Assembly: GCA_049975025.1 (NCBI GenBank)
Contig: JBNGDU010000113.1
Span: 1 to 40,956, forward strand
Origin: Anaerolineae bacterium
GTDB lineage: Bacteria; Chloroflexota; Anaerolineae; B4-G1; SLSP01
Reading direction: 5' to 3'
Length of the DNA stretch: 40,956 bases
The notes under the pieces were generated by a model. That model worked only from the letters and a program-made list of their open reading frames with translations, did not search any database and had not been told where the DNA came from. Shown here piece by piece: positions 1-40,956 of this stretch; position 1 is the first letter of the stretch, and each line of letters starts with the position of its first letter. The position numbers and the translations under genes were made by a program.

Positions 1-11
1 TCCGTGCTCAG

Positions 12-33
12 GCCGCCCCGAGGACGGGGCTTT
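12..33 (+). terminator. weak hairpin plus TTT, possible terminator of a gene upstream of the window
   Basis: gccccg (15-20), loop agga, cggggc (25-30), followed by ttt. The stem is only 6 bp and the U-tract is short. Confidence 0.3.
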
Positions 34-170
34 GAGCCTTAAATGCGATTGCCCTGAGCGCAGTCGTTGTTCAGTGGTTCGAAAAAAACGTGGGGATCGG
101 CACGAGATCGAGCAGAACTCCTGTGTCTCAACCACGTGGAAATCGGGGATGCTTAAGGCCTGGAAAACGC

Positions 171-176
171 TATAAT
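171..176 (+). promoter_or_regulatory. candidate -10 box (TATAAT) upstream of galT
   Basis: Perfect TATAAT in a GC-rich intergenic region, about 135 nt upstream of the galT ATG. No convincing -35 element at 17 bp. Confidence 0.3.
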
Positions 177-287
177 GGTGCTATCGAAATGACGCGAGCT
201 CGCTTCCTGCGTGGATGGCCTGCGCAGTGACGACCCGGGTCGTTGATGCCCAGTTGATTGCTGTGTAGAGAGTAGCAGCGGACCTAG

Positions 288-1364
<1,077 letters not shown>

Positions 1365-1419
1365 GCGGACGCACACGGAATCATGACGTCCTCGGGATCC
1401 AGGGATATGAGGAGGCCTG

Positions 1420-2127
1420 ATGGCTGAGAAGATTCTCGTCGTCGAAGACGAGTTGGTGTTGCGTGAGACCCTTACCTACAACTTGCGCAAGCAGGGCTAC
1501 GAGGTAGATGCCGTTGCCGATGGCAACCAGGCGGTTGAGATCACCCAGGAGGATCCGCCGGACCTGATCCTGTTGGATGTTATGCTGCCCGGGATCGATG
1601 GATTCGAGGTTTGTCGCATTCTGCGCCAGGATCTGAATGTACCTATCATTATGTTGACCGCCCGTGATGACGAGGTGGACAAAGTGGTAGGTTTGGAGGT
1701 GGGCGCCGACGACTATCTCACAAAGCCCTTCAGCATGCGGGAACTGTTAGCCCGGGTCAAAGCGCAGTTGCGGCGTATCCGGCTGCTGCGGGAGGAGTTC
1801 GCCAGCGAGGCGGAGGAAGCGTCGGATGAGTTGTTGCGCTTTGACAATCTCAAACTCGACCTGGAACGCCGCGAGGTCACGCTTGATGGTGAGTTGCTGG
1901 CGCTTAAGCCAAAGGAGTACGATCTCCTTGTCTACCTGGCCCAGCACGAAGGACGCGTGCTGTCGCGGGATCAGCTTCTGGAGGAGGTTTGGGGATGGGA
2001 CTACACCGGCGGCAGCCGGACCGTCGACGTCCACATTCGGTGGCTTCGGGAGAAGATTGAGTCTGAACCGGCAAACCCCACGCGCATTGTTACCCTTCGC
2101 GGAGCCGGCTATCGCTTTGAGGGATGA
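1420..2127 (+). CDS. OmpR/PhoB-family response regulator (PhoP/PhoB-like)
   Basis: Receiver domain ([25 protein letters not shown]) plus winged-helix output ([18 protein letters not shown]). The stop overlaps the kinase start (ATGA at 2124-2127). Confidence 0.9.
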
Positions 2128-3929
2128 GGATGTTTTCCTCGATCTGGTGGCGCATTACGGTCCCCTATACCGTCATCATTCTGGTGACGACCTTGGGGCT
2201 CACGCTTTACCTCTCCTCAGAGGTGCGCCAGGCTCGGCTTGAGGACCTGGAGGGACGACTCATCGATGAGGCACGCCTTCTTTCCACCAGCCTCTACGAG
2301 CCCTTTAGCGCTCAGACCTCCGCCGGCGCGGCGCTGCCCAACGACCTGGCGGGGCGGTGGTCGGAGATTCTCGGACACCGGGTGACGTTGATCGGACCGG
2401 ATGGAACGGTGTTGGGTGAGTCCCACGCTGATCTGGCAGCTATGGACAATCATCTTTTCCGTCCGGAGGTCCAAGAGGCGTTGAGGCAGGGACATGGGAC
2501 CGCGACGCGTTTCAGCCAGACCCTGCGCCAAGACATCATGTACGCGGCTGTCGCCGTGGGGAGCGGAGAGGATCTCGAGGGATTTGTGCGTCTTGCGCTT
2601 CCCCTGAGCGAGATCGAGGCCAATGTCAACCAACTCAGCAGGACGATCATCCTCTCGGGTGCAGTGGTCTCATTTGTGGCCATTGGACTTGCGACCTATG
2701 TCTCTGCTCTGACCATCGGTCCGGTGCGTAGATTGACCGGGGCGGTGGAACGCATGGCTGCCGGTGACTTGAGTAGCCGTCTGTTGCCGACGTCTCGGGA
2801 CGAGGTAGGGCAACTGACGCGGGCCTTTAATCACATGGTCGATCGGCTCAATGAAAAGGTCGCCACGTTGGCGCTGGAGCGCAGCCGCCTTTCCACAGTG
2901 CTAGAGCACATGGCGGATGGGGTCATCATCACCGATGAGACCGGCGTTATCGTGATGATCAATGCAGCAGCGGCTCGCATCCTGCGATATGACGAGGAAA
3001 AAGCCATAGGTCGCCGGTTTGCCCAGGTGGCGCACAGCCACCCGCTTATTGAGCTTTGGAATCGCTGCTACGAGACACGAGAGCAGCAGAACGAGACCGT
3101 GGAGACGATGCTCTATGGGAATTTCCTCCACGCTATTATCACCCCGCTGAAGGGATCCGATCCGCCGCGGTTTCTTGTGATGCTGCAGGATCTCACCCAC
3201 GTTCGCCGGCTGGAGACCATCCGCCGCGACTTCATCAGCAATATCTCCCACGAGCTTCGCACGCCGCTGGCTTCGCTCTCTCTGGTCGTGGAGACGCTGC
3301 GGGACGGTGCTATCGAGGATCCCCCGGCTGCACGTCGTTTCCTGAGCCATATGCAGAGTGAACTGGCCTCGATCACGCAGATGGTGGAGGAGTTGCTGGA
3401 GCTCTCGCGCATCGAGTCGGGGCGGGTGCCCTTGTCCTTCACAGCCACCGATATCGAGGAACTCGTCAGCAAGCCGGTTCAGCGGCTCCAGCCTCAAGCT
3501 GAGCGGAAGGGCATCGACCTAAGCGTCTCCTTGCCGGAGAATCTGCCTCGCGTCCGCGCGGATGCCACGCGCATCCAGCAGGTCGTCACCAACCTGGTTC
3601 ATAATGCGATCAAATTCACGTCCTCTGGTGGTGCGGTGACCGTCTTCGCGCGTCCAGGCGACGGAGCCGGCGAGGATGGGGAGACCGCCACCAATCGGTA
3701 CGTCGTGATCGGGGTGACGGACACCGGCATTGGCATACCCGAGGAGGATCTCTCGCGCATCTTTGAGCGCTTCTACAAGACCGACCGTGCCCGTACTCAG
3801 GAGGGCACCGGCTTAGGGTTGGCCATTGCCAAGCATATCGTGCAGGGTCATAAGGGGCATATCTGGGTTGAGAGCATCGAGGGCATAGGCAGCACCTTCT
3901 ACTTCTCGCTTCCCTTTGCAGATCGCTGA
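2124..3929 (+). CDS. sensor histidine kinase, PhoR-like (TM - extracytoplasmic domain - TM - HAMP - PAS - HisKA - HATPase)
   Basis: 601 aa. Two hydrophobic segments flank a loop of about 130 aa. HAMP ([18 protein letters not shown]), PAS ([15 protein letters not shown]), H-box [13 protein letters not shown]-box [11 protein letters not shown]-boxes DTGIGIP and GTGLGLAI. The PhoR assignment comes only from genomic context. Confidence 0.8.
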
Positions 3930-4007
3930 ACAGGTCGCCGGCTGTGTGCCGTGAGCTACACCGTATACACGCCGCTGCATCAGATTTGGCATGGGTGCGG
4001 CGGCGTG

Positions 4008-4050
4008 CTGATATGCCGATAAGCTAGGTCGGCTACGGAGCTTATATCAG
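4008..4050. terminator. inverted repeat in the convergent gap between kinase and glycosyltransferase (possible bidirectional terminator)
   Basis: ctgat/atcag outer arms and ataagct/agcttat inner arms (4019-4025 pairs with 4039-4045), with a 6-nt bulge. It overlaps the glycosyltransferase stop codon. No U-tract. Confidence 0.3.
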
Positions 4051-5160
4051 CCGAGCGTATTGCTCCAACAAGGCGTCCAGGATCATGTCCCAACTTTGTG
4101 TCTCCGCATAAGAGCGAGCGGCGCCTTTCATCCTCTCTAGGCTCTCCTCATCCGTGATACAGCGCCAGGCCAGGGCTACGAAGTCCGCCGGATCCGAAGG
4201 ATCACTCAGATATCCGTTGTAGCCGTGTTGGACGTGATCGACGGGGCCACCGGTGCCCGCCGCTACCACGGGTAATCCGGAGGCCATGGCTTCCAAGACA
4301 ACGTTTCCAAAGGTCTCGGTGTTAGAAGGAAAGACGAAGAGATCCGCGGTAGCATAGACGCGTGCGAGCGCCTCTCCCTCCAGGAACCCCGTGAAGATCG
4401 TGCGGGTGCCCGCGAACTGATCCTCGAGTTCTTCCCGGATAGGACCATCCCCCACAACGGCTAGGTGCGCTTCCGGCAGCACGTCGAGGAGGGGCCTGAT
4501 CCAGTGGATGCGCTTCTCCATCGCCAGACGTCCCACGTAGAGAAGCAAGGGGCGCCGGGGGTGACCGTTTGTCAGCCGACGTCGAAGTTGACCGCAGCGA
4601 CGCTCGGGATGAAAGCGTCGTGTGTCGACGCCACGCCCCCAGACGGCAACCCGTTCAAAGCCATGCGCTTCCAGCTCGGCCTTAGTGAACTTCGAAGGAC
4701 AGAGATTGAGGTCCGCCTGATTGTGCAACCATCTGAAGTAGGACCAGATGGGATCCTCCAGCAAGCGCATGCCGTAATGACGAGCGTAGCCGGGGAGATC
4801 GGTATGGTAGGACGCCACCACCGGCACACCCATATCGCGCGCCTGATGCATACCTACGACGCCTAGAGAGGCCAGATTGACGAGGTGCACCACATCAGGT
4901 CTGAAAGCCTCTAATTCCTCCGCGACGTCGACGATCGGGGGCACGAGCTTCAGGTCCTTGTAGAACGGGAAGGTGATGCTCGGCAACCCGATGATCCGGG
5001 TGCCGGCGTAGCTTGTCGGCGCCCCTTCCGGTGCAAACATAAGACTGGCGTGTCCTCGTTTTTCGAGGTGCTCCAACAGATAGCACAACGTGTTCGCGAT
5101 ACCATCCCACTTCGGCAGGAAGGTCTCTGTGAAGATAGCAATTCGCATCGGCTTGCTCAT
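4042..5160 (-). CDS. GT4-family glycosyltransferase, SqdX/SQD2-like (putative glycolipid synthase)
   Basis: N-terminus MRIAIFTETFLPKWDGIANTL resembles SqdX/SQD2-type GT4 enzymes. C-terminal EX7E region FPSNTETFGNVVLEAMASGLPVV. The ATG at 5160 has a GGGAGA SD. The ORF track extends to a TTG at 5211; an alternative ATG lies at 5148. Confidence 0.75.
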   Translation of the reverse strand: MSKPMRIAIFTETFLPKWDGIANTLCYLLEHLEKRGHASLMFAPEGAPTSYAGTRIIGLPSITFPFYKDLKLVPPIVDVAEELEAFRPDVVHLVNLASLGVVGMHQARDMGVPVVASYHTDLPGYARHYGMRLLEDPIWSYFRWLHNQADLNLCPSKFTKAELEAHGFERVAVWGRGVDTRRFHPERRCGQLRRRLTNGHPRRPLLLYVGRLAMEKRIHWIRPLLDVLPEAHLAVVGDGPIREELEDQFAGTRTIFTGFLEGEALARVYATADLFVFPSNTETFGNVVLEAMASGLPVVAAGTGGPVDHVQHGYNGYLSDPSDPADFVALAWRCITDEESLERMKGAARSYAETQSWDMILDALLEQYARLI

Positions 5161-5218
5161 GGCAGGTCTCCCGGGTGTCTCATCAGCTGTAGTATGGTTC
5201 ACGTTTGTCAACCCCGCT

Positions 5219-5300
5219 TTAAACTCAGGTTAAGAACTGGTAAACGCCAGCCTCTCGGATCTGTTAACAACATGTTAACAGTCCGGTAAACGGTTGTTAA
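5219..5300. promoter_or_regulatory. array of 11-bp-phased TTAAC/GTAAAC repeats (Pho-box-like) in a divergent promoter region
   Basis: TAA cores at 5220, 5231, 5241, 5265, 5276, 5287 and 5298. Units are tttaaac, gttaaga, ggtaaac, tgttaaca, tgttaaca, ggtaaac, tgttaat. The island is AT-rich within a GC-rich genome. Confidence 0.6.
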
Positions 5301-5521
5301 TCCCTCCTTGCTATCCTAATGAAGGCGATGCTTGTTGCAAGTCCGTTAACACGGACGGTCATCGCAGTCTCTATCCCCTTTCTGTACCCAATGATGGGGA
5401 GGCCTATGCTAAACAGGTTCCGAAACACCCTAGAGGTGATTGAGTATCTTGATCCAACAGGTCTGGTCAATTATCTCAAGATCCCCTTTGGAAGCAAGAG
5501 CCCTTTCCGCGCCGGTGACTG

Positions 5522-6724
5522 ATGCGCACGCCTAAGCTCAATCTGGTGCTGTTCGGTTTCTACGCGCTGGCGACGATCGGTTTTCTGATCGGCTCACTGG
5601 TCTCGCCATCGGTGCGCTCTATCGCTTACGCGCCGCTACGCGATCTGATCCTCCCTCCTCCTAAGCCGGTCGTTCTGTCGGTGCTCTACTCGACCGAGAA
5701 GGCGCAGTGGATCGAGGAAGCCGTGCGGCGCTTCGAGCAGAGCTGCGCCAGCGTCGGGGGGCGCCCCATTGAGGTCGAGCTATCGGCCTCTGGCTCACGT
5801 GAGATGTACCTTGCGATTCTGGATGGTGAGGCGAAGCCCGATATGATCAGCCCGGCCAGCATGCTGCAGATCGCGCTGCTGGAGGATCTCTCTGCCAGCA
5901 AGTTCGGTTCTCCGGTGGTCAATCCGGCCGAAGAGAGTATCTGCCGCCCGGTGCTGACCTCGCCGGTTGTTTTGGTCGCGTGGCAGGAGCGGGCCGATGT
6001 GCTCTGGGGAGAGGATCCCAACGGTCGGATGTGGCTTCGCTTGCAGGAGGCCCTGACCGACCCCCGAGGTTGGGGGGCCTACGGGCGGTCCGAATGGGGA
6101 TACATCAAGTTTGGCCACACCAATCCGCTGAAGTCCAACAGCGGATTCCAGACTATTTTGCTGATGACCTACAACTACTTCGGCAAGACCAGGGGGCTCA
6201 CAGCGTCGGCTATCCTGTCGGACGAGGCGTATCAAACTTGGTTTACCGCGTTCGAGAACACGATCTCGAAGTTCGGTGACAGCACCGGAACCTATATGAA
6301 CGAGATCATCTCCTACGGCCCCAGCGTCTATGACCTGGTCACAGTCTACGAGGCGACCGCCATTGGCCAGATCGAGAACGCGCAGGGCAGGTACGGCGAG
6401 CTCCGCATCTACTATCCTCCGGCCACGTCACTCAGCGACCATCCCTTCTGCGTGCTTGATGCGGATTGGATAACCCCGGAGGCGGCCGAGGCCGGGGAGC
6501 TCTTTCTCGACTTCATTACGGGAGAGGAGTTGCAGCAATTGGCCTTGTTGGAGTACGGCTTCCGCCCTGTCCATCCCAGCGTCGCCATAGACCAATCCGG
6601 AAGTCCGTTCCTTAGATACATCGACAACGGGGTTCAGCTTCAGATCCCACCTCAGGTTGAGGTACCGGAGGGCAATGTACTCAACACCTTGTTGGAATTC
6701 TGGGCGAGAAATATCGAGCGCTGA
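5522..6724 (+). CDS. membrane-anchored periplasmic-binding-protein-like protein (oxyanion SBP-like), paralog of the N-terminal part of the next gene
   Basis: 400 aa. N-terminal signal anchor LVLFGFYALATIGFLIGSLV. Aligns by eye along its length with 6829-8505 (SEK..W, SPAS, SPVV, KFGHTNPLKSNSG, YGFRP). Confidence 0.6.
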   Translation: MRTPKLNLVLFGFYALATIGFLIGSLVSPSVRSIAYAPLRDLILPPPKPVVLSVLYSTEKAQWIEEAVRRFEQSCASVGGRPIEVELSASGSREMYLAILDGEAKPDMISPASMLQIALLEDLSASKFGSPVVNPAEESICRPVLTSPVVLVAWQERADVLWGEDPNGRMWLRLQEALTDPRGWGAYGRSEWGYIKFGHTNPLKSNSGFQTILLMTYNYFGKTRGLTASAILSDEAYQTWFTAFENTISKFGDSTGTYMNEIISYGPSVYDLVTVYEATAIGQIENAQGRYGELRIYYPPATSLSDHPFCVLDADWITPEAAEAGELFLDFITGEELQQLALLEYGFRPVHPSVAIDQSGSPFLRYIDNGVQLQIPPQVEVPEGNVLNTLLEFWARNIER

Positions 6725-6828
6725 TATGTGTGTTGCGCCTGTCGTGGTCAGATCGTGGGGCTTGCGATAGCGCCTTCTACACAGTGTACAAAGCTAAGCA
6801 ATGTAGCATCGCAATGCGAGGAGAGGCA

Positions 6829-8505
6829 ATGAACCGTCGAATATGTTGGTTGTCCGCATCTGTCCTGCTGCTCTCAATTCTATTGGGCGCGTGTCAAACC
6901 GGTGGACTTCTGCCGGTTGGCAAGAAGGTCGTCGTCACGATCTACTATGGTTCCGAGAAGCGGGCGTGGCTGGAGCCCCTCGTCGAGGAATACAATGCGC
7001 AGAAGAACAAGACCGAGGCGGGATCGACCATCGTGATTGAGGCGGTGCCGATGGGATCCATAGAGTCCGGTGATGCCATCGTCGAGGAACGCATCCAGCC
7101 TACAGTTTGGAGCCCGGCATCCTCGGCCTATGTGCCTGTTGCCAACGCCAATTGGGTCGACAAACACGGCGAGGCTCTGGTCGTGGGCACGTCGAATGAC
7201 CTTGTCCTCAGCCCGGTCGTCATCGCGATGTGGAAGCCGATGGCCGAGGCTCTTGGCTGGCCCGACGAGTCCATAGGTTGGTCGGACATCGCGGAGCTGG
7301 CGGTCTCCGATGAGGGATGGGCGGGCTACGGCTATCCGGAGTGGGGTACGTTCAAGTTCGGCCATACCGCGCCCAACCGTAGCAACAGTGGGATCATATC
7401 CGTGATCGCAGAGGCCTACGCCGGCGCAGGGAAGCAGCGCGACTTGACGATGACGGATCTCCAGGATGAGGACGTGAAGTCCTTTATGAGCACGGTTGAG
7501 AGCGCTATTATCCACTACGGGTCGAGCACGGGTTTCTTCGCGACCCGCATGTTCGAGCGAGGCCCCTCGTATCTCAGCGCCGCGGTGATGTACGAGAATC
7601 TCGTGGCGGCTCAGGAGGCCAAGAGGTTGAGTGGTGAGAGCTCGCAGTTGCCTGTCGTCGCCATCTACCCCAAAGAGGGCACCTTCTGGAGCAACCATCC
7701 TTACATTACCCTCAATGCGCCCTGGGTGACCGACGAGCAGCGAGAGGCCGCGGGGATGTTTGAGGAGTTCTTGCTAGCCGAGCCTCAGCAACTCCGGTCG
7801 ATCGAGTACGGTTTCCGGCCCGCCGATCCGGCGGTGCCGTTGACCTCCCCCCTGGACCTGCGGCATGGCGTCGATCCGCAGCAGCCTCAGACGGTGTTGG
7901 AGGTGCCCTCCGCTGAGGTCGTTGAGGGTATCCTGGACCTCTGGCGGCGCGAGGCCAAGAAGCCGGTGGATCTTGTCGTCGTGATGGATGTCTCCGGCAG
8001 TATGGAAGGGGAGAAGATCAACTCGGCGCGCAGCAGCCTAATTGAGTTTATCAATCTGCTCGATGATCGCGATCGCCTGCAGATCATCCTCTTCAGCGAT
8101 GAACTTATCACGTTGACCCCCTTATCACGGCTAGGGGATAAGCGGGAGGACGTCCTGCGTCGTGTGTCCGGTGTCATAGAGGGCGGGGACACCCGCCTCT
8201 ACGATGCGATTCAGATGGCTTACGACGAGCTGCAGCAAGAGGGGGATCGCGATCACATCCGCGCGATCGTGGCTTTGACCGACGGCAACGACACCGCATC
8301 CACGCTTGGCCTCGACGCGCTGATCGACAGCGTCGGCGATCTCAGTGAGGGGGGGAACGCCACGAAGGTCTTCACCATCGCCTTCGGCAACAATGCGGAC
8401 GAGGGAATACTGGAACAGATCGCTGAAGTCACCGGTGCCAAGCAGTATGAAAGTGATCCCGACACCATTCGCAGTGTCTACGCAGATATCGCGACCTTCT
8501 TCTGA
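6829..8505 (+). CDS. lipoprotein with SBP-like domain fused to a von Willebrand factor A (vWA) domain
   Basis: The ATG at 6829 is preceded by gaggagagg. Signal plus lipobox LLSILLGAC. SBP-like region with KFGHTAPNRSNSG. vWA MIDAS DVSGSM and TDGNDT. The ORF-track start at 6730 is judged spurious. Confidence 0.75.
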   Translation: MNRRICWLSASVLLLSILLGACQTGGLLPVGKKVVVTIYYGSEKRAWLEPLVEEYNAQKNKTEAGSTIVIEAVPMGSIESGDAIVEERIQPTVWSPASSAYVPVANANWVDKHGEALVVGTSNDLVLSPVVIAMWKPMAEALGWPDESIGWSDIAELAVSDEGWAGYGYPEWGTFKFGHTAPNRSNSGIISVIAEAYAGAGKQRDLTMTDLQDEDVKSFMSTVESAIIHYGSSTGFFATRMFERGPSYLSAAVMYENLVAAQEAKRLSGESSQLPVVAIYPKEGTFWSNHPYITLNAPWVTDEQREAAGMFEEFLLAEPQQLRSIEYGFRPADPAVPLTSPLDLRHGVDPQQPQTVLEVPSAEVVEGILDLWRREAKKPVDLVVVMDVSGSMEGEKINSARSSLIEFINLLDDRDRLQIILFSDELITLTPLSRLGDKREDVLRRVSGVIEGGDTRLYDAIQMAYDELQQEGDRDHIRAIVALTDGNDTASTLGLDALIDSVGDLSEGGNATKVFTIAFGNNADEGILEQIAEVTGAKQYESDPDTIRSVYADIATFF

Positions 8506-8600
8506 TGACTGCCATGTTGCGGACAGGCACACCTCGAGTTCTGGAGGGCCTAGATGGCCGAAACGATCGATTTGACGGAGTACCTGGTGCGGAGTGAGAG

Positions 8601-9320
8601 ATGCGTTCACCATTTCTGACGGCGCTGATCCATCCGCTCAATATTCTGATGATCGGACTGGCGGTTTTTGCCGGGCTCATCTCGGCCTGGTGGCTCTTCC
8701 CAGTGGGGATCGTTTTCTGGATCATTATGGTGGTGACGGTCTCTCGGGACCGGGCCTTGCGCTTCAACGCCCAGATGCAGCGTCGTGAGCCATTGGCCCA
8801 GCGTTTCCAGCGTTACTTTGACCGCATCGAGCGTGCACAGGTGAGTATCTTCAACACGTTGGCTGCCGCGCCACCCCGCACGCGCCGAGCTCTGGAGCCC
8901 ATCCAGGGCGAGGTTGATCGCCTGACCCGTGAGACCTACGCGCTCTGTCAGAGGATGACCTCCTTGGAGAACTACCGGATCGTCTCCCAGTCCCAGACCG
9001 ACCTATCTAGCGACCTGGACCATATCAATCAGCTCATCGAGCAGACCGAGGATCCACAACTGCGACAGGATTACATAGAGTCACGCCAGGCTCTCCAGGA
9101 GCGATTGGCAAAGCTGGATGGCGTGGGAACGCAACTGGATCGCGTGGAGGCCCAGCTACTCAGCCTGGCGAACGAGATGGACGGCGTGGTTACGGAGATC
9201 GTACGGTTACAAGCTGCCGGCCCGGAGAACGCCGAGACCTTTGTGCCAGAGATCGTTAAGCGACTGCAGCAGGAGTCGGAGCAGTTGTGTGTCTTTGAGC
9301 AGCAAGCTGTAAGACTCTGA
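8601..9320 (+). CDS. hypothetical membrane protein (two N-terminal TM helices plus long coiled-coil domain)
   Basis: 239 aa. TM segments LNILMIGLAVFAGLISAWWLF and VGIVFWIIMVVTV. The remainder is heptad-like and Q/E/R/L-rich. SD ggagtgagag precedes the ATG. Confidence 0.55.
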   Translation: MRSPFLTALIHPLNILMIGLAVFAGLISAWWLFPVGIVFWIIMVVTVSRDRALRFNAQMQRREPLAQRFQRYFDRIERAQVSIFNTLAAAPPRTRRALEPIQGEVDRLTRETYALCQRMTSLENYRIVSQSQTDLSSDLDHINQLIEQTEDPQLRQDYIESRQALQERLAKLDGVGTQLDRVEAQLLSLANEMDGVVTEIVRLQAAGPENAETFVPEIVKRLQQESEQLCVFEQQAVRL

Positions 9321-9383
9321 GTTGGCTGGTGCGGGGAGTGTGAGATCTGCTGAGGGGGTCTAGGTTTGGAATCGCGGGCGGAT

Positions 9384-10091
9384 ATGAGCGAGAGAATACT
9401 GGTGGTTGAGGACGATCTCGTGTTGCGTGAGACACTCGAGTATCGGCTCTCTGGCGAGGGCTACGAGGTTTCAATCGCAGGAGATGGGTATCAGGCGTTG
9501 GATGCAGCCCAGCAAGACAGGCCGGACCTGATTCTTCTGGATGTCATGTTGCCAGGCATCGACGGTCTCGAGGTCTGCCGAATCTTGAGGCAAGAGATGA
9601 CGATGCCCATTCTGATGCTCACTGCCCGCACCGACGAGGTGGATCGGGTGGTGGGGCTGGAGATCGGCGCTGATGACTACATCACGAAGCCATTCAGCAT
9701 GCGCGAGCTCCTGGCGCGCATCAAAGCCCAGCTCCGGCGCGTTCGGATCCTCACTGAGGAGATCGATGCCGGTTTACCGCCTGTGGCTTCAGAGCCCTTG
9801 CGCTTCGATGACCTCGTGATCGATCTGAACCGGTGTGAGGTGAGTCTCCGAGACGAGGTGCTACAACTGAAACCGAAGGAGTTTGAGTTACTCGCTTCGC
9901 TGGCGCGCCGCAAGGGACAGGTGCTCTCCCGCGATCAGTTGCTCAAGGCCGTTTGGGGTTGGGAACAGTCTGGACAGAGCCGCACGGTGGACGTTCACAT
10001 CCGATGGTTGCGGGAGAAGATCGAGGAGGACCCCGGAAATCCCCGCCGGATCATCACCGTCCGTGGTATGGGATACCGATTTGATGGATAG
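9384..10091 (+). CDS. orphan OmpR/PhoB-family response regulator, paralog of 1420-2127
   Basis: [43 protein letters not shown]. Roughly two-thirds identical by eye to the first regulator. No adjacent kinase. Sits directly upstream of the pst operon. The ORF track starts at a TTG at 9366. Confidence 0.9.
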
Positions 10092-10113
10092 CATGGCATG
10101 CCGGCGGGTCAAT

Positions 10114-10200
10114 TGTTAACGTATCTTTAAGACCCCGTCGCACGTATTTAACAATCCATTAACTTGAGGTTGAAGGGTTGTTAACGTTGACGTGTTACCA
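10114..10200 (+). promoter_or_regulatory. Pho-box-like array of TTAAC direct repeats upstream of pstS
   Basis: TTAAC at 10116, 10148, 10159 and 10181. TTAAG at 10127, TTGAA at 10170, TTACC at 10195. Spacings are 11, 21, 11, 11, 11 and 14 bp. One unit reads TTAACA. Confidence 0.6.
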
Positions 10201-10244
10201 TCCTAGAGAAGGTAAGTTCTATCTATACTAAGGAGGAGAGTGGT

Positions 10245-11915
10245 ATGCGTCGTGTATGGTTGAGTCTCATGATTCTGGTGGCGCTTTTGGTCACCGCCTG
10301 CAGTGGAGGGCAACCCGCCGCAGCACCGACAGCCACACCCGCGGCTGCGGAGCCGGAGGCTACGGAAGCGCCGACCGAGGAGCCGATGGACGATCCGTCT
10401 GGTGAAGACCAGATCAGCATCGCCGGTTCGACGACGGTGCAGCCTGTGGCGGAGAAGGTCGGTGAGGCTTTCTCCGAGATGACGGGTGTGAAGGTGGACG
10501 TCGCGGGCGGTGGTTCGAGCTCGGGCGTCAAGGCGGCCGGCGACGGCACCGCCGACATCGGCAACGCGTCGCGTGACATCAAGGACTCCGAGTTGGAGAC
10601 CTATCCCGAGCTGGTGATCCACACGATCGCCAAGGACGGTATCGCCATCGTGTCGCACCCCGAGGGCACGGTCGACGAACTGACGACGGACCAGGTGCGC
10701 GACATCTTCGCTGGTGTCATCACCGACTGGAGCGAGGTTGGTGGCGAGAATGTGCCCATCACGGTGATCAGCCGTGAGGAGGGGTCGGGCACGCGGGGGG
10801 CGTTCGAAGAGATGGTGATGGGCGAGGACGCGGCGATTACGGACAGCGCGATCTTCCAGGACAGCAACGGCAAGGTGCGCACGGCTGTGGCCAGCACGCC
10901 GAACTCCATCGCGTTCCTCTCGTTCGGTTACCTGGACAACAGCGTCCTGGCGATCTCAATCGACGGCGTCGAGCCCACGGTGGAGAACGCGGTCAACGGT
11001 TCGTACCCCGTCGTGCGCCCGCTGAACATGGTGACGCTGGGCGAGCCCGAGGGCGCCGTCAAGGACTTCCTCGACTTCGTGATGTCGCCCGACGGTCAGG
11101 CGATTGTCGTGGACGAGGGGTTCATCGCCGTGGTCGAGGGTATGGGTGAGGAATCCGCTTCCGAACCACCCGCAGAGGGCCAGGGCCAGATCAGCATCGC
11201 CGGTTCGACGACGGTGCAGCCTGTGGCGGAGAAGGTCGGTGAGGCTTTCTCCGAGATGACGGGTGTGAAGGTGGACGTCGCGGGCGGTGGTTCGAGCTCG
11301 GGCGTCAAGGCGGCCGGCGACGGCACCGCCGACATCGGCAACGCGTCGCGTGACATCAAGGACTCCGAGTTGGAGACCTATCCCGAGCTGGTGATCCACA
11401 CGATCGCCAAGGACGGTATCGCCATCGTGTCGCACCCCGAGGGCACGGTCGACGAACTGACGACGGACCAGGTGCGCGACATCTTCGCTGGTGTCATCAC
11501 CGACTGGAGCGAGGTTGGTGGCGAGAATGTGCCCATCACGGTGATCAGCCGTGAGGAGGGGTCGGGCACGCGGGGGGCGTTCGAAGAGATGGTGATGGGC
11601 GAGGACGCGGCGATTACGGACAGCGCGATCTTCCAGGACAGCAACGGCAAGGTGCGCACGGCTGTGGCCAGCACGCCGAACTCCATCGCGTTCCTCTCGT
11701 TCGGTTACCTGGACAACAGCGTCCTGGCGATCTCAATCGACGGCGTCGAGCCCACGGTGGAGAACGCGGTCAACGGTTCGTACCCCGTCGTGCGCCCGCT
11801 GAACATGGTGACGCTGGGCGAGCCCGAGGGCGCCGTCAAGGACTTCCTCGACTTCGTGATGTCGCCCGACGGTCAGGCGATTGTCGTGGACGAGGGGTTC
11901 ATCGCGGTCAAGTAG
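10245..11915 (+). CDS. pstS: phosphate ABC transporter substrate-binding lipoprotein, tandem two-domain PstS
   Basis: Lipobox LLVTAC. Two identical PBP_like_2-type units, each with GSTTV, GGGSSSG, NASRD and EGSGTRG motifs. Strong SD aggagg at 10231-10236. Confidence 0.9.
   Translation: MRRVWLSLMILVALLVTACSGGQPAAAPTATPAAAEPEATEAPTEEPMDDPSGEDQISIAGSTTVQPVAEKVGEAFSEMTGVKVDVAGGGSSSGVKAAGDGTADIGNASRDIKDSELETYPELVIHTIAKDGIAIVSHPEGTVDELTTDQVRDIFAGVITDWSEVGGENVPITVISREEGSGTRGAFEEMVMGEDAAITDSAIFQDSNGKVRTAVASTPNSIAFLSFGYLDNSVLAISIDGVEPTVENAVNGSYPVVRPLNMVTLGEPEGAVKDFLDFVMSPDGQAIVVDEGFIAVVEGMGEESASEPPAEGQGQISIAGSTTVQPVAEKVGEAFSEMTGVKVDVAGGGSSSGVKAAGDGTADIGNASRDIKDSELETYPELVIHTIAKDGIAIVSHPEGTVDELTTDQVRDIFAGVITDWSEVGGENVPITVISREEGSGTRGAFEEMVMGEDAAITDSAIFQDSNGKVRTAVASTPNSIAFLSFGYLDNSVLAISIDGVEPTVENAVNGSYPVVRPLNMVTLGEPEGAVKDFLDFVMSPDGQAIVVDEGFIAVK
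10409..11905. repeat. perfect 720-bp direct tandem repeat (10409-11128 and 11186-11905, period 777 bp) inside pstS
   Basis: Base-by-base reading of both copies found no mismatch. They are separated by a 57-bp unique linker encoding VVEGMGEESASEPPAEGQG. Confidence 0.95.
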
Positions 11916-11968
11916 CGCGCGGAATCAGTCGGCGATCAGCTTGTTCAGTTGATTCAGGCATTCAGGCG

Positions 11969-12015
11969 AGGAGTAAGGAGTTGGCCACGCGCTACTTCTT
12001 ACTCCTTGCTTCTTG
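11969..12015 (+). terminator. intercistronic hairpin between pstS and pstC (partial terminator or processing/stability element)
   Basis: aggagtaag (11969-11977) pairs with cttactcct (11998-12006) around a 20-nt loop, followed by the T-rich tgcttcttg. Confidence 0.45.
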
Positions 12016-12028
12016 AAGGGAGGTAGGT

Positions 12029-12940
12029 ATGAGGCTGGCAGACATCACGGATCAAGTTGTGCGGTACGCTCTGCTGATTGCCGCGTTGCTTTCGGTCATC
12101 ATCTTGATCCTGATTGGGATTTTCACGCTCATTGAGTCTTGGGATGCATTTTCGCGAATCGGGGTCCTTGATCTTATCTTCGGCACGACGTGGCATCCTA
12201 TCCCCGATGATTTCGAGGCCAGCGAGTTTGGCATCCTTGGTATGATCTTCGCCTCGATCATCGTGACGGCTGGGGCGCTCGTGCTAGGCGTTCCGTTGGG
12301 CGTAGGCTGTGCGATCTTCCTGGCGGAGGTCGCGCCCGAAACTGTCCACAAGATCGTGCGCCCGGCGGTCGAGCTCCTGGCCGGTATCCCATCAGTGATC
12401 TACGGCTTGATCGGTATGGTCTGGTTAGTCCCGGTGATCCGCGATTTGATCCCAGTGGCTGGCAACCAAGGGTTCGGCTTCTTGGCAGCCTCCATCGTGC
12501 TGGCCGTGATGATCTTGCCGACGGTGATCAACATCGCCGAGGACGCGATTCGCGCAGTACCGCGCGAATATCGTGAAGGGTCGTTGGCCCTGGGAAGCAC
12601 CAAGTGGCAGACGATCACCAAGGTGATCGTGCCTGCCGCCCGGTCCGGCATCATTGCGGCCATCATCTTAGGGGTTGGGCGTGCATTGGGTGAGACTATG
12701 GCCATGGTTATGGTGATCGGGAACTCTACTCAATTTCCCTCGCCGCTCACGGCCAACCCGTTGACGATCTTTTTGAGCCGCGGACGTACCCTCACCGGCA
12801 ACGTTGTGATGGGTCTTAACTACGCTGCGGGCACGCACCGGAGCGCGCTCTTCGCGACGGGTATTGTGCTCTTCGTCATGATCATGATCGTTAACAGCAT
12901 GGCACGGCTCATCATCAGTCGTTGGTCACCCAAGAACTAG
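12029..12940 (+). CDS. pstC: phosphate ABC transporter permease PstC
   Basis: 303 aa, multi-TM. EAA-like loop AEDAIRAVPREYREGSLALGSTKWQTI. Operon position after pstS. Confidence 0.9.
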   Translation: MRLADITDQVVRYALLIAALLSVIILILIGIFTLIESWDAFSRIGVLDLIFGTTWHPIPDDFEASEFGILGMIFASIIVTAGALVLGVPLGVGCAIFLAEVAPETVHKIVRPAVELLAGIPSVIYGLIGMVWLVPVIRDLIPVAGNQGFGFLAASIVLAVMILPTVINIAEDAIRAVPREYREGSLALGSTKWQTITKVIVPAARSGIIAAIILGVGRALGETMAMVMVIGNSTQFPSPLTANPLTIFLSRGRTLTGNVVMGLNYAAGTHRSALFATGIVLFVMIMIVNSMARLIISRWSPKN

Positions 12941-12954
12941 AGGGGCGAGACACT

Positions 12955-14736
12955 ATGAATGCAGTGCGTGAGATGTCTTTGGAGCGAACAGAAGAGCAGG
13001 TCAAAGCGAACCTGAAGCGCCGCCGCGCTGTGGAGAAGGGTGCTTTTGGGATGCTGTGGCTCACGGGCGGCGTCGTGATCGTGGTGCTTTTCTTCGTGAT
13101 CGTCTATTTGCTGATTCAAAGCGGCAAGTTCTTCGTCGGCGACGAGGACCTGCTGGAGGACGCCGTTATGCTGGAATCCAACGCCGAGATCGCCGAGATG
13201 GTGGCGAGCGATCCGAATGCGATTGGCTATCTGTCACTGAGCTGTCTGGACGGGTCCGTCAAGCCTATCGTTCTGAACGGGGTGATGCCTTCGGTTGAAA
13301 TGGTTGGCGAGGGTTGGTATCCTATCGTGCAGGATCTCCACATGATGACACATGGGGAGATGACGCCGGTCACTGAGGCCTGGTTTGCGTTTGCCGTGAG
13401 CGAGGAAGGACAGGCCGTTGTGGCTGAAGCCGGATACGTCCCGGTGCCAAGTTCGGACTCCTATCGACCTTCGTCCGAACTCAGCGGAGAGCTCTCCATC
13501 GCCGGGTCAACCACGATGCAGTGCTTGGCTGAGAATCTGGCGGCAGCCTTCAACACCTACCATCCGGATGTGTCGATCACCATTGAGATCGAAGACTCCA
13601 CCAGCGGCATCAAGGACGCCGGCAAGGATAACGTCGACGTCGGCATGAGTTCGCGCGAGATTCGTGACTACGAATTCGTCCGTTACGATGGTCTCGTGGC
13701 GCATACTGTGGCTCAGGACGGCATTGCCATTGTCACCAACCCGCAGAACCCGGTGGGCGGCCTCACGATCAACCAGGCTCGCGACCTATTTACCGGCGTT
13801 ATCGCCAACTGGCAAGACGTTGGTGGCAATGATGCGACCGTCACGGTCGTCTCCCGTGAGCTGGGCACCGGCTCCTGGGACGGCTTCGAGAAGTGGGTCT
13901 TGAGCAAGAACGCGATGATGGCGAAAGGGTTGGATTCTGGGAACTTCCGGCTCTTCCTCCAGAATCTGTGGGCCAGCGTCAAGTTCATCTGGCGCTTCTT
14001 GACGACGCGTCCGTTGCCGGGCATGGGCGGCCACGGCGGTATCTCCACGACGATCATCACGACCGTCTACATGGTCGTTCTCACCCTTGTGATCGCGACG
14101 CCTTTGGGCGTGGGGGCTGCCATCTATCTGGTCGAGTACGCCGGTGAGATGAGCGGCAAGCAGAGCGGCTTGCTGAATAAGGTCGTCACGGTGATCCGCT
14201 TCGCCGTTGAGACGCTGGCCGGCGTGCCCTCGATCATCTACGGGCTCTTTGGCTTCGCTTTCTTCGTCACGGCGATCCGGTTGGGGCTCTCGATGATCGC
14301 GGGAGCTTTTGCCGGTGCGTGTCTTATCCTGCCGGTCATCATCCGCACGACGGAAGAGGCTCTGCTGACCGTGCCCCGCAGCTATCGCGAGGGCAGCCTG
14401 GCACTGGGCGCCACGAAGTGGCAGACGAACTATCAAGTGGTCCTGCCGGCTGCACTGCCCGGCATCGTTACGGGCATCATCTTGGGCGTCGGTCGTATCA
14501 TCAGTGAGACGGCGGTCTTCTACGTGACGTTGGGTGGTAGCATCAATATGCCTGAGTCTATTATGGACCAGGGACGGACCATGGTGCTGCATCTCTACTC
14601 CTTGATGATGGATGCGAATGCCCCGGATCCCGCGATGGGGACCGCGATTGTGATCATCTTCGTGATCGTGTTGATAAACCTGGCGATTAACTACTTCTCC
14701 AACCGGCTCTCTATGAGTCTGAGTGGGAAGTCCTAA
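12955..14736 (+). CDS. pstA: phosphate ABC transporter permease PstA carrying a ~270-aa PstS-like (PBP) domain in the TM1-TM2 loop
   Basis: The ATG at 12955 follows agagggg. TM1 LWLTGGVVIVVLFFVIVYLLI. An inserted PBP-like region spans 13129-13941. The canonical PstA core follows (TEEALLTVPRSYREGSLALGATKWQT). The ORF-track TTG at 12922 overlaps pstC. Confidence 0.85.
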   Translation: MNAVREMSLERTEEQVKANLKRRRAVEKGAFGMLWLTGGVVIVVLFFVIVYLLIQSGKFFVGDEDLLEDAVMLESNAEIAEMVASDPNAIGYLSLSCLDGSVKPIVLNGVMPSVEMVGEGWYPIVQDLHMMTHGEMTPVTEAWFAFAVSEEGQAVVAEAGYVPVPSSDSYRPSSELSGELSIAGSTTMQCLAENLAAAFNTYHPDVSITIEIEDSTSGIKDAGKDNVDVGMSSREIRDYEFVRYDGLVAHTVAQDGIAIVTNPQNPVGGLTINQARDLFTGVIANWQDVGGNDATVTVVSRELGTGSWDGFEKWVLSKNAMMAKGLDSGNFRLFLQNLWASVKFIWRFLTTRPLPGMGGHGGISTTIITTVYMVVLTLVIATPLGVGAAIYLVEYAGEMSGKQSGLLNKVVTVIRFAVETLAGVPSIIYGLFGFAFFVTAIRLGLSMIAGAFAGACLILPVIIRTTEEALLTVPRSYREGSLALGATKWQTNYQVVLPAALPGIVTGIILGVGRIISETAVFYVTLGGSINMPESIMDQGRTMVLHLYSLMMDANAPDPAMGTAIVIIFVIVLINLAINYFSNRLSMSLSGKS

Positions 14737-14760
14737 AGACAGAGACGCTGGAGGCAATGT

Positions 14761-15534
14761 ATGACAGCTTCTGAGATCAAACTTGAGGTTCAAGGATATA
14801 ACCTCTATTACGGTTCGTTCAAGGCGCTGGAGGATATCGCCGTTCAGATTCCGGCGCGGCAGGTGACAGCGATCATCGGCCCATCCGGATGTGGTAAGAG
14901 CTCCTTCTTGAGGACCTTTAACCGGATGAATGACTTGATTCCGGTTGCCCACGCCAACGGCGAGGTGATGATGGATGGCGACGATATTTTCTCAATGGAT
15001 GTCGTTGATCTGCGCCGCCGTGTAGGTATGGTCTTTCAACGTGCCAATCCATTCCCGAAGTCGATCTTCGACAACGTGGCGTATGGCCCGCGAGCCGGCG
15101 GAGTACGGGACCGCAACAAGCTCAACGGGATCGTGGAGCGTAGCCTTCGCGGCGCAGCTGTCTGGGATGAGGTCAAGGATGATCTAGGCAAGTCCGGGTT
15201 GGCGCTCTCCGGCGGTCAGCAGCAACGTCTCTGTATCGCCCGCGCGCTAGCGGTTGAACCCGAAGTCATCCTGATGGACGAGCCCGCCTCGGCACTCGAC
15301 CCCATCGCCACGCTGAAGATCGAGGAACTGATCCGCGAGCTCAAAGAGGAATACACGATCGTCATTGTCACCCACAACATGCAGCAGGCAGCCCGTGTCT
15401 CGGACTTCACGGCCTTCTTCTACACTGATGAGAGTCGAACCGGACAACTTGTCGAGTTCGGTCCGACCAAGAAGATCTTCACCAACCCCGATGATGAGCG
15501 GACGGAAGATTACATCACAGGGCGCTTTGGGTAG
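14761..15534 (+). CDS. pstB: phosphate ABC transporter ATP-binding protein PstB
   Basis: Walker [10 protein letters not shown], signature LSGGQQQRL, Walker B ILMDEP, C-terminal YITGRFG. Confidence 0.95.
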
Positions 15535-15647
15535 AGGTGTGGAAGGGCTCTTGGTTTTCTGGAGTCTTAGGAACCCGACAAAGCTCAGGACATGTCAGGC
15601 TTCGCTGTATCCCCCTGGGTGGCATGGGTGGAAATTAGGGGTAAGTT

Positions 15648-16310
15648 GTGATCACGAAACCTAGAGAGACGTTCCGCCGTGAATTGGGGCAGTTGCTCGA
15701 CCAGGTCTTGGCGTTGGGCAGTATGGTCGAGGACGCGATATTGGTCTCGGTAGCGATGTTGAAGAAGCGGGATATCGAGGGATCCCGTCGCATCATCGAA
15801 CGTGATCAGGAGATCAATGCGAAGCGATTTGAGATTGAGGATCAAGCGCTTGCGCTCATCGCCCTGCATCAGCCTGTGGCGAGGGATCTGCGGCTTCTCG
15901 GCGCGATCTTGGAGGTAGCCACCGAGCTCGAGCGTATTGGCGATTATGCCAAGGGGATCGCCAAGGTCAACGTCCTGATGGGAGATGCACCGCTGCTCAA
16001 GCCACTGATTGACATACCTTTCATGGCGGGGAAAGCGATGGACATGCTCCGTCAGAGCTTGGACGCTTTCGTGTCACGGGATATCCAGGCGGCTCAGACC
16101 ATCCCCGCGCTGGATGATGAGGTGGACGCACTCTACAATCAGGTCTACCGTGAGCTGATCACCTACATACTGGACGATCCGCGATGTATTGAGCAGGCCA
16201 ATCACCTCCTCTGGGTCGCGCACAATCTGGAGCGGGCGGCGGACCGCGTTTCCAATGTCTGTGAGAGGACGATTTTCATGGTGACGGGGAAGATGCAGGA
16301 ATTGAACTGA
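15648..16310 (+). CDS. phoU: phosphate signalling complex protein PhoU
   Basis: 220 aa with a GTG start. Two PhoU repeats with E(L)ERIGDYA and NLERAADRVSN motifs. Lies downstream of pstB. Confidence 0.9.
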   Translation: MITKPRETFRRELGQLLDQVLALGSMVEDAILVSVAMLKKRDIEGSRRIIERDQEINAKRFEIEDQALALIALHQPVARDLRLLGAILEVATELERIGDYAKGIAKVNVLMGDAPLLKPLIDIPFMAGKAMDMLRQSLDAFVSRDIQAAQTIPALDDEVDALYNQVYRELITYILDDPRCIEQANHLLWVAHNLERAADRVSNVCERTIFMVTGKMQELN

Positions 16311-16414
16311 GGGTTGCCACAGCGACATCCCGGCGATCGAGTGCTAAGGACGTCGTTTCCCCGGCACCTATCGGCGGCTAGAGACACCAGACAAGACGGG
16401 GATGCTGAGGGGTT

Positions 16415-16455
16415 GAGGGGGCCGCAGTCACCAACTGATGACTGCGGCGCCCCTC
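16415..16455 (+). terminator. GC-rich hairpin downstream of phoU (putative operon terminator)
   Basis: gagggggccgcagtca / tgactgcggcgcccctc forms a stem of about 16 bp with one bulged G and an 8-nt loop ccaactga. No U-tract. Confidence 0.5.
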
Positions 16456-16680
16456 ATGTCATCTATGTCGCCGGACTCCGCCTCTTCTCTTGTTGCGTAG
16501 AGCGCGTTAGGCATGAGTAAGATAAGTATGGTAAACTAAGCTCAGGGGATAGCACCGGCTCTCTCCATCGTTGGCCAGATTGCCGACAAGCTTGGTGGGC
16601 AGGCATGGGTGCAAGGTGAGTTGGGGCTGGTCGTATCTTTGGTTTTGCTCTTGGAAGCGCAACCTGAAACCGGATGATGG

Positions 16681-17694
16681 GTGCAGCATCTGAGCGCTAC
16701 TCTGTCTAGGAGGTCCGCTTTGGCAAATCGAGAGACGAATTTCTGGTCTAGCAATCGTTTGTGGTTGGCGACGGGTATTGCCGCCGGGGTGTTCGCCGGG
16801 CTGAAGTGGATTCGACGCAGGTGGGCGCGGCGAACCTCACCGGTGATACAATCCGGCGAGTCGATGACGGCGCTGATCACCGGTGCTTCAAGCGGCATTG
16901 GACGCGTCTACGCGACTAAACTGGCGGAAATGGGCTATGACGTCATCGTCGTAGCGCGCCGGGTGGAACGATTGGAAGCACTCGCCACGCGGCTTTCGCA
17001 GGTCTATGACGTGAATGCCACCGTCCTGACGGCGGATCTCGCGACGTATAGCGGCATCGAGAAGGTCGAGCGGGTGATTGAGAGAACGCAGGATCTCAAC
17101 CTTCTGGTCAACAACGCCGGTTTTGGCCTTGTGGGACAGTTCAGCGAGACGGATGTGGCGCGACAAGAGGACATGATCCGCGTGCACGTACTCGCGGCCG
17201 TGCGTTTGACCAGGGCGGCGCTGCCCGGGATGTTAGCCCAGAAACGGGGTGCTATTGTGAACGTGGCGTCCGTCATGGCCTTTTACCCGCTGTCGGGCAA
17301 TGTAACCTATGGGGCGACCAAGAGCTATCTAAGGTTTTTCACCGAGGCGCTCCATCAGGAGCTCGCGGGCACGGGGGTTCGCGTGCAGTCTCTGTGTCCC
17401 GGATTCACAAGGACGGAGATGCAGGCGGCCGGCCGCTTCGACTGGTCCGCCCTACCGGACTTCGTCTGGCTATCTGCGGACTCGGTCGTGGACCGTTCGT
17501 TGCGGGACTTGCATAATGATCGCGTCATCTCGGTGCCGGGCTTCGGCTATCGGGCACTGGTCTTCGTGCGACGGCTCTTGCCGCGGCCTCTGCTTTATCT
17601 CGCGGGACGGCTCGCGGGAATGCTCAAAGAGCGACGCCCTGCGGAGCGAGGGGGACAGCGGACTTTAGCGGACCAACAAGGAGGAGGAGTATGA
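16681..17694 (+). CDS. SDR-family oxidoreductase (possible N-terminal membrane anchor)
   Basis: TGASSGIG cofactor motif, NNAG, and a Y-x3-K catalytic pair (YGATK). The GTG start at 16681 adds a hydrophobic segment LWLATGIAAGVFAGL. An alternative ATG at 16864 gives a canonical soluble SDR. Confidence 0.8.
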   Translation: MQHLSATLSRRSALANRETNFWSSNRLWLATGIAAGVFAGLKWIRRRWARRTSPVIQSGESMTALITGASSGIGRVYATKLAEMGYDVIVVARRVERLEALATRLSQVYDVNATVLTADLATYSGIEKVERVIERTQDLNLLVNNAGFGLVGQFSETDVARQEDMIRVHVLAAVRLTRAALPGMLAQKRGAIVNVASVMAFYPLSGNVTYGATKSYLRFFTEALHQELAGTGVRVQSLCPGFTRTEMQAAGRFDWSALPDFVWLSADSVVDRSLRDLHNDRVISVPGFGYRALVFVRRLLPRPLLYLAGRLAGMLKERRPAERGGQRTLADQQGGGV

Positions 17695-18209
17695 CTGACA
17701 CCGGAAGCTATCGAGAACTATCTCCTGACCAGCTGAGCGCGCACGTCTTCAAGCTCATCGGCCAGGATTGGATGCTGATCACCGCCGGCGATGAAGAGGA
17801 CTTCAACACCATGACGGCGAGTTGGGGCGGCTTGGGGTTCCTCTGGGGACGCCCGGTCTCCTTTATCTTTGTGCGCCCCCAGCGTTACACCTTTGAGTTC
17901 ACGGAGCGTTTGTCCCACTACACGCTGTCGTTCTTCAACGAGACCTACCGCGACGCTCTCAACTACTGCGGCACCCATTCGGGGCGAGACGTGGACAAGG
18001 TGGCCCGGACAGGTCTGACGCCCGTGGTGGGGAAGACCGGTGCGGTTTACTTCGCCGAGGCCCGTCTGGTCTTGGAGTGCAAGACGCTTTACGGTCAAGA
18101 TCTGGTTGAGGAGAGCTTCTGGGAGCACGAGATATGCGAGCAGGCATATCGGGCGGGCGACTATCATCGGATGTACGTCGGTGAGGTGGTGCGCATCCTC
18201 CAGCGTTGA
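17691..18209 (+). CDS. flavin reductase-like (FMN-binding split-barrel) family protein
   Basis: 172 aa. NTMTASWGGLGFLWGRPV-type motif. The start overlaps the SDR stop (ATGA at 17691-17694). Confidence 0.6.
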   Translation: MTDTGSYRELSPDQLSAHVFKLIGQDWMLITAGDEEDFNTMTASWGGLGFLWGRPVSFIFVRPQRYTFEFTERLSHYTLSFFNETYRDALNYCGTHSGRDVDKVARTGLTPVVGKTGAVYFAEARLVLECKTLYGQDLVEESFWEHEICEQAYRAGDYHRMYVGEVVRILQR

Positions 18210-18375
18210 CTCTACCAAAACGAGTTCATCTTACCGCAAAGAGCGCGGAGAACGCGTAGCTAGCAAACATGACTCCTCTCGGTCATCGCTGTATCGATGT
18301 TCCAGAGCAGGGGGCCCGAGCGCGGTGTCTCTCCCGGGTGACGCCAGGGAGTTAGTTTCATCGGCGGACTCGGGC

Positions 18376-19260
18376 TTACTTTAACTCGACCGACGTGAAC
18401 CGGACCCGGTCGCCCGGCAGGCATTGGGCCAGCAGCGGCAGGTCCGCGCGGATCACCGTCCCGATCTTGGGATATCCGCCGGTGGTTTGATGATCGACCA
18501 TCATAACGATGGGTTGACCATCGGGCGGAATCTGAACGCTTCCCGTGACGATCCCGTCGGAGACGATGCCACCCGCACCAAGGTGCTCGATCTGCGTGCC
18601 TCGCAGGCGGAGGCCCATGCGATCTGAATCCGGCGTGACCTCGTAAGCGGCCTCAAAGAAGCGAGCGATCTGATCCTGCGGGAAGTGGTCGTCCTGCGGG
18701 CCCAGGATGACCCGCACGTTGGGATCGGGGGAGTAGGCCGGTCTTCGGTCCCGGGGCCATGCCCGACCGGCAGCCTCCACCAGGTCCCGGACATCGTGAG
18801 GGCCCGTGGTGAGCCGGTCGCCGGCGCGCAGCGCGCGTCCCTCCAGACCCCCGAATTCCCCGTTGAGATAGGTGGACTGGGAGCCCAGGAAAGACGGCGT
18901 CCGCAGGCCGCCGGCTATCGCGAGGTAGGCGCGCAACCCGCTGACCCGTTGCCCAAAACGGATCAGACTGCCCGCTCGGGCGAAGACGCTGTGCCAGGTG
19001 GGCACGGGCAGCCCACCGACCCATAGCTCGAACTCCGCGCCACAGACCCCTATGAGGCCCTCTTCTAGCGTGCGAAGCAGCGGGCCTGTGAGCGTGATCT
19101 CAAGTCCGGCTGCGTTCGGTGGGTTACCAACGAGGTGGTTGGCGGCTGCGAAGGCAGCGGGATCCATCGGACCCGAGGGCGGAATGCCGTAGCGAGCCCA
19201 TCCGACGCGACCGCCATCCTGGACCGTCGTGAGAAGCCCCGCGTCGAGTATCTGCAGCAT
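18376..19260 (-). CDS. pxpC: 5-oxoprolinase subunit C (KipA / biotin-dependent carboxyltransferase-like family)
   Basis: 294 aa. DGGRVGWARYGIPPSGPMD and TTGGYPKIG motifs. Adjacent to pxpB and pxpA. Confidence 0.85.
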   Translation of the reverse strand: MLQILDAGLLTTVQDGGRVGWARYGIPPSGPMDPAAFAAANHLVGNPPNAAGLEITLTGPLLRTLEEGLIGVCGAEFELWVGGLPVPTWHSVFARAGSLIRFGQRVSGLRAYLAIAGGLRTPSFLGSQSTYLNGEFGGLEGRALRAGDRLTTGPHDVRDLVEAAGRAWPRDRRPAYSPDPNVRVILGPQDDHFPQDQIARFFEAAYEVTPDSDRMGLRLRGTQIEHLGAGGIVSDGIVTGSVQIPPDGQPIVMMVDHQTTGGYPKIGTVIRADLPLLAQCLPGDRVRFTSVELK

Positions 19261-19266
19261 CCGGAT

Positions 19267-19983
19267 TCACCCGACGAGATGATCCGCGTGTGCGGATGAG
19301 ACATCCCCCGCGTTGACGAAGCGAACGCGGTCACCGGCCTTTACCTCAAAGGGGTCGTCGCGTTCTGGATCGAAGAGCTTCAGCGGGGTGCGTCCGATGA
19401 TGCGCCAGCCACCCGGCGTGCCCAGGGCGTAGATGCCGGTCTGGTTTCCGGCGATGCCCACGCTCCCGGGCGGCACGCGCATCCGCGGCGTTTCCAACCG
19501 GGGCGTGGCAAGCTCATCGGGTAGCCCAAGCAGGTAGGTGAAACCGGGGGCGAAGCCCAGCATGGCCACCAGGTAGGTCGGCTTGGTGTGCCGCCGAATG
19601 ACCTCGGTGGGATCCAGGTCGCAGTGTTCGGCGACATCTTTGAGGTCGGGGCCCATCTCGCCGCCGTAGTGGACGGGTATCTCCACGAAACGGCCAGTCG
19701 CCTCGGCACCCGCTGCTAGCTCCTTCCCGCTAAGGGATAGGAGCGTGGTGCGCATCTCGGTCGGCGGCACAAGCTCTGGATTGTAGATGACGAGGAGTGA
19801 GCGGTAGGTAGGCACCGTCTCGACCAGGCCCTCGGGCGGGTGTGTCTGCAGGTGGGCATCCAGGGCGTGGACGCGCCGGTTGAGCTCGACGTCCACGCGA
19901 TCGCCGAACTCCACCGTGAAGGCCGCATCCCCCACCGGGAGGACGCGGGGAAAGGCGGTGAATGCGGTGGGTTCACGGACCAT
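19267..19983 (-). CDS. pxpB: 5-oxoprolinase subunit B (KipI family)
   Basis: An internal ATG at 19983 gives a 238-aa protein. PVGDAAFTVEFG, GFAPGFTYLLGLP, GIAGNQTGIY motifs. Overlaps the pxpA stop by 11 nt. Confidence 0.85.
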   Translation of the reverse strand: MVREPTAFTAFPRVLPVGDAAFTVEFGDRVDVELNRRVHALDAHLQTHPPEGLVETVPTYRSLLVIYNPELVPPTEMRTTLLSLSGKELAAGAEATGRFVEIPVHYGGEMGPDLKDVAEHCDLDPTEVIRRHTKPTYLVAMLGFAPGFTYLLGLPDELATPRLETPRMRVPPGSVGIAGNQTGIYALGTPGGWRIIGRTPLKLFDPERDDPFEVKAGDRVRFVNAGDVSSAHADHLVG

Positions 19984-20770
19984 TCGGGCACTTGTCCTCT
20001 GCTGGGGAGGTGGAGAAAGCTCTGACCTCGACGCCGACCGTCTCCAGAACGGCGCGTAACTGCCGGGCGATCTCGGGGGCGTTCGGTGTGTCGCCGTGCA
20101 CGCAGAGCGTGTCGATCTCCAGGGGGATGACGCTACCGTCCAGGGCCTCGACGCGTCCATCGACGACCATCTGCACGGCGCGTTCCGCAGCGCGCTCCGG
20201 GTCGTGGATCACAGCGCCGGGCACGCTGCGGGGGACCAACGTGCCGTCTGTCGCGTAGGCGCGGTCGGCAAAGCCCTCACGGGCGACGGAGAGCCCCTGA
20301 GCCTGGGCCGCATACAACAAGGTCGATCCGGGCTGCGTGACGACCGTCAAGGCCGGATCGAAGGCCACAACCGCCCGCGCGATGATCTCCGCGATCTCGA
20401 CATCGCTCGCGGCAAGCTTGTAGAGCGCGCCGTGCGGCTTCACGTGGCTCAGGTGCGTTCCGACAGCGCTGGTGAATCCCGCCAGCGCACCTAGTTGGTA
20501 GATGAGCGTGGCTTCCAGTTCTTCGGCGGACATCGCCAGCACGCGACGGCCAAACCCTTGGAGGTCAGGGTAGCCGGGGTGCGCCCCGATCGTGACGCCC
20601 CTGTCTGCCGCCAGCCTTACGGTGCGGTGGATGACCAGCGGGTCGCCGGCGTGCGCCCCGCAGGCGACATTGGCCGACGTGACGACGTCCAACATGGCAG
20701 CGTCATTGCCGAGCGTATACCGCCCGAAGCTCTCGCCCATATCGCAGTTGAGATCGATAAACCTCGTCAT
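19973..20770 (-). CDS. pxpA: 5-oxoprolinase subunit A (LamB/YcsF family)
   Basis: 265 aa. IDLNCDMGESFG N-terminus and GAHPGYPD. Confidence 0.9.
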   Translation of the reverse strand: MTRFIDLNCDMGESFGRYTLGNDAAMLDVVTSANVACGAHAGDPLVIHRTVRLAADRGVTIGAHPGYPDLQGFGRRVLAMSAEELEATLIYQLGALAGFTSAVGTHLSHVKPHGALYKLAASDVEIAEIIARAVVAFDPALTVVTQPGSTLLYAAQAQGLSVAREGFADRAYATDGTLVPRSVPGAVIHDPERAAERAVQMVVDGRVEALDGSVIPLEIDTLCVHGDTPNAPEIARQLRAVLETVGVEVRAFSTSPAEDKCPNGP

Positions 20771-20838
20771 AGGTTCTCCCCCGAAAGACGACGGAAGGGA
20801 TCCGGCGATCCGGGCCCCTTCCGTCTATGAGATGACGC

Positions 20839-21672
20839 TCAGGCCAGTTTCAGATGCTTGAAGTCCTCGACCTGTTGGCGAATAGCGCGTTCGGTGGGCA
20901 GCCGCTCGATGCTGGAAGCTCCGAAGAACCCGACCACGCCCGGCATCTTGATCAGCGCCTTGCCGACGTTGGGGGGTTCGTCGAAGACCCCGCCGTGGCA
21001 GATCACCATCACGTCATCGCGGACGCTCTTCCCGGCTTCGTAGACCTCCATGACTTTGTCGACGGCCTCGTCCATGGTCATAGCGACGCCGGCGCCGATG
21101 GAGCCCGAGGTCGTGAGCCCGATGTGGGCGACGAGGACGTCCGCTCCCGCGTTCGTCATTGCCTTGGCGTCATCGGCGTTGAAGACGTAGGGGCAGGTGA
21201 GCATATCCAACTCGTGGGCGATCCGGATGGACTCGATCTCCTTGTCATAGCCCATACCCGTCATCTCCAAGTTGGCCCGGAAATCGCCGTCGATCAGCCC
21301 GACGGTGGGGAAGTTCTGAACCCCGGTGAAGCCCATCTCCTTGAGCTGAGCGATGAAGATGGGCATCAAGCGGAAGGGATCGGTGCCGCACACGCCGGCC
21401 AGCACGGGCGTGTCCTGCACGACGGGCAGGACCTCCGAGGCCATCTCCACGACGATGCCGTTGGCGTCGCCGTAGGGCATCAACCCGGCCAGCGAACCCC
21501 GGCCTGCCATGCGGTACCGACCCGAGTTGTAGATGATGATCAGATCCGCGCCGCCGCGCTCCGCGAACTTGGCTGAGATGCCCGTGCCCGCGCCGCATCC
21601 GATGATCGGTACCTTTTCCTCGACGTTCTTCCGCAGTCGTGAGAGTGCTTCTGTTCGTGTTATGAAAGCCAT
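20839..21672 (-). CDS. phosphoenolpyruvate hydrolase-like TIM-barrel protein (Tm-1 C-terminal-domain family)
   Basis: 277 aa. IIGCGAGTGISAKFAERGGADLIIIYNSGRYRMAGRGSLAGL. Immediately downstream of a UPF0261 gene, the usual pairing. Confidence 0.7.
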   Translation of the reverse strand: MAFITRTEALSRLRKNVEEKVPIIGCGAGTGISAKFAERGGADLIIIYNSGRYRMAGRGSLAGLMPYGDANGIVVEMASEVLPVVQDTPVLAGVCGTDPFRLMPIFIAQLKEMGFTGVQNFPTVGLIDGDFRANLEMTGMGYDKEIESIRIAHELDMLTCPYVFNADDAKAMTNAGADVLVAHIGLTTSGSIGAGVAMTMDEAVDKVMEVYEAGKSVRDDVMVICHGGVFDEPPNVGKALIKMPGVVGFFGASSIERLPTERAIRQQVEDFKHLKLA

Positions 21673-21700
21673 AGGTTACCTCCTAACTATGTCGCTGTGA

Positions 21701-22918
21701 CTACTCAGCTTCCTCAAGCATATCCAGCAGCAGCTTGGCACAGGTGTCGGCGAATTCGACGTTGTTGATGTTGTTGTCCATCTCGATGACGGGGATGCCG
21801 GGCTTGATATTGGCCTTGATCGCGTCGAAGCAAGCCCGATCCGCCTCCGGATTCCAGAACCTATTGCCCTCGCTGTCCAACATCGAGACGCCCTTCAGCG
21901 GCAGGACGATGGCGACAGGCGCCGTTGACGCATTGGCCGCGTCGGCGATCATCTCGCCGATCTTCCGGTTCTCCTCGACATCGGTGCGCAACAGGGTGAC
22001 GTTAGGGTTCCACTGGTAGAGGTTGCGGTCTTGGTACTTCTCGGGCACCGTCTCGATGCCCCAGAAGTTCGCCATATCGACGCAGCCGGGGACGATGACC
22101 GCGGGAACGCCGGCCTCTGACGCAGCCTTGAGCCGGTCGGGTCCGGCGCTGAAGACGCCGCCGCAGACGTGGTCCGCGAGCTCCGTGGTGGTGATGTCCA
22201 GCGAGCCCTGGATGTAGCCGTCGGCGATCAGGCTCTCCATCGTTCGACCGCCGGTGCCCGTCGCGTGGAAGACCAACACCTCGTACCCCTGCTCCTCCAT
22301 GACATCGCGCGCCCGGTCGACGCACTCCGTGGTGTTGCCGAACATCGATGCCGTGATGAGGGGCTTGGTCTCGGCCGACTCGGGAACCTCCGCCTGGACC
22401 ATGCCCGCGATCGCGCCCGCCGCGTTGGCGAAGATGCGCCGGCTGATGTTGTTGAGACCGGCGACGTCCACGATCGAGGGCATGAAGGTGATGTCTCGGG
22501 TGCCGGTATAGGCGCTGACATCGCCGCCCCCCACGGTCGAGACCATCATCTTAGGGACACCTACCGGCAGGACGCGCATCGCGGCGGTGGCGACGGAGGT
22601 GCCGCCGCTGCCGCCCATACTGATGATGCCGTCTAGCTTGCCCTGCTCATAGAGATCCTCCACGACCTTGGCCAACCCCTTCGCCATCGTGGCCATGGCC
22701 TCGTCCTTGTGCTCGCCCGTCGCCAAGTATGCCAGGTCGCCGCCTCCTGAGGTCGCGACCTCATCCCTGGTGACATCGGGCTCGAAGCCGGGCTCGCCCA
22801 TGACGCCGAAATCCACAACCAGCGTTTCCACGTCGGCCTGCTCGATGATGCGCTTGAGAAACGCGAACTCCTCGCCCTTGGTGTCCAGGGCTCCGACAAT
22901 CACAACTGTCTTAGTCAT
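21701..22918 (-). CDS. UPF0261 family protein (Tm-1-like N-terminal ATP-binding domain)
   Basis: 405 aa. N-terminus VVIVGALDTKGEEFAFLK, GGSGGT, FHATGTGG. Confidence 0.7.
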   Translation of the reverse strand: MTKTVVIVGALDTKGEEFAFLKRIIEQADVETLVVDFGVMGEPGFEPDVTRDEVATSGGGDLAYLATGEHKDEAMATMAKGLAKVVEDLYEQGKLDGIISMGGSGGTSVATAAMRVLPVGVPKMMVSTVGGGDVSAYTGTRDITFMPSIVDVAGLNNISRRIFANAAGAIAGMVQAEVPESAETKPLITASMFGNTTECVDRARDVMEEQGYEVLVFHATGTGGRTMESLIADGYIQGSLDITTTELADHVCGGVFSAGPDRLKAASEAGVPAVIVPGCVDMANFWGIETVPEKYQDRNLYQWNPNVTLLRTDVEENRKIGEMIADAANASTAPVAIVLPLKGVSMLDSEGNRFWNPEADRACFDAIKANIKPGIPVIEMDNNINNVEFADTCAKLLLDMLEEAE

Positions 22919-22971
22919 AGAGTTGCCTCCTTTTCGTATGACACTACCTCAATCCTGCACCACGGGATACG

Positions 22972-23370
22972 CTACGGCAGTTCCCCCGGCGGCAAGACCT
23001 TGCACTCCGGCAGCTCGCGCAGGGTCTCCTCCGGTCCGGGCGGCGCGTAGATCGCCACGAGCTTGAGCATCTCCCATCCGGTGTTCACGGTGCTATGGTC
23101 CACGCCCTCAGGGATAAAGACCATCGTGCCGGGCTTGAGGTCCTGTGTCTCGTCCAGGACCGTTTGCTTACCGTATCCTGAGACGACGTAGAGAATCTCC
23201 TCGCAGCTTGGATGAGCGTGGGTGGTGTGTCCTTTGCCCGGGGCGAGGAGCACGATCCCGGCGCTGAACTTCTCAGCGCCGGTCACACCGGGCGCGCTCA
23301 GCCACTTGAGATTGCCCCAGTCGAAGACTTGCGTCTCGACCTCCTCCGGGTTGACGAAATACTTGGTCAT
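22972..23370 (-). CDS. cupin domain protein
   Basis: 132 aa. Cupin motif 1 GKGHTTHAHPSCEEILYVVSG and motif 2 GTMVFIPEGVDHSTVN. Confidence 0.75.
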   Translation of the reverse strand: MTKYFVNPEEVETQVFDWGNLKWLSAPGVTGAEKFSAGIVLLAPGKGHTTHAHPSCEEILYVVSGYGKQTVLDETQDLKPGTMVFIPEGVDHSTVNTGWEMLKLVAIYAPPGPEETLRELPECKVLPPGELP

Positions 23371-23510
23371 CGTAGCTCCTTTCTACGGTACTGGAGAGCA
23401 TCAAGGTTCTGGTCCACTTCGTGTGGACCGATGGCTTTGGATGCGTGCGGCGAGATCGTGTGCGCCGGCCCTTCGATATGGGCGCACGGCATCTCCGCAG
23501 AGATCGCGCG

Positions 23511-25271
23511 CTAGCGACAGATCAACACCGGGCGGCGGCTGGTGCGCAGCACCTCGTTGACCGTGCTGCCCAACATCACCTCGAGGATTGGGCCGTAGCC
23601 ATAGCCTCCCATGATGATAAGGCGGCTGTCGTAGGCGTCGGCCGTCGCCCGGATGGTCTCCGCCGGGTGGTCTCCATCCAGGTTTAGGTAAGTGGCCTTC
23701 AGACCGTACTCGGAAAGATAGGCTTCTGCATCGCCCAAGATTCGCGCTGCTGCCGCGTCGTCCGAATGGACCGTCAAGACGACCAGGGAGAGATCGGGAT
23801 GACCGACGGCGAGGTAGGTTGCGACAAACAGGGCTTCTTTGCCCTTGGGACTGCCGTCATAGGCAACCAGTGCGCTGGACAGAGGGAAGATCGGCTTTGG
23901 CACAGCCAGGACGGGGCAGGGAGAGCGGACGAGCAGCGTCCGAAAGCCCGATCTCAGCTTGGCGATCGGGTCTTGGCCGGGAGGATAGCTAAGGGGAGCG
24001 ACGACCAGGTCTGCCCACCGGGCGCGCAGGCTCACCTCGTGGGCGATCGTTCCGGTGCCTATGGCAAGTTCGCCGGGAATGCCCGCTTGCTCACAGTAGC
24101 GATCAAAGGTCTCCTTAATCTCCAGGGTCGCGCTGGTCTCCTGGTGAGCCTCCGACGGCACGATGTGAAGTCCTAGGATGCGCCCGTGTTCCAAACAAGC
24201 GATCTCAACAGCCTCCCGTAGCGCTTGCCATCCGGACTCTCTGCCGTCCAAGGTCACGAGAACGTTGTGGAAGAGGTGTCCCGGGTCACGCCCACGGCGG
24301 ACCAACAGCCGCTCACGCCACTCACCAGGCGGCGCGGTAGCGACGCCCAGGCTCTCCGGCGTGAGGATGCTGACGAGGCGTTCACCGACACGGGCGAGCA
24401 CCCGATCAGGTCTCGAGCCGAACTCCACCGCCAGGTCCTCTGCTGCTGCGACGGGCTCGATCTCCCATCCCAACGCATGCTGCAGGTCTCCTCGGTGCTC
24501 GGCCGTCCAAAGATACAGGTCCGTCTCGGTGCGATCGGGGAAGTCGCACAACACGTCCAACCGGTTGATGGCATCGACGGTGGGTTGATAGACCGTCTCG
24601 TACCAGTGTATGACGGCTTCTTTCTGGGAGACCGGTCGATCATCGTCGATGCCCATATAGTAGCGGTGGACGCTGATGTGTTCTTTGAGGTCCTCGTATT
24701 TACCCGGCGCGGTCAGGATGAGCTCCACGCCCGGGAGGACGCTGCGCAGGTCGGACCACCTCAGGAAGTCGGCGTACTCCGCCTTGAGGATGAGGTCATC
24801 CGGGCGCATGTCCGATTCCATGGGGACCTGGGTCTGCACTTCGGTGACGTAAGCCTGAATGTGGCTGGCACCGATCTCCCGGGCCACGGAGACACGATGA
24901 TTGCCGTCTTTCACGAAGTAGACGTCCCCGATTTGGTAGACTTCAATGGGCGGCAGTCCCTCCAACCGCTGGGATGCTACCTTGACCCGAGCCCAGCGGT
25001 GCATGCTGTCGTCTTGCCGGGGGAGGAAGGTGCGGGTGAAATCCGTGTACCGTCCTACGCTGCCGACAATAGCGTCGAGTGGGATGTCACGCATCCCTCT
25101 GTCCCGCTGGGAACTTGCCCGCAGCTTCTGGCGCACCTCCTCGTAGGAGAGGAGGTCAATGGACTCGCCCGTCAGACGGGCTATCAGCTCTTGCAATGCT
25201 GCCTTCCGCCGGGCGCGGTGGAAATCCAGCACAGCCTCAGGCATACTGGTTAAGCTCTGTTCTTCCGTCAT
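23511..25271 (-). CDS. ParB/Srx-like N-terminal domain protein fused to two universal stress protein (USP) domains
   Basis: 586 aa. IEVYQIGDVYFVKDGNHRVSVAREIG (ParB-like DGxHR box), a helical middle region, then two USP-like modules (VLVTLDG...PVLAVP; ALVAYDGS...IIMGGYGYG...GSTVNEVLRTSRRPVLI). Confidence 0.65.
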   Translation of the reverse strand: MTEEQSLTSMPEAVLDFHRARRKAALQELIARLTGESIDLLSYEEVRQKLRASSQRDRGMRDIPLDAIVGSVGRYTDFTRTFLPRQDDSMHRWARVKVASQRLEGLPPIEVYQIGDVYFVKDGNHRVSVAREIGASHIQAYVTEVQTQVPMESDMRPDDLILKAEYADFLRWSDLRSVLPGVELILTAPGKYEDLKEHISVHRYYMGIDDDRPVSQKEAVIHWYETVYQPTVDAINRLDVLCDFPDRTETDLYLWTAEHRGDLQHALGWEIEPVAAAEDLAVEFGSRPDRVLARVGERLVSILTPESLGVATAPPGEWRERLLVRRGRDPGHLFHNVLVTLDGRESGWQALREAVEIACLEHGRILGLHIVPSEAHQETSATLEIKETFDRYCEQAGIPGELAIGTGTIAHEVSLRARWADLVVAPLSYPPGQDPIAKLRSGFRTLLVRSPCPVLAVPKPIFPLSSALVAYDGSPKGKEALFVATYLAVGHPDLSLVVLTVHSDDAAAARILGDAEAYLSEYGLKATYLNLDGDHPAETIRATADAYDSRLIIMGGYGYGPILEVMLGSTVNEVLRTSRRPVLICR

Positions 25272-25493
25272 GTTTGGTGCTCCTTTGTAAGTGTCTAGAG
25301 GCGAGGCGTTACCTCAATAAGGCTTTAAGAGATATCTAGGTTGAAAACAACCACACTCGACATCCTCTTGGACACCCGACCGGCAACTCCCGGTCAATTC
25401 AAAGTATATGTCGCTTGGTCTGAGTGTCAATAGATCATCGGGTTGAGCTGCCGCTGCGGTTGACTTGACGGCGAGCTCTGCGACAATGGACAT

Positions 25494-27008
25494 ATGATCT
25501 TTCGCTGCGCAAACCAAAGTGAGTCGGGCTGTGCTTCTCGACCTTGGGGATGGGCCATCTGCCGCGTGGCGGTTCTCGTCCTGCTCTCGTGGATCCTAGC
25601 GACGCCCGGCGCCTCCCCATCAACGGCAAGGGGCCAGGGTGCCGCCTTTGAGGCTCTAGCCAACGCCATGGGGCGGGCTGACGCGTGGCATGCAATGTAT
25701 CCGGAGTTCGCCGCTGCCGGCGCGTACCCCGGCGCCACGCCCCGGTCGCCATCTCCCTTGATGCTATCGGTGCCCACGAGCACGATCACGCCCACTAGCG
25801 CGATCTATCTCCCGCTCATCGCCGGTTCTGTCAGCGAGACGCCGACCACCACGTTAGAGCGACGCGCTATCTGGATCACGCGCTATGACTGGACGCAGTT
25901 GGACGTCGCTCCCTTGCCCGTCGCCATCGACGAGATGGTCAACCGAGTCGCAGGCGCGGGGTTCAACACCATCTACTTCCAGGTTCGAGGCGCGGGCGAA
26001 GCCTACTACACGCCGGGGCTGGAGCCGTGGGCGGCGCGCTTGACCTCCGGCCCGGTCTCCGAGACCTTGGGCGTTGATCCCGGCTGGGACCCGCTGGCTC
26101 GGATGGTCGAGTTAGGGCACAACGCCGGCCTGGAGGTCCACGCTTACGTCAACGTTTACACCGCCTGGCTTGTGCCGCCGGACCCGTCGCGCGGTGACCT
26201 TTGGCCGCCTGCCACGACCCCGCCGCAGATGTTCGACCGCTTTACCTACGGTCCGCTTTATGAGGCCCATCCGGGGGAGTATGCCCTCGGGTATGACTGG
26301 CGCCAGCACGACGTCGACGGCGTGCCGATGCCCCTGCGTTCGAAGAGCTGTCTCTGGGCGAGCCCCGGCCTCGACCTGGTAAACGACTACCTGGTCGACG
26401 TCGTCTCGGATATCGTCACCCGCTACGACGTCGACGGTGTTCACCTGGACCTGGTGCGCTACGCCGGTGCTGAGTACTCCTATGACCCGTTCAGCAACGC
26501 GGCGGCGGGGGATGTGCCGACTCCGGAGCGAGCGCAGTGGCAGCGCGATCGGGTGACGGACCTGGTGCGCCGGTTGAAGACGGCGACGCAGGCGATCCGC
26601 CCGGAGGCCGAGGTCTCGGCTGCCGTATGGCCCTATTACATCGATCTCTGGGGCAAGGGGTTCAAAGAGGGGTATCACGACTACTACCAGGATTCCAAGG
26701 GCTGGCTCGCGTCCGACGCCGTCGATGCCATCGCGCCGATGCTCTACGGCGGCTACTCCGACGACGCAGGGTGGTGGCAGGTGCTGATGCTGGACTTCGT
26801 GGAAAGCCACGGGGGCGACCGCGGTAAGGTCTATCCGGGCATCGGCGCGCACTACAATGACTTTACGGAGCTCCTCTGGCGGATCGAGGCCGCGAGAGGT
26901 GCCGGCGCGCCAGGACACGCGATCTTCTCCTACGCCGCTCTCAATGTCCACGACTACTGGGACGACTTGGCGTCGGGCCCCTATCGCCTGCCGGCTGATC
27001 CGCCGTAG
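25494..27008 (+). CDS. glycoside hydrolase-like family 10 (GHL10/DUF187) protein, probably secreted
   Basis: 504 aa. Hydrophobic N-terminus. RAIWITRYDW, FNTIYFQVRGAGEAYY, VDGVHLDLVRY. Confidence 0.65.
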   Translation: MIFRCANQSESGCASRPWGWAICRVAVLVLLSWILATPGASPSTARGQGAAFEALANAMGRADAWHAMYPEFAAAGAYPGATPRSPSPLMLSVPTSTITPTSAIYLPLIAGSVSETPTTTLERRAIWITRYDWTQLDVAPLPVAIDEMVNRVAGAGFNTIYFQVRGAGEAYYTPGLEPWAARLTSGPVSETLGVDPGWDPLARMVELGHNAGLEVHAYVNVYTAWLVPPDPSRGDLWPPATTPPQMFDRFTYGPLYEAHPGEYALGYDWRQHDVDGVPMPLRSKSCLWASPGLDLVNDYLVDVVSDIVTRYDVDGVHLDLVRYAGAEYSYDPFSNAAAGDVPTPERAQWQRDRVTDLVRRLKTATQAIRPEAEVSAAVWPYYIDLWGKGFKEGYHDYYQDSKGWLASDAVDAIAPMLYGGYSDDAGWWQVLMLDFVESHGGDRGKVYPGIGAHYNDFTELLWRIEAARGAGAPGHAIFSYAALNVHDYWDDLASGPYRLPADPP

Positions 27009-27041
27009 TCCGGATCTCCCATCTTTCTACCAGCCTGCGCT

Positions 27042-27548
27042 TCATCCCGCCGCTTGCTGCTTGGCTTTCTTCGGCGTCCAAAGGCTGACTAGCTCACCGT
27101 CAATGTACTCCTGGACATCCGACCAGGACGCGACGGGAAGCCGGACTTGGGCCAGGGCCGCCGTCGGCAGCCACTCCGAGGTGCCGGTCAACACCTCCAG
27201 CAAGACCTCCAATCCGGGATTGTGGCCGATCACCATCACACGTCCGTAGGCATCGTCCAATCCCTGCAACACCCGGATATGGCCCATGGGACCCGCCTGG
27301 TAGAGAGCGTGCTCCAGACGAATCTCGCCTTGATAGTCGCACGCTCTAGCCACCAGTTTGGCCGTGGTTCGTGCTCGTTTGGCCGTGGAGCTGAGGATCA
27401 GTTGGGGCACGAGGTCGAGCTCCACGAGAAGGCGACCCATTCTGGGCGCATCGCGCTTGCCGCGCTTCTTGAGGGGACGGTCGTGGTCGGGGATGTCCGT
27501 GTGTTTCCAGCTCGACTTCGCGTGACGCAAGATAAGCAGTGTCTTCAT
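27042..27548 (-). CDS. histidine phosphatase family protein, SixA-like
   Basis: The internal ATG at 27548 is preceded by aggagg and gives 168 aa. LLILRHAKS (RHG-type motif) and VIGHNPG. The ORF-track extension to 27671 is Arg/Pro-rich and judged spurious. Confidence 0.7.
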   Translation of the reverse strand: MKTLLILRHAKSSWKHTDIPDHDRPLKKRGKRDAPRMGRLLVELDLVPQLILSSTAKRARTTAKLVARACDYQGEIRLEHALYQAGPMGHIRVLQGLDDAYGRVMVIGHNPGLEVLLEVLTGTSEWLPTAALAQVRLPVASWSDVQEYIDGELVSLWTPKKAKQQAAG

Positions 27549-27670
27549 AACGCCTCCTGATGAGAGGGGGCTCCTCCTAACGGAGGACGGATGGCGCTCC
27601 GGTCCGGACGTCGACGGACGCTCACGTTGACGTTCCGGTCTGGGCGCGGCTTGATTTAAGTCTACATGCA

Positions 27671-27684
27671 TATATTATAATATA
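27671..27684. promoter_or_regulatory. perfect 14-bp AT palindrome containing TATAAT on both strands (candidate back-to-back -10 boxes or operator)
   Basis: tatattataatata is its own reverse complement. It lies in the divergent gap between the SixA-like gene and the aldo-keto reductase gene. Confidence 0.4.
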
Positions 27685-27803
27685 GAGGTTGGGTTTTTGC
27701 GCAAGGTGAATCTCTGAGCTTCATATGTTCAGGTCTCATCTGTGGCGCATTGCCCGTGAACCTGGATGGTTTTTGATCACGTTAGCCTTCTAAGGAGGGT
27801 AAG

Positions 27804-28775
27804 ATGGAAACCACGTATTTGGGGCGGACCGGCCTGAAGGTGAGCCGTCTCTGTCTGGGCACGATGAACTTCGGTCCCCGCACAACCGAGGAGGACAGCC
27901 ACGCCATTATGGATCGGGCGTTGGAGTTAGGTATCAATTTCTTTGATACGGCCAATGTCTACGGCCATCAGTTCGGCGAGGGATTGACCGAGCAGATCAT
28001 CGGTCGTTGGCTGGCTCAGGGTGGCGGGCGGCGCGACAAGATCGTGCTCGCGACCAAGGTCTACAATGCGATGGGCGAGGGTCCGAATGACCGCGGGCTT
28101 TCCGCCTATCATATCAAGAAGGCCTGCGAGGACAGCCTGCGGCGGCTCCAGACCGACCACATCGACATCTACCAGATGCACCACATTCAGCGCGACACCC
28201 CCTGGGAGGAGATCTGGCAGGCGATGGAGCAGTTGGTCCGGGAGGGCAAAGTGCTCTACGTGGGCAGCAGCAACTTCGGCGGTTGGCATATCGCCAAGGC
28301 GCAGTGTGCCGCCAAGTCCCGCAACTTCATGGGCCTCGTCTCCGAGCAGAGCAAGTACAATCTTGCCGAACGCACGGTTGAGCTTGAGGTCCTGCCCGCA
28401 GCCGAGGACTACGGGCTCGGGGTGATCCCCTACAGCCCGCTGGCTGGTGGTATGCTGGGCGGCGTGCTCCAGACTGAGTCAGAAGGACGGCGCAGCTCCG
28501 ATCGCATGCAGGAGCGTGTGGAGCGGCTTCGCGATCAGCTCGAGGCCTACGAAGGCCTCTGTGCCGAGCTGGGCGAGGAGCCGGCGAACGTCGCGCTAGC
28601 CTGGTTGCTTCACAATCCCGTCATCACGGCGCCGATCATCGGCCCGCGAACCATGGAGCAGTTGGTGGGGAGCGTGCGGTCGGTGGAGATCGAGTTGTCC
28701 GACGAGGTGCTCGACCGGCTGGATGAGATCTGGCCCGGCCCAGGCGGTCCGGCGCCCGAGGCGTACGCTTGGTAA
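27804..28775 (+). CDS. aldo/keto reductase
   Basis: 323 aa. GLKVSRLCLGTMNFG, FFDTANVYG, LATKV, IDIYQMH, VGSSNF. SD aaggagg. Confidence 0.9.
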   Translation: METTYLGRTGLKVSRLCLGTMNFGPRTTEEDSHAIMDRALELGINFFDTANVYGHQFGEGLTEQIIGRWLAQGGGRRDKIVLATKVYNAMGEGPNDRGLSAYHIKKACEDSLRRLQTDHIDIYQMHHIQRDTPWEEIWQAMEQLVREGKVLYVGSSNFGGWHIAKAQCAAKSRNFMGLVSEQSKYNLAERTVELEVLPAAEDYGLGVIPYSPLAGGMLGGVLQTESEGRRSSDRMQERVERLRDQLEAYEGLCAELGEEPANVALAWLLHNPVITAPIIGPRTMEQLVGSVRSVEIELSDEVLDRLDEIWPGPGGPAPEAYAW

Positions 28776-28798
28776 TCGGCTAGAATTCACGTCAACCG

Positions 28799-28844
28799 CT
28801 CAGCCGAGCGCGGATCATCCGCGCTCGGCTGAGCTCATTTCTTT
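28799..28844 (+). terminator. Rho-independent terminator of the aldo/keto reductase gene
   Basis: Perfect 16-bp stem ctcagccgagcgcgga / tccgcgctcggctgag with a 3-nt loop, followed by ctcatttcttt. Confidence 0.85.
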
Positions 28845-28951
28845 GGATCGGTGGCGGTGCGTCAAAGCCCGTGTATAATGGGCGTTGTCAGATTGCTGCC
28901 TTTGCCTTAGTATCGCACGAGATTTTGTTCGTAGATGGACAAGGAGAGGCG

Positions 28952-31375
28952 ATGGAGATAAGCCGGGGGCCGAGTGATCAGGTTGTGTCCTCTCCGGGCC
29001 CGCACCAGGGGCCCGAAGTCGCGGCTTACCAGCGGGGTTCCGTGCTGGCCGACTGCCTGCGTCCGGCCTCGATCATCCTAGGTCTCCTCTACGTACTCTT
29101 CGGCATGGCCTACGCGCAACTGCCGCCACCCGATGCGCGTGTCCTTTCCCCTCCGGCTTTCGCCACCGCCGTGCTTCTCCTCGGGCTTTCCTGGGCGCTC
29201 GGGCGCTACGACCGGTGGCAAGCGCGCGCTCATCTCTTGGCAGCTACGGTCGCCGGATTGGTGCTGGTCAACGTGTTGCTTCACTTGGTTGTGACTCGCG
29301 ATCCGCTGCAGGTGATCAACCTGGTGCTGCTGATAGTCGGTGCTGCGTTCCTCTTCTCCTCCACGACTTGGTTGATCGGCCTTGTTTTGGTTATACAGAT
29401 GAGTTGGTGGTCCATCGCGCTCTCTCCATTGGGCGACCGAACCTGGATCCCCTATGGCCTCGGTCTCGTCGCTGCATCCGCCCTGAGCTTGATGATCCAT
29501 CTGGCCCGCAGCCGAAGCCATCAGTATCTCCAGAACTTGCGGCGTCTTGCGCGGAAGCAGAGCTTCAAGGTGGAGGAGCGCGCTCGACAGTTGGAGACGC
29601 TCATCGACCTAAGCCATGAGATGAACCAATCTTTGGACCTCGGGGGGTTGCTGCACCACGTCGGTGGCGTCCTCCGGGCCCGTTTTGGCTACGATTACGT
29701 GGCCGTCTTTCTGCTTGAGCCCGGCGAGCAGGGCCTAGCGCTGCGGGCCGCAACGGGAGAAGAGGGCCGGGAGTTGGTCGAGAGCGGCCACCGTGTGCCC
29801 CTGGGGGAGGATAATCTGATAGGGACGGTGGCGGAACGACGGGAGCCGATGATCCTGAGCGCCTCAGCCGAGCCCGAGGGGTCTGCTTTTGCCAGCACAC
29901 CCCCGAGCATGGGGTCGGAGATGGCGCTGCCGTTGGAGACCGGTGGCGCTCTGGTCGGCGTGCTCGATATCCGAGCCGAGGCGCCGGATGCCTTCGACGA
30001 GACGGACTTGCGCCTCTGCCTCTCTCTGGCGGGGCAGTTGGCGATGGCGATTCAAAACGCTTCTCGCTACGAGCTCGAGCACTCCAGACGCTTGTTGACG
30101 GAGCATCTCTATGCCGTCGGTCGAGCGCTCTCGCGAACCTTGGAGACGCCGGAAATCCTGGACCTGATCCTCGACAGCTTAGGACAGATCGTCTCCTTTG
30201 ACCGCGCCTCCGTGTTGCTGGCGCGCGGCGATGAATTGGAGATCGTGGCGGCGCGCGGATTCCCGGCTGAAAGCAACCCTCAGGAGATCCGCGTCCCCAT
30301 CACGAAGGACGACGTCTACGATCGCATCTGCCGGACCAAAGCGCCGCTGGTCCTACCTCAGATCCGCGCCTCCGACGGTTGGAAGTACGTGGATGACCTG
30401 CCGAGGGCGCAATCTTGGGTGGGGCTGCCGCTGATCGACGCCGCGGATGAGGTCATCGGCATGCTGTCCCTGACGCGCGAGGCGCCCGAGCCCTACACGG
30501 AAGAGGAGGCCGCGCTGGGCACAGCCTTCGCGGGGCAGGCCGGCGTCGCTTTGCAGAACGCACGGCTCTACATGGAGCTATCGCAGGCCTATCAACAACT
30601 GGAGCGGCTGGACCGCGCGAAGTCAGACTTCATCAGCCTGGCCTCCCACGAGCTGCGCACGCCCTTGACGGTGATGATGGGATACACACATATGCTCTTA
30701 CGGGAACCGCTGATGCTGGAGGACCCCGGGGCTAAGATGATGATCGAGGGCCTGGAGGTGGGCGTCACCCGATTGCAGGAGATCGTGGATCGGATGGTCG
30801 ACGTGGCGGAGATCGAGAGCCAGCATCTGCAGCTTCATTACCTGCCGATCTCGCTCTATGAGCTTTTGGAGGAGGTGAGTTGGTCCTTCACCGATGTCGC
30901 AAAGGAGCGCCATCTCACGCTCTCCGTCGAGGACTTTTCGATGCTCCCGGACGTGGAAGCCGACCACGTGAATCTCTATAAGGTCTTCTACCATCTCCTG
31001 ATGAACGCGGTGAAGTACACGCCGGACGGCGGCGACATCCGCATCTCAGCCCGGGAAGTGAAGCTGGACCGGTCCGACCGCCAGGTGCCGGGGATTGACG
31101 TGATGGTGCGGGACACCGGCATCGGTATCGATCCCGACCACCACGAGAAGATCTTCGGCAAGTTCTTCCAACTTGGCGAGGTGACGTTGCACTCCTCCAG
31201 CGACGTCAACTTCGGGGGTGGGGGCCCGGGCCTGGGCCTGGCGATTGTGCGGGGGATCGTCGAGGCGCACGGCGGTCGGGTCTGGGTGGAGAGCCCGGGC
31301 TACGACGCGCAGGCCTGTCCCGGCAGCTGCTTCCACGTCGTGCTCCCACTTGAGCAGCCGGCTAAAGATATGTGA
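28952..31375 (+). CDS. orphan sensor histidine kinase (about 6 TM, two GAF domains, HisKA, HATPase)
   Basis: The ATG at 28952 follows aaggagagg. Multi-TM N-terminus. Two GAF-like regions (GVLDIRAE..; GMLSLTRE..). H-box [13 protein letters not shown]-box LLMNAVKYT, DTGIGI, GPGLGLAI. Confidence 0.85.
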   Translation: MEISRGPSDQVVSSPGPHQGPEVAAYQRGSVLADCLRPASIILGLLYVLFGMAYAQLPPPDARVLSPPAFATAVLLLGLSWALGRYDRWQARAHLLAATVAGLVLVNVLLHLVVTRDPLQVINLVLLIVGAAFLFSSTTWLIGLVLVIQMSWWSIALSPLGDRTWIPYGLGLVAASALSLMIHLARSRSHQYLQNLRRLARKQSFKVEERARQLETLIDLSHEMNQSLDLGGLLHHVGGVLRARFGYDYVAVFLLEPGEQGLALRAATGEEGRELVESGHRVPLGEDNLIGTVAERREPMILSASAEPEGSAFASTPPSMGSEMALPLETGGALVGVLDIRAEAPDAFDETDLRLCLSLAGQLAMAIQNASRYELEHSRRLLTEHLYAVGRALSRTLETPEILDLILDSLGQIVSFDRASVLLARGDELEIVAARGFPAESNPQEIRVPITKDDVYDRICRTKAPLVLPQIRASDGWKYVDDLPRAQSWVGLPLIDAADEVIGMLSLTREAPEPYTEEEAALGTAFAGQAGVALQNARLYMELSQAYQQLERLDRAKSDFISLASHELRTPLTVMMGYTHMLLREPLMLEDPGAKMMIEGLEVGVTRLQEIVDRMVDVAEIESQHLQLHYLPISLYELLEEVSWSFTDVAKERHLTLSVEDFSMLPDVEADHVNLYKVFYHLLMNAVKYTPDGGDIRISAREVKLDRSDRQVPGIDVMVRDTGIGIDPDHHEKIFGKFFQLGEVTLHSSSDVNFGGGGPGLGLAIVRGIVEAHGGRVWVESPGYDAQACPGSCFHVVLPLEQPAKDM

Positions 31376-31489
31376 GGTGCCGGTGACACGAGGTCTACGT
31401 AGCCGTGTCCGCTACGATGAGACCTTCGGGAACCCTATCGTCACGTTCGGATATGCGATCGCCTTGCTGCACCACATCTCTCCCAACGC

Positions 31490-32524
31490 CTAAGCCCACG
31501 GATCGAGGACGATCTTCCCGCATTTGTGAGAGGCCGAAAGGGCCAGCGCGTCCTGCACTTGGCTCATCGGGAAGCGGTGGCTGATCTGGATGTCCAACTT
31601 GTCACGGCTTGCGCGGATCACCTGCATGATCTTGTCGAAATCGTTCACGCTGTAGTGCCACTGACCGATCAACGTCAGGCCCTTGCGCAATAGGTCGGGG
31701 CTGACGGTGATCGGCAGCATGTCCCCGCTCTCTGCGACGAAGCACACCCGACCTTTGGGCCGGGTAGCGTCGATGCACAGGCGCTGAGATGCCGTGACAC
31801 CGGCGCAGTCGATGGCGCAGGTGACGCCCAGATCGCCCTCGGTGAGCGACCGGATCCGGTCGAGGACGTCTGCGTCCCGAGAATCGACGACGGCGTCGGC
31901 CCCCAGCATCTTAGCCCGTTCCATCCTCCAGGGCTCCAGCTCCGCTACGATGACCTGCGCGCCTCGAAACTTCGCGTTGATGATCGCGCCCTGGCCCACC
32001 GGCCCTGCACCGGTGATCAACACCGTGTCGAAGGCATCCACCCGGGCCGTCTGCATCGCGCCGAAGGTGGGTCCCAGCCCGCACCAGGCCATAGCGGCGT
32101 GCGCGTCGGAGATATCGTCGGGGATCTTGGGGAGCAGCCAGGCAGCGCCGAGACGGTACTGCGCGTAGGCGCCCGTCACCTCAGGCTCGCCGGTGAACAT
32201 CAGGTAATCGACCTGGTTCCGGCAGTGAAGGAAGTCGCCGGCGCGGCAGTAGACGCAGCGACCGCAAGGCCCGGCTCCCATAAGGACCACCCTGTCGCCG
32301 ACCTCCACGCCGCAGGGCTGCGCCACTTCGACCACCTCCCCGACGCCCTCGTGCCCCAGCCCCGGGATGCGGTCCCTGTCCCCCGGCCCTCTGAGCCAAG
32401 CCTTGTATTCCGTGCACATCGGCACGACCGTCATCTTGACCAGCGCCCAGTCCGCCTTGGGCTGCGGAATCGGCATCTCCACCAGCTCGGCCTGCTTCAC
32501 GTCGGTGATAACGACCTTCTTCAT
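31490..32524 (-). CDS. zinc-dependent medium-chain alcohol dehydrogenase family protein
   Basis: GHEGVGEV Zn motif, structural-Zn Cys cluster CGRCVYCRAGDFLHC, Rossmann GAGPVG. Start chosen at MKKVVITD; a GTG at 32542 and an ATG at 32536 are also possible. Confidence 0.85.
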   Translation of the reverse strand: MKKVVITDVKQAELVEMPIPQPKADWALVKMTVVPMCTEYKAWLRGPGDRDRIPGLGHEGVGEVVEVAQPCGVEVGDRVVLMGAGPCGRCVYCRAGDFLHCRNQVDYLMFTGEPEVTGAYAQYRLGAAWLLPKIPDDISDAHAAMAWCGLGPTFGAMQTARVDAFDTVLITGAGPVGQGAIINAKFRGAQVIVAELEPWRMERAKMLGADAVVDSRDADVLDRIRSLTEGDLGVTCAIDCAGVTASQRLCIDATRPKGRVCFVAESGDMLPITVSPDLLRKGLTLIGQWHYSVNDFDKIMQVIRASRDKLDIQISHRFPMSQVQDALALSASHKCGKIVLDPWA

Positions 32525-32602
32525 CGAGCCTTCCATCGGCACCTCTTCGTTTGGGGGACTGATGTACGATAGGTTTATTCAGAGAGCGGCGCGCTGTACA
32601 GC

Positions 32603-33661
32603 TCAGGCCTCACCTGACGCCAGACGAGCCCGCAGCGCGTCGAGCATGCCGTCTGGAGGGTCGAAGGGGAGGTCAATCGCCGTCGAGGCCAGCGCGCCGG
32701 CGTAAGTCGCCAGGATGATGCTGAACTGCTCCAGGTTGAGCTGGAGTCGCGTCGGGTGGAGCTTCTCAGGGTCAGCTGCCCAATCAAAGGCCGCGTCCAT
32801 CAACCGGGCCTGCGCGCGTACGTCCTCGTAGGCATACTCGTGCGACCCGCTCCGGTAGCCTTCCTCCGGCGTGAACCGCTCCCAGCCGTGCATCGTCCAG
32901 TGCACGAAGCCCTGCGTCCCATAGACCGCGATCCGCTTGTGCATATAGATCACCGGATGGTCCCCAACCGTAGGCGCGATATGACCGCTGAGCAACATCG
33001 CCCGCACGCCGTTCTCGAAGGTGATGGCGGCCTCGGCGATGTCCGGCGATGGCTGGTAGCCGACCCCGCGCGGGAGGTCGCGCTTCGGCGCCAGGTTCCC
33101 GGCCCCGGAGACCTGCCCAAAGACGCGGACCGGTGAGGCGTTTCCATTGTAGGTATAGGCCAGCTCCAGGACGTGGACGCCCTGATCCAGGATGGTGGAG
33201 CGTGCGCTGGCGTCCAGGAAGCGTACCTCGCCGATACGCCCATCCGCCACGAGCTGTTTGAGCTCCAGATTCTGCTTGTGGAAGTGCAGTTGGGTGTTCA
33301 CCACGAAGCGGGTCTCTGACGTCTCGTTGAGGGCCTTGATCTGGCGGTAATCCTCGCCCTGCACCGCCACCGGCTTCTCCACGATGGCGACGGGCACCTC
33401 GTGCTCGGCGGCGATCCGCATCAGGTCGACCCGGATGGTCGGCGCCGTGACAATGTCCACGACATCCGGGCGCTCCTTCTCCAGCATCTCGTGGTAGTCG
33501 GTGTAGCGATGGGCCTCGTCAATGCCGAAGTCGTCTCCGAAGGCCTGGAGACGCTCCTCGTTGAGATCGCAGATCGCTCCGATCTCGCCGTTCTGCACGA
33601 ATTCGAACGCCTCAGCGTGCCGGCGTGCGCGCGGGCCGCAGCCCAGGTGCGCTAGTTTCAT
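32603..33661 (-). CDS. Gfo/Idh/MocA family oxidoreductase
   Basis: 352 aa. N-terminal Rossmann fold with VDIVTAPTIRVDLMRIAAEHEVPVAIVEKP (EKP motif). Confidence 0.85.
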   Translation of the reverse strand: MKLAHLGCGPRARRHAEAFEFVQNGEIGAICDLNEERLQAFGDDFGIDEAHRYTDYHEMLEKERPDVVDIVTAPTIRVDLMRIAAEHEVPVAIVEKPVAVQGEDYRQIKALNETSETRFVVNTQLHFHKQNLELKQLVADGRIGEVRFLDASARSTILDQGVHVLELAYTYNGNASPVRVFGQVSGAGNLAPKRDLPRGVGYQPSPDIAEAAITFENGVRAMLLSGHIAPTVGDHPVIYMHKRIAVYGTQGFVHWTMHGWERFTPEEGYRSGSHEYAYEDVRAQARLMDAAFDWAADPEKLHPTRLQLNLEQFSIILATYAGALASTAIDLPFDPPDGMLDALRARLASGEA

Positions 33662-33792
33662 GGTGATCTCTCCCTATTCCGGTTCTGGTCGCGAACGCGA
33701 TAGGATCCCCAACCATTGTAGTGAGCCTATGTCTGTGCGCAAGGAGCCATTGATAGTCGGGTGCGCGTCAGATTTCCGCATCGCGTCACGCC

Positions 33793-33876
33793 CAACCCTA
33801 AAAGTGCGGGTCATGACAGAACCATCGCAGCACGCCTGAATCTCCCTGAGACATCACCGCCGCACCTTTAGGGTTG
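33793..33876. repeat. imperfect 17-bp inverted repeat downstream of the giant helicase gene
   Basis: caaccctaaaagtgcgg (33793-33809) versus ccgcacctttagggttg (33860-33876), with one mismatch and a 50-nt spacer. Confidence 0.5.
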
Positions 33877-33982
33877 TCAGTAGGCGCGTTCTGCCAAAAA
33901 GCGACGCACACTCTTGATAGTCCCGCCTCGCACATTCTCCCGGTGGCGCTGAACGATTGTGGCCTTGACGAGCTCTACGGCA

Positions 33983-36900
33983 CTATGTTAACTTCGCAGC
34001 CAACTCATCCAGCCCTGTATCTGGATCCTCCGCCCGGACCACCACGACGCGATACCCTAACGCCTTCAGACGCCTGCGCTTGCGGGCATCGGCGGCCTGC
34101 ACGTAGTCGCGGTAGTGCGGGGAGCCGTCGACGAAGACGACGATCCTGGGCTCGTAGTAGAAGTCGGCGATGACCAGCGGCTCGTCGCCATCGTAGATTA
34201 CCTTCTGCGCCTCGTCCGGCAGCGGCAGTGCTCGATCGCGGATCGCCATCAGCACCTGCCGCTCAAGATCGGAGCCGCATTGCTCGACCAGGGCCCCGAA
34301 ACGATCCTCACTCACGACTGCGTCGACGCTTAGGTCGGCCAGCGACTGCAGCCACGGCAGCACCAAGGTCCGGTCGAGCAGCTCATGCACTCGCTGATTG
34401 TAGAAGCTCAGCAGGCATGCGTAACAGGCTTGCTCGCATCCTCCTTCCGGATCACCCTCGTGCAACAGCTCCCGCGCCCGATCTACGGTTGTCATCAGCC
34501 GACCCGGCTCACTCAACGAGGCCAACACACCGCTTCCCCCGACCGTCGTCTCATAGAGCACGATGCGATAGCGAATCACCTGCTCCGTCTCGGCGTCCTG
34601 CGGCACCGGTGCTAGGAATCCGTTGAGTTCACGCTCGTCGAGGTTGAATGCCACCAGCAAGGCGCGGAGCAAAGTGTGCGTCAGCGTGACGTAGAAGCTC
34701 TCAGCCTGATCCAGCGGCACGCCCTCAGGTAGGGGGACGTCGAAGAGGGCAAGATCACTGCGTATGGATGTCGTCAACCAAAGACCGCGCTCCAGATCCT
34801 CAGGTCCTGCGTGGCGCGGACATTCACCTTGGGCCTGTGGGGTATAGACATGCTTGTCCGGCGCATTATCGCCAAGCAGCCACGCATGGCACTTCCGGCA
34901 CAAGGTGAACCCCTCAGGACGCCCTTCAGCATCCGGGGGGCCTTGATTGATGCGCAGCACCTCACCATTGTGTTCCAGAGTCATCCTGAAGGCCTCAAGA
35001 CGCCTTCTCGAGACGGTGTACGCTTGCTGCTCACCACCCGCGCGGTAGTGAGATGATGTGACATATCCGCGCCGCCTGCGCTCCTCCTCATCAGCCGTGA
35101 TGCGGGCGCGCGCCTGCGCATACATATCGACCATCCCCATCGCCTTCTGCCCGTGGACGATGGTCAGATCTGCCCCGCAGTCACACCGCGCCCGCCCGAC
35201 CTCTGCCTGTCCCACATAGGCACGCTGACACTCCGGACAGATTTGGACGGGTTCAATGTCCAATTCCATCTCGCCCTTGCCGCTCTCATCATAGACGCGG
35301 CGCCGACGCGGTCGCGCGTGCGTGACCGCGTATTGCTCGCCGCGGTAGTAGACGAAGTTGCCCGGTGCGTACTCGCCTAGTGCGATCTCGGGATCACGAG
35401 CGAGCTCGTCCTCCCGATCGTTGAAAGAGAGAATTGTCGCCTGCGGCGGGAAAGCGTAACCCGGCAGAAAACCCTCACCGCCTAGGTATCGATAGAGATA
35501 CCAGTCCCCATGACCCTCCCGCATCCGCTGGAGTTTCCTTTCAATCACGTCCCGCCTGCGGCTCAGGCTGGGATCGACATGCTCAGAGCCCAGCGTGACG
35601 TTGATTGCCTCCCGTTCGGCATCAAGACGCTCATATTCCGTACGCCAGCGCTCCATCTTCAGATCGAGCGTGGGAACGAAGCCGCGGATTACCTCTTCGA
35701 TGAAAGGACGATCCAGCCACGCGAATCTGACCATCTCCGCCGCAAAGGCCGACTCAACGGCCTCGACAATCCTCGCAAAGTGAGTCTCGATGCCCTGCTG
35801 GTAGGCAGCCCGCCAGTCTGCAAACAGTGGATAGTGCGCGTCCGGACGGCTGTGGTCAAGGAGATCCTGCGGCTTGCCCGGCAACCGTTGGGCGCCCAGA
35901 AGCCCTAACGTCTCCAGAACTAGGGCGTGGATGTGGCTGGTGAGCAGCGCTTCGTTGTCCAACCGGAACCTGGGCGCGGCGATGGCCCCCGCGATCATCT
36001 TCTCCGGGAACCGGTAGAAGTACTGATCGTGCGGCCCGCGGGCGCTTCCCACGCCGGCAAAGACCGAGATCAAGGCCGCCTGACCGCTCCGCCCTGCCCG
36101 ACCGGCGCGCTGTGCGTAGTTGGAAGGACTCGGGGGCACATTTCTCAGCGTCACCGCGTTCAAATGGCCGATGTCGATACCGAGCTCCATCGTCGGTGTG
36201 CAAACCAGTACGTTCAGAGGATCCTCAGGATCGCGAAAACGAATCTCGATCTCGCGACGCTCTCTACCTCCGACCTGACCGGAGTGCTCCTCGGCGGTAA
36301 CCGGCATCGCCTGCCCAAGAGGGGTCGCATAGACCTTGCGGAAGTAGTTGTCCGTGAGATCCCGCTCTTCCAGCGTCGTCCGGCATGTCGAGCCGGTGCA
36401 GACCCGCAACGTGCGAAAGCGATGAACCGTGCCACACTTAGGGCAGCGCCAGTGCTCGCTTGCCTGGTCGGCCCACAGAAGTACGTCAGGGCTCAACATC
36501 CAGAGGTCGAATCGTCGCCGCGTACGATAGGGAGAGGCGGTGCGCCGGACCAGAAACTCCGCCCTTGGGTCCCCCAGCTTCTCCACGATACGCCCAAGTA
36601 GCCTCTGCGCGCTCTCAAAGTCCACAGGTTCACCTATAGCGTCAAAGACCCGCCGCAGCCAGACCATCGGCTGAGTGTTAGCAGAGGTCGTGAGCCGGTA
36701 GACGGTGAGCGGAAATCTGTTAGGGGCTGAGTCGCTGTAGCCTATTGGGCCTCTGAAGGTGTCGTCGTGGATGAAAGCTTCTTCGTTGAGGTTCCCCAAG
36801 ATATCGCGCGCGAACTTGAGGGGTTCCAGAATCGGCGAGTACGGCAGGGCCAAGCGTTTGCGCAGGATGTCCATTAGCCCCAGCAACAGATCGTAGCGGA

Positions 36901-39601
36901 TGTCGACCGGGAGCGACGCCATCTCCGGCACGTCAGCCCACCAGTCTTCGTCCGCGGCTACATCAGGGAGGCCTGCGTACCCGACCGCCAACAGCCCGAC
37001 ATCCTCCAGGTTCTGGTGCGTGCGGCGGTGCGTGGCTCCCAGCTCCCATAGCCCGACGAAAGAGAGATAGTCGCGATAGCGTTGCTCGGCCTTAGCATCG
37101 CGTTTGAACTTGCTTGTGCTCTTGCGGAAGTTGGGCAAGACGTGATGGCGCTGCTGGCCCTCAAACAACAGGTTGCCAACCTCCTGCAGCCTCAATCCCT
37201 CGCCGTTCCCCCAGATGTGGCCCGCCTCCTTGAGCGCCGTGTAGAGTGTCTGACGGAAGGTGAAACGACGATGCAGGCTGTTCATGTGGGCCGCCTGAAG
37301 CGCGGTGTCCTGCCGGTTGTCCGAGAAGGCGATCACCTTGTTGGCTTCTGCCGGGAGCGACTGCACTTGGGCGCTCACGAGAACGTCGGTGGCGGTGGAA
37401 CGCCCCACGGAACCAAAGGTGAAGAGCTTGTTGTACTCCCGTGACCGCCGGTCGTGTACGATGCCGCAGCTTGGACACAGAAGGAAGGGTGCCGGCAGAA
37501 ACGTGACCGGAAACGCCCGTGGATGCGTGCAGACCGGACGACTGTCATCTCGCCCTTCGCCATCCTGCCTACCTGGACTGATGAGCGAGCCCCTGTAAGG
37601 CAGGTCTGACAGCAGCTGACCACAATCAGGACAGACATACATCGGTGACGGCACGACATCCTGATAGCCATGCTTTCCACCGCGAACCTTGCCGGTCTTC
37701 GTACGCCAGTGGTCCGGCAGCTCGATCTCCTCATGGCCACGCATAAGATAACCGGCTTTCCCCAGCAGGTCGACCGCGTCCAACTCGGCTGGATGGAGGC
37801 GATCCTCCTCATCAACGGCGACCGACCAATACTCCTGTCCACAAGCCCGGCAGAAGACTAGGGGAAAGGTCGGCACTCCGGGGCGACCAGCCTCCGCACA
37901 GACCGGGCAGACGCGTTCCCCGCGGTCGTTGAGATGCGGGTCGCGCGGATCCAGGCACGCCGAGATTGCGCGCCCCTGCGAGAAGAAAGCGTGGAGTTTG
38001 AGGGCCAGGCGATGCTCGTCATCACCGTCTCGGTCGCCCTGCTGCTTTAGGAGCGTGGCGGCCACCTCTTCAGGTGTCATCTGCGCGCCATCGGCCAGAT
38101 CGGGCAGCGCCAGAGGGCCCCCTGTCAGCGCGTCGGCAAGCCGGTGGACGTCAGGATCGAGATCCGCAGGCCACGGTGCGTATGACTCCGTCACCACGTT
38201 GGCTGCATCGAAGGGCTCGCCGGAAAGCTTAGTCGCGAAGTCGGCGACAGCTTCCCCGGCGCTCGTCTCGCCGGTGCTCTCAACGGTGGCGCTGGTCGCG
38301 ATGCAGCGCAGCTTACCCGTCGTCCCCGTATGTTGCTTCAGTCGCCGGATCAGCGCGGCGACATCGGCCCCTCGCTTGCCGGTGTATGTGTGGACCTCGT
38401 CCAAGACAAGGAACTTGAGCACGCCCGGCGCTGCAAACAGCTTCCGATCCTCGAAGCGCGTCAAGAGCAGCTCCAGCATCACGTAATTGGTCATCAGGAT
38501 GTCCGGCGGCTGGGTCTGGATCCGCTCTCGCGAGAGGATCTCACTGTCGTAGGGTGTCTCACGTCCGGTAGCGCGCTTATGCTGGTCCAGGGCCTCGCCC
38601 TCCGAGGACGGCGTGTCCCCAGTGTAGCGGGCGATCGTCAAACCGCTGCCGTGGAGGCGCGCAGCAAAGTCGTCATACTGGGAGTTGGCCAGGGCGTTCA
38701 TCGGGTAGACAATCACGGCTTTGATGCCTCGTGTGCCCGGCCCGCCCCGATCTCGGTCGCGCAGTGCCTGAGAGACGATCGGAATGCCGAAGGCAAAGGA
38801 CTTGCCCGACCCTGTGCCCGTCGCGACCACGACGTTGGCGCCGGCACTGTCCCCATAGCCCATCCCAGCGTCGCCAAGGATCGCGCGAACGGCCTCGGTC
38901 TGATGCCGGTAAGGCGCGATCGGGGGCGATTCGGGGTCGTCCAGGTCGCGGCGGAAAACTCTGAGAACCCCCGGATGCAACAGGCCTCCATCAACCAAAG
39001 CAGGAAGCGATTCCCCCGATGCAAAGGGACGCGAGAGTTGGATATAGGGCGGCTTCCAAAGCAGCGTCCCATTCTGGATCCGCTCCATCACCCAGTCGCG
39101 AATCGCCGGGTCCTGGAAGCGCTGGAAGGTCTCGACGTAGGTCCGGTAGTCGGCTCGTACGTGCTCCAGGATCTTGAAGGGGTCGACTGCTGTCACCGGT
39201 GGCCTCACCGTGACCGGAAAACTCACCGTTTCCGACGGGCGTGGGGACAGATCTTGCGAGGTGCCGGCTCGGGACGGCTCTGGGGGTGGCTGTGTCCCGG
39301 GGGCGGACTTTGCCCCAGGGGCGGGCTTTACCCCCTCGCTCAGGGCCGACATGATCGCCGGCATAAAGGCTTGTTGCACGTCGGGACGCATCGTGTGCAC
39401 CAGAAGCGCGTTGGACAACACCGCCGGGGATCGGACCGCGACGATGGCCTTGCACATCACCTCAGCGAACTCCGACGTCACCCGCTCGACGTGGGTGAAA
39501 TCGAGCTGTGCGTCCTCCTCGCTGACCCTTGTTGCCAGCTCGTGTGCCAGTGTTGAATCATCCAAGACGGCTTGTGTCAAGACAACGTTATTGTCGGACA
39601 T
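33983..39601 (-). CDS. 1872-aa SF2 DEVH-box helicase fused to a DUF1998/MrfA-type Zn-binding domain and a C-terminal Vsr/DUF559-like endonuclease (DruE-like architecture)
   Basis: Walker A ATGTGSGKS (38798-38824), DEVH (38390-38401), SAT, motif IV VIAFSDNRQD, motifs V/VI TPTMELGIDIG and QRAGRAGR (36089-36112). DUF1998-type GEGFLPGYAFP and GCEQACYACLLSFYNQ..H..LDR. C-terminal ADFYYEPRIVVFVDGSPH...RRRLKALGYRVVVVR. GGAGG SD at 39606-39610. Confidence 0.85.
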   Translation of the reverse strand: MSDNNVVLTQAVLDDSTLAHELATRVSEEDAQLDFTHVERVTSEFAEVMCKAIVAVRSPAVLSNALLVHTMRPDVQQAFMPAIMSALSEGVKPAPGAKSAPGTQPPPEPSRAGTSQDLSPRPSETVSFPVTVRPPVTAVDPFKILEHVRADYRTYVETFQRFQDPAIRDWVMERIQNGTLLWKPPYIQLSRPFASGESLPALVDGGLLHPGVLRVFRRDLDDPESPPIAPYRHQTEAVRAILGDAGMGYGDSAGANVVVATGTGSGKSFAFGIPIVSQALRDRDRGGPGTRGIKAVIVYPMNALANSQYDDFAARLHGSGLTIARYTGDTPSSEGEALDQHKRATGRETPYDSEILSRERIQTQPPDILMTNYVMLELLLTRFEDRKLFAAPGVLKFLVLDEVHTYTGKRGADVAALIRRLKQHTGTTGKLRCIATSATVESTGETSAGEAVADFATKLSGEPFDAANVVTESYAPWPADLDPDVHRLADALTGGPLALPDLADGAQMTPEEVAATLLKQQGDRDGDDEHRLALKLHAFFSQGRAISACLDPRDPHLNDRGERVCPVCAEAGRPGVPTFPLVFCRACGQEYWSVAVDEEDRLHPAELDAVDLLGKAGYLMRGHEEIELPDHWRTKTGKVRGGKHGYQDVVPSPMYVCPDCGQLLSDLPYRGSLISPGRQDGEGRDDSRPVCTHPRAFPVTFLPAPFLLCPSCGIVHDRRSREYNKLFTFGSVGRSTATDVLVSAQVQSLPAEANKVIAFSDNRQDTALQAAHMNSLHRRFTFRQTLYTALKEAGHIWGNGEGLRLQEVGNLLFEGQQRHHVLPNFRKSTSKFKRDAKAEQRYRDYLSFVGLWELGATHRRTHQNLEDVGLLAVGYAGLPDVAADEDWWADVPEMASLPVDIRYDLLLGLMDILRKRLALPYSPILEPLKFARDILGNLNEEAFIHDDTFRGPIGYSDSAPNRFPLTVYRLTTSANTQPMVWLRRVFDAIGEPVDFESAQRLLGRIVEKLGDPRAEFLVRRTASPYRTRRRFDLWMLSPDVLLWADQASEHWRCPKCGTVHRFRTLRVCTGSTCRTTLEERDLTDNYFRKVYATPLGQAMPVTAEEHSGQVGGRERREIEIRFRDPEDPLNVLVCTPTMELGIDIGHLNAVTLRNVPPSPSNYAQRAGRAGRSGQAALISVFAGVGSARGPHDQYFYRFPEKMIAGAIAAPRFRLDNEALLTSHIHALVLETLGLLGAQRLPGKPQDLLDHSRPDAHYPLFADWRAAYQQGIETHFARIVEAVESAFAAEMVRFAWLDRPFIEEVIRGFVPTLDLKMERWRTEYERLDAEREAINVTLGSEHVDPSLSRRRDVIERKLQRMREGHGDWYLYRYLGGEGFLPGYAFPPQATILSFNDREDELARDPEIALGEYAPGNFVYYRGEQYAVTHARPRRRRVYDESGKGEMELDIEPVQICPECQRAYVGQAEVGRARCDCGADLTIVHGQKAMGMVDMYAQARARITADEEERRRRGYVTSSHYRAGGEQQAYTVSRRRLEAFRMTLEHNGEVLRINQGPPDAEGRPEGFTLCRKCHAWLLGDNAPDKHVYTPQAQGECPRHAGPEDLERGLWLTTSIRSDLALFDVPLPEGVPLDQAESFYVTLTHTLLRALLVAFNLDERELNGFLAPVPQDAETEQVIRYRIVLYETTVGGSGVLASLSEPGRLMTTVDRARELLHEGDPEGGCEQACYACLLSFYNQRVHELLDRTLVLPWLQSLADLSVDAVVSEDRFGALVEQCGSDLERQVLMAIRDRALPLPDEAQKVIYDGDEPLVIADFYYEPRIVVFVDGSPHYRDYVQAADARKRRRLKALGYRVVVVRAEDPDTGLDELAAKLT

Positions 39602-39610
39602 AGGGCCTCC

Positions 39611-40956
39611 TCAGCTCAGCTTCAGCCAGTGATCGTCTGTAAGCAGACCGATGAAGGGCGACGGCAGAGAACGGTCGTAGGTGACAAAGAGATGGCGCAT
39701 CGCACGCGTGCATCCGACGTAGAAGAGACGTCGCTGATCGTAGAGATGCTCCTTGATCTCCTCCGGGTCGGTCGCTTGTGAGTCGCGCGGCAGCCGATCG
39801 GCCTCGACGTGTGCGATGGCCACCACGGGGAACTCGAGCCCCTTCGCCGCGTGGAGCGTCATCACCTTCACGCATCGTTCCTCCAAGCGCACCTCCCGGC
39901 TTGAGACATAGCGCGCGGGCAACCCCTGTGCCTGCAGCAGGTGGGCTAAGTTCTCCGCCAGGTTGTTGCTCGGGACCAGAACAGCAGCGCTGTTGACCGG
40001 CAGCCTCAACTCCTGCGCCGATCTCCAGAGCTGCTCGGCCAGCCAGCGCGCCTGGTCGCCGGTTCCCTCCGCGGCGTAGCCCACGGGCAGAGCGCCCGCG
40101 TGGACATACTCCTGCTCTGCCGCTTCCCCGTCGGCGTCCTCCATGCCCGTCAGGACATCGTGGGCCGCCATCGCGATCTGCCTGGTGCTACGATAGTTGC
40201 GACGCAAGATGCGTGTGCGTCCCTGCACCCGGAGTTGGTTGTGGACGTTCTTCCAGCGGAAGCCGCGGTTGTAGAGCGACTGGTTGGCATCGGCAGTGAG
40301 GAAAAGGCCCGCCGGATCCCGGCAAAGCTCGACACAGAGCGCTAGGGCGACCGGCGTCAGGTCCTGCGCCTCGTCCACGATGACGTAGTCCCACCGCTGA
40401 TCGAAGGCACCCGTCTGGACTAGCTCCAGCGCGGCCTGCCGTAGTTGTCCCCAGGTCATCAGCTCGCGGCGCTGCAGGTGGTCAATATACGCCGTGTAGA
40501 GCTCCCAGACCCGCTCGCGCAGCGAACGGCTGAAGGGGATGCCCCGACCAACGCGCTGGGCGTGGTAGTAGTCCTCCAGGGTCCGGCAGTTCTGGCCCTC
40601 GATGATCCACGTGAACTCATCGAGCAGATAGCGATCGTGCAGGTGATCCAGCGCGCCGGCAGCCAGCAGCGTCTCCAAACCCTCGAGCGCCGGCTGGGGG
40701 CCTGCCGTGCGGGCATAGTGAAGCGCCTCCCGGCGTGCGTCGTCGTCGACCATACGCTCTCTCACGCCACCCCTGCGGACGATCCACATCGCGACCTTGT
40801 CCACGGTCGTCACACGAATGGCAGGGGGCAGACGACCGTGCACCAGGCCTAGACCATCGCGCAACAGCTGGTGTAGTAGCGACTCGCTGAAGTTGGTGAG
40901 CGCATTGGTGAAGGTCGTGAAAAGCAGGCTCGGGACTTCGCCCGTCTCCTCTAGAG
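39611..40956 (-). CDS. UvrD/Rep-like SF1 helicase, N-terminus truncated by the window edge
   Basis: The frame stays open to 40956. Motif Ia LLFTTFTNAL, II YVIVDEAQD, III LTADANQSLY, IV RRNYRST, V TLHAAKGLEFPVV, VI FYVGCTRA. The Walker A motif lies outside the window. Confidence 0.85.
   Translation of the reverse strand, partial: LEETGEVPSLLFTTFTNALTNFSESLLHQLLRDGLGLVHGRLPPAIRVTTVDKVAMWIVRRGGVRERMVDDDARREALHYARTAGPQPALEGLETLLAAGALDHLHDRYLLDEFTWIIEGQNCRTLEDYYHAQRVGRGIPFSRSLRERVWELYTAYIDHLQRRELMTWGQLRQAALELVQTGAFDQRWDYVIVDEAQDLTPVALALCVELCRDPAGLFLTADANQSLYNRGFRWKNVHNQLRVQGRTRILRRNYRSTRQIAMAAHDVLTGMEDADGEAAEQEYVHAGALPVGYAAEGTGDQARWLAEQLWRSAQELRLPVNSAAVLVPSNNLAENLAHLLQAQGLPARYVSSREVRLEERCVKVMTLHAAKGLEFPVVAIAHVEADRLPRDSQATDPEEIKEHLYDQRRLFYVGCTRAMRHLFVTYDRSLPSPFIGLLTDDHWLKLS

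Follow-up and report, generated by a model that had tools for sequence, protein, structure and literature searches.

The pstS gene studied here is a genuine, clade-typical multi-domain gene with an old layout, whose two copies of the phosphate-binding domain are probably homogenized by recombination within the gene. It lies in a 40,956-bp stretch of DNA from an uncultured Anaerolineae bacterium that was analyzed as a whole (the window). Being direct repeats of 720 bp, the copies would stay alike through homologous recombination with each other, either by non-crossover gene conversion or by unequal crossing-over, which would also shift the copy number among one, two, and three. In this genome, the last homogenization would have been too recent for any difference to have arisen and would have spanned the whole homologous stretch. 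We infer this recombination mechanism from sequence patterns.

The repeat and the two-domain lipoprotein

Direct base comparison of the two repeat copies (Table 1) gave 720 identical bases out of 720, at a period of 777 bp, and the match extends 0 bases past either repeat edge. The window is free of N. Its only other direct repeat of at least 40 nt measures 47 nt at 77% identity and lies between two response-regulator genes; in a window otherwise nearly free of such repeats, the 720-bp repeat is therefore far beyond chance. The linker between the copies is present in the window a single time, and neither the tether nor the DNA 3′ of the stop codon resembles it significantly. Base-identical copies, the 777-bp period, and a unique 57-bp linker had all been part of the original prediction and were recovered here, as was the continuous frame of one lipoprotein with two complete domains: the ORF has no stop between the copies and a single signal peptide with the lipobox Cys19 (N terminus MRRVWLSLMILVALLVTAC), followed by the tether.

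Table 1. Features of the pst region, in window coordinates
Feature	Position	Strand	Basis
PhoB/OmpR-type response regulator, directly upstream of pstS	9366..10091	+	Response_reg and Trans_reg_C; same position in L158
pstS, 556 aa, two complete phosphate-binding domains	10245..11915	+	ORF, profile matches; 100% identical to NCBI MGC9346913.1
Signal peptide and lipobox LVTAC, Cys19	10245..10301	+	Read from the translation; predicted N-terminal helix 2-18
Pro/Ala/Glu/Thr-rich tether from lipid anchor to domain 1, aa 20-55	10302..10408	+	Translation; pLDDT <50, residues 18-53
Repeat copy 1, PstS domain 1, Q56-A295	10409..11128	+	720/720 identical to copy 2; full-length alignment to PDB PstS
Interdomain linker, 57 bp, VVEGMGEESASEPPAEGQG, predicted disordered	11129..11185	+	Matches neither flank; pLDDT <50, residues 300-312
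Repeat copy 2, PstS domain 2, Q315-A554	11186..11905	+	Base comparison with copy 1
Strong hairpin between pstS and pstC	11964..12011	+	Intergenic fold; conserved in orthologue L166
pstC, permease	12029..12940	+	BPD_transp_1
pstA, permease whose N-terminal extracytoplasmic part contains a circularly permuted PstS domain	12922..14736	+	TIGR00974 PstA and TIGR02136
pstB, ATPase	14761..15534	+	ABC_tran
phoU	15648..16310	+	Two PhoU stretches

In the profile search, PstS matched PF12849 (PBP_like_2) with 311 bits and TIGR02136 (ptsS_2) with 495.2 bits, each in two stretches, and the latter score passes the family threshold (cut-off, 206.6). One domain aligns over residues 2 to 238 of 240 to the phosphate-binding structures 4q8r and 4gd5 (E = 2e-53). 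AlphaFold2 returned two confidently folded domains (10-residue block-mean pLDDT mostly 85 to 96) at an overall pTM of 0.47, with pLDDT values below 50 in the tether and the linker. As modeled, the protein is a string of beads, with independent domains on flexible spacers, and each domain is predicted to have a complete type II binding-protein fold. Closer inspection of the family alignment revealed the invariant motifs AGSTT, GGGSS.G, and REEGSGTR, all of which are kept in the window domains; G61, S62, T64, G88-S92, and R177-R184, invariant in both halves of the alignment, are residues that we take to be ligand contacts.

The gene is encoded together with pstC, pstA, pstB, and phoU, and the gene order is the same in L158, the closest full-length relative. 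The whole pstS-pstC intergenic region folds with −44.5 kcal/mol (z = −2.9), and the hairpin stem is kept in the closest orthologue, L166, where a by-eye comparison shows one pair changed from C-G to U-A and another from G-U to G-C. The lipid-anchored two-domain PstS would serve the adjacent PstCAB transporter. The host cell presumably lacks a periplasm, and the likely benefit of the tandem is a larger number of phosphate-binding sites per anchored, exported molecule; since the two domains are identical, a second specificity is impossible.

An old layout with copies that evolve in concert

The original prediction had suggested checking whether orthologous pstS genes are single or double. Among the best 120 database homologues, mostly named Anaerolineae or Chloroflexota, 82 have two PstS domains and 38 have three, and none is single. 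Multi-domain PstS is also encoded on Mb-scale contigs (5.7, 3.6, and 2.1 Mb), and L158 has a three-domain PstS in a syntenic operon. Two versus three domains can separate even close relatives (P0026/P0057, P0028/P0060, and P0004/P0065). Single-domain PstS is found in Anaerolineae MAGs as well; among the matches listed from GTDB species representatives, which give no reliable frequency for multi-domain PstS, most are single-domain and only L001, L002, L004, L005, and L079 are multi-domain. The metagenome scan recovered no contig of the same species (best match, 75%), and the exact PstS protein was unmatched in the contig index. The domain counts of the homologues indicate that the two-domain layout is old, clade-typical, and ancestral and is not novel to this genome.

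The age of the tandem can be judged from L166, a 1,179-bp contig fragment from an independent assembly of JGI sample 3300037504 that forms, with the window, the sole pair on which linker homology can be argued directly. L166 aligns to positions 10873 to 12019 in one HSP of 86.6% identity that runs through the linker and beyond the stop codon. Its linker is also 57 nt long and lies in the same place, and 19 of the first 24 nt are identical to those of the window linker. The two L166 copies agree with each other, and differ from both window copies, at 14 sites. A linker of the same length that is partly conserved at a dS of 0.43 argues that the duplication predates the split of the window and L166 lineages and that the protein was not created recently.

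Within the gene, the copies are more alike than orthologues are, synonymous sites included: 78 of 717 nt differ between the window domain and domain 2 of L166 (the source of the dS value just given), compared with 0 of 720 between the window copies. Zero divergence does, as was first proposed, call for a special explanation. Across the family, the domains of one protein are 72 to 100% identical, and lineages differ by up to 40 to 50%. Correspondence of domain 1 with domain 1 and of domain 2 with domain 2 is detectable only at protein identities of at least 85%; below 80% it is gone, with identity within a protein still at 85 to 91%. Inter-copy synonymous divergence ranges from 0 to ~1.05 with a low dN/dS across the family loci compared (several of these loci were picked for 100% protein identity; the protein-level distribution is less biased). 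This wide range at low dN/dS argues that the similarity of the copies goes beyond selection at the protein level. Purifying selection acts on all PstS copies.

The copies are identical at 741 of 741 nt in L160 and differ at one position in L161 and at two in L165; domains 2 and 3 of L164 differ at 6 nt with a dN of 0. L079 has an exact core of 612 nt with differences clustered at both ends only, and L159 and L162 are patchy, although the permutation test used to assess mosaicism treats constraint as even over the domain, where in fact it varies, and is therefore indicative only. In the window, the identity tract covers the whole homologous region, so that a mosaic would be invisible. Taken together, the family-wide pattern is one of concerted evolution of the PstS domains and backs ongoing gene conversion, which was among the explanations initially offered. 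Against this reading, independent duplications in many lineages would yield similar identity values across distant lineages.

Assembly, fresh duplication, and selection as possible sources of identity

It is also conceivable, if rather unlikely, that the tandem PstS is real but that its perfect identity, its copy number of two, or both are effects of short-read assembly. A de Bruijn assembler may pop the bubbles between near-identical copies and collapse a few differences, and a simple repeat loop may be traversed once, hiding a further copy with the same linker. Had an additional copy carried a different linker, however, the assembly graph would have branched and the contig would not be clean. 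The window appears to be an entire MAG contig, since the single contig on record for the identical protein is also 40,956 bp long; several relatives' contigs stop within the repeat, and L158 has a third domain. The first 127 nt of L166 are repeated exactly at its position 775, a terminal repeat that resembles a k-mer-limited break; such repeats defeat assemblers. Furthermore, the retrieved relatives with 99.7 to 100% identical copies (L160, L161, and L165) look short-read, judged by naming style only, and the contigs whose size or name suggests long reads have 86 to 99%, never 100%, with top values of 98.1 to 99.2% (L159 and L164). Against such an effect, inter-copy identities of 98 to 99% are found on contig_1 (5.7 Mb) and contig_9638, and among 78 complete two-domain homologues, whose domains have a median amino acid identity of 89%, 8 reach 99% or more. 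By a rough inference that assumes exponential times since homogenization and a mean divergence of ~12%, itself an estimate from protein-level percentiles, about 6 near-identical cases would be expected; with 8 observed, an artefact is not needed.

The linker junction, moreover, is conserved in the independent assembly of L166, and the tandem join is therefore a natural one. The assembly artefact considered in the original prediction is thereby ruled out for the junction itself but may still account for the exact identity and for a copy number of two rather than three. A chimeric join of single-domain genes from two strains was likewise rejected because of the conserved linker. Short-read assembly of MAGs will likely break or misjoin such pstS genes, and domain counts, together with inferences on phosphate uptake derived from them, need care.

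Much less probable is a very recent event in this lineage that duplicated a single-domain pstS in tandem de novo and made the linker at the junction. It would fit the 0 divergence over 720 bp and the occurrence of single-domain PstS in Anaerolineae MAGs, and gains from two to three domains seem to occur in relatives (domains 2 and 3 of P0028 are 100% identical as protein and differ at 6 nt). A simple tandem duplication, however, leaves a junction derived from the flanks, and with a linker that resembles neither the tether nor the downstream DNA and a match that ends exactly at the repeat edges, such a simple origin is ruled out on geometric grounds. L166 already has the domain-linker-domain arrangement, with a 57-nt linker homologous at its 5′ end, and all close relatives recovered share the multi-domain architecture. 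The very recent duplication offered as one option in the original prediction is thus not supported, given a linker unlike the flanks, the layout shared with L166, and two to three domains as the rule. Finally, the low inter-copy dN/dS throughout the family might suggest old, independent copies held identical purely by purifying selection on the protein, but we rejected this as next to impossible because the ~175 synonymous sites among the 720 nt are identical too, against the orthologue dS given above. Homogenization of an old tandem by recombination within the gene remains the preferred reading.

Permuted domains and known systems

The original prediction had also described the tandem as the intermediate required for circular permutation, a view that gains ground from pstA. 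Residues 74 to 356 of PstA are colinear with residues 195 to 484 of PstS (38% identity; E = 4e-59), that is, with a segment made up of the C-terminal half of domain 1, the linker, and the N-terminal half of domain 2, so that the PstA insert runs across the tandem junction. Tentatively, and with rather less confidence than we have in homogenization itself, we suggest that the pst operons of Anaerolineae hold a natural, still-active series of permutation by duplication. Its first stage would be the tandem PstS arrays of two to three domains, kept recombination-competent by concerted evolution; its second, the circularly permuted PstS domain in PstA, colinear with the tandem junction; and its third, stand-alone circularly permuted PstS lipoproteins that retain a "GLSG" linker of the interdomain type; P0143 and P0163 are among the free permuted PstS proteins. 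These forms would be natural intermediates on the classical route to circular permutation, duplication followed by truncation. If the series is real, the identical tandem would act as a dosage device and at the same time be the evolutionary source of permuted forms, and recombination may tune the PstS copy number according to phosphate supply.

In the literature searched, we found no description of tandem or duplicated PstS and no biochemical data on multi-domain PstS. Compared with single-domain PstS lipoproteins (TIGR02136/PF12849; 4q8r, 4gd5, and 4exl), the window domains align end to end, carry the same motifs, and have the same pstSCAB-phoU setting. What differs is that two domains, or three in relatives, stand behind one lipid anchor in a single polypeptide, with disordered acidic/Pro-rich linkers between them.

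Concerted evolution by gene conversion is known for duplicated bacterial genes such as tufA/tufB and the rRNA operons. As in those cases, the PstS paralogues within a genome are closer than orthologues, synonymous sites included; in contrast to them, the units are not separate genes but adjacent domains in one ORF, 57 bp apart. For concerted evolution between neighboring domains of one ORF, the PstS family is a clean case from bacteria, in which the time to homogenization can be read from the loss of equivalent-domain correspondence under ~80% protein identity.

Tandem substrate-binding domains (SBDs) have been studied mainly in amino acid importers with differing domains. GlnPQ of Lactococcus lactis has two SBDs in series that are covalently connected by a short flexible linker and act largely independently; both are fused to the transmembrane domain, and their specificities and affinities differ (PMC8025302). 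PstS resembles GlnPQ in having at least two SBDs in one polypeptide, and here too an SBD is fused to a membrane subunit, in the form of the PstA insert. Unlike in GlnPQ, the SBD tandem is encoded apart from the membrane subunits, as a lipoprotein with a signal peptide and lipobox of its own; PstA carries no more than one SBD, in permuted form; the two tandem domains have the same sequence; and the substrate family is that of phosphate. In the PstS case, a whole clade has two to three near-identical phosphate-binding domains on one lipid anchor.

Periscope proteins offer the other parallel. In these surface proteins, near-identical tandem DNA repeats of variable number each encode a whole folded domain; the high DNA identity is proposed to permit intragenic recombination and with it the gain and loss of repeats, and reliable counting needs long reads (PMC8201768). 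PstS likewise varies between two and three repeats among close relatives, with only two to three copies in the homologue set. Periscope repeats serve as a rigid stalk with a binding domain at its far end, whereas in PstS the repeats are themselves the ligand-binding units, separated by disordered linkers and with no distal domain. The identical PstS tandem also contradicts the expectation, cited in PMC8201768, that neighboring domains diverge as a safeguard against misfolding.

A two-domain PstS encoded by an exact tandem repeat

The two copies of the pstS repeat are identical at 720 of 720 bases and the match cannot be extended by even 1 base on either side; direct base comparison thus bears out the original prediction in every detail, including the period of 777 bp and the spacer of 57 bp. 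Both copies lie in a single open reading frame (556 aa), whose product has an N-terminal signal peptide with lipobox (…LVTAC, Cys19) and then a Pro/Ala/Glu/Thr-rich tether. Two matches each were obtained with Pfam PBP_like_2 and NCBIfam TIGR02136 (495 bits for the latter; cut-off, 206.6), and residues 2-238 of the 240 in one copy align with phosphate-binding proteins of known structure (e.g., 4q8r and 4gd5; E = 2e-53). Judged from these profile and structure-database matches, each copy is a whole PstS domain, and the predicted continuous frame with one signal peptide/lipobox and two complete domains is confirmed. In an AlphaFold2 model based on a 30-sequence alignment, both domains are folded with confidence; the pLDDT values below 50 in the tether (residues 18-53) and the linker (300-312), together with a pTM of 0.47, indicate that the domains have no fixed orientation to each other. 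An identical protein is on record once, from an Anaerolineae MAG (NCBI MGC9346913.1, "PstS family protein"), encoded on a contig of 40956 bp; the window thus seems to be one complete contig of a MAG.

The gene is the first of an operon with the order pstS, pstC, pstA, pstB, and phoU. The intergenic region between pstS and pstC holds a hairpin (whole-region fold, −44.5 kcal/mol; z = −2.9) that is kept downstream of the stop codon in the closest orthologue (contig L166), where inspection by eye shows a single compensatory C-G to U-A exchange and a single change of G-U to G-C. As read from the sequence, it may stabilize the mRNA or act as an attenuator and in this way raise the output of PstS over that of PstCAB. 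Apart from the pstS copies, the window has just one direct repeat of at least 40 nt (47 nt, 77% identity); it marks the start of two apparent OmpR-family response-regulator genes and suggests paralogous regulators inside one 40-kb window. The 239-aa protein encoded after the SBP-VWA gene has no family match above the Pfam threshold.

Coordinates of features in the window and in loci of relatives (L numbers)
Feature	Locus	Position	Strand	Remark
Start of response-regulator genes	window	1426-1472; 9390-9436		47-nt repeat
SBP-VWA protein	window	6730-8505	+	lipoprotein-like; solute-binding domain (SBP_bac_11) fused to VWA domain
SBP-VWA protein	L158	2663-4342
239-aa membrane/coiled-coil protein	window	8601-9320	+	with SBP-VWA gene, upstream of response regulator and pst operon in window and L158
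239-aa membrane/coiled-coil protein	L158	4393-5112
PhoB-type response regulator	window			just upstream of pstS
pstS	window	10245..11915	+	both repeat copies
Repeat copy 1	window	10409-11128
Repeat copy 2	window	11186-11905
pstS-pstC hairpin	window	11954-12016		core stem ~11964-12011
PstA with permuted PstS-like insert	window	12922-14736	+
PstA with permuted insert	L158	9575-11737
PstA with permuted insert	L082	2474-4658
PstA with permuted insert	L084	3582-5757
PstA with permuted insert	L091	7754-9803
Long PstC	L159	8609-9991
Long PstC	L160	7815-9209
Long PstC	L163	5633-6997
Probable split pstS	L013	978-2825		two ORFs that overlap in separate frames, one PstS domain each

The two-domain architecture is not new. 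In a collection of 5.8 billion proteins, all 120 best homologues are multi-domain (two PstS domains in 82, three in 38), in a ranking biased toward such proteins because scores sum over domains, and single-domain PstS is also present in Anaerolineae MAGs. The sources named among these 120 are Anaerolineae, Chloroflexota, or similar, and contigs of 5.7, 3.6, and 2.1 Mb bear multi-domain PstS. Of the 150 best representatives in a library clustered at 50% identity, 33 have multiple domain matches; about 14 of the 33 have at least two full-length domains, with inter-domain identities of 30 to 94%, and the remainder are fragments or circularly permuted forms. The closest full-length relative (P0001, locus L158) has a three-domain PstS in the same gene order as the window (SBP-VWA protein, 239-aa protein, response regulator, pstS, pstC, pstA with a PBP insert, pstB, phoU), and the number of domains changes between two and three even among close relatives (e.g., P0026/P0057 and P0028/P0060). 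No description of tandem or multi-domain PstS was found in the literature searched; databases contain hundreds of such proteins, annotated merely as PstS. Some more distant three- or two-domain operons (L159, L160, and L163) encode an unusually long PstC (454-464 aa, compared to ~300 in the window) and a PstA of normal length. The two ORFs of L013 are probably a two-domain pstS split by a frameshift or an assembly error.

Probable homogenization of the repeats by recombination

The closest orthologue, P0061, is encoded on L166, a 1179-bp JGI contig, and its domain shares 93% protein identity with the window domain. The contig aligns with window positions 10873-12019 in a single HSP (86.6%) that starts at the end of domain 1 and continues across the linker and domain 2 into a conserved intergenic region; its linker also has 57 nt and matches that of the window at 19 of the first 24 nt and at 29 of 57 overall, the remainder having diverged. 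The colinear HSP and the partly conserved linker of the same length indicate that the domain-linker-domain arrangement predates the split of window and L166. Since window and L166 domains differ at 78 of 717 nt (dS 0.43, dN 0.039), no smaller divergence would be expected of copies that had evolved independently from a time before the split, yet the window copies differ at 0 of 720. Over the 243 nt of L166 comparable in both copies, the L166 copies share a base unlike both window copies at 14 sites and differ from each other at 17, every one beyond nt 113 (dS 0.22).

The same pattern is seen throughout the family. In protein sequence, domains within one protein are 72-100% identical, also in cases in which identity to the nearest other protein is as low as 50-70% (P0009, 88-94% within and 62% to the nearest; P0038, 83-94% and 50%; P0068, 100% and 69%). 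Among 78 complete two-domain proteins, pairs that are at least 85% identical retain a clear correspondence of first with first and second with second domains, same-position identity exceeding cross-position identity in 75-100% of pairs; below 80%, this positional signal is gone (mean difference, 0.1-0.3 points), and within-protein identity (85-91%) is above between-protein identity in 100% of pairs. At the DNA level, sister domains range from a dS of 0 to ~1.05 with low dN/dS, which indicates that all copies are under purifying selection and that their likeness is not merely protein-level constraint. Some other assemblies reach the same extreme as the window: the domains are identical at 741 of 741 nt in L160 and have 1 difference in L161, 2 in L165, and 6 between domains 2 and 3 of L164 (dN 0); domains 2 and 3 of L159, on the 5.7-Mb contig, are 98.1% identical. 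The differences are often mosaic, as in L079, where all 28 fall within the first 90 and last 30 nt and leave an exact run of 612 nt. Taken together, the data argue for homologous recombination that recurs between the repeats, in the form of either gene conversion or unequal crossing-over cycles, two modes that the pattern does not separate; the gene conversion envisaged in the original prediction is supported in this wider sense. We consider it likely that the window carries a real two-domain gene that was recently homogenized.

It is rather unlikely, although conceivable, that the perfect identity or the copy number of an otherwise real tandem gene is partly an assembly effect. Assemblers struggle with pstS: nucleotides 1-127 of L166 recur exactly at 775-901, 774 nt downstream, as if the contig had broken, at the k-mer limit, in an exact repeat shared by the domains, and contigs of several relatives stop inside a domain. 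From the L166 repeat it follows that in the sister species, too, the upstream portion of the domain is repeated exactly. A graph assembler could merge a few paralogous differences or traverse the repeat loop just once, and the fetched relatives with 99.7-100% identity look like short-read assemblies, judged by naming style alone. On the other hand, identities of 98-99% occur on contigs whose size or name suggests long reads, and at least 99% inter-domain identity is found in 8 of the 78 two-domain proteins, where, by a rough estimate, about 6 would be expected for exponentially distributed times since the last homogenization (mean divergence ~12%, estimated from percentiles). Conservation of the linker in the independent assembly L166 shows the tandem junction itself to be natural; the suspected artefact could thus touch only the literal 100% identity or the copy number of two. 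A simple tandem duplication joins the sequence following the unit to that preceding it, and a fresh event of this kind, as originally considered, is very unlikely to be the origin of the tandem, judging from a linker that matches neither flank (best match to tether or downstream DNA, 8 nt on the opposite strand), an identity that ends abruptly at both copy ends, and the arrangement already present in L166.

Circularly permuted forms

The N-terminal part of PstA contains, as an insert, a complete, circularly permuted PstS-like domain. PstA residues 74-356 align with PstS residues 195-484 in one colinear HSP (291 columns, 38% identity, E = 4e-59), a span that comprises the linker flanked by the second half of domain 1 and the first half of domain 2. 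By this alignment, the insert is a circular permutation relative to a single domain, exactly as expected from a tandem truncated at both ends. The permuted PstA is kept in closer relatives, whereas the multi-domain operons at greater distance (L159, L160, and L162-L164) lack it. Furthermore, the representative library contains complete stand-alone permuted PstS lipoproteins of ~280-320 aa (P0143, P0163, P0187, P0219, P0244, and P0247 are examples), in which a signal peptide and lipobox are followed by domain positions ~106-239, a linker (in most cases with GLSG, GLTG, or GLKG), and positions 2-110; these, too, resemble a PstS tandem that has lost both of its ends. Both forms support the proposed role of the tandem as an intermediate of circular permutation. 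The base-perfect duplication of the window is one snapshot of a clade-wide process, which assembly may have slightly idealized; that process and its tie to the permuted forms are of more interest than the duplication itself.

Proposed function and comparison with known systems

In our model, the exported, lipidated PstS would display two independent phosphate-binding domains on flexible spacers and thereby double the capture sites per anchored molecule near PstCAB, in a cell that presumably lacks a periplasm. Direct repeats of 720 bp merely 57 bp apart should recombine readily, and therefore, selection must maintain the multi-domain state; populations may include one- and three-domain variants. 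The tandem substrate-binding domains (SBDs) of GlnPQ bind their ligands largely independently of each other (PMC8025302); with identical domains, the gain in PstS would be dosage or avidity and not, as in GlnPQ, range of specificity. According to a general view cited in PMC8201768, high identity of neighboring domains is disfavored owing to misfolding. In PstS, this risk may be lowered by the long acidic/Pro-rich linkers.

Individually, both window domains are ordinary PstS domains of the TIGR02136/PF12849 family. Duplicated bacterial genes are known to undergo classical concerted evolution, and the pstS repeats are similar in this respect. The multi-domain layout of PstS resembles the tandem SBDs of GlnPQ, but it involves neither fusion to the membrane subunit nor a functional difference between the domains. 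Periscope proteins have highly identical domain repeats in variable number (PMC8201768); pstS resembles them in the behavior of its DNA, although PstS lacks their stalk function.

Follow-up and report, generated by a model that had tools for sequence, protein, structure and literature searches.

What a hydrophilic stretch of ~300 residues is doing inside a PstA permease is the question raised by a phosphate transport operon on a metagenome-assembled Anaerolineae contig (JBNGDU010000113.1, positions 1 to 40,956; these 40,956 nucleotides are referred to here as the window). A sequence-only reading had proposed that the first periplasmic (P1) loop of this PstA carries a circularly permuted, possibly degenerate PstS-like domain, and had linked the permutation to the tandemly duplicated pstS next door.

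Organization of the operon and of its long PstA

The genes are arranged in the order pstS-pstC-pstA-pstB(-phoU), which is identical at all related loci (Table 1). Promoter and terminator scans across the operon gave no signal above shuffled expectation. The pstS gene encodes a 556-aa PstS-PstS protein whose lipobox was read from the sequence as VTAC. Its two units (10409-11128 and 11186-11905) comprise 720 nt each, are 100% identical, repeat with a period of 777, and are separated by a unique 57-nt linker; the duplication is therefore recent or has been homogenized. The 593-aa PstA, read from the ATG at 12955, is identical to NCBI protein P0001, and an alternative TTG start at 12922 would give an ORF (12922-14736) of 604 aa.

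TABLE 1 Features of the pst operon and segments of the long PstA in the window
Feature	Position	Strand	Evidence or remark
OmpR/PhoB-type response regulator	9366..10091	+	PF00072 and PF00486; upstream of the pst genes, with the same position filled in relatives
pstS, lipoprotein with two tandem PstS units	10245..11915	+	TIGR02136, 495 bits, two stretches
pstC, ordinary length, 303 aa	12029..12940	+	TIGR02138, 305 bits (cutoff, 196)
pstA, long form, 593 aa	12955..14736	+	TIGR00974, 231 bits (cutoff, 193); PF00528 and PF12849
TM1 of PstA, residues 31-54	13045..13116	+	Hydropathy peak; helix in the AF2 model
N-side tether, residues 55-63 (QSGKFFVGD), TM1 to binding domain	13117..13143	+	Conservation
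Binding-domain piece 1, C-terminal part of PstS unit (143-243)	13144..13446	+	hmmsearch, doubled insert
Ser/Pro-rich linker, ancestral C terminus to ancestral N terminus	13447..13488	+	No secondary structure in the model
Binding-domain piece 2, N-terminal part of PstS unit (2-142)	13489..13911	+	Holds all nine ligand positions
C-side tether, connecting helices and conserved pre-TM2 RFLTTRPLPGMGGxGG	13912..14040	+	AF2 helices 318-328 and 331-350
TM2-TM6 core with EAA coupling motif	14041..14733	+	PF00528; Foldseek; 49% of positions invariant
pstB ATPase	14761..15534	+	PF00005
phoU	15648..16310	+	PF01895, two repeats

The long protein scores as a PstA, with 231.3 bits against TIGR00974 (equivalog cutoff, 193.45) and 141 bits, below the cutoff of 196, against the PstC model. 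Hydropathy analysis shows TM1 (~28-62; peak, 2.98), ~300 hydrophilic residues with nothing hydrophobic before residue 361, and then TM2-TM6; the PF00528 match covers residues 422-595 of the translation of ORF 12922-14736. The EAA motif, EEALLTVPRSYREGSLALGATKWQT, is nearly invariant in the family. A Foldseek search with the membrane part matched chains A and B of the E. coli PstSCAB structures 9K3X, 9K3S, and 9K3Y, and OpuA chains were also among the matches. The stretch before TM1, KANLKRRRAVEK, is positively charged, which is consistent with an N-in topology. The full-length AF2 model contains the helices, but its membrane part has a pLDDT of 40-55, and no pose of the domain relative to the membrane was taken from it.

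The P1 loop holds a PstS domain in permuted order

PF12849 (PBP_like_2) matched PstA in two stretches, scoring 112 bits (cutoff, 27). When the 271 aa flagged as PstS-like were compared by BLASTP with the neighboring 556-aa PstS-PstS, a single collinear alignment spanned the junction between copy 1 and copy 2 (PstS residues 195-457; 40% identity; E = 1e-62), as the sequence-only reading had described, whereas each single PstS unit gave separate partial matches. Against a 244-position hidden Markov model (HMM) of PstS units, the insert matches profile positions 143-243 first and 2-142 second, and this order holds in all 21 inserts examined. Doubling the insert sequence brought positions 2-243 into one piece at 275 bits (hmmsearch with the custom PstS HMM, on which genuine PstS units score 303-407 bits); the permutation is therefore exact, with no loss and no duplication. 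The TIGR02136 score of PstA, 180-184 bits, falls below the cutoff of 206.6 because the permutation splits a linear profile. Piece 1 also aligns to PstS 195-296 and to residues 144-245 of 4Q8R, and the Ser/Pro linker that follows has no invariant position and the highest entropy among the segments.

The predicted structure agrees with the sequence and profile comparisons. The insert was modeled by AF2 with a pLDDT of 90.7 and a pTM of 0.85 as a bilobed domain with the predicted fold of a type II binding protein (PBP). Its top Foldseek match was 4H1X (E = 4e-24; 224 columns; TM scores, 0.66/0.71), a free PstS (PstS2) that is itself naturally permuted; non-permuted PstS structures aligned over only ~150 columns. 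The insert is not a separate secreted or lipid-anchored PstS with the native order; it is permuted and embedded between TM1 and TM2. A tethered, receptor-like domain, as had been proposed, is borne out, and binding and membrane domains share one polypeptide, with the former predicted to lie outside the cytoplasm.

The phosphate-ligand positions are kept in the window

The nine phosphate ligands of C. perfringens PBP-1 are S11, T12, S13, S41, S59, R125, S129, G130, and T131 (PMC5381212), and they were mapped onto the inserts by HMMER alignment to 4Q8R. At these positions the window insert reads S, T, T, S, S, R, T, G, and S (S185, T186, T187, S215, S233, R301, T305, G306, and S307), with six identities and three Ser/Thr swaps. 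As far as the sequence tells, then, the binding site of the window insert is not degenerate, all nine positions being chemically kept. Two motif changes had been read as partial loss of the ligand motifs. The change from GGGSSSG to EDSTSG keeps the ligand Ser (the S41 equivalent), and the Arg that disappears between GSGTR and GTGSW corresponds to R132 of PBP-1, which is outside the nine ligands; the ligand Arg125 is kept, within SRE. Degeneration is confined to some relatives in the window's subclade, with R125 lost in P0006 and P0007 and T131 replaced by Leu in P0009, L015, and L016.

Across 23 insert sequences, no variation is seen at G184, S185, R234, or G306 and almost none at S233 and R301. 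In the ten relatives that form subclade A, the nine positions are unchanged except for Thr/Ser swaps at S13. The window insert differs from the free PstS of the clade in having W308 in place of the R132-equivalent Arg (present in 17/17 PstS units) and Q126 in place of the YPxxR Arg (16/17); W308 is conserved within the window's subclade, and the YPxxR Arg is intact in subclade A.

Two conserved tethers and a cut that, by alignment, faces the permease

Conservation is higher in both tethers than in the domain between them: 30% of positions are invariant in residues 55-64 and 20% in the connecting block, residues 317-362, versus 7 to 9% in the domain (23 family members). By alignment, the cut maps to E. 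coli PstS between ~N153 and T165, and K167, P169, and K175 of that protein fall 3-11 residues past the new N terminus of the insert. The E. coli cryo-EM study places these three residues at the contact with PstC and reports a cross-link between K167C and PstC D63C; the C-lobe of PstS lies over PstC, the P1 loops extend up to the docked PstS, and TM1 of each subunit packs on the other subunit (PMC12976172). The cut lies in a C-lobe surface loop aligned to the stretch of E. coli PstS that faces the permease when docked. The earlier idea that permutation brings the termini to one face holds in spirit; the refinement is that the cut lies in a C-lobe loop aligned to the PstC-contacting stretch.

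The PstA chain emerges from the membrane after TM1, passes into the binding domain by way of the C-lobe surface loop, and continues through the ancestral C-terminal part, the Ser/Pro linker, and the ancestral N-terminal part; it then exits the C-lobe at approximately the site of entry and comes back through two helices to TM2. With entry and exit both at the C-lobe, both tethers sit on one lobe, leaving the other untethered.

The insert is an old, conserved feature of an Anaerolineae family

A survey of long PstA proteins found the architecture in ~28 clusters of proteins, all Anaerolineae/Chloroflexota, drawn from assemblies at NCBI, JGI, ENA, and Logan. It occupies nine loci across seven species-level genomes of uncultured Anaerolineae. 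With the insert alone as the query, a word-indexed protein search returned mostly ordinary PstS and the long-PstA family only as the fragment P0024. A separate pstS with one to three units is found wherever the DNA upstream of pstC is readable (the window, each of the eleven loci that are complete, and the truncated ends of pstS on L017 and L018); the free receptor has thus not been replaced by the resident domain.

The insert is under purifying selection and evolves faster than free PstS. Two close pairs give dN/dS values of 0.10 and 0.096 for it, and within the same genomes its mean pairwise identity is 50.9%, versus 75.9% for free PstS. Relative to the window proteins, inserts share 39 to 49% identity, compared with 64 to 88% for PstS, PstC, the PstA core, and PstB.

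An origin from the adjacent tandem pstS, to which the insert had been linked, was rejected. The two pstS units are identical to each other over 720 nt, the insert is only ~40% identical to them, and the inserts form one clade (bootstrap, 74/100) while the PstS units group by genome; moreover, the insert is present in relatives with one-, two-, or three-unit pstS. Judging from these comparisons, the insert is old and the tandem duplication in the window recent or homogenized. Circular permutants arise through duplication and truncation, with tandem duplicates as the classical intermediates, and the suggestion that duplication was the route stands up better: tandem PstS-PstS proteins are common in the clade, and two- and three-unit forms occur both within it and beyond, even if the present neighbor is not the ancestor.

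Several other candidates for kinship were considered. Shared ancestry with free permuted PstS proteins of the PstS2 type (4H1X and P0171) was rejected, as the two differ in cut point and in tree position. The PstC insert of P0031, a singleton that has lost the ligand Arg, gave a joint-clade bootstrap of 12/100, which leaves a common origin unsupported. Among the long Pst permeases of 600-1100 aa retrieved by profile search, those of 628-988 aa that were checked, together with P0099 (611 aa), are PstC-PstA fusions with no binding domain (two PF00528 stretches each in P0099 and the ten proteins scanned, the check covering lengths up to 990 aa); P0080 (557 aa) likewise has no binding domain. The P1-loop inserts of spirochaete PstA consist solely of repeats resembling the PstS C-lobe and have no N-lobe ligand motif. 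In agreement with the earlier statement that no such Pst system was known, searches of open-access full texts yielded no description of a PstS domain inside PstA or PstC, of PstS circular permutation, or of a receptor joined to an ABC transporter in this manner, an absence that is not proof.

What the resident domain may do

On balance, the insert is probably a working PstS-type phosphate-binding domain, resident and doubly tethered at the docking site. It would lie over the periplasmic face of PstC/PstA in roughly the orientation of docked free PstS, a pose drawn by analogy from the E. coli contacts, with the untethered N-lobe free to open and close. It would bind phosphate through the usual nine-residue hydrogen-bond network, release it into the PstCA pathway in the ATP cycle, and so serve as a built-in receptor beside the lipid-anchored PstS of one to three units encoded upstream.

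A less probable but serious alternative is that the PstS fold has been kept while phosphate is no longer delivered, leaving a fixed platform, lid, or gate for positioning or regulating free PstS, or one that couples the receptor state to PhoU/Pho signaling. The fast evolution of the insert relative to free PstS, the ligand losses in several relatives, the replacement of second-shell Arg by Trp and Gln in the window's subclade, and the presence of pstS at every locus with a readable region upstream of pstC would all fit such a role, as would tethers that look rigid and conserved rather than floppy. The spirochaete inserts point the same way: with only C-lobe-like repeats and no N-lobe ligand motif, they cannot bind phosphate, so a non-binding role for inserts of this kind exists. 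However, the window and ten relatives keep the nine ligand positions, the best conserved in the insert, a pattern difficult to account for unless ligand is bound; a dN/dS of ~0.1 indicates constraint, yet it does not discriminate between the two roles. The rapid divergence, the W308 and Q126 swaps, the losses in relatives, and the retention of a separate pstS also count against a working receptor as such.

The same swaps could instead signal a shifted specificity or affinity, for another oxyanion or for phosphate at much lower affinity, giving a second kinetic regime beside the high-affinity PstS. PstS proteins of this type do differ in phosphate/arsenate discrimination (PMC5381212), and W308, which is conserved in the subclade, and Q126 replace Arg residues that free PstS units of the clade keep in all or nearly all cases, while the first shell is kept. 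Such a shift is nonetheless distinctly unlikely: the window shows no first-shell change, the YPxxR Arg is intact in subclade A, and nothing for arsenate, phosphite, or phosphonate was seen among the genes adjoining the operon in the window. Still further down the scale, with next to no weight, is an artifact, either a pstS fragment misassembled into pstA or a decaying relic of recent recombination with the tandem pstS. The window is a metagenome-assembled contig, and the pstS next door includes 720 nt repeated without a mismatch, the kind of sequence that confuses assemblers. Either form of artifact is refuted by the comparative data, however, given the ~28 clusters from four sources and the nine loci in seven genomes; in addition, the insert is in frame, folds confidently, has a dN/dS of ~0.1, is only 40% identical to the neighboring PstS, and also occurs in relatives with a single pstS.

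The favored reading of a working resident receptor could be extended to a domain permanently parked at the docking site by its two conserved tethers, so that the transporter would need no diffusing receptor and the PstS lipoproteins would act as a phosphate-collecting antenna that hands phosphate over to the resident domain or docks on it rather than on PstC/PstA. We regard this extension as rather unlikely, and to our knowledge a receptor-to-receptor relay has not been described for any ABC importer. If it were true, the clade would also preserve side by side plausible stages on the way from duplication to permutation, with PstS in single, tandem, and triple form next to the permutant inserted in the loop.

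Comparison with known transporters and receptors

The long PstA appears to add to the ABC importers with fused substrate-binding domains a receptor that is internal, permuted, and doubly tethered. Among the tethered receptors of amino acid and osmolyte importers known to us, the fusions are terminal. The binding domain of OpuA is C terminal, and GlnPQ and OpuA carry theirs via flexible linkers, with no separate binding-protein gene known to accompany them. Like the long PstA, both unite receptor and translocator in one polypeptide at the outer membrane face; the domains of GlnPQ, which are tethered to the translocator and provide a high local receptor concentration, are non-permuted and N terminal to the membrane domain (PMC8025302). 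By contrast, the domain of the long PstA is permuted, sits inside a loop between two conserved tethers (20 to 30% invariant positions), occurs in a single copy for each PstC-PstA heterodimer, and has a free lipoprotein PstS beside it. The transporter is of the phosphate family, which would thereby join the importers with built-in receptors.

The E. coli PstSCAB complex (9K3X, 9K3S, and 9K3Y; PMC12976172) is of the same family and has the same subunit set, but its PstA has a short P1 loop, the very loop that hosts the insert here, and its separate periplasmic PstS docks only transiently. A covalently preassembled receptor-translocator complex could ease structural work on the transient docked state of PstS on PstCA. 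PstS2 of Streptococcus pneumoniae (4H1X) and Firmicute proteins (P0171, P0136, P0172, and others) resemble the insert in being natural circular permutants of the PstS family with the nine ligand positions kept. Since the S. pneumoniae Pst2 system is active (PMC4913102) and its PstS2 is permuted, permutation does not keep a PstS from serving a Pst transporter. Unlike the insert, the proteins of this type are free lipoproteins cut ~30 residues earlier (profile positions ~112-118 versus 142/143), and in the tree they group with Firmicute PstS and apart from the PstA inserts, so the permutation arose independently. Treponema pallidum Tp0684 (MglB-2) is likewise reported to be a binding protein of divergent permuted topology, but it is a free lipoprotein of another binding-protein class, for glucose (PMC4990184).

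In the long PstA, a Venus-flytrap receptor sits within a membrane subunit rather than at its end. Geometry would allow this only because the permutation cut falls in a surface loop of the receptor which, judging from the alignment, faced the permease to begin with. This would be a natural, conserved case of the permute-then-insert design principle used in engineered biosensors. The P2 loop of MalF in the maltose importer is, like the PstA insert, a large periplasmic loop domain that contacts the binding protein, but it lies between TM3 and TM4, lacks a binding-protein fold, and does not itself bind substrate. The ligand-binding domain of ionotropic glutamate receptors shares with the insert a bilobed fold joined to membrane helices at two points; there, membrane segments interrupt a non-permuted domain (S1/S2), the reverse of the long PstA, and NMDA-receptor chains were only weak Foldseek matches. 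Annotation pipelines call the long proteins plain "PstA," and the extra domain is missed.

A circularly permuted PstS-like domain within PstA

The phosphate-transport operon lies on the + strand at 9.3 to 16.3 kb of the window. Its PstA scores 231 bits against the NCBIfam PstA equivalog model (cutoff, 193) and, in line with the sequence-only reading, is also matched in two stretches by the Pfam PBP_like_2 model, PF12849 (112 bits; cutoff, 27). A typical PstA of related Chloroflexota has ∼333 aa, against 593 aa here. Homologs of the two proteins encoded upstream of the operon likewise precede the pst genes in L002 and L003 (L handles denote fetched loci of relatives; P handles, database proteins). 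In L002, L004, L006, and L018, an LMWPc gene of the low-molecular-weight phosphatase/arsenate-reductase type lies between pstB and phoU; it is absent from the window (15535-15647) and from L017.

Genes and pstS units of the pst region in the window
Feature	Position (nt)	Strand	Remark
SBP_bac_11 solute-binding fold and von Willebrand A domain in one protein	6730-8505		upstream of pst
239-aa protein	8601-9320		upstream of pst; no above-threshold Pfam match
OmpR/PhoB-type regulator	9366-10091	+	
pstS	10245-11915	+	two units
pstS, first unit	10409-11128	+	
pstS, second unit	11186-11905	+	
pstC	12029-12940	+	
pstA	12955-14736	+	593 aa counted from ATG; alternative TTG at 12922 gives 604 aa
pstB	14761-15534	+	
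phoU	15648-16310	+	

The sequence-only reading had placed a circularly permuted PstS-like domain in the first periplasmic (P1) loop of PstA, and this observation was confirmed by BLASTP, profile search, hydropathy, and fold prediction. By BLASTP, the flagged 271 aa gave one collinear alignment to the 556-aa tandem PstS-PstS protein, spanning the unit junction (40% identity, E = 1e-62), and only partial alignments to either single unit. A 244-position profile made from non-permuted PstS units was then compared with insert sequences in doubled form. All PstA inserts (21 of 21) carry profile positions 143-243 followed by 2-142, and each doubled insert yields one end-to-end match (275 bits for the window insert); thus, the permutation is exact. 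Hydropathy of the window PstA shows a strong transmembrane (TM) segment at residues 28-62, no hydrophobic stretch before residue 361, and then TM2 to TM6. In an AF2 model of full-length PstA, the insert has a pLDDT of 85 to 92 and the membrane part is poorly modeled; the domain alone, modeled from 39 sequences, among them tandem PstS proteins aligned through the unit junction, reaches a pLDDT of 90.7 and a pTM of 0.85.

The non-permuted PstS structures 4Q8R, 4GD5, 1TWY, and 4EXL match the insert as two stretches in swapped order, and 4H1X, PstS2 of Streptococcus pneumoniae, matches it as one. Foldseek against the PDB aligned 224 columns with 4H1X (TM-score, 0.66/0.71; E-value, 4e-24) and ∼150 columns with non-permuted PstS structures (TM-score, ∼0.4; weaker E-value). 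Circularly permuted PstS is already represented in the PDB, which was not expected beforehand. PstS2 serves the Pst2 system, which is active in phosphate uptake (PMC4913102). Although it is the closest structure to the insert, its cut differs and its origin is independent. PstS2 is a member of a family of Firmicute free lipoproteins collinear with the permuted order; these (P0171, P0136, P0143, P0172, P0141, and P0132) and 4H1X are cut at profile positions ∼112-118, and P0256 comprises two such permuted units in tandem. No paper remarking on PstS2 or the Firmicute proteins as free circular permutants was found.

Distribution, age, and constraint

A survey of long PstA proteins, proposed in the sequence-only reading, was run at the protein and genome levels. 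A word-indexed protein search recovered ∼28 clusters (90% identity level) of 587 to 606 aa that combine PF12849 with PF00528 and reach down to 50% identity; wherever an organism label is given, it is Anaerolineae. When 1.84 billion cluster representatives were searched exhaustively with a profile, the family was reduced to a single representative at 50% identity. The genome scan covered 185,579 species-representative genomes with a pattern drawn from the insert-TM2 junction; nine loci in seven genomes were found, all Anaerolineae/Chloroflexota MAGs, one labeled Thermoflexus sp. A neighbor-joining tree built from de-permuted units groups the PstA inserts in a single clade (support, 74/100), with a branching order that partly parallels the one seen for their cognate PstS units (e.g., L012 pairs with L014, and L006 joins L010 and L011). 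This pattern indicates a single old insertion that was inherited vertically.

Over related loci, identity to the window's copy is 75 to 88% for PstB, 67 to 83% for PstC, 65 to 82% for the PstA core, 64 to 77% for PstS, and 39 to 49% for the insert. Nei-Gojobori dN/dS for two close pairs is 0.10 and 0.096 for the insert, 0.05 and 0.03 for the PstA membrane core, 0.03 to 0.04 for pstC, and 0.11 for phoU, values that are rough because dS exceeds 1 in nearly all comparisons (0.7 to 0.8 for the membrane core and pstC of L018-L019). The insert is under clear constraint, though weaker than that on the free receptor. Among 23 aligned sequences, 30% of positions are invariant in the tether joining TM1 to the insert, 20% in the connecting helices on the TM2 side, 7 to 9% in the binding domain, and 0% in its internal Ser/Pro linker.

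Cut site and inferred docking geometry

The C-lobe ligands (R125 and S129-T131; Clostridium perfringens PBP-1 numbering) all lie before the helix that precedes the cut. The new ends therefore both belong to the C-lobe, which leaves the N-lobe untethered. In E. coli PstSCAB, cryo-EM shows that in both PstA and PstC the P1 loop (TM1-TM2) reaches up toward docked PstS, that the PstS C-lobe is positioned over PstC, and that TM1 of each membrane subunit packs on TM2 to TM6 of its partner (PMC12976172). PstA TM1 should hence emerge on the PstC side, beneath the docking place of the C-lobe. By alignment to the profile, the cut maps to ∼N153-T165 of E. coli PstS, which has an extra loop there, and K167, P169, and K175 fall 3 to 11 residues past the new N-terminus; the E. 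coli query sequence was checked against the ligand numbering and ∼20 residue names in PMC12976172. In E. coli, PstS K167C can be cross-linked to PstC D63C, and P169 and K175 contact PstC (PMC12976172). The chain would thus enter the permuted domain via a loop that aligns to the part of E. coli PstS facing the permease, an arrangement that, given the alignment and the published contacts, fits a domain held in a roughly canonical docked pose.

Predicted phosphate site and proposed role of the insert

PBP-1 binds phosphate through nine residues: S11, T12, S13, S41, S59, R125, S129, G130, and T131 (PMC5381212). HMMER and profile alignments place S185, T186, T187, S215, S233, R301, T305, G306, and S307 of the window insert at these positions, six identical and three Ser/Thr swaps. 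The arginine that the sequence-only reading had counted as a lost ligand is R132, which follows T131 and is absent from the PBP-1 ligand list. Ten sequences (L002, L006, L008, L010-L014, P0021, and P0023) keep all nine positions, save Thr/Ser swaps at S13, together with the YPxxR arginine. In the window's group, Trp stands in place of R132, and Gln, Thr, or His in place of the YPxxR arginine; true ligand losses there affect R125 (P0006 and P0007) and T131, which becomes Leu (P0009, L015, and L016). The L004 insert (P0028), a separate early branch, has both arginines, but S41, S129, and T131 are gone from it. Free PstS of the clade shows no change at any of these positions across its 17 units, apart from the YPxxR arginine, which is present in 16.

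We favor, with moderate confidence, the reading that the insert is a resident, doubly tethered phosphate receptor that supplies PstC/PstA in cis and works next to the lipoprotein PstS. The main rival, a pseudo-receptor or docking/regulatory module, is a less likely but substantial possibility: the insert evolves fast, its site is eroded in some relatives, pstS is retained at all loci where this could be checked, and Spirochaete PstA proteins carry P1 inserts made solely of repeats resembling the PstS C-lobe. A receptor with shifted specificity or affinity seems improbable. An assembly artefact, raised earlier in the form of a mis-assembled pstS fragment, is excluded by the comparative data and has a negligible probability. 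Thus, of the sequence-only reading, the observation stands and the interpretation finds partial support.

Tandem pstS and origin of the insert

The two pstS units of the window, 720 nt each and 100% identical, are joined by a unique in-frame 57-nt linker and encode one lipoprotein. Their identity reflects either very recent duplication, gene conversion, or a copy number beyond what short-read assembly can fix. Upstream of the long pstA there is one unit in L002, L004, L010, L011, L012, and L014, two in L006/L009, at least two in L005, and three in L008 and L015. Units are 84 to 100% identical within a genome versus a mean of 75% between genomes; given this and the variable unit number, the arrays are dynamic and young, or else homogenized through gene conversion. 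The insert is only ∼40% identical to the neighboring units, which argues against its derivation from them, and its mean identity to the clade's PstS units is ∼43%. The neighboring tandem pstS shows the kind of precursor that could be trimmed into a permutant, but it is not the source of the insert. The same PstA, P0028, is preceded by a pstS with one unit in L004 (3317-4210) and with at least two units in L005 (3-1361), from different metagenomes, so unit number varies between very close strains.

Related architectures

Functionally, the closest systems are the binding-domain-fused importers GlnPQ and OpuA (PMC8025302); unlike these, the long PstA has no terminal fusion by a flexible linker, and a free binding protein is present. 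The long PstA is a real, conserved, lineage-restricted variant of the receptor-fused ABC importers and solves the topology in an unusual way. A GlnPQ-like terminal fusion does occur within the phosphate family: in P0276 (705 aa), a membrane-anchored collinear PstS domain is joined via several hydrophobic helices to the PstC N-terminus. P0031 (L001, 6001-8385) is a PstC, not a PstA, with two tandem permuted PstS units in its own P1 loop. This database singleton neighbors an ordinary 312-aa PstA and a single pstS, lacks the ligand Arg in both units, and stands apart from the PstA inserts in the tree. Descriptions of the PstA insert, permuted PstS2, P0031, or P0276 architectures were not found in the open-access full-text literature; long PstA proteins are deposited under the plain PstA label.

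Eight further PstA proteins of 481 to 523 aa (P0274, P0345, P0386, P0282, P0287, P0340, P0385, and P0319) have a P1-loop insert of ∼240 aa; the four with an organism label are from Spirochaete MAGs. Seven contain two repeats resembling only the PstS C-lobe core (profile positions ∼66-190 and 85-130). N-lobe ligand motifs are missing from these inserts, and PF12849 appears, just below threshold, in two of the three proteins scanned. Finally, P0019 (L008, 5182-7353; 720 aa), whose gene adjoins a three-unit pstS, is a long PstA whose first cytoplasmic loop carries, directly behind the EYAGEM motif, an additional ∼125-aa hydrophobic insertion of several predicted helices.

Follow-up and report, generated by a model that had tools for sequence, protein, structure and literature searches.

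ARMADA, first described in 2025 (Bell et al. 2025, bioRxiv 10.1101/2025.09.15.676423; PMC12458937), is composed of a BrxHII-like helicase (ArmA), a PglX-like methyltransferase (ArmB), a YprA-like helicase with a Vsr nuclease (ArmC) and a RelE-fused GajB-like UvrD helicase (ArmD). The Type I ArmC carries "a predicted active Vsr-type nuclease" (PMC12458937). ARMADA II from E. coli protects against 13 of 80 phages in a non-abortive manner, and this defence needs all four genes as well as the Walker A motifs (PMC12458937, PMC13463889). These genetics concern Type II, and no experimental test of Type I was found in the ARMADA papers. An OB-CON-DUF1998 canopy has been described for the ARMADA helicase family, and DruE is a 3′-to-5′ helicase-nuclease acting on ssDNA junctions.

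The DNA analysed here, hereafter the window, is an entire MAG contig of 40,956 bp. We consider with good confidence that the two helicase genes at its end are the distal gene pair of an anti-phage system from the ARMADA family, which is related to DISARM, ArmA and ArmB probably being encoded beyond the contig edge.

The armD-armC gene pair

ORF calling and translation delimited the armC-like gene at 33983..39601 on the minus strand, with an ATG start and a product of 1872 aa. PADLOC matches and homologue identities place this product in the ARMADA Type I clade, as an SF2 helicase-nuclease of the YprA/DruE family. The 3′ part of the armD-like gene (39611..40956, minus strand, 447 codons plus stop) encodes a GajB-like UvrD-family SF1 helicase and is open from the window end down to its TGA at 39611-39613. 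The two genes are separated by the 9-nt spacer GGAGGCCCT (39602..39610, minus strand), whose Shine-Dalgarno-like GGAGG (39606-39610) lies directly 3′ of the armD-like stop codon. Read directly on the minus strand, the junction is CTGAGC-TGA-GGAGG-CCCT-ATG, with the ATG at 39599-39601. The open frame and these coordinates match exactly those given in the earlier note. Translational coupling, which it proposed, is inferred from the 9-nt spacing, and tight coupling is not a conserved feature, since the gap in relatives ranges from 13 to 194 nt. The adjacency itself is conserved: in all of 7 non-identical loci the two genes lie side by side in the same orientation. The genes downstream of the pair, GFO/IDH/MocA and Zn-ADH, have the ordinary metabolic identities already assigned to them.

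The partner protein matched Pfam UvrD_C (4e-27) and UvrD-helicase (1.5e-13), its best PADLOC family was GajB (1.8e-34), and it shares 82% identity with residues 269-715 of a 715-aa protein from the closest related locus (L001). Its N-terminal ~268 aa are lost at the contig end; in the relatives, this portion includes a RelE/ParE-fold domain and a linker as well as the Walker A motif. The RelE-like N-terminus had escaped the earlier note because the window edge cuts it off. The N-terminus of the L001 protein matched ParE_toxin (30.2 bits versus a 23-bit cut-off) and the RelE-like PDB chain 2khe (1.6e-4), and the protein is colinear with E. coli ArmD (26% identity over 519 aa, E 3e-41). Judged from sequence, the full-length relatives of the partner have the architecture of ArmD, with a RelE/ParE-fold domain joined to a GajB-like UvrD helicase. 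Canonical Type I loci with the order C-A-B-D likewise end in an ArmD-like gene in Mycobacterium (L068) and in L099, and the L068 protein shares 36% identity with E. coli ArmD across 705 aa.

Domain architecture and family of the large protein

The domain order proposed earlier for the large protein was borne out by Pfam and motif positions, every motif quoted was found in its place, and the five families suggested for searching (DEAD, Helicase_C, DUF1998, DUF559 and UvrD_C) were all matched in the pair. All domains given below are encoded on the minus strand. First, residues 1-90 (39332..39601) form a STAS-like (divergent DUF4325) domain, previously recognized only as a small N-terminal domain, its presence but not its identity having been seen. 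This assignment is based on hhalign against the DUF4325-type N-termini of sister proteins (96% probability, E 4.8e-9), a weak PF14213 match in 19 of the 24 family members, and an AF2 model (pLDDT 87.8) whose best PDB fold is RsbS (6jhk_B, probability 0.97, TM 0.52). On ArmC the domain is rare and was found only where a partner gene lies directly upstream; speculatively, the product of that upstream gene might use it in this sub-lineage as a docking or regulatory module. A Pro-rich linker follows (residues 91-135, nt 39197-39331; 12 Pro in residues 91-140).

Secondly, the helicase core starts with RecA1 (Pfam DEAD, residues 232-442, 38276..38908, 2.2e-21), comprising the Walker A motif GTGSGKS within ATGTGSGKS (260-268, with K267), DEVH (401-404) and SAT (437-439); K267, D401, E402 and H404 do not vary among 14 homologues. 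An insertion (residues ~540-1075, 36377..37984) separates RecA1 from the conserved portion of RecA2 and contains VIAFSDNRQD (756-765), the start of RecA2, and CxxC pairs at 565, 584, 657, 709 and 1053, whose cysteines are invariant in the 14 homologues; a further pair lies at 1455. By position only, this insertion corresponds to the BrxA-like, Zn beta-barrel and MarR-like inserts of ARMADA and Druantia helicases (PMC12458937). The conserved RecA2 core (Helicase_C, residues 1100-1173, 36083..36304, 1.9e-12) harbors TPTMELGIDIG (1135-1145) and QRAGRAGR (1164-1171). Further on, GEGFLPGYAFP (1375-1385) and CRKC (1568-1571) precede the MZB/DUF1998 Zn-binding domain (residues 1640-1730, 34412..34684; PF09369, 2e-7, 32.2 bits versus a 24.2-bit cut-off), where C1722, C1726 and C1729 of GCEQACYAC (1721-1729) are invariant across homologues.

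Thirdly, the C-terminus (residues ~1768-1872, 33986..34300) is a Vsr/DUF559-type PD-(D/E)xK nuclease domain. Scanned alone, it matched DUF559 with 23.3 bits (cut-off 20.6), and the best PDB folds found by Foldseek for its AF2 model (pLDDT ~90) were 3r3p_B (I-Bth0305I, a Vsr-like nuclease; probability 0.89 with a weak E of 0.08) and 3hrl. Entry 3r3p is also the one listed for the Vsr domain of ArmC by Bell et al. (PMC12458937). Residues D1813, D1825, H1829, D1838 and K1841 are invariant across homologues, D1825 and H1829 being part of VFVDGSPH (1822-1829). The window ArmC is thus predicted to end in a single active Vsr-type nuclease.

Close homologues of the large protein included MBN1247611.1 (P0006, 71% identity), HNT74631.1 (P0022, 66%), MDD5367864.1 (P0050, 54%) and PQJ33609.1 (P0106, 49%), each of which appears under "ARMADA Type I helicase" in Table S1 of PMC12458937. 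The earlier view that the combination matches no described type is therefore outdated: the pair very probably belongs to the already known ARMADA family rather than forming a new two-helicase system. The alignment with ArmC of the canonical Mycobacterium Type I locus is full-length (30% identity, 1862 columns, 548 bits), whereas with E. coli Type II ArmC and E. coli DruE the best local alignment is confined to RecA1 (141 and 127 bits, respectively).

Related loci, missing partners and alternative readings

In a survey of 80 genome loci with relatives of the large helicase, ArmA-like and ArmB-like genes adjoin the helicase in nearly all those that extend far enough, and this linkage of a methyltransferase and an SNF2 protein to the helicase clade holds across phyla and in either gene order. 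Four lineages share the armD-armC order and extend at least 9 kb upstream (L091, L093, L094 and L100), and all four have an ArmB-like (PglX/DrmMI-like) methyltransferase on the same strand, 5.9-11.5 kb upstream of ArmC; methyltransferases of the relatives matched PADLOC DrmMI at 5e-75 and 2e-71. The SNF2 ArmA-like gene was confirmed in one of the four, L091, with 41% identity to an archaeal ArmA-like protein, and the helicase upstream of ArmB in L094 showed no ArmA similarity in the 336 aa visible. Between ArmB and ArmD, the relatives carry a variable 3-9 kb block with small nuclease and toxin-antitoxin genes.

Neither ArmA nor ArmB is encoded in the window, whose contig ends 1.35 kb upstream of armC. 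As ArmB lies upstream of ArmC in all four related lineages, the missing partners are probably located beyond the contig edge, most probably an ArmB of ~1400 aa (N6-adenine methyltransferase) and an ArmA of ~950 aa (SNF2/BrxHII-like) 4-12 kb further upstream, past a variable block like that of the relatives. The earlier remark that further components may lie beyond 40956 was therefore apt. Its statement that no methyltransferase is visible describes the window, because of the nearby contig end, but not the system.

A self-sufficient two-gene defence module, in which a RelE-UvrD helicase and a STAS-helicase-Vsr protein would act without methyltransferase or SNF2 helicase, corresponds to the new two-helicase system of the earlier note; it is the alternative that survives best, and we regard it as unlikely. 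The constant adjacency and co-orientation of the pair and its 9-nt gap here speak for it, as does the modularity of ArmD-like helicases, which occur at 57-60% identity beside McrBC (L098) or solo (L097). Furthermore, neither ArmA nor ArmB occurs in the 10 kb flanking each side of an ArmC-like gene at 56% identity (L014), and the genes between ArmB and ArmD are so variable that ArmB could belong to a neighbouring defence-island system. In the closest relative (L001, 86% identity), the 3 kb of sequence that precede armD contain no methyltransferase, but this stretch is too short to bear on its presence. Against such a module stand the same-strand ArmB in every armD-armC lineage with enough upstream sequence, the linkage in nearly all sufficiently long loci, and the essentiality of all four genes in E. 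coli (PMC12458937).

It is very improbable that the large protein is the DruE of a new or type III-like Druantia, with the UvrD-like helicase replacing DruH or DruA-D. Its best PADLOC families were indeed DruE1 (4e-121), DruE3 (7e-116) and then DruE2, DrmA reaching only 1e-16. The closest solved structures by sequence were also large helicases, 9tu7 (2108 aa, 9e-52; entry name DEAD/DEAH helicase) and 9wae, both presumably DruE structures. Together with the MrfA match (6znp, 2e-17), these results agree with the kinship to DruE, DrmA/B and MrfA proposed earlier. However, DruE cross-matches are expected because PADLOC-DB 2.0 (2023) predates ARMADA, whose helicases form the sister clade of DruE (PMC12458937). 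The RecA1-limited match to E. coli DruE contrasts with the full-length one to Type I ArmC, and no DruA-D, DruF-H or DruM gene was found in any related locus examined, the neighbours there being ArmA-like and ArmB-like. In addition, type III DruE has PLD nuclease domains and types I and II an inactivated Vsr (PMC12458937), whereas the Vsr catalytic residues are invariant here.

Least probable of all is a vertically inherited housekeeping DNA-repair machine related to MrfA/YprA-MrfB, since, despite the MZB/DUF1998 helicase core common to MrfA, the classic repair role of UvrD-family helicases, the ordinary downstream metabolism and a GC content not different from the flanks, the protein is 2.5 times as large as MrfA and has Zn-module inserts typical of the defence branch, its near relatives sit in that branch of the published tree (PMC12458937), all NCBIfam repair-helicase matches fall far under their cut-offs, the flanking genes are not conserved between close relatives, and the related loci are crowded with genes for methyltransferases, restriction-like nucleases, toxin-antitoxin systems, DarTG and Fic.

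As signs of locus mobility, flanking genes differ even between the window and L001, at 86% protein identity, and in Salinibacter an integrase gene lies within about 4 kb of the locus. A defence role, which the earlier note had proposed beside repair, is the best reading.

For the ARMADA-family system, a mechanism can be proposed only by analogy with E. coli ARMADA II genetics and with DruE, MrfA and DISARM biochemistry. ArmB would mark host DNA, while ArmC would load on unmodified phage DNA, invading or replicating, at ssDNA or ss/ds junctions, translocate 3′-to-5′ and cut with its Vsr domain. ArmD, as an auxiliary UvrD-type motor, would be required for activation or substrate processing, and defence would be direct and non-abortive.

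Comparison with known systems

MrfA/YprA shares the MZB/DUF1998 SF2 helicase core with the window protein, but measures ~750 aa, lacks Zn-module inserts, works with a separate exonuclease and belongs to the repair branch of the family tree. Like Gabija GajB and UvrD, PcrA and Rep, the partner is a UvrD-family SF1 helicase, with GajB as its best defence-family match; unlike in Gabija, there is no GajA (OLD-family nuclease) partner here, and the relatives carry a RelE-fold N-terminal domain.

DISARM class 1 (DrmA/DrmB/DrmC/DrmD/DrmMI) likewise combines a YprA-family helicase with DUF1998, an SNF2 helicase and a DrmMI-type methyltransferase, the type matched by the methyltransferases of the related loci, whereas here all is fused, the nuclease is Vsr-type and the DrmA match is weak. 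Druantia DruE (types I-III), likewise a giant YprA-family helicase-nuclease carrying DUF1998 and Zn-module inserts, forms a sister clade. The strongest PADLOC matches and the nearest solved structures come from it, and its biochemistry provides the best model, that of a 3′-to-5′ helicase activated at ss/ds DNA junctions. However, its partners DruH, DruA-D and DruM/F/G are absent here, its nuclease differs, and it is not linked to a methyltransferase and an SNF2 helicase.

ARMADA Type II (E. coli armABCD; NCTC 12900, EDL933, Sakai ECs_5261-5264), the sole type with experimental proof of defence, has the same four-part list including the RelE-fold and GajB-like UvrD helicase, and its armC and armD are also tightly packed, overlapping by 4 nt in E. 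coli where the pair here has a 9-nt gap. Its gene order is A-B-C-D, versus ...D-C here, and the E. coli ArmC (2113 aa) has extra EEP and second Vsr domains without the STAS domain. ArmC similarity to the window is mostly limited to the RecA core, and ArmD identity is only 26%.

ARMADA Type I shares with the window the helicase clade, the ArmC build with a single predicted-active Vsr nuclease at its end and, in the relatives, linked genes for a BrxHII/SNF2-like helicase and a PglX/DrmMI-like methyltransferase. [quoted passage not shown] The differences are that ArmA and ArmB are not visible in the window, the relatives have the variable block between ArmB and ArmD, the window ArmC adds the STAS-like domain and Pro-rich linker, and the ArmD-like RelE-UvrD gene lies directly upstream of ArmC, whereas PMC12458937 describes ArmD for Type II, where it follows ArmC. 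Neither the STAS-like domain nor the armD-then-armC order seen here with a Type-I-clade ArmC is described in the accessible main text and supplements of that paper.

The helicase pair at the contig end

The armC-like reading frame lies on the minus strand, with its ATG at 39601-39599 and its stop codon at 33985-33983 (1872 codons), and is preceded on the same strand by the armD-like frame, which stays open from 40954, at the window end, down to its TGA at 39613-39611 and has no start codon within the window. A spacer of 9 nt (GGAGGCCCT) separates the two, and these coordinates and this junction, like the motifs of the large protein, all found at their expected positions, agree with the earlier note. 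The window is a whole contig of 40,956 bp and offers only 1.35 kb of sequence upstream of the large gene. In the homology search, the protein identical to the large one was MGC9346933.1. Pfam assigned the large protein DEAD (232-442), Helicase_C (1100-1173) and MZB/DUF1998 (1640-1730) domains, and gave the partner a UvrD_C match (4e-27) that makes it a UvrD-family helicase. K267, D401/E402 and D1825 of the large protein are invariant among 14 homologues.

The nearest solved structures by sequence are 9tu7 (a 2108-aa DEAD/DEAH helicase, 9e-52), which we take to be a DruE structure, and MrfA (6znp, 2e-17). PADLOC-DB 2.0 (2023) labels the large protein DruE (DruE1 4e-121, DruE3 7e-116), and the DruE kinship suspected from the sequence was thus recovered with DruE1. 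The defence branch of the YprA family comprises DISARM/Dpd and an ARMADA-BRIGADE-TALON-Druantia clade, in which ARMADA is defined by a YprA-like helicase, a BrxHII-like helicase and a PglX-like methyltransferase (PMC12458937, 2025 preprint). Within the portion of Table S1 of that preprint examined, four homologues of the large protein, with 49-71% identity, are entered as "ARMADA Type I helicase", namely P0006 (71%), P0022 (66%), P0050 (54%) and P0106 from Salinibacter (49%); the large protein itself is absent from this portion. Alignment with ArmC of a canonical Mycobacterium C-A-B locus extends end to end (30% identity, 1862 columns, 548 bits), whereas the top local alignments with E. coli Type II ArmC (141 bits) and DruE (127 bits) are confined to the RecA1 region. 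The Type I-listed homologues and this difference in score place the large protein in the ARMADA clade.

At its C-terminus, the large protein carries a single Vsr/DUF559-type domain (DUF559 23.3 bits for the isolated C-terminal domain, cut-off 20.6), whose residues D1813, D1825, H1829, D1838 and K1841 are invariant among homologues. A model of this domain (pLDDT of about 90 over the domain) most closely resembled the Vsr-like nuclease I-Bth0305I (3r3p) and the DUF559 protein 3hrl; the Foldseek E value of 0.08 is weak, so the fold match backs the Pfam assignment and cannot stand alone. The same entry, 3r3p, accompanies the ArmC Vsr domain in the portion of the preprint examined (PMC12458937). 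The nuclease fold proposed in the earlier note is upheld by the DUF559 score, the invariant residues and the weak fold match. The protein stops 12 residues past the last helix of the domain, and Pfam detected no EEP domain in it. The window's ArmC thus has the Type I build, with one Vsr-type nuclease that is predicted to be active.

Since its homologues are already catalogued as ARMADA Type I helicases, the suggestion that the module fits no described type and is a new two-helicase system does not hold. Very probably, the locus is an ARMADA system cut by the contig end, with a helicase of the already catalogued Type I clade.

Apart from this pair, the window carries ordinary chromosomal genes (gal, two-component systems, Pst/PhoU, dehydrogenases, GFO/IDH/MocA, Zn-ADH). 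The genes downstream of armC are metabolic (GFO/IDH/MocA, Zn-ADH), as first read, which excludes the order ArmC-ArmA-ArmB here. No tRNA gene in the window, no integrase among the window reading frames scanned and no GC shift at the two-gene module relative to its flanks within the window were found, so mobility is not demonstrable from the window itself. Promoter and terminator scans gave no signal over background. Elsewhere in the window, a phosphate-uptake cluster (10245-16310) encodes PBP-like binding proteins, permeases, an ABC ATPase and PhoU, and includes a reading frame (12922-14736) in which a PBP_like_2 domain is joined with a BPD_transp_1 permease domain.

ArmD and the neighbourhood in relatives

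At 82% identity, the 447 partner residues encoded in the window match the C-terminal part of a protein of 715 aa from the related locus L001, which is encoded directly upstream of a helicase 86% identical to the large protein. The N-terminus of this L001 protein matched ParE_toxin (30.2 bits, cut-off 23) and PDB chain 2khe ("toxin-like protein", 1.6e-4), and many partner homologues bear the JGI name "superfamily I helicase / RelE", which together point to a RelE/ParE fold. The partner also matched the PADLOC GajB HMM (1.8e-34). For reference, armABCD of E. coli O157 Sakai (ECs_5261-5264) and DruE from the same strain were used; the helicase portion of the L001 partner is colinear with that of E. 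coli ArmD (26% identity over 519 aa, E 3e-41). Judged by these matches, the RelE/ParE-fold plus UvrD arrangement of full-length relatives is the ArmD architecture.

ArmD is not limited to Type II and is found in Type-I-clade loci at three different positions. The order C-A-B-D occurs in L068 (Mycobacterium, Type I), whose ArmD aligns with E. coli ArmD over its full length at 36% identity, and in L099 (Chloroflexota), while L018 shows a partial PglX-like gene followed by ArmC and ArmD. In E. coli O157 Sakai, armC and armD overlap by 4 nt (L096, 21042-21045), which indicates a tight packing of both helicase genes in either gene order. ArmD-like UvrD helicases with 57-60% identity to the L001 partner were also encountered at two other sites, overlapping the end of an McrB(EVE/DUF8426)-McrC pair in a defence island (L098, 6142-12133) and alone among housekeeping genes (L097, 10001-12151); the ArmD-like helicase thus appears to be a modular component. 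Directly upstream of armD, a protein of about 217 aa is conserved (L001 2396-3049; L003 7107-7763; L008 1-117). The N-terminal region of this protein is wHTH-like, a D...D-A-K motif in it resembles PD-(D/E)xK, and neither Pfam nor PADLOC gave a significant match; the protein's expected place in the window's genome is just past the contig end.

A survey of 80 genome loci with relatives of the large helicase revealed ArmA-like and ArmB-like genes in nearly all those extending far enough, either downstream (C-A-B, mostly in actinomycetes) or upstream (A-B-C) of ArmC. In the window, which reaches only 1.35 kb beyond the start of armC before the contig stops, tblastn detected no ArmA and no ArmB was found. 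The simplest reading is that the contig is broken within armD and that the remaining system genes lie past the break.

The reversed A-B-C arrangement occurs in relatives, but with extra genes, armD among them, between ArmB and ArmC. In L091, an SNF2 ArmA (41% identical to an archaeal ArmA-like protein) is followed by MNT/HepT, ArmB (1407 aa), a PIN toxin-antitoxin, a 186-aa protein, DUF8426/Mrr_cat, a 218-aa protein, ArmD, ArmC and Fic. The order in L093 is ArmB, proteins of 416 and 572 aa, a PLD-like protein (960 aa), Mrr_cat/NA-iREase1, ArmD and ArmC; L094 has a different helicase, ArmB, a ZacA/ZacB-like pair, ArmD and ArmC; and in L100, ArmB is followed at some remove by Mrr_cat/NA-iREase1, a CBS protein, a helicase resembling the C-terminal half of SNF2, DUF8426/Mrr_cat, a 346-aa protein, ArmD and ArmC. 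The ArmB-like methyltransferases of these relatives matched PADLOC DrmMI (5e-75, 2e-71).

We considered whether the armD-armC pair works alone, without ArmA or ArmB. In keeping with this, L001 shows no methyltransferase in the 3 kb available upstream of armD, an upstream ArmA-like helicase was confirmed in L091 only among the armD-armC lineages, an ArmC-like gene stands without ArmA or ArmB within 10 kb in L014, and ArmD-like helicases also occur after McrBC or solo. Against it, all four armD-armC lineages with at least 9 kb of upstream sequence have, on the same strand and upstream of the pair, a gene for an ArmB-like methyltransferase, which makes a self-sufficient pair improbable; we infer that the window's own genome also encodes ArmB. 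A metagenome scan with the partner alignment yielded only five loci, each with too little upstream sequence to be informative. A repair machine, the other option raised in the earlier note, is set aside: the flanks vary, related loci have defence-island neighbours, and the published tree places near relatives on its defence branch, which together identify the locus as defence.

The L014 helicase (25-kb locus on a 398-kb Chloroflexi contig) is 56% identical to the large protein, with no ArmA-like, ArmB-like or ArmD-like gene in the 10 kb on either side, and may be an orphan or belong to a differently organised system.

Between ArmB and ArmD/ArmC lies a hotspot in which toxin-antitoxin and nuclease genes are embedded. 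This variable cargo region spans 871-9935 in L091, 655-10004 in L100, 2629-9961 in L093, 5435-9971 in L094 and 4687-9894 in L005; its contents are toxin-antitoxin pairs (MNT/HepT and PIN), nucleases (DUF8426-Mrr_cat and NA-iREase1) and a ZacA/ZacB-like pair, with DarT/DarG in Salinibacter. In three phyla, a CBS-domain protein (277-291 aa) and a 467-482-aa helicase resembling the C-terminal half of SNF2/BrxH/DrmD recur as a pair beside ARMADA Type I loci (L005 6597-8830; L100 5614-7921; L012 36-2052; L037 22671-24877).

A STAS-like domain at the N-terminus of ArmC

The small N-terminal domain mentioned in the earlier note is present, at residues 1-90, and is identified here as STAS-like. Pfam gave nothing for the N-terminal 131 aa even at E <= 1, and a BLASTP comparison with a sister protein that bears DUF4325 gave no significant match, so that the nature of the domain is visible solely by profile-profile comparison and fold search. 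A profile of 24 N-termini of this type matched the DUF4325 N-termini of sister ArmC proteins (96% probability, E 4.8e-9), 19 of the 24 family members showed a weak PF14213 match, and the AF2 model (pLDDT 87.8) was closest to the STAS protein RsbS (probability 0.97, TM 0.52). The domain is rare, with 37 representatives among 1.84 billion proteins, each at the extreme N-terminus.

Two forms were distinguished. The A form occurs solely with ArmD directly upstream (the window, L001, the L003 group, L008, the L012 group, L093 and L094), following a RelE-UvrD ArmD in all seven non-identical loci. The B form, a bona fide DUF4325, occurs solely with a 305-aa HATPase_c protein (GHKL ATPase) directly upstream, in three loci (L002, L011 and L019). 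Neither a STAS-like domain nor such an upstream neighbour is found in 75 of 96 loci, and ArmC proteins with a downstream ArmD, or with none, lack the domain. The portions of the preprint text and supplements examined (PMC12458937) mention neither this domain nor a D-before-C order, and the literature searched for DUF4325 returned unrelated papers only.

The 305-aa HATPase_c protein always precedes the DUF4325/STAS ArmC (8985-9902 in L002, with equivalents in L011 and L019) and matches positions 36-277 of the PADLOC DrmA model PDLC02567 (2.5e-22); a GHKL and STAS pairing may recur across DISARM and ARMADA helicases. Classical phosphoregulation of the SpoIIAA type is unsupported for the A form, as the printed sequences and the alignment contain no invariant phosphorylatable Ser/Thr.

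We tentatively propose, as a possibility rather than an expectation, that armD-armC represents an undescribed ARMADA sub-type in which the STAS-like domain docks onto, or partner-switches with, the protein encoded immediately upstream. If so, ArmD and ArmC would form a separable sensor-effector unit whose activation is gated via the STAS interaction, which would offer a concrete starting point for understanding ARMADA activation.

Putative mechanism and relation to known systems

ARMADA was named in 2025 (PMC12458937), and the type tested in the literature examined is E. coli Type II only. This system protects against 13 of 80 phages, and each of its four genes is needed, as are the Walker A motifs in its three helicases and the NPPW motif in ArmB (PMC12458937). 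It acts without host killing or shutdown (PMC12458937), as confirmed in EHEC (PMC13463889). DruE, the sister helicase, binds ssDNA, unwinds in the 3'-to-5' direction and is switched on by forked DNA or duplex-ssDNA junctions. By analogy, ArmB would supply a self mark, while ArmC would bind ssDNA-containing intermediates of unmodified invading DNA, translocate and cut with its Vsr domain; ArmD could serve as an auxiliary motor, possibly tethered via the STAS-like domain.

Taken alone, the locus adds little, being a MAG copy cut by the contig end from a clade already catalogued as Type I. The ArmD-upstream order and the STAS-like domain are sub-type details worth noting. In a small Chloroflexota lineage, ArmC carries a fused STAS-like domain in precisely those loci where a partner gene lies directly upstream. 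The spread of ArmD, the STAS fusion and the cargo hotspot are testable leads on ArmC regulation. For annotation, PADLOC-DB 2.0 calls ARMADA helicases DruE, so partnerless Druantia-like matches need an ARMADA check; orphan "DruE" calls in older databases may often be ARMADA ArmC.

Among known systems, BRIGADE was rejected for its lack of support from 7-deazaguanine genes, which are absent here, and for its reported restriction to haloarchaea; TALON was rejected since the C-terminus carries no RNase H-like domain and none of the neighbours seen was of the NERD, TPR-CSD or TBP kind. GajB HMMs match the partner, but Gabija's OLD-family nuclease GajA was found neither in the window nor in related loci. 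MrfAB/YprAB combines a helicase of about 750 aa with the 3'-5' exonuclease MrfB, either as a neighbour or as a fusion, and shows housekeeping conservation, whereas the present protein has 1872 aa with large inserts, no adjacent MrfB-like gene and flanks that are not conserved. DISARM splits the DrmA helicase from DrmB (DUF1998) and adds the PLD nuclease DrmC; here, helicase and MZB are fused in one reading frame, DrmA matches at only 1e-16 and the window holds no PLD gene. For Druantia, the DruE HMMs score strongly, yet no Dru partner (DruA-D, DruM/F/G, DruH) occurs in the window or in the related loci examined. ARMADA Type II has a strict ArmA-ArmB-ArmC order followed by a RelE-fused, GajB-like ArmD, and its ArmC often bears extra EEP and inactive Vsr domains; in the window, armD precedes armC and ArmC is without EEP, and the Type II clade was rejected for this ArmC as its 141-bit match to the E. 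coli protein is confined to RecA1. ARMADA Type I, whose clade includes the large helicase, consists of three genes in the order ArmC-ArmA-ArmB or, reversed, ArmA-ArmB-ArmC.
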